This document shows positions 1-36,034 of a stretch of DNA of 36,034 nucleotides, piece by piece. Location of the stretch: the NCBI GenBank assembly GCA_001563915.1, contig LKMP01000009.1, positions 1 to 36,034 on the forward strand, written 5' to 3'. The position numbers and the translations under genes were made by a program. The notes beneath the pieces are model-generated. The model searched no databases, was not told the DNA's origin, and saw only the letters and a list, made by a program, of their open reading frames with translations. Positions within the stretch are counted from its first letter, which is position 1. The number at the start of each line of letters is the position of its first letter. This DNA is from Nanohaloarchaea archaeon B1-Br10_U2g21 (GTDB taxonomy: Archaea; Nanohalarchaeota; Nanosalinia; Nanosalinales; Nanosalinaceae).

Positions 1-324
1 GGTCAAAGAACTGAACAAGGAACTAGAAAAAATGTGGACACAAGAGAAAGAAGTCTGGCAGCTACAGCACAATTGATAGCTGCTAAAAACAGAATACCTT
101 GCGGCATCAAGAAATTAAGACTAGATAACAAAACAAACTATAGGCTAGTGTTTACAGTTTCCGACAATATAGTCATAGAAGATGGAAAAATGAAGCTAAA
201 AGTTCTCAGAAAGAAAGAATTATCTAGAAACTCCCCTAGAGAAGTAGAACCTCAACAGAAAGTATATAATCTCCAAGTAAAAGACGACGAGAGCTATTGC
301 ACAACCACAGTAGCGCTTCACAAT
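1..324 (+). mobile_element. Intein C-terminal part, probably with the end of a LAGLIDADG homing endonuclease
   Basis: Block F-like VYNLQVKDDESY and block G VALHN, then extein Cys (cac aat | tgt at 319-327). The upstream DTRERSLAATAQLIAAKNRIPCGI resembles the LAGLIDADG block-H helix. Confidence 0.9.
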
Positions 325-1209
325 TGTCAAATACATGTCAAAAATGATACAGTCAAATTATACACTAGAAGACTTGAAGACGTTACAAAGCAGTTTCCTG
401 ATGTTAAAAGCGCAATAGAGAAACAGGTTGATGCAGAAAACTGTATTATTGATGCTGAAATTGTTGGCATGAAAGACGGAGATGTAATTCCCTTTCAGAA
501 GCTTTCCAAGAGAATAAAGAGAAAGTATGATATTGAAAGATTAAGAAAAGAGATTCCTGTAGAGGTAAGGCCTTTTGATTTACTATACATGAACAAGTCT
601 TACATGATGGAGCCTTACAAAGAGAGATTAGAGGTCTTAAGAGACGTAATTGAGGAAAATGGTGACATAAAATTTGCTGATCAGATTATAACTTCGGACA
701 TAGAGGACGTGAACGAGCTGCAGCAGAAAGCACTAGCAGCTGATCATGAAGGTGTTATGATGAAGTCATTGGAGGCAGAGTATAATCCTGGCTCTCGAGT
801 GGGTTACATGGTGAAGCTTAAGCCTGTGATGGAAACTCTAGATTTAGCAGTTATAGGGGCCGAATGGAGCGAAGGCCGTAAGAGTGGCTGGCTTGGGCGC
901 CTCAAGCTTGGTTGCTGGAACCAGAACACGGAAGAATATGAGATGGTGGGACGAATGTCTTCAGGCCTTACAGATAAGCAGCTTGAAGAAGTAACTGAGC
1001 GTCTGAAGCCGCTAATCACTGCGGAAGATGGTCGTGATGTTGAACTACTACCTGAGGTTCTTTTAGAGGTTGAGTACGAGGAAGTTCAAAAAAGCCCTAC
1101 GTATAATTCAGGATATGCATTGCGTTTCCCGCGCCTAAAGAAGTTTAGAGACGATAAAGAACGGCCTGATAGTAAAGAAAAAGTTGAGAGACTTTACAAG
1201 TCTCAATAA
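1..1209 (+). CDS. lig: ATP-dependent DNA ligase, 5'-truncated, intein-containing precursor
   Basis: Frame +1 is open from base 1. After 324 come CQIH..YTRRLED and ligase motifs III (IIDAEIV), IIIa (PFDLLY), IV (EGVMMK), V (VKLKP) and VI (YALRFPRL). Confidence 0.95.
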   Translation, partial: GQRTEQGTRKNVDTRERSLAATAQLIAAKNRIPCGIKKLRLDNKTNYRLVFTVSDNIVIEDGKMKLKVLRKKELSRNSPREVEPQQKVYNLQVKDDESYCTTTVALHNCQIHVKNDTVKLYTRRLEDVTKQFPDVKSAIEKQVDAENCIIDAEIVGMKDGDVIPFQKLSKRIKRKYDIERLRKEIPVEVRPFDLLYMNKSYMMEPYKERLEVLRDVIEENGDIKFADQIITSDIEDVNELQQKALAADHEGVMMKSLEAEYNPGSRVGYMVKLKPVMETLDLAVIGAEWSEGRKSGWLGRLKLGCWNQNTEEYEMVGRMSSGLTDKQLEEVTERLKPLITAEDGRDVELLPEVLLEVEYEEVQKSPTYNSGYALRFPRLKKFRDDKERPDSKEKVERLYKSQ

Positions 1210-1213
1210 TGAC

Positions 1214-1600
1214 TTATGCGTGTTTCTGAGCCTTATGAATTTTCATACCTCGTTCAGTGTCGAACTCTTTCCCACAGACAGGGCATTTATTCCTTGTAGA
1301 CGTCTCGGTTTCTTGGTGTTCCTTTTCTTTTTTCTTTGACTTCTCTTTCTTTGTCTCAAGTCTCTGTTGTATATCAAATCCTCTATCTGTATCTTTTTGC
1401 ATACGCAGCTTCCACTCATCACTCTCAAGCCAGATTATGAACGCACCAACGATCACAAGTAGCGGGCCAATCACTGCTTGAGTAAAGTTTAGTATCTCTG
1501 TCGAGTAAGTCAGCGATGCAAAGATTCCTAGTACCACCATAAACGCTCCTATAAACACTTTTAGTCCTGGATGCATGTTATCACAACTAAACGATGACAA
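1214..1600 (-). CDS. Two-TM membrane protein with C-terminal C2H2 zinc finger
   Basis: Two hydrophobic helices, a charged linker and CPVC-x12-H-x4-H (CPVCGKEFDTERGMKIHKAQKH). The true start is probably the later ATG (MHPGLK, about 1576). Confidence 0.75.
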   Translation of the reverse strand: MSSFSCDNMHPGLKVFIGAFMVVLGIFASLTYSTEILNFTQAVIGPLLVIVGAFIIWLESDEWKLRMQKDTDRGFDIQQRLETKKEKSKKKEKEHQETETSTRNKCPVCGKEFDTERGMKIHKAQKHA

Positions 1601-1682
1601 AAAGCTCTTTTATTTGTTCCGCTTTCTCAGACTAGGGTTTATAATATTTGTCGCAGAACACGAAGTTACGAGCTGACACAGG

Positions 1683-2258
1683 ATGACTTATTACAAATAC
1701 GCCAGAAAACAGTACGACCAGCCTAAAGAGAATCTTGATGAAGTATGGCAGGAAAGACTGCAGAAATGGAGAAGAGAAGGAACAATTGAAGAAGTAGAGA
1801 ACCCAACAAGAATCCCTAAAGCACGACAGCTCGGGTACAAAGCTAAAAATGGTTTTAATATAGTAAGAGTACGGATTCGGAAAGGAGGAAGTAAAAGACA
1901 GCGTCCAGCAGGAGGAAGAAGACCAGCAGCAGCAGGACAAAGTCATTACAGCTCCAAGAAATCTAAACAAGTAATCGCAGAACAGAAAGCATCCAAAAAA
2001 TATTCTAATCTAGAAGTTCTCGCAAGCTACTGGGTAGCAGAAGATGGAAACTACAGATGGTTTGAAGCAATCATGGTAGACCCAAAACACCCTGAAATCC
2101 AGAGTGACGATGATCTTAACTGGATTTGCGATCAGAACAACAGAGCAGAAGAAGGCAAAACTCCTGCCTCAAGAGAAAGCAGAGGTCTACGCAACAAAGG
2201 AAAAGGCGCAGAAAAAGTGAGGCCCTCTCAAAATTCTCAGGGCGGTAGAGCAAAGTAA
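1683..2258 (+). CDS. rpl15e: 50S ribosomal protein L15e
   Basis: PTRIPKARQLGYKAKNG, RVRIRKGG and NLEVLASYWVAEDG motifs. Confidence 0.97.
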   Translation: MTYYKYARKQYDQPKENLDEVWQERLQKWRREGTIEEVENPTRIPKARQLGYKAKNGFNIVRVRIRKGGSKRQRPAGGRRPAAAGQSHYSSKKSKQVIAEQKASKKYSNLEVLASYWVAEDGNYRWFEAIMVDPKHPEIQSDDDLNWICDQNNRAEEGKTPASRESRGLRNKGKGAEKVRPSQNSQGGRAK

Positions 2259-2284
2259 AAAACTAAGGCCCTAATAACAAATTC

Positions 2285-2875
2285 ATGGGCTTCCACGACT
2301 TTTTAATCAATTTTCAACCAGAAAACACTCTCGGATGGAGCCAGCAATCTATAGACTCAAAAACAACTCTACTCCAAGAAGAAAACTGGGGAGAGCTTAA
2401 GAAACAGATTCAGCAAAAAAGCAGTGGCGCAGAAGTTTTAGTCTATCTTGGCGGCAAGAACAAACTTAATAGGAAAGCTGTAGAAGATTCTCGTATCGAT
2501 ATACTTCTCCATCCAGAGCATCATAGAAACGACTCGGGACTAAACCATGTTTTGGTCAAAGAAGCAGCCAAAAATAATGTATCAATAGGTATGGACTTCT
2601 CAAAACTCTACAGCGCAGAGAGAAAGGATAAAGTGATGGCAGACTGGCGTAAAAATTTGAAACTATGCGAAAAATATGGTGCGCCTTACATAATTACAAC
2701 AAATGCCTCTGAAAAACGAGAACTACGCGCTCCCCGAGATTTAGCAGCTCTAGTAACAGTATTAGACGGAAATGGAATTAAAGCAGTAAAGCACAGACCT
2801 AAAAAAATACTTGAAAGAGTTGAAAAGCACAAGAGCGGAAGATTTGTAGGGTCTGGCATAGAAGAGGTAGAATAA
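2285..2875 (+). CDS. rnp3: RNase P protein subunit Rpp30
   Basis: NRKAVED.RIDIL, GLNHVLVKEAAKNNV and LRAPRDL motifs; conserved position after rpl15e. Confidence 0.92.
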   Translation: MGFHDFLINFQPENTLGWSQQSIDSKTTLLQEENWGELKKQIQQKSSGAEVLVYLGGKNKLNRKAVEDSRIDILLHPEHHRNDSGLNHVLVKEAAKNNVSIGMDFSKLYSAERKDKVMADWRKNLKLCEKYGAPYIITTNASEKRELRAPRDLAALVTVLDGNGIKAVKHRPKKILERVEKHKSGRFVGSGIEEVE

Positions 2876-3195
2876 TGAAAACTTTACCTAAGTCTCTTAG
2901 AGAAAAGAAACGATATCTCAAGATAAAAATCGAATCAAATAATCGAAAAGAGTTTTCAGAAGTAGTGGACCTCATAAGAAGTGCCATAAAAGAGTTCTCG
3001 GGAGAAAAAGGACTATCAAATGTAGAACCTTGGATTCTTAAAGAAAATTTTGATTACAGAGAACAATGTTTCATAGTAAAAGTGAATCGAGACTTTGAGA
3101 ATGAATTCCGTGCAGCAATTATCCTCTATGATATAAATGGCCTAATTTATACGGAAAAAGTTTCAGGCACTCTAAAAGGCCTTCAATCATCTTGA
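2875..3195 (+). CDS. rnp2: RNase P protein subunit Pop5
   Basis: N-terminal LPKSLREKKRY and C-terminal VSGTLKGL; TAATG overlap with rpp30. Confidence 0.92.
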   Translation: MKTLPKSLREKKRYLKIKIESNNRKEFSEVVDLIRSAIKEFSGEKGLSNVEPWILKENFDYREQCFIVKVNRDFENEFRAAIILYDINGLIYTEKVSGTLKGLQSS

Positions 3196-3503
3196 GTTAT
3201 ATTTGTCAATGTATCCATACCTGTTTCAAAGTCATCCCATAGTGTAACAAGTCCATGTATGGCTTGTTCTATAACCCCCATCTCAGAAATGGGCTTATCG
3301 CTTTCACGAATCTCGTCAGTATCTATAAAACCTGTTTCACTATCATTAATCGACTCATTCCCATTAGACACTATATCCCCCGCATCTTCAGGCGAAGTAT
3401 CTTGTGGAGCAGGTTCAGAAATATGGACCATAAATACAGTCAACACAGACAGAAAAAACATTAGCCCCATTAGGAGCACTGCCGCCTGTGTCGAACTATT
3501 CAT
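3183..3503 (-). CDS. Hypothetical membrane-anchored or secreted acidic protein
   Basis: N-terminal hydrophobic helix followed by an acidic tail; fills the gap divergent from tbp. Confidence 0.65.
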   Translation of the reverse strand: MNSSTQAAVLLMGLMFFLSVLTVFMVHISEPAPQDTSPEDAGDIVSNGNESINDSETGFIDTDEIRESDKPISEMGVIEQAIHGLVTLWDDFETGMDTLTNITQDD

Positions 3504-3553
3504 TAACTTCTCTTTAGTTATACTGCAATTTATAACACAATGGTCATCAGGCC

Positions 3554-3622
3554 TTTTAAAAGAGTTAGTTTATAAATCCAATTTAAACCGTATATAAATT
3601 GTTTATAAACGGTTGTAAGGTG
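3554..3622 (+). promoter_or_regulatory. tbp promoter region with clustered TATA-like boxes and an inverted repeat
   Basis: TTTTAAAA (3554), TTTATAAA (3569), TATATAAA (3591) and TTTATAAA (3602, 31 nt before the ATG); inverted repeat 3586-3598/3602-3614. Confidence 0.55.
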
Positions 3623-3632
3623 AAACAATGCT

Positions 3633-4181
3633 ATGGTAGAGAATAAAGATATCGAAATACAAAACGTCGTCGCATCAGCCACATTCGATCAAAGACTTCC
3701 TCTTGACAGGATCGCTATATACCTTGAAAACACAGAGTACGAGCCAGAACAGTTCCCAGGCCTAGTATACAGACTCCAGGAACCAAAGGCCGCAGCACTA
3801 CTGTTCGGTTCAGGAAAAGTAGTTTGTACTGGTACAAAAAGCCCAGAACAAGCTAAAGAAGCAACGCACAAGATTATAGATGAGCTTAGAGAAGCGGATG
3901 TCGAAATCGGGACTAAACCTGACGTAACAGTACAGAATATTGTTGCTTCAAGCCAGCTAGATGGGAACCTAAATCTAAACAGAATCGCATTCGAACTAGT
4001 TGGAACAGAATACGAGCCAGAACAATTCCCAGGCCTAGTATACAGACTCGACGATCCATCAGTAGTATTCCTACTCTTCAGCTCAGGTAACCTAGTATGT
4101 ACAGGCGGTAGAACCTATGAAGATGTGGAAAATGGAATTGAGCGACTAGAAGAGAACTTGAAAGAAATCGGTGCGCTTTAA
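3633..4181 (+). CDS. tbp: TATA-box binding protein
   Basis: Two repeats of (I/V)QN(V/I)VAS...EYEPEQFPGLVYRL...LLF.SG..VCTG. Confidence 0.99.
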   Translation: MVENKDIEIQNVVASATFDQRLPLDRIAIYLENTEYEPEQFPGLVYRLQEPKAAALLFGSGKVVCTGTKSPEQAKEATHKIIDELREADVEIGTKPDVTVQNIVASSQLDGNLNLNRIAFELVGTEYEPEQFPGLVYRLDDPSVVFLLFSSGNLVCTGGRTYEDVENGIERLEENLKEIGAL

Positions 4182-4187
4182 GCACCA

Positions 4188-4658
4188 TCATTTCCTCTTA
4201 TTTTCCAAAACACAGTCTAAAGCTTTTAATGCAGTTCTTCTAGCATTTTCAGGCATATTCAAATCTTTATTTTCTAACTCTTCGCGAGAAAACCACCTAA
4301 TATTTTCTTCAGCATACTCTTGATCTTCAATTTCATCCACGAGCCGTCCCAAATACTGAAAATCGCAATGCCAATGATGCTCATCAACCTGATGTAAATT
4401 AACATTCAAGGGTTGAGGCAGATCAAAACTGTCATCTAGCTCCGTATTAGCCCCTATAATTTCTATTTCTATACCCGTCTCCTCTAAAGTCTCCCTAATA
4501 GCACACTCATCCGGCGTCTCACGGCTTTCAATATGACCTCCAGGTTGGAGCCAAACACCATATTTTTTGTGGTTCAAGAAAAGCACCCTTTGTTTTTCCA
4601 CAACAAAAGCTCCAGCAACAAAATCTCTGTTTGCATCTTCTGGCACTCTCAAATCCAT
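4188..4658 (-). CDS. NUDIX hydrolase
   Basis: WLQPGGHIESRETPDECAIRETLEETGI Nudix box; H.H.D motif. Confidence 0.92.
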   Translation of the reverse strand: MDLRVPEDANRDFVAGAFVVEKQRVLFLNHKKYGVWLQPGGHIESRETPDECAIRETLEETGIEIEIIGANTELDDSFDLPQPLNVNLHQVDEHHWHCDFQYLGRLVDEIEDQEYAEENIRWFSREELENKDLNMPENARRTALKALDCVLENKRK

Positions 4659-4713
4659 CCTATCCCTCCTACGTAATGAAAAATGCTCTTAGATTTTTAT
4701 CTATAAGCTATCA

Positions 4714-5010
4714 TCATCTCCAGTCAATCTTACCTACAATTTCTTCTATCTCCTCTGCAAGTTCGAAATCACGTTCGGTCAAACTTTCAGCATCGTGACT
4801 CCATAAATCTATCTCCACTCCCCCATATTCCACGACAATCTTAGGATGGTGGAAATGCTTTTCTGCAAGAGCAAATATTGAATTAGCGAAAAAGCATGCT
4901 TCCCGATAACCATCAAATTCAACCCTTGTAACTAATTTGTCCTCTTTAAGGCTCCAAATACTGGTTTCGTTTAATTTTTCTTCTATTTGCTCTTTAGATA
5001 GTTCTGTCAT
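4714..5010 (-). CDS. Pterin-4-alpha-carbinolamine dehydratase family protein
   Basis: AEKHFHHP, W.HD..LTERDFELA. Start reassigned to the ATG at 5010 (MTELSKEQ). Confidence 0.9.
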   Translation of the reverse strand: MTELSKEQIEEKLNETSIWSLKEDKLVTRVEFDGYREACFFANSIFALAEKHFHHPKIVVEYGGVEIDLWSHDAESLTERDFELAEEIEEIVGKIDWR

Positions 5011-5062
5011 GTACTGTTTGTAGTAGTTGATCTTTTTCACTTTTACCTGCAAAATTACGAAT

Positions 5063-7045
5063 ATGGATTATGGAGAAGCGGTCTCAGACTTTGAAGAATT
5101 CTTCGCAGAAGTTTATGAAGATCAAGTCTTAGAAGCCGAGAGGAAAGGAAAAGACTCCATAGTTGTAGAATTCGAAGATTTAGATGTTTTCAGACCTGAA
5201 CTCGCTGATTATATAAGAGAAAATCCTGAAAACGCTGTCGATGCAGCCAAAGAAGGAGTGGAAGCAGTAGATCTTGCAGACCGAGACATAAACGTTAGGT
5301 TCTGCAACATGGCTGAAGAAGACTACGTACTGCTAAAAGACCTGCGTTCCGAGCATTTAGGCAAGTTTGTACCAGTGGAAGGAATGATTAAACGAGCTTC
5401 TCAGGTTAAACCCGAAGTTGTTGCTGCCGTTTTTGAATGCACTCAGTGCGGCGACAGGTATGAAAAAGAGCAGGATTCTTCCCAGCTTAAATCCCCTTAT
5501 AAATGCGAGTGCGGTTCAAAGAGATTCGAAGTGGATGAAAAAATTATGACTGATACACAAATCGTGACCTTAGAGGAGAATCCAGAGAGCCGTGAAGGCT
5601 CCGAACAGCCATCGAGTCTTTCAGTAAGGCTTGAAGGAGATCTTGTAGACCCAGAGTTCCAGAAAAAAGTAGTACCGGGAAACGTAGTAGAAGTTACAGG
5701 TGTACTGAGAGAAAGACCTCTGAAGAAAAACTCGAAAAAGTTCGATATCTACATGGAGGCTAACAACGTGGAACCACGACAACAAGAGTTTGAACAACTT
5801 GAACTAACTGATGAAGAAAAAGAAGAAATCCGCGAAATGGCCTCAGACGAAAATATATTTGACAGAATCGTTAACTCAATCGCGCCCAGCATATACGGCC
5901 ACGAACGAGTAAAAGAAGCAATAGCACTCCAAATGTTTGCAGGAGTCAGAAAGACACGAGATGATGGCATAAAGAGCAGAGGCGACATACATATACTATT
6001 AATTGGTGAACCCGGAACAGGTAAATCTCAGCTATTAAAATTTACAGGAGAATTAGCTCCTAAAGGCCGATATGTTGTAGGAAAATCCAGCACAGGTGCA
6101 GGCCTCACTGCCTCAGTAGTAAAAGAAGAATCTACAGGAGAATTCAGCCTGGAAGCAGGAGCAGTTGTGTTAGCGCATAAGGGTCTGGCAGCAATCGACG
6201 AAATAGATAAGATGAGTGTCGAGGATCGTTCCAGTTTGCACGAAGCAATGGAGCAACAACAAATTTCGGTTTCGAAGGCTAATATACAAGCGACTTTGAA
6301 TGCTCAGACTTCTATACTTGCTGCAGGAAACCCGAAATTAGGAAGATTTGATCCTTATGAGCCAATTCCTGAACAGATTAATATTGGGGACACGTTGCTT
6401 TCGCGTTTTGACTTTATATTTCCTGTTACTGATGAACCTGATAAAGAAAGAGATTCTGAGCTAGCATCTAAAATACTATCTAACCACAGGGAGCCTCAGG
6501 ATCAGGACGTAGATATAGACCAAGAAAAACTGAGAAAATACGTTGCTTATTCAAAGAGAAATGTTAGACCTGATCTTACAGAAGAAGCCACAGATAGAAT
6601 ACAGGACTTCTATGTTTCGATGCGATCTTCAGGAGATGAAGATAGTGTTCCTATAACTGCACGTCAATTAGAGGCGATGATACGTATTGCTGAGGCTTCT
6701 GCTCGCGCACAGTTGAAAGAAGAAGTAGATGAGAGTGATGCTCAGAGGGCGATTGATATACTGACATATACTCTGGAACAAATAGGCATGGATCCTGAAA
6801 CAGGAGATTTTGATATTGACCGTATCGAATCAGGAGTATCTTCAAGTCAAAGAAACAGAATCCAAACATTAAAGCACTTAGTTGATGAGCTAGCAAAAGA
6901 TGATGGTTCTGCAGAAATCGAATCTGTTCTTGAAAGAGCTTCTGAAGAAGGAATTGATCAGGAAAAAGCCGAAGATATAATAGAGAGGCTTAAGAGAGAG
7001 GGAGAGCTTTTTGAGCCGAAACAAGGTTTCGTTCAGAAGATTTGA
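5063..7045 (+). CDS. mcm: MCM replicative helicase
   Basis: Zn finger CTQC..CEC, Walker A GEPGTGKS, Walker B IDEIDKM, arginine finger LLSRFD, sensor-2 ITARQLE and a C-terminal WH; no intein. Start set at the ATG at 5063. Confidence 0.98.
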   Translation: MDYGEAVSDFEEFFAEVYEDQVLEAERKGKDSIVVEFEDLDVFRPELADYIRENPENAVDAAKEGVEAVDLADRDINVRFCNMAEEDYVLLKDLRSEHLGKFVPVEGMIKRASQVKPEVVAAVFECTQCGDRYEKEQDSSQLKSPYKCECGSKRFEVDEKIMTDTQIVTLEENPESREGSEQPSSLSVRLEGDLVDPEFQKKVVPGNVVEVTGVLRERPLKKNSKKFDIYMEANNVEPRQQEFEQLELTDEEKEEIREMASDENIFDRIVNSIAPSIYGHERVKEAIALQMFAGVRKTRDDGIKSRGDIHILLIGEPGTGKSQLLKFTGELAPKGRYVVGKSSTGAGLTASVVKEESTGEFSLEAGAVVLAHKGLAAIDEIDKMSVEDRSSLHEAMEQQQISVSKANIQATLNAQTSILAAGNPKLGRFDPYEPIPEQINIGDTLLSRFDFIFPVTDEPDKERDSELASKILSNHREPQDQDVDIDQEKLRKYVAYSKRNVRPDLTEEATDRIQDFYVSMRSSGDEDSVPITARQLEAMIRIAEASARAQLKEEVDESDAQRAIDILTYTLEQIGMDPETGDFDIDRIESGVSSSQRNRIQTLKHLVDELAKDDGSAEIESVLERASEEGIDQEKAEDIIERLKREGELFEPKQGFVQKI

Positions 7046-7086
7046 AGAGGGTTATATTCATAAGATTCAACTCGGGGATTTGATAC

Positions 7087-7833
7087 ATGGCCGACCAGCA
7101 AAGAAGACAGACCGCTAAACTTGCAGATTTTGAACAATTGAACTCAGGCAACTATTTCCAGAGAGAAGGCTTTGAACCAAACTTTTTGCTTACCCCGGAT
7201 GGTAGAAGACTTTCAAGGGCTCGAGTTGTAGCCACAGTAGTTGACAGCTTCATAAATGATGATGAAACTTATGGATCGATCACACTTGATGACGGTCAAG
7301 ATACCTTACAAATCAAGTTTTTCAGTGAAATAGATCAGATGAGAGAGTTTGAAGTAGGCCAAATATTAGAAGTAATAGGAAAAGTCCGTGAATATCAGGG
7401 TCAGATCTATCTAGATGGCGAAACGCTAGTGGCTGTAGAACCTGAAAAAGAAATGTTGCATCAGCTTAGGCTAGTAAAAACCATGGAAGAATGGACTCAG
7501 ATACGCGAAACTGTTAAGCAGTTGAAAGAGTCCGGAAAAGATCATGAAGACATAGAAAAAGAGATGGCAGGCACTCTGAATAAAGATGAGGTAGATTCAT
7601 TACTACAGAGCTTCAATGAGGCCTTCAGCTCAGATTCACAAGGAGAAATGGCCAATATAGAGAGAGATGTTCTCGATGCAATAAAAGAGCTGGATGATGG
7701 CGAAGGAGCTGATTACTCTGACATATTGGACGAAGTTGATGAACCAGAAGAAAAGCTGGAAAGCACAGTTAATTCGCTACTTTCAGAAGGTACTTGTTAT
7801 GAACCAAAGCCAGGAAAGATCAAGAAGCTCTGA
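7087..7833 (+). CDS. RPA2/RPA32-like OB-fold protein with C-terminal winged helix
   Basis: RQTA..., SRARVVATVV, ITLDDG..T, VIGKVREY OB strands; WH tail LLSEGTCYEPKPG. Confidence 0.8.
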   Translation: MADQQRRQTAKLADFEQLNSGNYFQREGFEPNFLLTPDGRRLSRARVVATVVDSFINDDETYGSITLDDGQDTLQIKFFSEIDQMREFEVGQILEVIGKVREYQGQIYLDGETLVAVEPEKEMLHQLRLVKTMEEWTQIRETVKQLKESGKDHEDIEKEMAGTLNKDEVDSLLQSFNEAFSSDSQGEMANIERDVLDAIKELDDGEGADYSDILDEVDEPEEKLESTVNSLLSEGTCYEPKPGKIKKL

Positions 7834-7885
7834 TTCGTGACTTGGTAGTGATAAGTATTTAAGCTCTAAGATTTTGAATTTCAAT

Positions 7886-8470
7886 ATGGCCTCAGAATTC
7901 CCATTCCAAAAACCTGGAAGCGAGATTATTAGAGCCAAAGCTGAGACAAACGAACAACTACAAGACCTAAGTAACTATTTTGTAGACGCGACAGTCCTAC
8001 TTCAAGAACGAGATTGGCTCAACGAAGATGCAGATTTGTGGCCTGAAAGAAATAAAGAAGATCTCAATGTAGATATTGAGGCATACTCAGTAAATCTTCC
8101 AGAAGGTTATGTGAAGGAATTTTCGGATGGAGAAGACAAATTTTTCGCTTACGGAGCAGTTAGTCGTCCTTCAGATTTATTGGAAAAAGGCAAAGCACCT
8201 ATATTCATATCAGACACAGTTCTATCTGAACTCGATATTGCTGAAATATCCGGCTATATCATGCATGAAGTTGTAGAAGTACAGAATGCTGACAATGTTG
8301 ATCTGACTAACGTAGGCGTACAATTAAGAACTGCTAGAAATTTAGAAAAAATTCATGAGTATCGAAACGAACTAGAACATGAACTCGGGCCCCTACCATT
8401 AGATGTCAACGAGTCAGAAAGAGCGGCCACATACTCAAGACAAATGGGAGAATATTTTAATTGGTTTTAA
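7886..8470 (+). CDS. Hypothetical acidic protein with HExxE motif
   Basis: Long ORF filling the gap, with a TATA-like TTTAAG about 28 nt before the ATG at 7886; contains GYIMHEVVE. Confidence 0.65.
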   Translation: MASEFPFQKPGSEIIRAKAETNEQLQDLSNYFVDATVLLQERDWLNEDADLWPERNKEDLNVDIEAYSVNLPEGYVKEFSDGEDKFFAYGAVSRPSDLLEKGKAPIFISDTVLSELDIAEISGYIMHEVVEVQNADNVDLTNVGVQLRTARNLEKIHEYRNELEHELGPLPLDVNESERAATYSRQMGEYFNWF

Positions 8471-8521
8471 ACTGGGCGAAATTAGGCAAGATTAAGAAAC
8501 TTTAGGACCCAATCTTTTACT

Positions 8522-8917
8522 ATGGATTACGACGAAATGCTGGAAAAAGGTCGAGAACAGGTACCTGACGAACTTTCTTCAGGTGAAAGATTTGAAATGC
8601 CTGAAGTCAAGACTCGTAGAGAAGGATCAAAAACCGTTCTAGAAAACTTTTCTGAGTTCGCAGACAAATTCAATCGAGACCAAAAACACCTCTCAAAATA
8701 TATTCAAAACGAGCTCGGTACAGCAGGTCACATTGATTCAGATAAACTAGTCCTTAATGGAGAATTTCGTAGAGGTCAAGTTACTTCTCGTATAGAAGCA
8801 TACACTGACGAATATGTTTACTGCCCGGAATGCAACAGACCTGATACGAAACTTCTAAAGGAAAAAGGTGTTGAAATGTTGAAATGCCAAGCCTGTGGAG
8901 CCCGCAATCCTGTATAA
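8522..8917 (+). CDS. eif2b: Translation initiation factor aIF2 beta subunit
   Basis: ERFEMP, NELGTAG and the CPECNRPDT...CQACGA zinc ribbon. Confidence 0.97.
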   Translation: MDYDEMLEKGREQVPDELSSGERFEMPEVKTRREGSKTVLENFSEFADKFNRDQKHLSKYIQNELGTAGHIDSDKLVLNGEFRRGQVTSRIEAYTDEYVYCPECNRPDTKLLKEKGVEMLKCQACGARNPV

Positions 8918-8968
8918 TTCGTGCTTTATAAGACTCGGGGATAACGGGATTTTAAGGTGTATTAAACT

Positions 8969-9190
8969 ATGTCTCAAGAAATGAATTCACAGCAAATCTT
9001 GCAGATTATGCAACAGAAGCTCGGTAACCTTGAGCTGACTGTACAAGCACTTCTAACGATTCTACAGGAAGAAGGAATCGTAGACCAAGATGAGCTTAAC
9101 GAAAAAGCTCAGGAAATTGTCGAAGAAATGCAGCAACAGCAGCAGGAAATGGCAGAAGAAATGGGAGATCTAGAAGACGAACTAGAATAG
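8969..9190 (+). CDS. Small acidic helical hypothetical protein
   Basis: SD AAGGTG upstream; E/Q-rich codon usage typical of the genome. Confidence 0.75.
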   Translation: MSQEMNSQQILQIMQQKLGNLELTVQALLTILQEEGIVDQDELNEKAQEIVEEMQQQQQEMAEEMGDLEDELE

Positions 9191-9235
9191 ATTCTCTTTC
9201 TTCTCTGAGCAAAGCAAACCAAAAACATATTTTCC

Positions 9236-9898
9236 TTATTTTTCCTTAAACTCAAGATGAGATTCGCAAAGATCAGATAAAGGACCCTCCTTACACTTCG
9301 GATGACGAGCTTTGCAATATTTTCGACCGTACTCAATCAGCAAACGATGAAACTCGTACTTAATATCATCAGGTACTTCTTCATCAAGCAACTTGTGAGC
9401 CTTCTTACGCGAAGTATCTTCAGGAATTAAACCCAGCCTCTTTGAAACCCTATGAACATGCGTATCAACAGGCATAACAGGCCTATCAAAATGAAAACAC
9501 AGAATAATAGCCGCAGTCTTGGGGCCTATACCCGGAATATCTTCAAGCCAAGCTTTTGCATCTTCTACATCCATATCATTTAGAAAATCCAGACTATATT
9601 CTCCGACCTCTTCGCGAGTAATCCTTAGCGATTCCTGTATCCTTTCAGCCTTTGTAGGCCCAAGACCCGCAATTCTTATAGTATCTATTAATTCTTCTCT
9701 ATCAGCATTCTCAACATCTGTCCAAGAATCATACTTTTCTTTCAGTTTTTTGAATGCCTTATCACGATTGATATCATTAGTGTTCTGAGAAAGTATAGTC
9801 TCTACAAGATAATCTATTCCAGACTGATCTTCAGGCCTTGGAGCCTCACCAAAATAGTCCTTCAATCTTGAATTTATTTCTCGTATTTCTTTTTCCAT
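9236..9898 (-). CDS. nth: Endonuclease III (HhH-GPD DNA glycosylase)
   Basis: ILSQNT, HhH IPGIGPKTA, PVDTHVHRV and a C-terminal Fe-S-type motif. Confidence 0.93.
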   Translation of the reverse strand: MEKEIREINSRLKDYFGEAPRPEDQSGIDYLVETILSQNTNDINRDKAFKKLKEKYDSWTDVENADREELIDTIRIAGLGPTKAERIQESLRITREEVGEYSLDFLNDMDVEDAKAWLEDIPGIGPKTAAIILCFHFDRPVMPVDTHVHRVSKRLGLIPEDTSRKKAHKLLDEEVPDDIKYEFHRLLIEYGRKYCKARHPKCKEGPLSDLCESHLEFKEK

Positions 9899-9910
9899 TA
9901 TTACATTGCA

Positions 9911-10792
9911 CTAGTTCCCAGAGCTTTTTAACCTCTGAACCTGATAAAAGTTCTCTCTAGGCGATTTCAACGGATCAAATCCTCCAAGATACTCGCCATC
10001 AAATCTTTTGCAGATTTCTCTATCCCCTAACACATAATAATACTCTAGCTTTTTCACCTGATTTTCAACCTTTTTCAAGTGCTGCTCTATCTGTTCCTTT
10101 CTCTTTCTCTCAAAACGACCTTGTGAAAACCCTCCTTTTCCATGTTTTCTATCTACTCTATCTCTAATTTTCTCTAACTCCTGAAGTTCACCATCTTCCT
10201 CCATTACCACACGCGAATCTCCTCGAGAAACCTGAACCCAAGTTTTTTTCTTATCGAAGAACTTCAATATCCCTCCAGTTTTGAAGCTAGTGCTTACAGA
10301 AAACATTTCAGAGAAAAATGGTCTAGCTCTGAAACAATAAGCACCCAAATCTTCATCATAGAATAATAAAATGCCTTCTTTCCCCGAAAGTTGTTCAAAA
10401 AGATTTTTAGGAACAGAATTTTTGATTTCTGTTACGTTCGAATGATCTCTCAGCTTTTTGGGACTATAAACCGTAACTAAATTTTTTCCTTCTATCATTC
10501 CAAGCTTTTTCAAAGAGTTCTTAAGAGCATTAGGAGTTATAGATTCAAAATCCGAGGTTTTTTCAGATTTAGTTCTAGAATTCCGATCTTCCAAGCTTTG
10601 GACCTTATCTCTGAGTTTATTGATTTTTTTCTCCGCATCCTGTTTTTTATGAGAAAGCTCGCTTCTACGCTTCTTTTCTGCTTCAAGCTTTTTCTGAGTT
10701 TTTTCTAGTTTCTCCTCTATGTTCAACAAGTCTGTTTCAAGACTGTCTATTTGCTCGTTTAGTCTCCGGTTTTTTGTCCACGGCAGCTCCAT
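9911..10792 (-). CDS. aVLRF1 (Vms1/ANKZF1-like release-factor family) protein with N-terminal coiled coil
   Basis: KHGKGGFSQGRFERKR catalytic loop typical of the VLRF1 clade; long N-terminal coiled coil. Confidence 0.85.
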   Translation of the reverse strand: MELPWTKNRRLNEQIDSLETDLLNIEEKLEKTQKKLEAEKKRRSELSHKKQDAEKKINKLRDKVQSLEDRNSRTKSEKTSDFESITPNALKNSLKKLGMIEGKNLVTVYSPKKLRDHSNVTEIKNSVPKNLFEQLSGKEGILLFYDEDLGAYCFRARPFFSEMFSVSTSFKTGGILKFFDKKKTWVQVSRGDSRVVMEEDGELQELEKIRDRVDRKHGKGGFSQGRFERKRKEQIEQHLKKVENQVKKLEYYYVLGDREICKRFDGEYLGGFDPLKSPRENFYQVQRLKSSGN

Positions 10793-10874
10793 AATCTTAG
10801 TATACTGCTAAGATTTTGTATGGTTTTGGGCAATGCTTTTAAGTTTCTCTGATTGACGGTTTTGTAGTGGTAAA

Positions 10875-11171
10875 ATGTCAGAACTGACAGTAGAGGAACT
10901 ATCTCCTGAAGATGACGATGTCGAAATAACAGGAAAAATCGCAGAACTCCCAATCCCTAGAGCAGTATCTACTCGATATGGACAGAAAAGAATTGTTACT
11001 GTAGTCTTTGAAGACGATACAGGACAAATAGATCTAACTCTATGGGAAGAAGAGATTGATGCGATTGAAGAAGGAGCCAACGTCCAAATTACAGGCGCTT
11101 ATGTCCGAGAATGGGCAGATGATATCCAGCTCAACATAGGCCGCGATGGAGAAATTGAGCAGGTCGAGTGA
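10875..11171 (+). CDS. Single OB-fold ssDNA-binding protein (SSB/RPA)
   Basis: EDDTGQIDLTLWEE..GA.V.I.GAYV.....QLNIGR.G.I. Confidence 0.9.
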   Translation: MSELTVEELSPEDDDVEITGKIAELPIPRAVSTRYGQKRIVTVVFEDDTGQIDLTLWEEEIDAIEEGANVQITGAYVREWADDIQLNIGRDGEIEQVE

Positions 11172-11255
11172 AAAAACTCTGACCTACCAATAATCATTTC
11201 TAACCCTTCCCTTTTCACCATTTCCTATTAAAATTCTCATCCAACTCTTTTTCTT

Positions 11256-12332
11256 ATGAGCATAGAAGACAAAATCAAGAGCGTAGAGGAGAAATTAGAA
11301 AAAACTCCTGTGAACAAGGCTACAGAAAAAGAGAGAGGGAGACTTAAATCACGCATAGCCGAGCTTAAAGAACAGAAACAGAAAAAAGCAAAAGGAACCG
11401 GCGACACATCAGGATATGCAGTGGAAAAAAAGGGAGATGCTACTGTCGCACTTGTAGGTTTCCCTTCAGTAGGAAAATCTTCGCTTCTAAATGAACTAAC
11501 GAATGCAGATTCAGAAACTGGAGAATACGAATTTACAACTCTCGATGTAGAACCTGGCATGATGAAGCACAAAGGCGCAAATATACAGATACTTGATGTG
11601 CCCGGACTCATAGGCGGTGCCGCAGATGGACGAGGAGGAGGAAAACAAGTTCTTAGTGTGGTACGGAACGCAGATCTCATACTTTTCTTGCTTGATCCAG
11701 AGGAAATGAGAGAGGAAGAAATTAAGAAAGAAGTATATGAAGTAGGCATCAGGACAAATGAAAGCCCTCCCGATATCAAAGTTGAGAAAAAAGGGCGTGG
11801 AGGACTAGATATACATGCAACAGTAGATTTAGACATTGAAAAAGACACTATAGAAGCTCTAATGCAGGAAAAGGGATTTGTGAATGCAAAAGTTACAGTA
11901 CGAGAAAAAGTCAACCTTGATCGATTTATAGACGGTTTGATGGCTAACCGAAAGTACGTACCTGCAGTCACAGTTGTGAATAAAGCCGACACGATAGATG
12001 ACAGAAACAAGTTCCAAGACCATGATTTAATGATTTCGGCAGAGACAGGAGAAGGCTTAGAAGATCTTAAAGACCTCATCTTTGAAGGCTTAAGCATGAT
12101 AAGAGTCTACATGAAAGAGCGTGGAAAAGATCCTGATATGGAAGAACCTCTAATTCTAGAAGAGAACTCCACAGTAGAAGATGCATTAAATGAGTTACCC
12201 GGAGATATGAAAGATAGGTTCAAGAAGGCGAAAGTTACAGGCAGCAGCTCCAAGTTCCCTGGTCAAAAGGTAGGTCTTGACCATACGCTTGAAGACGAAG
12301 ATGTACTAGAGCTAAACTTAAGACATATCTAA
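11256..12332 (+). CDS. drg: DRG-family GTPase with TGS domain
   Basis: NKATE, GFPSVGKS, YEFTTL, DVPG, NKAD and C-terminal GQKVGLDHTLEDED. Confidence 0.96.
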   Translation: MSIEDKIKSVEEKLEKTPVNKATEKERGRLKSRIAELKEQKQKKAKGTGDTSGYAVEKKGDATVALVGFPSVGKSSLLNELTNADSETGEYEFTTLDVEPGMMKHKGANIQILDVPGLIGGAADGRGGGKQVLSVVRNADLILFLLDPEEMREEEIKKEVYEVGIRTNESPPDIKVEKKGRGGLDIHATVDLDIEKDTIEALMQEKGFVNAKVTVREKVNLDRFIDGLMANRKYVPAVTVVNKADTIDDRNKFQDHDLMISAETGEGLEDLKDLIFEGLSMIRVYMKERGKDPDMEEPLILEENSTVEDALNELPGDMKDRFKKAKVTGSSSKFPGQKVGLDHTLEDEDVLELNLRHI

Positions 12333-12426
12333 GATACTATCTTAGAAACCTTCGTTAACAGTTCTAAACAGTTAGCGCCTTTTAAACGGATTTGATTTAT
12401 AAGATTTCACGTCAGTTTTCTATACA

Positions 12427-12528
12427 ATGAGAGCCGATTTCATGGACGAAGCCGGCCAACATATTCCGGCAGAGTTCGAAAAAAAGGGGCTTATCTCCCG
12501 ATGGCTGAATAAGATCAAACAGGCCTAA
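12427..12528 (+). CDS. Putative 33-aa small protein MRADFMDEAGQHIPAEFEKKGLISRWLNKIKQA (not in the ORF track)
   Basis: Manual translation. TTTATAAG at 12396 lies 31 nt before the ATG, the same spacing as for tbp and rps10. Confidence 0.5.
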   Translation: MRADFMDEAGQHIPAEFEKKGLISRWLNKIKQA

Positions 12529-12641
12529 AAACCTCAATTTAACAGGCCTAAACCACATATCTTTCCCTCTTTATTTTAACAGTAGAGATAATACCGAATT
12601 TTAGTTAAGAAAATTATAGAAACGAAGAGAAAAATGGGAAT

Positions 12642-13016
12642 TTATTCAACTAGCTTGGCGTTTACCAGTCCTTCCTGTCCAGGTCTAGAAGTAACTCTTG
12701 CTTTACCTTCAGGAGTGTTAATGATAGTGCCTTTTGTTAGAATAGATCGTCTTACATAGTTAGGATTTGCAGGATTCTCTTCTACCGACTCAATCTCTAC
12801 CTGCTTAACTTCTCCATCTACTGCAAGGTTAACTGCCTCTGACCGCTTAGCCACTGCCTTGTTGTTTCCTCCTCTAGTCTTCTTTACCTTTACTTTGTGT
12901 TCTCCTACTTCAGGTTCAGAAAACTCAGATCCTAAGTCATATTTCCGAGACTTCCTGTACCTTCTGGTTCTACCGCCAGTATTCTTAGTCTTTGATCTGT
13001 TGTGCCATACAGCCAT
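12642..13016 (-). CDS. rps8e: 30S ribosomal protein S8e
   Basis: RSK...TGG, RGGN.K, NPANPNYVRR.ILTKG and VTSRPGQEG. Confidence 0.98.
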   Translation of the reverse strand: MAVWHNRSKTKNTGGRTRRYRKSRKYDLGSEFSEPEVGEHKVKVKKTRGGNNKAVAKRSEAVNLAVDGEVKQVEIESVEENPANPNYVRRSILTKGTIINTPEGKARVTSRPGQEGLVNAKLVE

Positions 13017-13038
13017 ACTGTTATGTCCGTCCTAAAAA

Positions 13039-13122
13039 GTTATAAAGAGTCCGTAGACAAGTCTTTCAGACCGTTCTAACTAGCTTTATATAAGTTGGCG
13101 ACTGATTTCTGGACATAAGGTG
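13039..13122. promoter_or_regulatory. Divergent rps8e / lsm promoters
   Basis: Minus-strand TTTATAAC (13046-13039, 30 nt from the rps8e ATG); plus-strand TTTATATA (13085) and SD AAGGTG before lsm. Confidence 0.55.
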
Positions 13123-13130
13123 CAGTATTT

Positions 13131-13367
13131 ATGTCCAACAACGGAAGGAGACCATTCGACGTACTAGACGGATCAAAGGGCGGAAACGTGCTCGTAAAAC
13201 TCAAAGGATATGCAGGAAACACAACAGTCTCCGGCGAACTACAAGCATTCGATAAACACCTCAATGTGTGGCTCGAAAATGCTTCAGTAAAAACTGAAGA
13301 TGGAACCACTCAGTATGGGAAACTATTCCTTAGAGGAGACAACGTCCTATTCGTCAGTCCAGAATAA
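13131..13367 (+). CDS. lsm: Sm-like archaeal protein (Lsm/SmAP1)
   Basis: Sm1 GELQAFDKHLNVWL and Sm2 LRGDNV; conserved linkage to rpl37e. Confidence 0.93.
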   Translation: MSNNGRRPFDVLDGSKGGNVLVKLKGYAGNTTVSGELQAFDKHLNVWLENASVKTEDGTTQYGKLFLRGDNVLFVSPE

Positions 13368-13380
13368 AAAGTGATTCAAA

Positions 13381-13542
13381 ATGGCATTAAACAAAGGAAA
13401 AAGAAACAAGAAAACCCACGGCAAATGCCGCAGATGCGGAAAAAAGGCCTACCACCTTCGTAAAAAGGTGTGTGCAGCTTGCGGGTTTGGAAAGACAGAA
13501 AAAAGAACAGATTTTCAGAAAGACAAGCCTAGAAAGGACTAG
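13381..13542 (+). CDS. rpl37e: 50S ribosomal protein L37e (53 aa, missed by the ORF track)
   Basis: Manual translation [38 protein letters not shown]...; CRRCG...CAACGFG zinc motif. Confidence 0.95.
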
Positions 13543-13545
13543 AAC

Positions 13546-13761
13546 ATGGATTTCAAAAAAATTGTTCTCTCTGAAATTGGAGATTACCTTCTAGAGGAAC
13601 CCAGTCAAATGAAATGGACTGAAAAAGGTCTAGAGCTGAGGAATCCTTACGTAATCAACGAAGATGGCTTTGCACAACAAATTAAAGCTGAAAAACTTTT
13701 GATTACGCCCCATGTAGTCCAAGGTATTCAAGAAGGAGAGTTTGAAGAAGAGACAGTATAA
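13546..13761 (+). CDS. Small acidic hypothetical protein
   Basis: Starts 3 nt after the rpl37e stop; genome-typical composition. Confidence 0.7.
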   Translation: MDFKKIVLSEIGDYLLEEPSQMKWTEKGLELRNPYVINEDGFAQQIKAEKLLITPHVVQGIQEGEFEEETV

Positions 13762-13791
13762 AAGTTATCTCATTTAAGATTTACTAACTAT

Positions 13792-13865
13792 GGGCCCGTA
13801 GCTCAGTCTGGCAGAGCAACGGCCTTTTAAGCCGTGAGTCGCGGGTTCAAATCCCGTCGGGCCCA
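13792..13865 (+). tRNA. tRNA-Lys (anticodon TTT), no intron, CCA not encoded
   Basis: GGGCCCG/CGGGCCC acceptor stem, ACGGC-CTTTTAA-GCCGT anticodon arm and TTCAAAT T-loop. Confidence 0.97.
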
Positions 13866-13946
13866 TATCTAAAATTTTATTCTACTGAGCATCTATCCGC
13901 TTTAGTCAACCAAAGGAAACAAAACCTAATCTGTCAAACATTATTC

Positions 13947-14819
13947 ATGAAGATTTACGTGACCGGAGGCACAGGTTTTGTTGGGAGTCATTTAGCGCAT
14001 AAATTAGTATGGGCGGGCCATGATGTTACTCTTGGAGGCTTAAACCCTGAGAGAACTCCGATTGATTTACCTGAAAATACTAGAGTTGAACAAATTGATA
14101 TCACCGACCCCGAAACTTTGGACTTCTCCAGTCATGATGCAGTAATTCATCTAGTAGGACTTTCTCCACTTTTCAAACCTCGTATTTCTTATCATAGCGT
14201 TCATGTTGAAGGGACTGTAAATGTTATGGATGCCTGTAAAGAAGCGGATATTGAAAGCTACATCCATATGAGTGCGTTAGGAGCGAGTCCAAAAGAAGAT
14301 ACTGAATATCTGAGAAGTAAAGGGGAAGCTGAGATCCTGGTAAAAAACAGTGAACTAAACTGGACTATTGTCAGGCCATCAGTAATTTTTGGTAAAGGCG
14401 GACAGTTTCTAAGCTTTACAGAATCTTTGCTCACGCCTTTTATAACTGGGCTCCCTAATGGCGGGAAAAATAAATTCCAGCCTTTATATGTGGAAGACAT
14501 TAGCGATTTGTTTGTTGAAATAGTAGAAGACAAAAAACACGCAGGCAAAGTCTACAATTTCGGAGGACCTGAAATTTACTCTTTGCATGATATTGCTAAG
14601 CTGATTGAAAAATCAAAAGGCCGATCTTTGAAAGTTTTAACAATACCTATGCCTTTAACCAAAGTTGCAATGACTGTAAGCGATAGATTAGGTCTTAAAT
14701 TTGGATTAGACCAGTACAGGTCGCTGAAAAAAGATAATGTCACAGAAGAAAATAGTATTACTCAATTCAAAAAGCCAATTAATGAAATGAAAACTCTTCC
14801 CGAATATCTAGGATTATGA
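13947..14819 (+). CDS. NAD(P)-binding atypical SDR (NDUFA9-like / epimerase family)
   Basis: VTGGTGFVG, HMSALGA, YLRSK and RPSVIFG. Confidence 0.9.
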   Translation: MKIYVTGGTGFVGSHLAHKLVWAGHDVTLGGLNPERTPIDLPENTRVEQIDITDPETLDFSSHDAVIHLVGLSPLFKPRISYHSVHVEGTVNVMDACKEADIESYIHMSALGASPKEDTEYLRSKGEAEILVKNSELNWTIVRPSVIFGKGGQFLSFTESLLTPFITGLPNGGKNKFQPLYVEDISDLFVEIVEDKKHAGKVYNFGGPEIYSLHDIAKLIEKSKGRSLKVLTIPMPLTKVAMTVSDRLGLKFGLDQYRSLKKDNVTEENSITQFKKPINEMKTLPEYLGL

Positions 14820-15298
14820 TTAATCTCTTCCTAATCGCAGCGTTTTCTCTTATGATACTTGGAATATTAGGAAGTTTGCATCCAGGACTTCCCGGACCAT
14901 TACTCTCTATCTCTGGAGTAATAATCTATTGGTGGAGTACAAACTACACGACACCCGGACCCATATTTTTCACCGTTATGTTTTTCACAGGTATTTTGGC
15001 CATAGTTCTAGACTATTTAGCAAGTTATTATGGTGCTGAACGTGGAGGTGCGTCAAAGAAAACTATTTACATGGCGGTAATCGCATCTCTTGTTTTTTTC
15101 TTAGTTACAGGACCTCTAGGAATCATAATAGGTACTGCTGGAACAGTACTTCTTCGAGAAATGATGTTGGGTAAAGAATTCGAAGAAGCATTCAACGCTG
15201 CTTTAATGACAACTTTGGCTTTACTAGGCTCAGTAGCTGCGAAAGTAGGACTCACCACGATAATCCTAATACTTTTCGTAATTTCTCTAATCTTCTAG
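14816..15298 (+). CDS. DUF456-like membrane protein
   Basis: P.LPG, DYLA..YGA..GGAS and GPLG..IG motifs; multiple TM helices; ATGA overlap. Confidence 0.8.
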   Translation: MINLFLIAAFSLMILGILGSLHPGLPGPLLSISGVIIYWWSTNYTTPGPIFFTVMFFTGILAIVLDYLASYYGAERGGASKKTIYMAVIASLVFFLVTGPLGIIIGTAGTVLLREMMLGKEFEEAFNAALMTTLALLGSVAAKVGLTTIILILFVISLIF

Positions 15299-15336
15299 GC
15301 CCTTAAACCTAAAAATATCGATTATCTCTATAATTT

Positions 15337-15822
15337 ATGGATTTAGACAATCCTGAAAATTTTGATTTTGAAGCTAACCTATGCTACATCCTTGAGGACA
15401 ATGAAGTTTTACTTATTAAGAAGAAGCGTGATCATGGCAAAGGTCTTTATAATGGACCTGGAGGAAAGATTGAGAATAATGAAACTCCAAGAGAGTCTGT
15501 AGTTAGAGAGGTAAAGGAAGAGACCTGTGTGACGCCTCTCAAACTAGAAAAAGTTGCTGAAATCGGTTTTTATTTTGGAGAAAATGCGTTTATGTACGTT
15601 CACGTCTATAAAACTGATCAGTATAGCGGCGAAGCTCATGAGACTGATGAAGCTAGACCCAAATGGTTCAATATAGAAAATATTCCTTATGGCGAAATGT
15701 GGCCCGATGATAGCTACTGGATGCCAGAGATGTTTGATGGAAAAACGTTCAAATCCGAATTTAAGCTAGATGAAGATGGTAAAGAAGTTCTGAACTACAA
15801 GCTAGAAGAAGAAAAGTTCTAG
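15337..15822 (+). CDS. NUDIX 8-oxo-dGTP diphosphatase (MTH1-like)
   Basis: LLIKKKR..G...NGPGGK, REVKEET and IPY..MWPDD..W. Confidence 0.9.
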   Translation: MDLDNPENFDFEANLCYILEDNEVLLIKKKRDHGKGLYNGPGGKIENNETPRESVVREVKEETCVTPLKLEKVAEIGFYFGENAFMYVHVYKTDQYSGEAHETDEARPKWFNIENIPYGEMWPDDSYWMPEMFDGKTFKSEFKLDEDGKEVLNYKLEEEKF

Positions 15823-16355
15823 ATGTTTTCAAGTGTTGTAGCCAGACCTTTTCGGTCACCGTAAACAAACTCTTCTGGCTCTTCGATGAAGCTAATTTGC
15901 TCCTTAATATATTCTGTCACATCCCCTACTCTATGTTCCGGAACTACTACTCCCTCAAAATAGTGTATAGGTGCCTGATACAGCTGAATTCTCTGACCTC
16001 TCTGTTCATAATCGTAGATATCTAAAACTTGATCCGATATTTTTACGCCAATATAGTCAGGACTTTCCGCGAACTCTTCAACACCATAATTTGCTGCATC
16101 TCCTGCACTGTATGAAAAACCAGGGCAAAAAACTTCTGACTTATTCATAACCGTCATTCTTCCCGATTTGCCCCAATTGCGAATTATATCTTCTAGCGTA
16201 AAGTTATCTGGATCGATGCCTAAACTTTCTAAGTCTTCACTATTACTGACAGATGAACTTTCATCCCCATTAAACTCAGTTGTAATTACTCGGTATAGAT
16301 AGTCTCCATAATCCTTTTCTTGTATGACGTTAGCTAAGTTCAAGTCTAGAGACAT
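15819..16355 (-). CDS. Hypothetical protein, possible ADP-ribosyltransferase-like fold
   Basis: Acidic 178-aa ORF with LYR / GFSYS / A..YG pattern; the fold call is speculative. Confidence 0.6.
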   Translation of the reverse strand: MSLDLNLANVIQEKDYGDYLYRVITTEFNGDESSSVSNSEDLESLGIDPDNFTLEDIIRNWGKSGRMTVMNKSEVFCPGFSYSAGDAANYGVEEFAESPDYIGVKISDQVLDIYDYEQRGQRIQLYQAPIHYFEGVVVPEHRVGDVTEYIKEQISFIEEPEEFVYGDRKGLATTLENI

Positions 16356-16392
16356 GTGTTGTTATACTGCAGTAACAGTTTTATGGTATAAA

Positions 16393-18369
16393 CTATCGCA
16401 ACATTGATCCCGGAAAATCTATTACCTGAGTCTCATACTCTCCGCCCTCCCCTGCCGCATGAAACCCATATTTTTCCGAAAGCTCAATCAACTCTTCAAC
16501 ATTATCCTGATCCAGAACTCTACCTTCCCATTCTTTTTCAAGACCTCTAGCGGCAACATCAGTTATTTCGACTTCAAAACCCTTCCTGACAAGCCAGCGC
16601 ATATAATTAACAGGATTCTCGCTCCACAAAGGCGTAAAAACTTTGAGCCCTAAACTTTCAGCTACTTTCTCCACTCTATCACGCTGATATGTAGATGCCA
16701 AGGCCCCCGAAACAACACCTTCTACCTCATAATCCTCCACAGCTTTTTCTAAACCCTTCTCTAAATCATTAAGCTCTTCCTCTTTTTCCCCCATTGTTTC
16801 CTGAAAGATTAACGGCACCCTCATTTTCGAGGCCTGTTCTTCAATTATTTTTTCCTCTTTTTTCGAGTCAAACATATAACTATCTCTATTCTCGGATCTC
16901 AAAGATAACAGACACGAAATTTCATTTTTCCGCCTCATTATTCTATATATGGCGGCGTTAGAGTCCTTTCCTCCCGATGTAAGAGCTACAAGCCTATTAT
17001 TTGATTTTTGGACGTCTGAATTTTGCCGCTTAGAACCTCCTTGATACTCTCCGTTTCGTAAAGAGTTAAGATATGCTTGTTTACTAACAAATTCATTTTC
17101 CTTAGCCAACTTGCTGATAGCCTTATCGAAGTTGCTACCGTATTGTGCGGCAACCTTCCCTCTCCAAGCTACGTCTTCAGGCACACCTAACTTTACGGCA
17201 GCCTTTCTCAAAACATATTTCCTGTAGCCCTCAGACTGTTTCTGTTCGCTTGGAATTGTCAATGCGTTTTCTACCAAGTCACAATCAAGAAACGGGACTC
17301 TCAGCTCATACCCATTGCGGAATCCAATAACATTATCTCTATAGAGATCTCTTTCGAATAAACCTCTTAATCCCGAAAGACATTCTTTGTTTAAATAATT
17401 CTGCTGACGGTGATACCCGGCATATAGTTGTTCTGATCCTAATCCTGACATCACGACCTTTTCATCCCCATTAAGAGCCATATGAAAAGGCAAAGCAACA
17501 CCTAATTTAACAGCACTTGTCGATGAAATCCAATTTGCAAGCTTAGGTAAAGCTTCTTCAACTTCTTCAAGAGCTACTTCTCGAATTTCTAAGTCTAAAT
17601 TCATTTCTTCAGCCGTTTTTTCAGCCCATTCCAAGTCACGAGGCTTACTAGTGTTACCATACTGTATTCCTGACGTATAGCACGTAAAGTCTTTTTCTAA
17701 CTCTTGTAGCGCTGCAGCAATTAACGTAGAATCAACACCGCCAGAAAACAAAAGACCTAATTCTGTGCTAGGTACTCTCTTTTCTACAGCTTTCAGAAAT
17801 AATTCTTTGATTCTTTCCGCATTTTCTTCTACTGAGGCGTCTTTCTCATTTATCTCGAAGAACTCTCTCTGCTCAAAACTAATTTCTTTTGTTTTTCTAT
17901 CATATCTGAGTATTTGTCTTGGATGGAGTTCACGTGCTTTAAGACCTGCTTTTTCCAGCGCTTGTTTTTCCGATGAAAATGAAAAAGTCTCTGTAGAGTA
18001 CCATATTGGATTAACTCCCAGTAGATCTCTTGCAAGTATTAATTCATCTTCATCACAGTATGCAAACGCGTAAATACCGTCCAGGCTCTCTAATGCATTA
18101 AGACCTTCAATTTCTAGTAACTGAAATAGTAGTTCTGCATCATTTTCAGCTGTTAAATCTCTCTCTTCTGAAAGCGTTTTCCAGTTGTATATTTCGCAGT
18201 TTGCGACCAGCATCCCTTTTCCCTTTAACGGTTGCTCCACATCTCCAACTACCGAATGAAGTATATGACCCATACCTCTAGTTTCTTTCTTTTTTGTGCC
18301 TCTATGCTCGAGATGTCGGCCTATTTCCTCAGTTAGTTCAAGAGTTTCTGATCCATAAATGCCGCACAT
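16393..18369 (-). CDS. Fusion of class II glutamine amidotransferase, asparagine-synthetase-like domain and diphthine--ammonia ligase (Dph6)
   Basis: MCGI N-terminus (ATG 18369), NCEIYN, LARD..G..P, SGGVDS and ELRVPFLD; then SGGKDS, SYMF, GALASTYQRDRVE and GEGGEYET. Confidence 0.9.
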   Translation of the reverse strand: MCGIYGSETLELTEEIGRHLEHRGTKKKETRGMGHILHSVVGDVEQPLKGKGMLVANCEIYNWKTLSEERDLTAENDAELLFQLLEIEGLNALESLDGIYAFAYCDEDELILARDLLGVNPIWYSTETFSFSSEKQALEKAGLKARELHPRQILRYDRKTKEISFEQREFFEINEKDASVEENAERIKELFLKAVEKRVPSTELGLLFSGGVDSTLIAAALQELEKDFTCYTSGIQYGNTSKPRDLEWAEKTAEEMNLDLEIREVALEEVEEALPKLANWISSTSAVKLGVALPFHMALNGDEKVVMSGLGSEQLYAGYHRQQNYLNKECLSGLRGLFERDLYRDNVIGFRNGYELRVPFLDCDLVENALTIPSEQKQSEGYRKYVLRKAAVKLGVPEDVAWRGKVAAQYGSNFDKAISKLAKENEFVSKQAYLNSLRNGEYQGGSKRQNSDVQKSNNRLVALTSGGKDSNAAIYRIMRRKNEISCLLSLRSENRDSYMFDSKKEEKIIEEQASKMRVPLIFQETMGEKEEELNDLEKGLEKAVEDYEVEGVVSGALASTYQRDRVEKVAESLGLKVFTPLWSENPVNYMRWLVRKGFEVEITDVAARGLEKEWEGRVLDQDNVEELIELSEKYGFHAAGEGGEYETQVIDFPGSMLR

Positions 18370-18465
18370 GCTTCTTCTCAAGTTGAGAAATTATATGTAT
18401 CTCGACTAGAAATAGAAGAAAGGTTTTAATTTCTGAGACTCTCACGTTCATCTAGGTGTTACTAA

Positions 18466-18663
18466 ATGTACGAGACTCTAAAAAGAGAGCTTAAGGATAA
18501 GGGAGAAATCATGATTCGTTTTGACTCAGGTGAAGAAAGAGAATTGCACCTGCATAACACAGAATTCTTGGAGGCCCCAATGATTAAAGTGGATGCTGAC
18601 GATGAAATCCACTGGTTTAATGCCAAGAAGATTGAACGGTATTGGATCCACATGGATTTCTAA
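18466..18663 (+). CDS. Small hypothetical protein
   Basis: SD AGGTG upstream; beta-rich acidic 65-aa ORF. Confidence 0.7.
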   Translation: MYETLKRELKDKGEIMIRFDSGEERELHLHNTEFLEAPMIKVDADDEIHWFNAKKIERYWIHMDF

Positions 18664-18710
18664 AAGCGCTCCGATATTTCTAAAAATTCTTATCTCCTAT
18701 TTTTTTCTTA

Positions 18711-18956
18711 ATGGCATACTATTTAGATACACATAACCGGAACTACCCAAATAACTCCGATTTAACGCAATTTAATGGTGAAGCTTCTTTCGATTACAAA
18801 GTTAGAGGTACTTTAAGAAGTTTCGAACACTATTCTCGTCTAGCAAGACTTCCTGATGTCCACGCCGAATTAGTAGACGAAAATTACCTCGGACTTGAAG
18901 CAGAACTCCTGTATGATGAAAAATATTATGATAAAATTGGGAGAGAATTACTCTAA
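18711..18956 (+). CDS. Hypothetical protein
   Basis: 81-aa acidic ORF filling the gap before the convergent nucS. Confidence 0.45.
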   Translation: MAYYLDTHNRNYPNNSDLTQFNGEASFDYKVRGTLRSFEHYSRLARLPDVHAELVDENYLGLEAELLYDEKYYDKIGRELL

Positions 18957-19727
18957 AGAATGAGAAGGCTTGAAATCAGAAAGGCCTTTCTGGCTATTGT
19001 CAACTGCTTCATAACTAGGGATTATCTGAGCCATCTCCACACCTACAAACTCCAGACCTCTTTCCTCTAAATAGTCTTGAATTTTTTCAGAGAGCTTAGG
19101 AGCCATTAAAATGCCTCTTATATCTCCTTGAAACTCGTCATCTATTTCTTCTACATAGCGCTGGAGTTGAAGGACAGTATTATAGTCAGGATTCCTCTTT
19201 ACCTCAATAACCACATAGACATTATCTTTGTCTCGGGCAAAAACATCTATGAATCCTGCATCTGTCTCTTTCTCTCGTTCCACAACTTTCAGACCATCCT
19301 CTACAATTTCCGGATTTTCCTCTATTGCCTCATGTATATCGACTTCATGACCTGCTATCTTTAACTCTGACTTGTCCACTAACTGATCTACTGTAATAAA
19401 CGAAATTTCGTCAAAGAAAACTTCGACTACCTCATCAGGATTTCTGCGTAATGCTTTCAAGACTAGGCCTTCTTCTTCAATTTCAACCTTAAATGAGTCA
19501 ACTTCTGGCTGCCAATTCTTAGGTTGGTAATTCTCAGGCCCATGCACAAGTAATGCAGAGTCTTGCTTTTTCAACAAAATTCTCTCACCCCGATCAAGCT
19601 TTGACTTAGCTCTTCCACGATAATTAACTGTACAGAGACCGTTAACCTGAACAGTGTACTCTCTAGATAAGTACTCTTTCAAGAGTTCTGCAGCCTCCTC
19701 AAAACTAGGGTTTTGGATAAGTTCCAC
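18948..19727 (-). CDS. nucS: Mismatch-specific endonuclease NucS/EndoMS
   Basis: C.V.Y.GRAKS.L..GER, K.D...LVH, P.NWQP and GFIDV...VIEVKR..QLQRY; GTG start. Confidence 0.96.
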   Translation of the reverse strand: MELIQNPSFEEAAELLKEYLSREYTVQVNGLCTVNYRGRAKSKLDRGERILLKKQDSALLVHGPENYQPKNWQPEVDSFKVEIEEEGLVLKALRRNPDEVVEVFFDEISFITVDQLVDKSELKIAGHEVDIHEAIEENPEIVEDGLKVVEREKETDAGFIDVFARDKDNVYVVIEVKRNPDYNTVLQLQRYVEEIDDEFQGDIRGILMAPKLSEKIQDYLEERGLEFVGVEMAQIIPSYEAVDNSQKGLSDFKPSHSLE

Positions 19728-20081
19728 ATTGAGAAATTCACAGTAAAGTTTTTACTCCTAACTAGGAAATCCAATCACAATTTATAGATTCTGGAAAAAC
19801 AGAGCAGCAGCAATAATTTTTAATCCTATTTGAGATATGCGTAGTTTTACGCCTAATTTGAACGCTATAAAATTTAAAACGAATTTGGTAGTCCTAAGTG
19901 TCCTTGTATACGTTAAATTCGGCTAAATTAGAGTTATTTATGATCAATTATCAAGCACACTTTCGGAAACTAATTTCTAGTGAACAGTCTATTTTAAACT
20001 TTTCGGCTGTTCTCACCACCTATTTAAAGTTTATCGGAACAGTTCAGATATAACTACTAGCGTTTCTGAGGGCATTAAAAA

Positions 20082-20318
20082 ATGGCAATTGACGTACGTG
20101 ACCACGAGGCAGTTCCGGACCATGAGAAAATAGATGAAGAAGAAGTTAATGAGGTGCTGGAGAAATTTGATGCTGAGAAGTCTGATCTACCCGAAATAGA
20201 ACGAACCGACGCAGCACTCAAACAAATGGATGTGGAAGAAGGTGACGTCATCAAAATTGAGCGTAACAGCCCTACAGCTGGTAAAACCACATATTATAGA
20301 CTGGTAGTCGATAGGTGA
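20082..20318 (+). CDS. rpoH: RNA polymerase subunit H (Rpo5)
   Basis: H..VP.H, LP.I...D and GDVIKIER.SPTAG...YYRLV. Confidence 0.97.
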   Translation: MAIDVRDHEAVPDHEKIDEEEVNEVLEKFDAEKSDLPEIERTDAALKQMDVEEGDVIKIERNSPTAGKTTYYRLVVDR

Positions 20319-20325
20319 AAGAAAC

Positions 20326-21783
20326 TTGGATAAAAAATTCTTGGAGCAGCTGATAGAACAAAACTTGGTAAAACACCAGACCGAATCATACAATAGATTC
20401 ATAGAAGACCGAATACAAGCTATTCTTAACGAAGTAGGCAGTATTGAACCAGAACTTCCTGACGGAGAAGATCTAGTAATCAAAATCGTTGACATGGATA
20501 TAAAGAGGCCTAAAATTCACGAAGCAGACGGCTCAGTAAGAAAAATTACTCCAAGAGAAGCTCGAATGCGAGATTTAACCTATTCTTCTGAAATCAAAGT
20601 TGAAATGGCACCTATTTTCGAGGGAGTAAAGCAAGAACCTGAAGAAGTAACCATTGGAGAGATTCCAGTCATGGTGGGTAGCGATTTATGCTGGAGTTCT
20701 GACTGGGATGAAGAAGAAAAAATTGAAAACGGAGAAGATCCAAAAGATCCTGGAGGATATTTCCTAATAAACGGTTCTGAAAAAACTATTATCTCAATGG
20801 AGGAGCTTACAAACAACAAGCCAGTTTTCCTCCAAGATGGCGACGAACAGACGTGTAGAGTTAACTCAGAGAACTCTGGCTATGTACAGCGACACGTACT
20901 TACAAGAGATAAAGATATAGTTACCATATCATTCGCAAATGTGAAAAAGACTCCTGCTGTCGCACTTCTAAAAGCGCTAGGATATGAAACAGATAAAGAA
21001 ATAGTCGAAATAATCGGCGAAGAATATGCATCAGATATTTACTTGAACATCTACGAAGTTGATGCAGCAAATCAGCAAGAGGCATTCGAATATATTGCTA
21101 ACCGAGCCGGCGTAACTAACGACGTGGAAGAAAGAGTTTCTAGCATACTTGATGATTACCTTCTACCCCACCTCGGACAGGATCCTGAATTTAGAGAAGC
21201 CAAGGCAGAATTTCTCGCAAACATGATCAGAAATACTATTGCTCTTGGCAAAGGAGACATAACTGAAGACGATATCGACCACTATGCAAACAAAAGGCTC
21301 AATCTTGCCGGCGAACTACTAGAGATGCAGTTCAGATCTGTATTCCTCGGTAAATGGGGGCTAGTAGCAAGAATGAAGTATAACTTCCAAAAATCTGCTA
21401 AGCGAGGCCGGCTTCCAAGCCTACAATCTACAGTTGTCTCAGATACTTTGAGCAAACAGATAATGGGTGCTATGGCCACAGGTAACTGGGTCGGTGGACG
21501 AACAGGAGTCTGTCAGCAACTTGATAGAAACAATAGAATCAAAACATTATCGCACCAGAGAAACATTGTTTCTCCGCTAAGCAGCGATAGACAACATTTT
21601 GAGGCAAGAGACTTACACCCAACTCACTGGGGCAGAATTGATCCTATAAAAACACCGGAAGGTATGAACATTGGACTCAGGACACACTTAGCAATGAGCG
21701 CAGATGTATCAACAGGAATGACAGAAATGGAGAAGAACGCATTGAAAATGACATTAGAGCAAGTAGGAATTGAGGTGGAATAA
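20326..21783 (+). CDS. rpoB2: RNA polymerase subunit B'' (Rpo2N)
   Basis: EARMRDLTYS, DPGGYFLINGSE, DHYANKRL and ARDLHPTHWGR; TTG start with GGTGA SD. Confidence 0.97.
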   Translation: MDKKFLEQLIEQNLVKHQTESYNRFIEDRIQAILNEVGSIEPELPDGEDLVIKIVDMDIKRPKIHEADGSVRKITPREARMRDLTYSSEIKVEMAPIFEGVKQEPEEVTIGEIPVMVGSDLCWSSDWDEEEKIENGEDPKDPGGYFLINGSEKTIISMEELTNNKPVFLQDGDEQTCRVNSENSGYVQRHVLTRDKDIVTISFANVKKTPAVALLKALGYETDKEIVEIIGEEYASDIYLNIYEVDAANQQEAFEYIANRAGVTNDVEERVSSILDDYLLPHLGQDPEFREAKAEFLANMIRNTIALGKGDITEDDIDHYANKRLNLAGELLEMQFRSVFLGKWGLVARMKYNFQKSAKRGRLPSLQSTVVSDTLSKQIMGAMATGNWVGGRTGVCQQLDRNNRIKTLSHQRNIVSPLSSDRQHFEARDLHPTHWGRIDPIKTPEGMNIGLRTHLAMSADVSTGMTEMEKNALKMTLEQVGIEVE

Positions 21784-21785
21784 AA

Positions 21786-23576
21786 ATGACAGACGTATTT
21801 TTAGACGGAGAAATACTGGGAGAAATCGAAGAACCAGAACAAGTAAGACAAAAACTAATAGAACAGAGAAGAGAAGGACTGATTGATCAAGAAGTTAACG
21901 TCTACTATGCTGAAGACAAAGACGAAATCCGGATCAACACCGACTCAGGAAGAATTTTAAGACCTTTGATAGTAATAGAAGAAGGAGAAGCGTCAATAAC
22001 GGAAGAAGAAATAGAAGAACTAGGAGAAGACCTTGATTTAAAGGAACTAGAAGAAGAAGGGAAAATTGATTATCTAGATGCTGAAGAGGAAGAGAATGCC
22101 TACGTGGCTATGAACCGAGAAAACATAACTGAAGAACACACCCATCTAGAAATCGATCCAGAAATTATAAATGGAATTTCAGCATCTCTCGTAGTCTACC
22201 CCGAACATAATCGTGGAGACCGTGTAAACTTTGGAGCAAAAATGGTAGGGCAAGGTCTAGGCCTTCCAAGTACAGATTTCCACCAAAAATTCCCTACACG
22301 TTCAAACATACTAACTTATGGACAGGATCCAATCGTAACCACGAAAACTTACGATACCTTAGTAGGAAGACATCCTATCGGACAAAATATGGTAGTGGCG
22401 CTAGCGTCATTTGATGGATACAATATTGAAGATGCAGTAATTATGAACAAGGCCTCAATTGACAGAGGACTATCAAGAACGACTTACATGAGAACTTATC
22501 AAACAGAAGCTCAGCGTTTCTGGGGAGGACAGAAAGATGAGATTGGAATCCCTGATAAAGATGTCAGAGGGTACAGAAGAGAAGAAGTGTACGCTCACCT
22601 TGATGAAGATGGTATTGTTAACCCTGAAACGAAGGTAGATTCTGATGATGTGCTTATTGGTAAGACTTCTCCTCCAAAATTCCTTGGTAGCGATGCAGGC
22701 GAAGTACAAATGGGATTGGCTGACAGAAGAGAGACTTCTCTAACTGTCAGACATGGAGAAAGAGGAAAAGTCGATAAGGTGATGATTTCAGAGACAGGAG
22801 ATGGCGATAAACTTCTCAAAATTAAGATGAGAGAGTATCGTATTCCTGAGCTTGGAGACAAGTTTGCAACAAGGCATGGACAAAAGGGAGTGATTGGAAT
22901 GATTACTCCAGAAGAGAACATGCCATTTACTAGGCAGGGAATTACACCAGATATTATCCTTTCGACTCACGCTGTACCAAGCCGTATGACAGTGTCACAG
23001 ATAATTGAACTTATGGCGGGTAAAGCCGGAGCAATGAGAGGAGAACCTGTAGACGGGACCGCATACCATAATGAATCTAAAGAAGAAATCAAAGAACAGC
23101 TAGAGGAACTAGGATTCAACTCTACAGGAAAAGAAAAGATGTACAATGGAGTAACAGGAGAAGAAATGGAAGCAGAGATCATGATAGGCCCAGCATACTA
23201 CTTGAAGCTAAGCCACATGGTTGCTGATAAAGTCCACGCTCGTGGACGAGGACCAGTAACTCTTCTAACAAAACAACCGACAGAAGGCCGTTCACAGGAA
23301 GGAGGACTAAGACTAGGAGAGATGGAAAAGGATGTCTTCGTAGGACACGGCGCATCACTATTACTCAAGGAAAGATTCGGAGCAGACTCTACAGAAATTG
23401 AAGTATGTGCCGAGTGTGGAGAGATAGGTGTATATGACAGAAAAGAGAACAAGAAATACTGTCCAAATTGTGATTCTGAGAATGTAGAAGAATCAGAGGT
23501 TCCTCACGCATTCCTATTACTGATGAATGAGCTGAAATCCATGATGATGGATACGAAGGTTGAGTTAGAGGAGTAG
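21786..23576 (+). CDS. rpoB1: RNA polymerase subunit B' (Rpo2C)
   Basis: GYNIEDA, GDKFATRHGQKG, QPTEGRSQEGGLRLGEME and a C-terminal zinc finger. Confidence 0.98.
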   Translation: MTDVFLDGEILGEIEEPEQVRQKLIEQRREGLIDQEVNVYYAEDKDEIRINTDSGRILRPLIVIEEGEASITEEEIEELGEDLDLKELEEEGKIDYLDAEEEENAYVAMNRENITEEHTHLEIDPEIINGISASLVVYPEHNRGDRVNFGAKMVGQGLGLPSTDFHQKFPTRSNILTYGQDPIVTTKTYDTLVGRHPIGQNMVVALASFDGYNIEDAVIMNKASIDRGLSRTTYMRTYQTEAQRFWGGQKDEIGIPDKDVRGYRREEVYAHLDEDGIVNPETKVDSDDVLIGKTSPPKFLGSDAGEVQMGLADRRETSLTVRHGERGKVDKVMISETGDGDKLLKIKMREYRIPELGDKFATRHGQKGVIGMITPEENMPFTRQGITPDIILSTHAVPSRMTVSQIIELMAGKAGAMRGEPVDGTAYHNESKEEIKEQLEELGFNSTGKEKMYNGVTGEEMEAEIMIGPAYYLKLSHMVADKVHARGRGPVTLLTKQPTEGRSQEGGLRLGEMEKDVFVGHGASLLLKERFGADSTEIEVCAECGEIGVYDRKENKKYCPNCDSENVEESEVPHAFLLLMNELKSMMMDTKVELEE

Positions 23577-23587
23577 AGGTGTCTAAA

Positions 23588-26065
23588 ATGAGCAAGAAAA
23601 TTAACAAGATAGAATTTGGAATCGTAAGTACAGAAAAACTAGATAACATGGCCGTGAAAGAAATTGACAAGGCCGAAGTATACGATGCAGACGGATACCC
23701 AGTAGAAAACGGAGTAATGGACCCTGCATTAGGAGTAATCGACCCAGGAATGACCTGCCAGACATGCGGAGGCCGGATCAGAGAATGTAAAGGACACTTC
23801 GGAATGATTACGCTTTCAAGACCTGTAGTTCACGTATTATACGCCAAAAAAATCAGAAACCTGTTAAGATTCACAAATATTAATGAAAACGGCGAGTGCA
23901 CACTGCTCCTGAAAGATGAAGACAAAGCCCTTAGAAAGTCAAACATGATGAAGGAAGACCCTGAAACAGGGGAAGAAATATCAGATGTTAAACTAAACAA
24001 GCCCTACACTTTTGTAGAAAATGGGGAAGAAATCAAGCCAGAAGAAATCAAAGAAAGGTTTGAACAGATTCCTGATGAAATTGCCGCTAAACTAGGAGTA
24101 GAAGGATGTAGACCTGAAGATCTTGTACTTGAAAAAATACCTGTTCCTCCTGTAACAATCAGACCTTCAATAACTTTAGAGACTGGAGAAAGGAGTGAAG
24201 ACGATATAACTCACAAGTTAGTAGATGTAATAAGAATCAACAAGAGACTTCAGAATAACATTGAGATAGAAGCTCCTGAATTCATTATTGATGACTTACA
24301 TGAACTACTACAGTACCACGTATCGACATTATTCTACAATGATATGAACAGTGTGCCTCCAGCACGACACAGGTCTGGAAGATCGCTGAAATCTTTAATA
24401 GAACGAGTCCAAGGTAAACAAGGACGTTTCCGTGAAAATTTAATTGGTAAACGTGTTAACTTCTCTGCTCGTACCGTAATCAGTCCTGATCCAAATATTG
24501 GGATTAACGAAGTCGGGGTACCTAAACTTGTAGCCAAAAAACTGACAATCCCGGAAAAAGTAACCGAGAGAAACTACGACAGACTAATGGAGCATGTAGA
24601 AAATGGGCCAGACAATCATCCTGGTGCTAACTACGTTTTCCAACCAAACGGAAGCAGAAGAAGGATAACTGAAGAAAACCAAGAAGAACTTAAAGAAGTA
24701 ATAGAACCCGGAGAAGGATGGATAGTTGAGAGACAAATACAGGATGACGACACAGTCTTATTCAACCGGCAGCCTTCCCTGCACAGAATGTCTATAATGG
24801 CACACAAAGTCAAAGTACTGCCATACAGAACATTCAGGCTCAACCTTAACGTCTGCGCACCTTACAACGCAGACTTCGACGGCGATGAGATGAACTTACA
24901 CGTACCTCAAAGCGAAGAAGCACGAGCAGAAGCAGAAGAATTAATGAAAGTACAAGAACATGTCAAATCTCCAAAGATGGGAGGCCCGATCATTGGAATG
25001 CTTCAAGATTATGTATCAGGACTATACCTCTTGACACAAGAAGATAGAGAATTAGACAGAGAAAAAGCATTCAATCTCCTAGCAGAAGCAGGAGAACACT
25101 TCTCAGATCTGCCTGAAGGAGACACCGTATCAGGACGAGAACTAGTATCATTATTCATACCTGACGACATCTCTTTGACAATTAATGAAGGCGAAGATCA
25201 CGAAGTAGTAATAGAAGAAGGAAAACTAGTCAAAGGAGTACTTGATGAAGATGCACTTGGAGACTATGGAGGAGAGATCATCCAACAGCTCAGCATTGAA
25301 TACGGAAGCGATAAAGTCGCAGAGTTCCTAAACAGAGTATCAAGAGTAGGAGCAATCTTCCTAACAAAGAGAGGATTCAGCATAGGTCTAGACGATCTTG
25401 AAGTACCAGAGGAAGCGACTGAACAAATCAAAGAAGTAATTGAGGCCTCCGTAGAGAATACTGAAGAACTTCTCAAAGAATACGAAGAAGGAAAGATGGA
25501 GGCTATGACTGGTAAAACTCTTGAAGAATCACGAGAAATTCGTGTTACACGAGAGCTGAATGAAGCCTTCACAGAAATTGGAGAAATCATCAGCAATCAC
25601 TTCGATGAAGACTCCTCAGCTTACGTCATGGCAGACTCAGGCGCAAGAGGTTCAATGCAGAACGTTACAACAATGGCCGGAATGCTTGGACAGAACAGTG
25701 TACGAGACCAGAGAATTGAAAGAGGATACAAGAACCGTACATTAAGCCATTACAAACCTGGAGAAATGAGTCCAGAAGCAAAAGGATTCGTATCTTCAAG
25801 TATTCTTGAAGGACTAGAACCACAAGAGATGTTTTTCCACCAGATGGCTCAAAGAAAAGCGCTGATGGATAAGTCACTCAGGACTAAGACCTCTGGATAC
25901 ATGTATAGGCGTATTTCTAACTCTCTCCAAGACTTGAGAGTAGAGTATGATCAAACTGTGCGTAATGCGCAGGGAGAAATCATCCAGTTCCGAGCCGGTG
26001 AAGACGGAATTGACCCACAAAAATCCGATAGAGGAAGAATCACAACCACCATCTCAACAAAATAG
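23588..26065 (+). CDS. rpoA1: RNA polymerase subunit A' (Rpo1N)
   Basis: CQTC...CKGHFG, GKRVNFSAR, FNRQPSLH and YNADFDGDEMN. The ATG at 23588 follows a GAGGTG SD; GTG at 23579 is the alternative. Confidence 0.98.
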   Translation: MSKKINKIEFGIVSTEKLDNMAVKEIDKAEVYDADGYPVENGVMDPALGVIDPGMTCQTCGGRIRECKGHFGMITLSRPVVHVLYAKKIRNLLRFTNINENGECTLLLKDEDKALRKSNMMKEDPETGEEISDVKLNKPYTFVENGEEIKPEEIKERFEQIPDEIAAKLGVEGCRPEDLVLEKIPVPPVTIRPSITLETGERSEDDITHKLVDVIRINKRLQNNIEIEAPEFIIDDLHELLQYHVSTLFYNDMNSVPPARHRSGRSLKSLIERVQGKQGRFRENLIGKRVNFSARTVISPDPNIGINEVGVPKLVAKKLTIPEKVTERNYDRLMEHVENGPDNHPGANYVFQPNGSRRRITEENQEELKEVIEPGEGWIVERQIQDDDTVLFNRQPSLHRMSIMAHKVKVLPYRTFRLNLNVCAPYNADFDGDEMNLHVPQSEEARAEAEELMKVQEHVKSPKMGGPIIGMLQDYVSGLYLLTQEDRELDREKAFNLLAEAGEHFSDLPEGDTVSGRELVSLFIPDDISLTINEGEDHEVVIEEGKLVKGVLDEDALGDYGGEIIQQLSIEYGSDKVAEFLNRVSRVGAIFLTKRGFSIGLDDLEVPEEATEQIKEVIEASVENTEELLKEYEEGKMEAMTGKTLEESREIRVTRELNEAFTEIGEIISNHFDEDSSAYVMADSGARGSMQNVTTMAGMLGQNSVRDQRIERGYKNRTLSHYKPGEMSPEAKGFVSSSILEGLEPQEMFFHQMAQRKALMDKSLRTKTSGYMYRRISNSLQDLRVEYDQTVRNAQGEIIQFRAGEDGIDPQKSDRGRITTTISTK

Positions 26066-26076
26066 GTGACTAAAAA

Positions 26077-27183
26077 ATGAGCGAATTACACTGGACAGAT
26101 AGAGCAGAACAACTACCAGAGCCATACACAGGCCTAAACCTTGATACAGAAACACAAGAGTGGTTAAACGAACGTTACAAAAAGATGCAGTACGAGCCAG
26201 GAGAAGCTATCGGTATTGTTGCAGCACAATCAATAGCAGAACCTGCAACCCAGCTTACGATGGAAACGTACCACCAGGCAGGAGGAGCACAAGTATCTCT
26301 TACTGCAGGATTACCTCGTCTAATCGAAATTGTAGACGCACGCCGAGAGCCAAAGACTCCGGCAATGAACGTCTACCTAAAAGAAGAATACAACTCTCGA
26401 GAAGAAGCTACAAAACTAGCCAGAAAGCTTAGAGAAGTCAAGTTCACAGATCTCGTCACAAAGGATACTATTGATATCATGCAGCTTGAAGTAGAGTACG
26501 AACTCAATTCTGCTCTATTAGAAGACTATGACATCGATATGGAAGATGTTAAATCTAGAGTAAAAGATTCTGTAAAGAAGTCTAAACTCAGTATAGATGA
26601 CAATAGCATAATATTAGAATCCTCCGAAGAAGACTATACCCTTCGAGACCTTAAAGACTTAAAAAACAAGGTTGAGGATGCAAGAATCAAAGGAATTAAG
26701 GGAATAGAGCAAGTTGTCATTAATGAAAACGATGGAGAGTGGGAACTTCAGACCGCAGGAACCGCACTTAGAAAGACACTGAAGATAGAAGAAGTAGATG
26801 AAAACAGAACAATCTCTAACCACTTATTCGAGGTTAAGAGAGTATTAGGAGTAGAAGCCTTAAGAAACAGAATTATCGTAGAGACAAATCAAACTCTAGG
26901 AGCACAAGGAATCAGTATAGACAATAGACACATTATGCTACTAGCTGACATGATGACTAAAACAGGAGGGCTCAAAGGAACAACACGTTATGGAATCGTA
27001 GGCGACAAGCACTCCATACTCGCCCGTTCAGTTTTCGAAGAAACCAAGAAACACCTAAGAGAAGGAACACTTGGCGGAGAAGAAGATGAACTTGAAGGAG
27101 TAGTAGAAAACATCATCACAGGTCAACCTGTACCTATAGGAACTGGTACCGTAGACCTGAAACCAAGCTTCGAAAAGGAGTAA
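26077..27183 (+). CDS. rpoA2: RNA polymerase subunit A'' (Rpo1C)
   Basis: EPGEAIG..AAQSI.EP.TQ, GLPRLIEI, RHIMLLAD.MT and GVVENIITGQPVPIGTG. Confidence 0.97.
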   Translation: MSELHWTDRAEQLPEPYTGLNLDTETQEWLNERYKKMQYEPGEAIGIVAAQSIAEPATQLTMETYHQAGGAQVSLTAGLPRLIEIVDARREPKTPAMNVYLKEEYNSREEATKLARKLREVKFTDLVTKDTIDIMQLEVEYELNSALLEDYDIDMEDVKSRVKDSVKKSKLSIDDNSIILESSEEDYTLRDLKDLKNKVEDARIKGIKGIEQVVINENDGEWELQTAGTALRKTLKIEEVDENRTISNHLFEVKRVLGVEALRNRIIVETNQTLGAQGISIDNRHIMLLADMMTKTGGLKGTTRYGIVGDKHSILARSVFEETKKHLREGTLGGEEDELEGVVENIITGQPVPIGTGTVDLKPSFEKE

Positions 27184-27245
27184 AACCATATATAAAACCT
27201 GAGGCCTCTTTAAAATCTACAGACCTTCTAAAAAGGGAATAAACG

Positions 27246-27668
27246 ATGGTAACAGCAACATACGACACCGAAATGATTAGAACTCTCAACATGTTTGAGT
27301 CTCTCACAGATGTAGAGGCAAGAGACTGCCTAATAACCGAAGAAGAAGCTTATTTTGTAGTGCCTGAAGGCAAAGCAGGAATGGCGATAGGTAAGGGCGG
27401 AAAAATAGTTCAAAAAGTACAGAACCAGTTAGGAAAAACAGTGAAAATTTATGAGTACAACGACAACATCGGCGCCTTTATCAACAACATCGTACCAGGC
27501 GACATAAGAGGAGTAGACATTAACGATAGTGGCGAACAGAAAAAAGTCACTATAAACGTACCTAACAAGAACAAAGGCAAAGTACTCGGACGAGACGGAG
27601 AAAGGATCCAGTCAATCCGCAACATACTCAAAAGAACCCATAATGTCGACGAAGTTAAAGTAGAATAA
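27246..27668 (+). CDS. nusA: Archaeal NusA (KH domains)
   Basis: GMAIGKGG and GKVLGRDG KH loops; position after rpoA''. Confidence 0.95.
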   Translation: MVTATYDTEMIRTLNMFESLTDVEARDCLITEEEAYFVVPEGKAGMAIGKGGKIVQKVQNQLGKTVKIYEYNDNIGAFINNIVPGDIRGVDINDSGEQKKVTINVPNKNKGKVLGRDGERIQSIRNILKRTHNVDEVKVE

Positions 27669-27714
27669 AAAAATTCTCAAAAATTATACAAGTCTAAGGC
27701 CTTGAAACTGATTC

Positions 27715-27984
27715 ATGGCCACAAGACTATGTCCTCGCTGCAGCTCAGAAAATATTGAACCTGAAGTAGCAGACTTCTCAGGCTTTCTACACGGCAGTAT
27801 AAACAAGTGGAACTGCCAAGACTGCAATTACATAGGTCTAGCGCCTGAAAAAACATCTGAAGAAAATGAAAATTCTCCCAGCCCAGAAAAAGAGGGAAAT
27901 AGCGAGGAATTAACTTTTACAAATTACCTCATTATCTTATTAGTAGCCTTGTTAGTAGGTCTGCTAATGTTATCCCTATTTTAA
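27715..27984 (+). CDS. Zinc-ribbon protein with C-terminal TM anchor
   Basis: CPRC...CQDC and a hydrophobic C-terminus. Confidence 0.7.
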   Translation: MATRLCPRCSSENIEPEVADFSGFLHGSINKWNCQDCNYIGLAPEKTSEENENSPSPEKEGNSEELTFTNYLIILLVALLVGLLMLSLF

Positions 27985-28020
27985 CCGTAGACCGGGTATA
28001 AAAAGTTTAGTTTTGATGAA

Positions 28021-28449
28021 TTGGGTATGGGAATGTACGGCGCACGCAAGATGAAGAAGAAAAGGCAGCAGTACAGGTGGAGTGATAAAAACTATAAAAG
28101 AAGAATGCTCAACCTGAAAGAAAAAGCTGACCCATTAGGAGGAAGTCCTCAAGGAAGAGGCATTGTATTAGACAAACGTATTATTGAGGCAAAACAGCCA
28201 AACTCTGCACTGAGAAAGTGTGTGCGTGTACAACTACTGAAAAACGGTAAACAGCTCACAGCATTCGTACCCGGAGATGGAGCAATTGAATACATTGACG
28301 AACACGATGAAGTACTAATTGAAGGAATCGGCGGAGCAGACTCCGGGCCTAAAGGAGATATTCCAACAGTACGTTACCAAGTAATTCAGGTAAACGGAAT
28401 TTCTCTAAAAGAACTCGTAAGAGGACGACAAGAGAAACCAACACGGTGA
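28021..28449 (+). CDS. rps12: 30S ribosomal protein S12 (uS12)
   Basis: [17 protein letters not shown] and GDIP.VRY; start TTG 28021 or ATG 28027. Confidence 0.98.
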
Positions 28450-28458
28450 TAATAAAAA

Positions 28459-29085
28459 ATGAGTGAAGCAGCGACAATTGAGATAGAAGATGAAATATTG
28501 ACCTTTGGAAGATGGGATGCCACAGAAGCAGAAATCAACGATAACGGATTACTAAGATATATCAGCACCGAAAACATAATGGAGCCCCGCAGCAAAGGTA
28601 GACACACTGACAAACAGTTCTATAAGGCAGAAGTACCTATCGTAGAAAGACTCCTGAACCGCATGTATGTTGCAGGCCACAGAGGAAAGAAACACAAAAT
28701 TACCTCTGGTAAAAATACTGGCCAAAGACAGAAGCTATGGAATATAATTGAAGACACATTTGAAAAAATAGAAGGCGAAACAGATGAGAACCCAGTTCAA
28801 GTACTCATAGATGCAATCGAAAACTCTGCGCCTGTAGAAGAAGTAGTCACATATCAAAGAGGAGGAGCAAGAGCCCGAAAAGCTGTAATAGTAGCCCCAC
28901 AGAGAAGAGTAGATCTCGCATTGAGATTACTTGTACAAGGAGCCTATGAGAATAGACTAGCTTCAAGTAAGGATGCAGTAGATGCACTTGCTGAAGAACT
29001 AATAGGCGCACACAATAATGACAACAACATCCGTGCAGTAATGACCCGAGAACGGATGGAGAGAGAAGCAGAAGGCGCACGATAA
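28459..29085 (+). CDS. rps7: 30S ribosomal protein S7 (uS7)
   Basis: PIVERL, NPVQVL..AIENSAP and APQRRVD.ALR. Confidence 0.98.
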   Translation: MSEAATIEIEDEILTFGRWDATEAEINDNGLLRYISTENIMEPRSKGRHTDKQFYKAEVPIVERLLNRMYVAGHRGKKHKITSGKNTGQRQKLWNIIEDTFEKIEGETDENPVQVLIDAIENSAPVEEVVTYQRGGARARKAVIVAPQRRVDLALRLLVQGAYENRLASSKDAVDALAEELIGAHNNDNNIRAVMTRERMEREAEGAR

Positions 29086-29140
29086 GAGACCCTCGTCTTC
29101 TCTTTCTTAAAAACTTTTTCTATTTCCTAAATTACTTTTC
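29084..29140 (+). terminator. Probable terminator after rps7
   Basis: Short GAGAC-CCTC-GTCTT hairpin followed by pyrimidine/T-rich tracts. Confidence 0.45.
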
Positions 29141-29214
29141 AGAGATAGAGGCCTCTATATCCTTTTTAAAACTTGTAAAGAATTTCCGGTTATTGAAACG
29201 GTGAAAAACTGAAT

Positions 29215-31398
29215 ATGGCCAAAGAGCTTGACGCAATTAAAGAAGTGATTAACGACCCGGAGCATATCCGGAACATCGCTATCGCAGCACACATTGACCA
29301 CGGAAAAACAACACTTACAGACAATCTCCTTGCTCGTGCAGGTATGATATCCGAGAAACTTGCAGGAGACCAAAGATTCATGGACTTCGATGACCAAGAA
29401 GCAGAAAGAGGAATCACAATCTATTCTGCAAACGTATCGATGGTTCACGAACTTAATGGACAGGACTACCTGATTAACCTTATCGACACACCAGGGCACG
29501 TTGACTTCGGAGGAGACGTTACCCGGGCAATGCGTGCAGTTGATGGAGTAGTAGTACTTGTGGACGCAGTCGATGGAGTAATGCCTCAAACAGAGACCGT
29601 CATGAAACAAGCCTTAAACGAAGGAGTCAAGCCTGTACTTTTCATCAACAAAGTAGACCGACTAATAGAAGAAATGCAGTTAACACCTGAAGAAATGCAA
29701 GAAAGATTCATAGATATCATCAGAGAAGCAAACACTGCATTAAGAAAATACGCTGAAGAAGATTTAGCCGACGAATGGCAGATGAAAGTAGACAATGGAA
29801 CAGTTGCTTTCGGATCAGGTCTGAAGAACTGGGCAATCTCTGTACCATACATGGCAGAAACCGGAATAACTTTTGGAGATATAATTGACAAAGTAAACGA
29901 CGGCGACCATGAAGGTCTAAGAGAAGATGCACCAATTGAAGAAGTAGTTCTCGACATGGTAGTAGAACATTTAGTTAACCCTCAAGAAGCCGCACAGAGA
30001 AGAATTTCTAAGGTATGGCCTGGAGAAGTAGACAGCGACATAGGACAATCAATGATGAAACACACCCAGGATGGACCTCTTGTAGGAGTAGTCACAAACG
30101 TTGAAGATGATGAACATGCAGGAACAATTGCAACAGCAAGACTATTCTCTGGAACAGTAGAAGAAGGAGATCAATTATATGGTATTGGATCAAAGAAGAC
30201 TGAAAGAGCTCAACAAGTAGGAATTTATTCAGGACCTAGAAAGCTGACAGTCGATGAAGTACCCTGTGGAAACATTGCAGCACTAACCGGTCCAGACTTT
30301 ACAACCGGAGAAACTTTTATTCGAGAAGGCGAAGATGAGATTCAGCCATTCGAACAAATCGAACACGTATTCGAACCTGTTGTAACTAAATCTATTGAAC
30401 CAAAACGAACATCAGACCTACCAAAACTCATTGAAGCTCTACGTAAACGTGCAAAAGAAGATAACACAATCAAGATCCAGATTGACGAAGAAACAGGAGA
30501 GACACTAGTATCAGGACTCGGAGAACTACACATTGAAGCAAAAGTTGAAAGATTCCTAGATGAAAAAGGAATTGACATCAACGTATCCGAACCGATTGTA
30601 GTATTCAGAGAAGGAATCGAAAAAGTCTCCCCAGAAGTAACAGGTAAATCGCCTAACCGCCACAACCAGTTACAAATCACTGTGGAGCCTATTCCTGAAT
30701 CAGTAAGAAAGTTCTTGAAAGAAGAATACAAAGAACTCAAAATGCAGTCCAGCGATGATACAGAAGTCAGAGATGCGCTTGTAGAATCCGGGATGGATAA
30801 AGACGAAGCAGATAACATCATGGAAGTCTACGAAGAAAACATGTTTATCAATGCCTCAAGAGGTATCAAAAGCCTAAGAGAAATTCAAGAATACCTGATT
30901 GATGCATTCCAAGAATTCTGTGATGAAGATCCGCTGGCGAACGAGCCTGTAATAGGCCTAAAAGTTAAACTTCACGATGCAAAACTGCACGAAGACGCAA
31001 TCCACAGAGGACCAGCACAAATGATTCCTGCAACAAAGAATGCGCTGAAAAGAGGTTTCCTTCAAGCACAACCTCAGCTAATCGAGCCAAAACAAGAGCT
31101 CAGAATTGACACACCGAGTGAAACTATGGGAGAAGCAATGACCGAAGTTTCCAACCGTAGAGGCGATGTCATGGACATGGAAGAAGAAGGCGGAAGCAGT
31201 GTGATATTCTGTAAACTTCCTGTAGAGGAATTGTTTGGATTTGAAGCAGATCTAAAATCTGCAACAAACGGAAAAGGATTCTTCTCACTGATAGACATAG
31301 TCTTTGAACCTCTAATGATGGATCTACAAGACGAAAAGATTCTTGAAATCCGTGAAAGAAAAGGAATGAAGGAAGAACTCCCAACACTGGAAGAGTAA
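29215..31398 (+). CDS. fusA: Translation elongation factor aEF-2
   Basis: AHIDHGKTT, RGITI, DTPGH, NKVD and the diphthamide site HEDAIHRGPAQ. Confidence 0.99.
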   Translation: MAKELDAIKEVINDPEHIRNIAIAAHIDHGKTTLTDNLLARAGMISEKLAGDQRFMDFDDQEAERGITIYSANVSMVHELNGQDYLINLIDTPGHVDFGGDVTRAMRAVDGVVVLVDAVDGVMPQTETVMKQALNEGVKPVLFINKVDRLIEEMQLTPEEMQERFIDIIREANTALRKYAEEDLADEWQMKVDNGTVAFGSGLKNWAISVPYMAETGITFGDIIDKVNDGDHEGLREDAPIEEVVLDMVVEHLVNPQEAAQRRISKVWPGEVDSDIGQSMMKHTQDGPLVGVVTNVEDDEHAGTIATARLFSGTVEEGDQLYGIGSKKTERAQQVGIYSGPRKLTVDEVPCGNIAALTGPDFTTGETFIREGEDEIQPFEQIEHVFEPVVTKSIEPKRTSDLPKLIEALRKRAKEDNTIKIQIDEETGETLVSGLGELHIEAKVERFLDEKGIDINVSEPIVVFREGIEKVSPEVTGKSPNRHNQLQITVEPIPESVRKFLKEEYKELKMQSSDDTEVRDALVESGMDKDEADNIMEVYEENMFINASRGIKSLREIQEYLIDAFQEFCDEDPLANEPVIGLKVKLHDAKLHEDAIHRGPAQMIPATKNALKRGFLQAQPQLIEPKQELRIDTPSETMGEAMTEVSNRRGDVMDMEEEGGSSVIFCKLPVEELFGFEADLKSATNGKGFFSLIDIVFEPLMMDLQDEKILEIRERKGMKEELPTLEE

Positions 31399-31403
31399 TC
31401 AAA

Positions 31404-31631
31404 ATGAACCTAGCTTACTTTAAGCCAAGTAAGACGAACATCGTCTTATCTCTTTCATTTTTCGGGATTTTCATCGGCATAACTATAGTTGCTTTAATAA
31501 CAGAACTCGGAATCTATGGGCAACTCCACGACATCGAAGAGAACTTAGCTGCAGACATGATATACCTAGTAGCTATATTAGCTAGCGTATACCTCCAAGC
31601 AGTCTTTGCTAACTGGTATACAGACGAGTAA
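31404..31631 (+). CDS. Small 2-TM membrane protein
   Basis: Two hydrophobic helices; starts 5 nt after the EF-2 stop. Confidence 0.65.
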   Translation: MNLAYFKPSKTNIVLSLSFFGIFIGITIVALITELGIYGQLHDIEENLAADMIYLVAILASVYLQAVFANWYTDE

Positions 31632-31651
31632 AATCTTCGATAATGTAACGT

Positions 31652-31675
31652 GGGGATTCTGAAAACAGAGTCCCC
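31652..31675. other. GC-rich hairpin (terminator or structured RNA element)
   Basis: GGGGATTCTG-AAAA-CAGAGTCCCC, a 10-bp stem with one G-U, followed by a pyrimidine tract. Confidence 0.55.
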
Positions 31676-31827
31676 CGCCTCATTCATCATCTTTCTCTGT
31701 TCTCAACTCCAATTTAGGAAGGCCTTTATAGACACTAACAATATAAACTAGTTTTTTAGAAAACTGCTCCTTTTTAAAGGTTTAAGGAGTAAGTCCTACT
31801 TATACGCTTTAAAGGTGAATAATAAAA

Positions 31828-33093
31828 ATGGCAGATAATCCACACATTAATCTCGTGTTCATTGGACACGTAGATCACGGAAAGTCAACAACAATCGGTA
31901 GACTACTTTGGGATACTGAAAACCTTCCAAAAGAAGAGATGCGTAAGCTAGAGGAAGCTGCAGAAGAAGCAGGTAAAGAATCCTTCAACTTCGCGTTCGC
32001 AATGGACTCTCTTGAAGAAGAAAGAGAAAGAGGAGTTACAATCGATCTTGCACATCAAAAGTTTGATACAGATAAATACAACTTTACAATCATCGATGCT
32101 CCTGGACACAGAGACTTCATTAAGAACATGATTACAGGAGCTTCTCAGGCAGACGCAGGAGTTCTAGTAGTTGCTGCAGATGACGGTATCCAGCCACAGA
32201 CAAAAGAACACGCATACTTAGCAAAAACTCTGGGAATCGATCAGCTAGTAGTCGCAGTTAACAAAATGGACTTAGCTGACTACGGAGAAGATGGATACAA
32301 CTCAGTAAAAGAAGAAGTATCACAACTGATCCAAGGAGTAGGATACAACCCAGACAACATTCATTTTGTACCAATCTCATCATTTGAAGGAGAAAATATC
32401 ACAGAAAACACAGAAATGGACTGGTACGATGGACCAGCACTAGTTGACGCACTAGACGACTTTGAAGAACCTGAAAAGGCAATTGACCTTCCTCTAAGAG
32501 TTCCAATTCAGGATGTATACAGCATCTCAGGAATCGGAGCAGTCACAGTAGGAAGAGTAGAAACAGGAGAAATTAACCCTGGTGATGATATCACATTCGA
32601 ACCTGCTGGCGTAGGTGGAGAAGTAAAAACAATCGAAATGCACCACGAAGAAGTAGACGCAGCAGAACCAGGAGACAACATCGGATGGAACACTAGAGGA
32701 GTAGGAAAAGATGATGTCAAGAAAGGAGACGTAGCAGGAACATCTGATAACCCTCCAACAGTTGCAGAAAGCTTCGAAGCACAAGTAATTGTCCTAAACC
32801 ATCCAAATGTCATCTCAGAAGGGTACACTCCAGTATTCCACGTTAACACAGCACAAGTCAGCTGTACATTTACAGATCTCAAGAAGACAATGAACCCTCA
32901 AACAGGAGAGACAATTGAAGAAGACCCAGACTACATCAAACAGGGACAAGCAGCAGTTGTAGAAATCACACCGCAACAACCGCTTGTAATTGAGGAAAAC
33001 GATGACATCCCACAGCTAGCAAGATTCGCAATCAGAGACATGGGACAGACAGTAGGAGCAGGACAAGCTCTAAGCGTCAAAGAGAAGCAGTAA
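31828..33093 (+). CDS. tuf: Translation elongation factor aEF-1 alpha
   Basis: [30 protein letters not shown] and [10 protein letters not shown]; SD AAGGTG. Confidence 0.99.
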
Positions 33094-33150
33094 ACCACTG
33101 CTCTCAAAAATCTCTTTCTTTACATATCACATTTCTCTTTCTCTTTTCTA
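33081..33150 (+). terminator. Probable terminator after EF-1a
   Basis: AGCAGT-AAACC-ACTGCT hairpin over the stop codon, then TCTCTTTCTTT tracts. Confidence 0.45.
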
Positions 33151-33261
33151 TAATCGTCATCAAATATTACTATCCGGCCTATGTAGTACAAAGATGTAGA
33201 TAAGAACAAAATTCAAAGGCCCTGAATTCCTTTATAAGAGTTAATATCACGATTATTTTCT

Positions 33262-33570
33262 ATGCAGAAAGCGCGTGTAAAACTCAGAAGTACAGAACAA
33301 GAAAAAGTAGACAATTTAGCAGAAGAAATACTTGAAATAGGAAAAGAGTACAACGCCAACGTATCAGGACCAGTTCCTCTACCAACAAAAAACATGAAGA
33401 TAACAACACGTAAAGCCCCAGATGGAGAAGGAGCATCTACAATTGAAAGATACGAAATGCATGTACACAAAAGACTTATAGACATTAAAGACAGTGAAAG
33501 AGCGCTAAGACAAGTCATGAGAGTACACGTACCTGAAGGCTTAGATATTGAAATTGAATTAATGGAGTAA
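33262..33570 (+). CDS. rps10: 30S ribosomal protein S10 (uS10)
   Basis: SGPVPLPTK, RKAPDGEG and M.VHKRLID; own TATA (TTTATAAG 33231). Confidence 0.98.
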   Translation: MQKARVKLRSTEQEKVDNLAEEILEIGKEYNANVSGPVPLPTKNMKITTRKAPDGEGASTIERYEMHVHKRLIDIKDSERALRQVMRVHVPEGLDIEIELME

Positions 33571-33690
33571 TTTCTAAGCCTCTAAATCAGTTCTAATTTA
33601 AAGTTTCTAAAATTCATTATTTTCTAAGAGGAATAATTTCAAAGTCATTAAACCAACGTCTCCGTTTATAAGTTAGACATAATCAGTCAT

Positions 33691-33778
33691 GCCGGAGTGA
33701 CTGAGCGGCTAAAGGTGCCAGCCTGGAAAGCTGGTGGGCCATTGCGCGCCCTCCTGGGTTCGAATCCCAGCTCCGGCG
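33691..33778 (+). tRNA. tRNA-Ser (anticodon GGA), long variable arm, CCA not encoded
   Basis: GCCGGAG/CTCCGGC acceptor stem, CCAGC-CTGGAAA-GCTGG anticodon arm, GGGC..GCCC variable stem, TTCGAAT T-loop and G discriminator. Confidence 0.97.
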
Positions 33779-33785
33779 ACTTTTA

Positions 33786-34145
33786 CTAGTTTTCTTTCAC
33801 AAGGAGATCTCTTCTGAGATAGAACTCTTCTCTTGCTCTAAGGTTTAGGTAACTTGTAAATGCATAAAGAATTATTACCGCTGTTATACCAATATACGTC
33901 GCTATACTTTGAAGGATTCTCAACTGTTCTAGCCCCATAGATGCTGCGACAGAAGATATAAGACCTGCATAAAATAGGATTCTCAACGTAACTTCTACTC
34001 GTTTGGTATATCTGTACTTATCAAATGCCCTTTTGTATTGTATGTACTCTTTTGAACGAGGTTCCTCTCCTAGCGAGTTCAAAAGCTCATTGTGAGACTT
34101 TCCTATTGGGGTGAACCACCACAGCTTTCTTCTAAAGCTGTTCAC
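33786..34145 (-). CDS. 2-TM membrane protein, paralog A
   Basis: Colinear with 34573..34929; start moved to the GTG at 34145 by alignment with the paralog. Confidence 0.8.
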   Translation of the reverse strand: MNSFRRKLWWFTPIGKSHNELLNSLGEEPRSKEYIQYKRAFDKYRYTKRVEVTLRILFYAGLISSVAASMGLEQLRILQSIATYIGITAVIILYAFTSYLNLRAREEFYLRRDLLVKEN

Positions 34146-34340
34146 ATGGCTTCTAATTTTTAGAATATTTGGCGGCAACATAAGTATAATAATATTGGAA
34201 CAGAACTTAAAGCCTAAACAGAGACAACTTCTGTGCTATTAACTGGATAAAACTAATTTGACTACAATAATTCTACACCTCGTTCCTCCTAGAGCGTATT
34301 GCAACATTTTAAAAGAGTCCAGCGCTAATTTCCACTTGTT

Positions 34341-34550
34341 ATGAAAACAGAGCTTGTGCTATTCGCACTAGTCGTCGGTATTATTGCGACTTCAGGATGT
34401 CTTGATGGACAAGAAGCTCCTGATGTACCGGAAGATGACTTTGAAGAACCTGAAGCTCCTGAAGAAGGAGAAGAAGGAGATGTAGACGAAGAAACACTTC
34501 CTGATGAAGGCGTAGAAGACGGCGAAGACGACGAAGCACTACCTGAATAA
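34341..34550 (+). CDS. Small secreted acidic lipoprotein-like protein
   Basis: Signal peptide ending in ATSGC (lipobox-like), then an almost purely D/E/P/G tail. Confidence 0.8.
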   Translation: MKTELVLFALVVGIIATSGCLDGQEAPDVPEDDFEEPEAPEEGEEGDVDEETLPDEGVEDGEDDEALPE

Positions 34551-34572
34551 TCACGTTTTTACATTTACTTTT

Positions 34573-34929
34573 TTATTTTTCTAATGCAAGAAGAATCTGT
34601 CTTACATAAAATTCTTCCTTATAGAGCTGTAAGAAGTAGTAAGATACTCCATACATAACTAAAAGTATTGAAACTCCTATATACGACGCAATAACCGCTA
34701 TATACTCAGCACTCTCAAACCCTACTGTAGCAGCTATAGAAGTAATAACTCCAGCATAGAAAAAAATCTTCACCAAGTTATGTACAGTCCGGCTAAACCT
34801 ATACCTAGCTAAAGCTTTTTCATATTCTTGCAATACCTGCGCATCCATCTCTTGAAGCGAGGCTTTCAGCTGCTTATCCGCCCTCCCTACAGGCGTTAAC
34901 CTGAAAATCCAGTCTCGAATATTTTTCAC
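34573..34929 (-). CDS. 2-TM membrane protein, paralog B
   Basis: Shares TP.G, YR, I.FYAG.I.S.AA..G.E, IA.YIG and EEFY.R..LL with paralog A. Confidence 0.8.
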   Translation of the reverse strand: MKNIRDWIFRLTPVGRADKQLKASLQEMDAQVLQEYEKALARYRFSRTVHNLVKIFFYAGVITSIAATVGFESAEYIAVIASYIGVSILLVMYGVSYYFLQLYKEEFYVRQILLALEK

Positions 34930-34982
34930 ATCTAACTAGTTCTCCCTCACAGCTTAAAAGGATCGATTCAAACCGTTTAGAT

Positions 34983-36034
34983 ATGGAAGTTCAAAACAAC
35001 ATAATCATGTTATCTTGTTTAGTCTTAGGTCTTATAGCTGGAGGAGTACTTACATACAGCGAATTAAGTTCCGATATATATGAACTAGAACAGCAAGTTG
35101 AGGAAATTCAGGGACAGGAAAGAGTGATATATGTAAACGACACTGGGCTAGGGCTTGCAAGCTTATTCAGACAAGTAGAAGGCTCAGTAGTTTATGTAGA
35201 TACTGAAGAAGCTCAAGGCTCCGGATTCATATATGATGAAGATGGACACATAATAACTAATGAACACGTAGTCCGTGATAGAGAAACAGTAGATGTCTAC
35301 TTTAGTGATGGCGAAGGTTATCGCGCAGATGTAGTCGGTCTAGACCCACACACTGATCTTGCAGTACTCAGAGTTGATCGAGAGGGCTTGGATCCTCTCG
35401 AGTTTGCTGACTCTGAAGATGTAGAAGTAGGAGAGACATCAGTAGCAATAGGCAACCCTTTTGGTTTAGAAAGCTCTATAACTCAAGGAATAGTATCTCA
35501 AAAAGGACGTAGCATTACTGTTGAAGGAGGATTTTCTATAAGAAACGTTATTCAAACAGACGCATCTATTAATCCAGGTAACAGCGGCGGCCCATTAATG
35601 AATAAAGAAGGAGAAGTAATAGGCGTTAACACTGCTATAGAGACAGATACAGGAACTTTTTCAGGGATAGGCTTTGCCGTACCTTCTAACACTGTCAATA
35701 GAGTAGTTCCTGACATGATAGATGAAGGCCAGTATGATCACCCATGGATAGGTGTACAAGGCGTAGATGTGAGTCCTGAAATAGCAGAAGAAATGAATCT
35801 TGAAAATCGAAGCGGCTTTCTAGTACTAGAAGTCTCCGAAAACAGTCCTGCTGACGAATCTGGTCTTCGAGCCTCAGAAGAAACAGCAGAAATAGAAGAG
35901 GAAGAAATGCTTGTAGGGGGCGACGTAATCACAGGAATAAATGGAGAAAATACAAGAGGCATAGATGATATACTCGAATACTTAGCACTCAACACTGATG
36001 TAGGCGACGAAATAGAATTAGAAGCTATTAGAGA
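34983..36034 (+). CDS. htrA: HtrA/DegP-family membrane-anchored serine protease with PDZ domain (3'-truncated, not in the ORF track)
   Basis: Manual translation: N-terminal TM, GSGF, ITNEHVV (His), TDLAVL (Asp), IQTDASINPGNSGGPL (Ser), then PDZ SPA..SGL..GDVI. Confidence 0.95.
   Translation, partial: MEVQNNIIMLSCLVLGLIAGGVLTYSELSSDIYELEQQVEEIQGQERVIYVNDTGLGLASLFRQVEGSVVYVDTEEAQGSGFIYDEDGHIITNEHVVRDRETVDVYFSDGEGYRADVVGLDPHTDLAVLRVDREGLDPLEFADSEDVEVGETSVAIGNPFGLESSITQGIVSQKGRSITVEGGFSIRNVIQTDASINPGNSGGPLMNKEGEVIGVNTAIETDTGTFSGIGFAVPSNTVNRVVPDMIDEGQYDHPWIGVQGVDVSPEIAEEMNLENRSGFLVLEVSENSPADESGLRASEETAEIEEEEMLVGGDVITGINGENTRGIDDILEYLALNTDVGDEIELEAIR

Follow-up and report, generated by a model that had tools for sequence, protein, structure and literature searches.

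A glycine-free bridge-helix hinge, with changes in the elements around it, in the RNA polymerase of a nanohaloarchaeal family

The window, which is the whole stretch of 36,034 nucleotides analysed here, encodes an archaeal RNA polymerase (RNAP) whose bridge helix (BH) departs heavily from the familiar form, and the question it raises is whether this departure is genuine and inherited and, if so, how the enzyme came to carry it. The original prediction placed the altered helix at 25832..25936, in an intact open reading frame, and both the sequence and the frame are as it described. The gene and its bridge-helix features are as follows.

23579..26065, + strand: rpo1N / rpoA1, RNAP subunit A', 828 codons from GTG in an intact frame (open reading frame list and translation)
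25646..25831, + strand: F-loop region, A' residues 690-751, which precedes and caps the bridge helix
25832..25936, + strand: bridge helix, A' residues F752-L786, translation FFHQMAQRKALMDKSLRTKTSGYMYRRISNSLQDL
25844..25861, + strand: N-terminal hinge (BH-HN, alias H3/H4), M756-A757-Q758-R759-K760-A761
25865..25882, + strand: coupled pair M763 / R768 (mjA' V815 / R820; yeast I825 / K830), A(T)763 / N768 in relatives

Rpo1N possesses Pfam Rpb1 domains 1-5 in order (E from 1e-73 to 2e-19), is similar over its full length to A' of T. kodakarensis (4qiw_A, E = 7e-254) and has named relatives in Nanosalina, Nanohalobium, Nanohalovita and Nanohalococcus. HMMER aligns FFHQMAQRKALMDKSLRTKTSGYMYRRISNSLQDL to the bridge helices of 4qiw_A and of a second Thermococcales structure, which identifies the segment, as proposed, as the bridge helix of a nanohaloarchaeal Rpo1N. 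The database protein P0004 (825 aa) is 100% identical to Rpo1N, with its start at the ATG at 23588. The catalytic NADFDGD and N-terminal zinc-binding Cys/His motifs are intact (VCAPYNADFDGDEMNLH, CQTCGGRIRECKGHFG) and lie in columns that are invariant in the alignment. The gene belongs to a B''-B'-A'-A'' cluster with split A'/A'', followed by NusA-KH, S12, S7 and EF-2, and is single copy; a search for a second rpo1N in the same genome, estimated to be 92% complete, found none.

The hinge at 756-761 corresponds to mjA' M808-G809-G810-R811-E812-G813 (numbering via the available text of PMC2988716) and to yeast Rpb1 M818-G823 (numbering via that of PMC5127505); the yeast motif numbering quoted in the original prediction agrees with PMC5127505 and PMC3533926, as far as their available text goes. 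All of the substitutions that it named are present (GG to AQ, E to K, G to A and DTA to DKS). A757, Q758 and A761 replace all three glycines, leaving the N-terminal hinge without any glycine, and the N-terminal glycines of the two-hinge model are therefore absent. The C-terminal hinge S772-G773 (mjA' S824-G825) is kept in 33/33 family sequences, and the template/NTP contact residues T769, G773, Y774, R777 and R778 (mjA' T821, G825, Y826, R829 and R830) are kept and are likewise invariant in 33/33. The rewritten helix face, K765, S766, L767, K770, T771 and Y776, is directed away from the active centre. Gene, operon position and length are the same as for the canonical archaeal bridge helix (4QIW chain A; mjA' 806-830), and 20/35 residues are identical to T. 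kodakarensis, including the T, G, Y, R, R contacts and the C-terminal S-G. The family differs in having A/S, Q and A for the three glycines, K for E812 and a changed back face (V to M/A, T/Q to K, A to S, V to L, A to K, Q to T and Q to Y).

The hinge M[AS]QRKA with DKSL is present in 50/50 genomes of the GTDB family (MAQRKA in 11, MSQRKA in 39), single-contig genomes with the identical motif among them, and the motif M-[A/S]-Q-R-K-A is present in 87/87 metagenome proteins of at least 70% identity. The hinge codons show 0 differences in contigs of two sequencing runs, which are probably from the source sample and so are not independent of the window. Sequencing error is accordingly as unlikely as had been argued, and the loss of the hinge glycines is coordinated and inherited. 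The rewrite characterizes a whole family and not one genome, and its motif serves as a clean signature by which members of that family can be told from sequence. Q755, Q758, K760, A761, K765, S766 and K770 are each invariant in 33/33 sequences while being written with 2-4 different codons. Synonymous sites are saturated within the family (pS = 0.67), yet the derived residues are fixed, which means that these positions are constrained and not free; pN/pS is 0.12 in the bridge helix and 0.20 in the rest of A', a modest difference. The new form of the bridge helix is held by purifying selection across the family.

The canonical set comprised 31 sequences, all archaeal, picked by record title from 80 loci among the matches listed. 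Bridge-helix identity is 0.90 among canonical archaea, 0.92 within the family and 0.54 between the two, and the corresponding values for the rest of A' are 0.65, 0.79 and 0.50. The 31 canonical archaea share 221 invariant A' positions, and the family has another residue at 21 of them, comprising 7/22 in the 35-residue bridge helix and 14/199 elsewhere (one-sided Fisher p = 0.0017), and the densest 15-residue window of replaced invariants in the whole A' subunit lies at 752-771. Invariant positions are often replaced throughout the enzyme (roughly 9-11% of them in A', A'' and B', and 24% in the portion of B'' that was sampled), so part of the bridge-helix signal reflects generally fast evolution. 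It is nonetheless confirmed that the rewrite exceeds chance and is not a read error. Deep phylogenies in which RpoA/RpoB serve to place DPANN archaea call for caution on account of such clade-specific shifts at 'invariant' sites.

The canonical hinge [MIA]GGREG occurs in 30/31 canonical archaea, sampled among the matches listed. The near-universality that had been assumed for it does not extend to all archaea, since glycine-poor hinges occur in Woesearchaeota (TGRD[SA], for example TGRDS) and in Aenigmatarchaeota-like sequences (NSRES or ASREN in 8/14). The latter are characterized by [NK][SG]RE[SGN], D[KS]SL, a trigger loop (TL) motif SEPATQ..R.YH and a switch-1 Y. In the Aenigmatarchaeota-like loci L056, L057, L065 and L082 the hinge is also glycine-free (I/M-N-S-R-E-S), and these sequences share D-K-S-L, TL SEPATQ, TL Y65, switch-1 Y and a rewritten Link domain with the window, but keep E812, TL R63 and fork E442 and do not have Q755, K760, K770-T771 or Y776. 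DKS is common to the family and Aenigmatarchaeota. The other Nanohaloarchaeota families read MSGREG in 14 and MSQREG in 1 of 15 sequences, mostly keeping E and two of the three glycines. Among the groups compared, K760, A761 and Q755 are restricted to this family; M[AS]QRKA is family-only in the alignment across Nanohaloarchaeota, other DPANN and Halobacteriota that had been proposed as a check, and is not common across archaea. The rewrite therefore appears as the last step of a nested series running from Aenigmatarchaeota-like archaea to all Nanohaloarchaeota to this family, an order taken from GTDB family labels and from a midpoint-rooted FastTree of A' alone with the bridge helix masked, in which the link to Aenigmatarchaeota could be biased by attraction between long DPANN branches. 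The step specific to the family took place once, in an ancestor.

The hinge is enclosed by beta-D II, Link and F-loop (available text of PMC2988716). These elements, together with the trigger loop and switch 1, lie in the window as follows.

21538..21693, + strand: B'' (Rpo2N) fork domain with fork loop 2 / beta-D loop II, residues 405-456
22191..22262, + strand: B' (Rpo2C) Link domain, residues 136-159, VVYPEHNRGDRVNFGAKMVGQGLG
23295..23297, + strand: B' Q504, in G-R-S-Q-E-G-G-L-R-L-G-E-M-E
26077..27183, + strand: rpo1C / rpoA2, RNAP subunit A'', 368 aa (E = 3e-84 to T. kodakarensis A'')
26236..26328, + strand: trigger loop, A'' residues A54-E84 (alignment to T. kodakarensis A'')
26980..26994, + strand: switch-1 motif T302-T-R-Y305-G (canonical I-G-R-H-G), with G303T and H305Y at canonical-invariant positions

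In the F-loop, N706, D710, I742 and L743 are replacements at positions that are invariant in canonical archaea. The canonical B'' fork ends in CPxETPEGPNCGLVKNLA, within which E442K, C449I and V452R are found in all Nanohaloarchaeota sampled and K453T in the family only. Relative to the canonical Link domain (iPypEHNaSPRnTmgAgMvKQaLG), P145D and K155G are common with Aenigmatarchaeota-like sequences and P137V is Nanohaloarchaeota-wide. Every element published as packing round the hinge, namely the F-loop, fork loop 2 / beta-D II and Link, has changed in the series. Switch-1 Y305 is present in 32/32 family sequences read, with H in 30/30 canonical sequences read. B' position 504 is an invariant R in canonical archaea and a family-only Q, the aligned E. 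coli beta position being Q1264. Paired with BH position 760, it reads E/R in 49 cases, K/Q in 24 (all from the family), E/K in 14, D/K in 10 and other combinations in 9. Given the single ancestral event, the joint occurrence of E760K with B'' K453T and B' R504Q amounts to n = 1, and coupling among them is unproven. The B' of the window keeps a separate P-S-R, which we take to be the motif around Rpb2 R1020 / Ec beta R1106, and R504Q was for that reason rejected as a hit on the NTP gamma-phosphate arginine (Rpb2 R1020). Rpb2 R1020 equals Ec beta R1106 and adjoins a Ser (available text of PMC3533926).

The canonical archaeal trigger loop has the form GEPGTQMT[LM]RTFHYAGVAE.NVTLGLPRLIE. That of the window carries A54, E63, Y65, Q67 and G70, departing from the canonical proximal-hinge and packing set (Rpb1 G1073, the N1082 / Ec R933 position, F1084, F/Y1086 and V1089). 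The catalytic His66 (Rpb1 H1085) is kept in 50/50 family genomes, and the distal hinge G78-L79-P80 (Rpb1 G1097, P1099) is kept. Position 54, the proximal hinge glycine (Rpb1 G1073), is G in just 12/50 family genomes; in yeast, G1073A is slow and has a fidelity defect (PMC3533926, in its available text). E63 is found in 50/50 family genomes and in 16/17 other Nanohaloarchaeota, with the canonical R in 30/31 and N in 1/31 canonical archaea; Y65, canonically F, occurs in 50/50 family genomes; and position 70 is G or A in the family and V in 30/31 canonical archaea, one being unread. The expectation that trigger-loop contacts would be altered agrees with these changes at E63, Y65 and G/A70, but the R-to-E replacement is older and phylum-wide, whereas the hinge change is family-only. 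For the same reason, BH E-to-K and TL R-to-E were rejected as one simultaneous compensating charge swap, TL E63 being phylum-wide (66/67 read) and K760 restricted to the family.

No published description of this rewrite was found in the open literature on the bridge helix or trigger loop of Nanohaloarchaeota or DPANN. The N-terminal glycine hinge has hitherto been treated as essentially invariant and mutation-intolerant in archaea and eukaryotes. In M. jannaschii, G809 and G810 are described as 'essentially invariant', with any other residue causing severe loss of activity, and G813 as less sensitive to replacement (available text of PMC2988716); in yeast, GGREGL to AAREAL is lethal and G819A and G820A are slow (that of PMC3533926). 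The A-Q-R-K-A-L of the window resembles the AAREAL mutant of yeast Rpb1 819-824 in being glycine-free with Ala in the first and third places, but the engineered allele is lethal, whereas here the sequence is the family wild type, with K for E and an altered fork, Link, F-loop and TL context.

The explanation that we consider most likely is that the bridge-helix cap in the only RNAP of this Nanosalinaceae-type nanohaloarchaeon has been remodelled through co-evolving, compensating changes. The glycine hinge would have been replaced stepwise under epistatic compensation, and hinge changes that are crippling or lethal elsewhere would be tolerated because the partner elements and back-face residues have changed as well. 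One candidate compensating residue is the K at the mjA' Q817 position, which is superactivating in M. jannaschii (Q817-K; available text of PMC2988716); superactive positions there face away from the active centre, and T821, G825, Y826 and R829 are essential contacts (PMC2776397, likewise in part). BH gain-of-function alleles are reported to suppress TL loss-of-function alleles (PMC5127505, in its available text), and co-evolution of the trigger loop with its context to be widespread (PMC12391331, in the portion available). As yeast G823A alone has little effect or is slightly fast, and hinge effects are reported to be largely additive (available text of PMC3533926), the published basis for compensation is incomplete. 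By analogy with these systems, the derived helix is expected to have a greater intrinsic stiffness at the N-terminal hinge. Proline or deletion variants at the hinge of Orientia tsutsugamushi and plant Pol IV/V (PMC2988716, same portion) are also natural departures from the conserved form, but they add helix breakers and more kinking, whereas the family's hinge removes breakers and so should kink less. The enzyme is probably active, with its nucleotide-addition cycle re-tuned in rate, pausing and fidelity, and the lineage-specific cycle proposed originally is a reasonable reading of published mutagenesis. With A/S-Q-R-K-A in its only polymerase, the family offers an evolution-tested allele set for the hinge model and for active-centre epistasis, covering the hinge, the fork loop, the Link domain, the F-loop and the trigger loop, and sister families preserve intermediates.

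Bacteria normally carry K in place of the E, and A in place of the second glycine (E. coli rpoC, beta' hinge HGARKGL). Like the family, the bacterial beta' bridge helix (E. coli 777-790) has a K where archaea and yeast have E812/E822 (Ec K781 / Tt K1079, proposed to act as a switch), a non-glycine second hinge position, L at V819 and, as in the A/N variants of the family, A at V815; the TL motif Q-L-T-M (L60/M62) and B' Q504 also match E. coli residues. Bacteria, however, keep G778 and G782, whereas the family hinge is glycine-free and the rest of the subunit is archaeal, so the likeness is best read as convergence at a few positions and not as homology by transfer. The bacterial switch lysine pairs with a fork aspartate (K1079-D429, in the available text of PMC3533926), and K760, which occupies the position of that lysine (Tt beta' K1079 / Ec K781), could control contact between helix and fork through the corresponding E-A-R-D of B'', E426-D429, a correspondence between Tt and archaeal forks that was aligned by motif. 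K760 and E426-A-R-D429 are both present in the window, and the fork motif is likewise present in canonical archaea with E in the bridge helix. It is conceivable, though doubtful, that Nanosalinaceae RNAP cycles without a glycine hinge by means of such a convergent, bacterial-style switch of K760 and fork aspartate together with bacterial-like TL and B' residues. If so, the family would be a natural experiment in which the 'essential' GG hinge of archaea and eukaryotes proved replaceable by another form of control once the cap had been re-engineered.

A rather unlikely alternative to compensated remodelling is neutral drift, in which the N-terminal glycine hinge is dispensable in vivo, small and fast-evolving symbiont populations fixed near-neutral changes, and the enzyme is ordinary. 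The deviating hinges of Woesearchaeota and Aenigmatarchaeota-like archaea, the spread of replaced invariants over all four large subunits and the small effect of yeast G823A are what drift would predict. The invariance of the new residues despite saturated synonymous divergence is not, and nor are the severity of single G809 or G810 replacements in M. jannaschii, the lethality of the triple change in yeast (both from the portions of text cited above), the changes of contact partners in the same lineages and the failure of the 763/768 pair to mix over 6 switches.

That the active centre was adapted to molar salt in the cytoplasm, with E to K, G to A/S and TL R to E tuning the helix for high ionic strength, is improbable. 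The source is a salt-lake metagenome and, judging by the names of relatives, the family step took place in a hypersaline clade, but the canonical form is kept in P0117, the only Halobacteriales-labelled protein found, and in loci L085 and L076 (Halobacteriota and Euryarchaeota). E and two of the three glycines persist in the remaining Nanohaloarchaeota families, and DKSL, glycine loss, the Link rewrite and switch-1 Y are common to Aenigmatarchaeota-like genomes, some of them from groundwater or hydrothermal sources according to record titles. More improbable still is escape from an inhibitor of the bridge-helix cap, akin to the bacterial CBR compounds, made by hosts or competitors in brines; we know of no inhibitor of this type against archaeal RNAP. 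The changes do cluster at the N-terminal end of the BH, in the F-loop and in the fork loop, which by analogy only is the CBR703 interface, where CBR compounds bind the bridge helix of beta' and BH-beta contact mutants alter catalysis (PMC3959191, in its available text), but the hinge is fixed and so displays no resistance-type polymorphism, and the changes extend far outside a single pocket, affecting switch 1, the Link domain and the clamp tip as well. An artefact or decaying gene (sequencing or assembly error, chimeric bin or pseudogene) can be dismissed almost entirely, given the intact frame with all catalytic and zinc motifs, the single-copy gene, the identical motif in 50/50 independent genomes, purifying selection and the agreement of the hinge codons with the contigs of the two runs, probably of the source sample.

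Within the remodelled helix, residues 763 and 768 toggle together. In 36 sequences the pair is MR in 26, AN in 9 and TN in 1, with no mixed pair over 6 switches (Fitch parsimony), which indicates strong epistasis; in the 87 proteins it is MR in 61, AN in 24, MK in 1 and TN in 1. Both states are found inside each of four GTDB genera, and A' Q711 in the F-loop co-switches with the pair. Recombination was rejected as the cause of the toggle, as A/N haplotypes share no nucleotide tract and their flanking codons vary, although an ancient exchange is conceivable. Contacts K830-D826-V1094 and F1086-V1089 have been described in yeast (available text of PMC5127505), and the 763/768(/711) toggle is a small epistatic pair, repeatedly sampled, at a known BH/TL contact (yeast K830). 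By eye, the alignment gave no association of the toggle with TL residue 74 (S/D/N). Within the trigger loop, residues 67 and 70 pair as Q/E-G in 26, A/S-A in 22 and Q-A in 2 of the 50 family genomes.

The A' subunit (Rpo1N) of RNA polymerase is encoded by an intact frame, alongside the genes of the other large subunits and those for a NusA-type KH protein, S12, S7 and EF-2:

20326-21783: B'' (Rpo2N), neighbour of A'
21786-23576: B' (Rpo2C), neighbour of A'
23579-26065, forward strand: A' (Rpo1N), intact frame of 828 codons
25832-25936, forward strand: bridge helix, A' residues 752-786, translation FFHQMAQRKALMDKSLRTKTSGYMYRRISNSLQDL
26077-27183: A'' (Rpo1C), neighbour of A'

The identical database protein has 825 aa and starts three codons further in. 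Pfam Rpb1 domains 1-5 are present, solved archaeal A' chains match the subunit (E = 7e-254), and the 816-kb genome (completeness estimate 92%) has one copy of the gene. As a gene this is an ordinary orthologue; what is new is the hinge, a natural variant of a much-studied element. Segment 752-786 was aligned to the Thermococcus kodakarensis bridge helix with HMMER, and therefore the substitutions named in the original prediction (GG to AQ, G to A, E to K and DTA to DKS) are all real; the frame runs unbroken across the helix, as had also been stated.

In the numbering of Methanocaldococcus jannaschii A', M808 equals M756 in the window and M818 in yeast. T821, G825, Y826, R829 and R830, described from M. 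jannaschii mutagenesis as template or NTP contacts that are intolerant to change (PMC2776397), are kept as T769, G773, Y774, R777 and R778, and the C-terminal hinge S824-G825 is kept as well. The hinge changes are G809 to A or S, G810 to Q, E812 to K and G813 to A, the hinge BH-HN being described as M808-E812 (PMC2988716). On the back face, V815 is changed to M or A, T/Q817 to K, A818 to S, V819 to L, A822 to K, Q823 to T and Q828 to Y; according to the M. jannaschii mutagenesis papers, these positions mainly face away from the active centre or are sites of superactivating substitutions, and Q817-K is reported as superactive (PMC2988716). The same paper reports that any other residue at G809 or G810 causes severe activity loss, because higher helix propensity lowers kinking (PMC2988716). 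In yeast, G819A and G820A are described as slow, G823A as having little effect or being slightly fast, and the triple change of 819-GGREGL-824 to AAREAL as lethal (PMC3533926), whereas AQRKAL is the natural sequence in the window. The best-supported reading, which we consider likely, is that the bridge-helix cap and trigger-loop module was remodelled by co-evolution with compensating changes, which would leave the catalytic face intact and yield a stiffer, glycine-free N-terminal hinge, presumably with altered kinetics.

A search of 5.8 billion proteins gave 120 matches. All 87 that reach 70% identity or more across the C-terminal part carry M[AS]QRKAL[MAT]DKSL[RNK]TK[TK]SGYMYRR, and among the sources of these 87 are Nanosalina, Nanohalobium, Nanohalovita, Nanohalococcus and Nanohaloarchaea SG9. 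One order with five families makes up the GTDB phylum Nanohaloarchaeota; of its 70 species genomes, 68 yielded A'. The new hinge is fixed in Nanosalinaceae, the family of the window's genome, where the helix was read in all 50 genomes (MSQRKA in 39, MAQRKA in 11). The remaining families provide 17 loci; of the 15 with a readable hinge, 14 have MSGREG and one has MSQREG. In a canonical set of 31 archaea, picked by record title among the 80 loci listed, 30 have [M/I/A]GGREG at the hinge and one has MTGREG. Glycine-free hinges also occur in 8/14 Aenigmatarchaeota-like sequences (NSRES, NSREN or ASREN) and in one Woesearchaeota sequence (TARDS), so that hinge-glycine loss is a recurrent DPANN theme; in Nanosalinaceae it is combined with E to K. 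Full-text literature outside subscription journals on Nanohaloarchaeota or DPANN with bridge helix and trigger loop yielded no prior description of the rewrite. In A', bridge helix and trigger loop, three loci recorded as 'uncultured Methanosarcinales archaeon' (L080, L091 and L126) are of the Woesearchaeota type; they group with Woesearchaeota in the A' tree, and their taxonomic labels are probably wrong.

Among the canonical archaea listed, the bridge helix is 90% identical and the remainder of A' 65%; comparing the family with canonical archaea gives 54% and 50%, and comparisons within the family give 92% and 79%. On the branch to the family the helix thus lost its usual extra conservation, which then built up again around the new sequence. 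Positions were counted as invariant across the 31 canonical sequences and as replaced when the canonical residue occurred in at most 5% of 33 family sequences. On this basis 21/221 invariant positions of A' are replaced, 7/22 in the bridge helix versus 14/199 elsewhere (p = 0.0017, descriptive and not inferential given kinship), and the densest 15-residue window of replacements in A' lies at 752-771. The corresponding counts are 6/67 in A'', 19/171 in B' and, over the C-terminal portion sampled, 16/66 in B''. Synonymous difference across the 33 family sequences is saturated at ~0.67 per site; Q755, Q758, K760, A761, K765, S766 and K770 are nevertheless invariant, with two to four codons each, and pN/pS is 0.12 in the helix versus 0.20 over the remainder of the gene, placing the new form under selection. 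Pure neutrality of the rewrite is unlikely, being hard to square with how strictly the new hinge state is conserved and with reports that the hinge glycines do not tolerate replacement.

The rewrite has a nested history. On a FastTree phylogeny of A', built with bridge-helix columns left out and midpoint rooted, Nanohaloarchaeota adjoin Aenigmatarchaeota-like sequences, and the changes fall into three layers. The first is common to both groups: the first hinge glycine is replaced by N, K or S; D-T-A-V is D-[K/S/Q/T]-S-L; the trigger loop has SEPATQ and Y65 (canonical GEPGTQ and F); switch-1 H305 is Y; and Link-domain ..EHN.SPRNT...M.KQA.G is ..NRGDRVN[YF]GAKM.GQ[GS].G. The second is found in all Nanohaloarchaeota families and comprises trigger-loop R63 to E (50/50 in the family and 16/17 in the others, with one D), bridge-helix Q776 to Y, fork-loop E442 to K (canonical CPxETPEGPNCGLVKNLA, changed to a form ending [HY]LA) and Link P137 to V. 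The third is confined to the family: bridge-helix A755Q, G758Q (also in a single genome of another family, f2), E760K, G761A and T/Q765K; fork K453T and B' R504Q; and, elsewhere in A', W181D, D253Y, K278Q and P427A. Beta-D loop II, the Link domain and the F-loop, described as exceptionally conserved and tightly surrounding the N-terminus of the helix (PMC2988716), are all altered in the window's lineage, and such partner changes may be compensatory. Adaptation to salt is a poor fit and has only a slim probability, since the canonical helix persists in one Halobacteriales-labelled protein and two related loci, and since Aenigmatarchaeota-like genomes also have the early layers.

Within the remodelled module, positions 763 and 768 are epistatic: 36 family sequences have 26 MR, 9 AN and 1 TN pairs and zero mixed ones, with six switches by parsimony, and the 87 proteins have 61 MR, 24 AN, 1 MK and 1 TN. 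Both MR and AN occur inside four GTDB genera, and the window has MR while its four congeners have AN. Recent transfer was ruled out as the origin of this toggle, as the haplotypes have no shared nucleotide tract. F-loop residue 711 tracks the pair, being Q in 24/26 MR and T in 8/10 AN sequences. Yeast K830 (R768 in the window) is described as forming a salt bridge to D826 and contacting trigger-loop V1094 in the closed state, and F1086-V1089 as an interacting pair (PMC5127505); the latter corresponds to trigger-loop 67/70, which is Q/E-G in 26, A/S-A in 22 and Q-A in 2. These patterns fit the published mutual suppression of bridge-helix and trigger-loop alleles (PMC5127505) and the pervasive context dependence of trigger-loop sequences (PMC12391331).

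Several residues resemble bacterial enzymes. K760 and L767 of the window and A763 of the family A/N variants equal E. coli beta' K781, L788 and A784; trigger-loop L60/M62 is the bacterial state (E. coli QLTMRTFH); and B' Q504 lines up with E. coli beta Q1264 within the motif G-x-x-Q-x-G-G-x-R-x-G-E-M-E. The lysine at the K760 position, K1079 in Tt numbering, has been proposed as a bacteria-specific switch residue with fork D429 as its partner (PMC3533926). The fork motif E-A-R-D is present at B'' 426-429, as in canonical archaea, and a putative bacterial-style ionic switch between helix and fork is possible in the family. Inhibitor escape, which would be argued from analogy, is very improbable as a cause of the rewrite. 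Artefact is excluded for all practical purposes. Contigs of two runs, probably from the source sample and so not independent support, have no variant at the bridge-helix codons. On the conserved stretches 25400-25440 and 25616-25692, short contigs of depth 200-980 from these runs carry 2-5 differences and presumably derive from relatives or hosts that are far more abundant in the brine sample.

The second densest cluster of replacements in A' lies at residues 224-240 (24248-24298; RLQNNIEIEAPEFIIDDLHELLQYH, where the canonical sequence begins RL), with six in 15 residues mostly common to all Nanohaloarchaeota, in what we take to be the clamp coiled-coil tip, where Spt4/5, TFE and TFB bind. Two family-only changes affect positions invariant in canonical archaea: W181 (24119-24121), where RPEWMVL is RPEDLVL, and P427 (24857-24859), where VCPPYNADFDGD is VCAPYNADFDGD directly before the catalytic aspartate triad. 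At B'' 439 (21640-21642) the conserved fork G-R-[IVL]-C-P is G-R-I-D-P in the window, and 2/24 family sequences sampled have the 66-residue fork segment with this D. One in-frame TAA lies inside the A' match of locus L028 (G050:C1:171730-174198, a single-contig genome), whose frame is open from residue 4 onwards, placing the stop probably at its very start, and one in-frame TAG lies inside that of L036 (G007:C12). In loci L031-L047 of families f4 and f5, the A'' frame spans 452-517 aa stop to stop; in the window's family it spans 369-445 aa, and in the window itself 369 (protein 368 aa). The difference suggests an insertion of some 100 residues. A single open frame of 1128-1187 aa joins A' and A'' in the only f2 genome (L041, G001:C11) and in several other DPANN loci of Altiarchaeota, Woesearchaeota and Aenigmatarchaeota-like sequences (L068, L107, L114 and L119; also protein P0100), indicating that the archaeal subunit-1 split has been undone several times.
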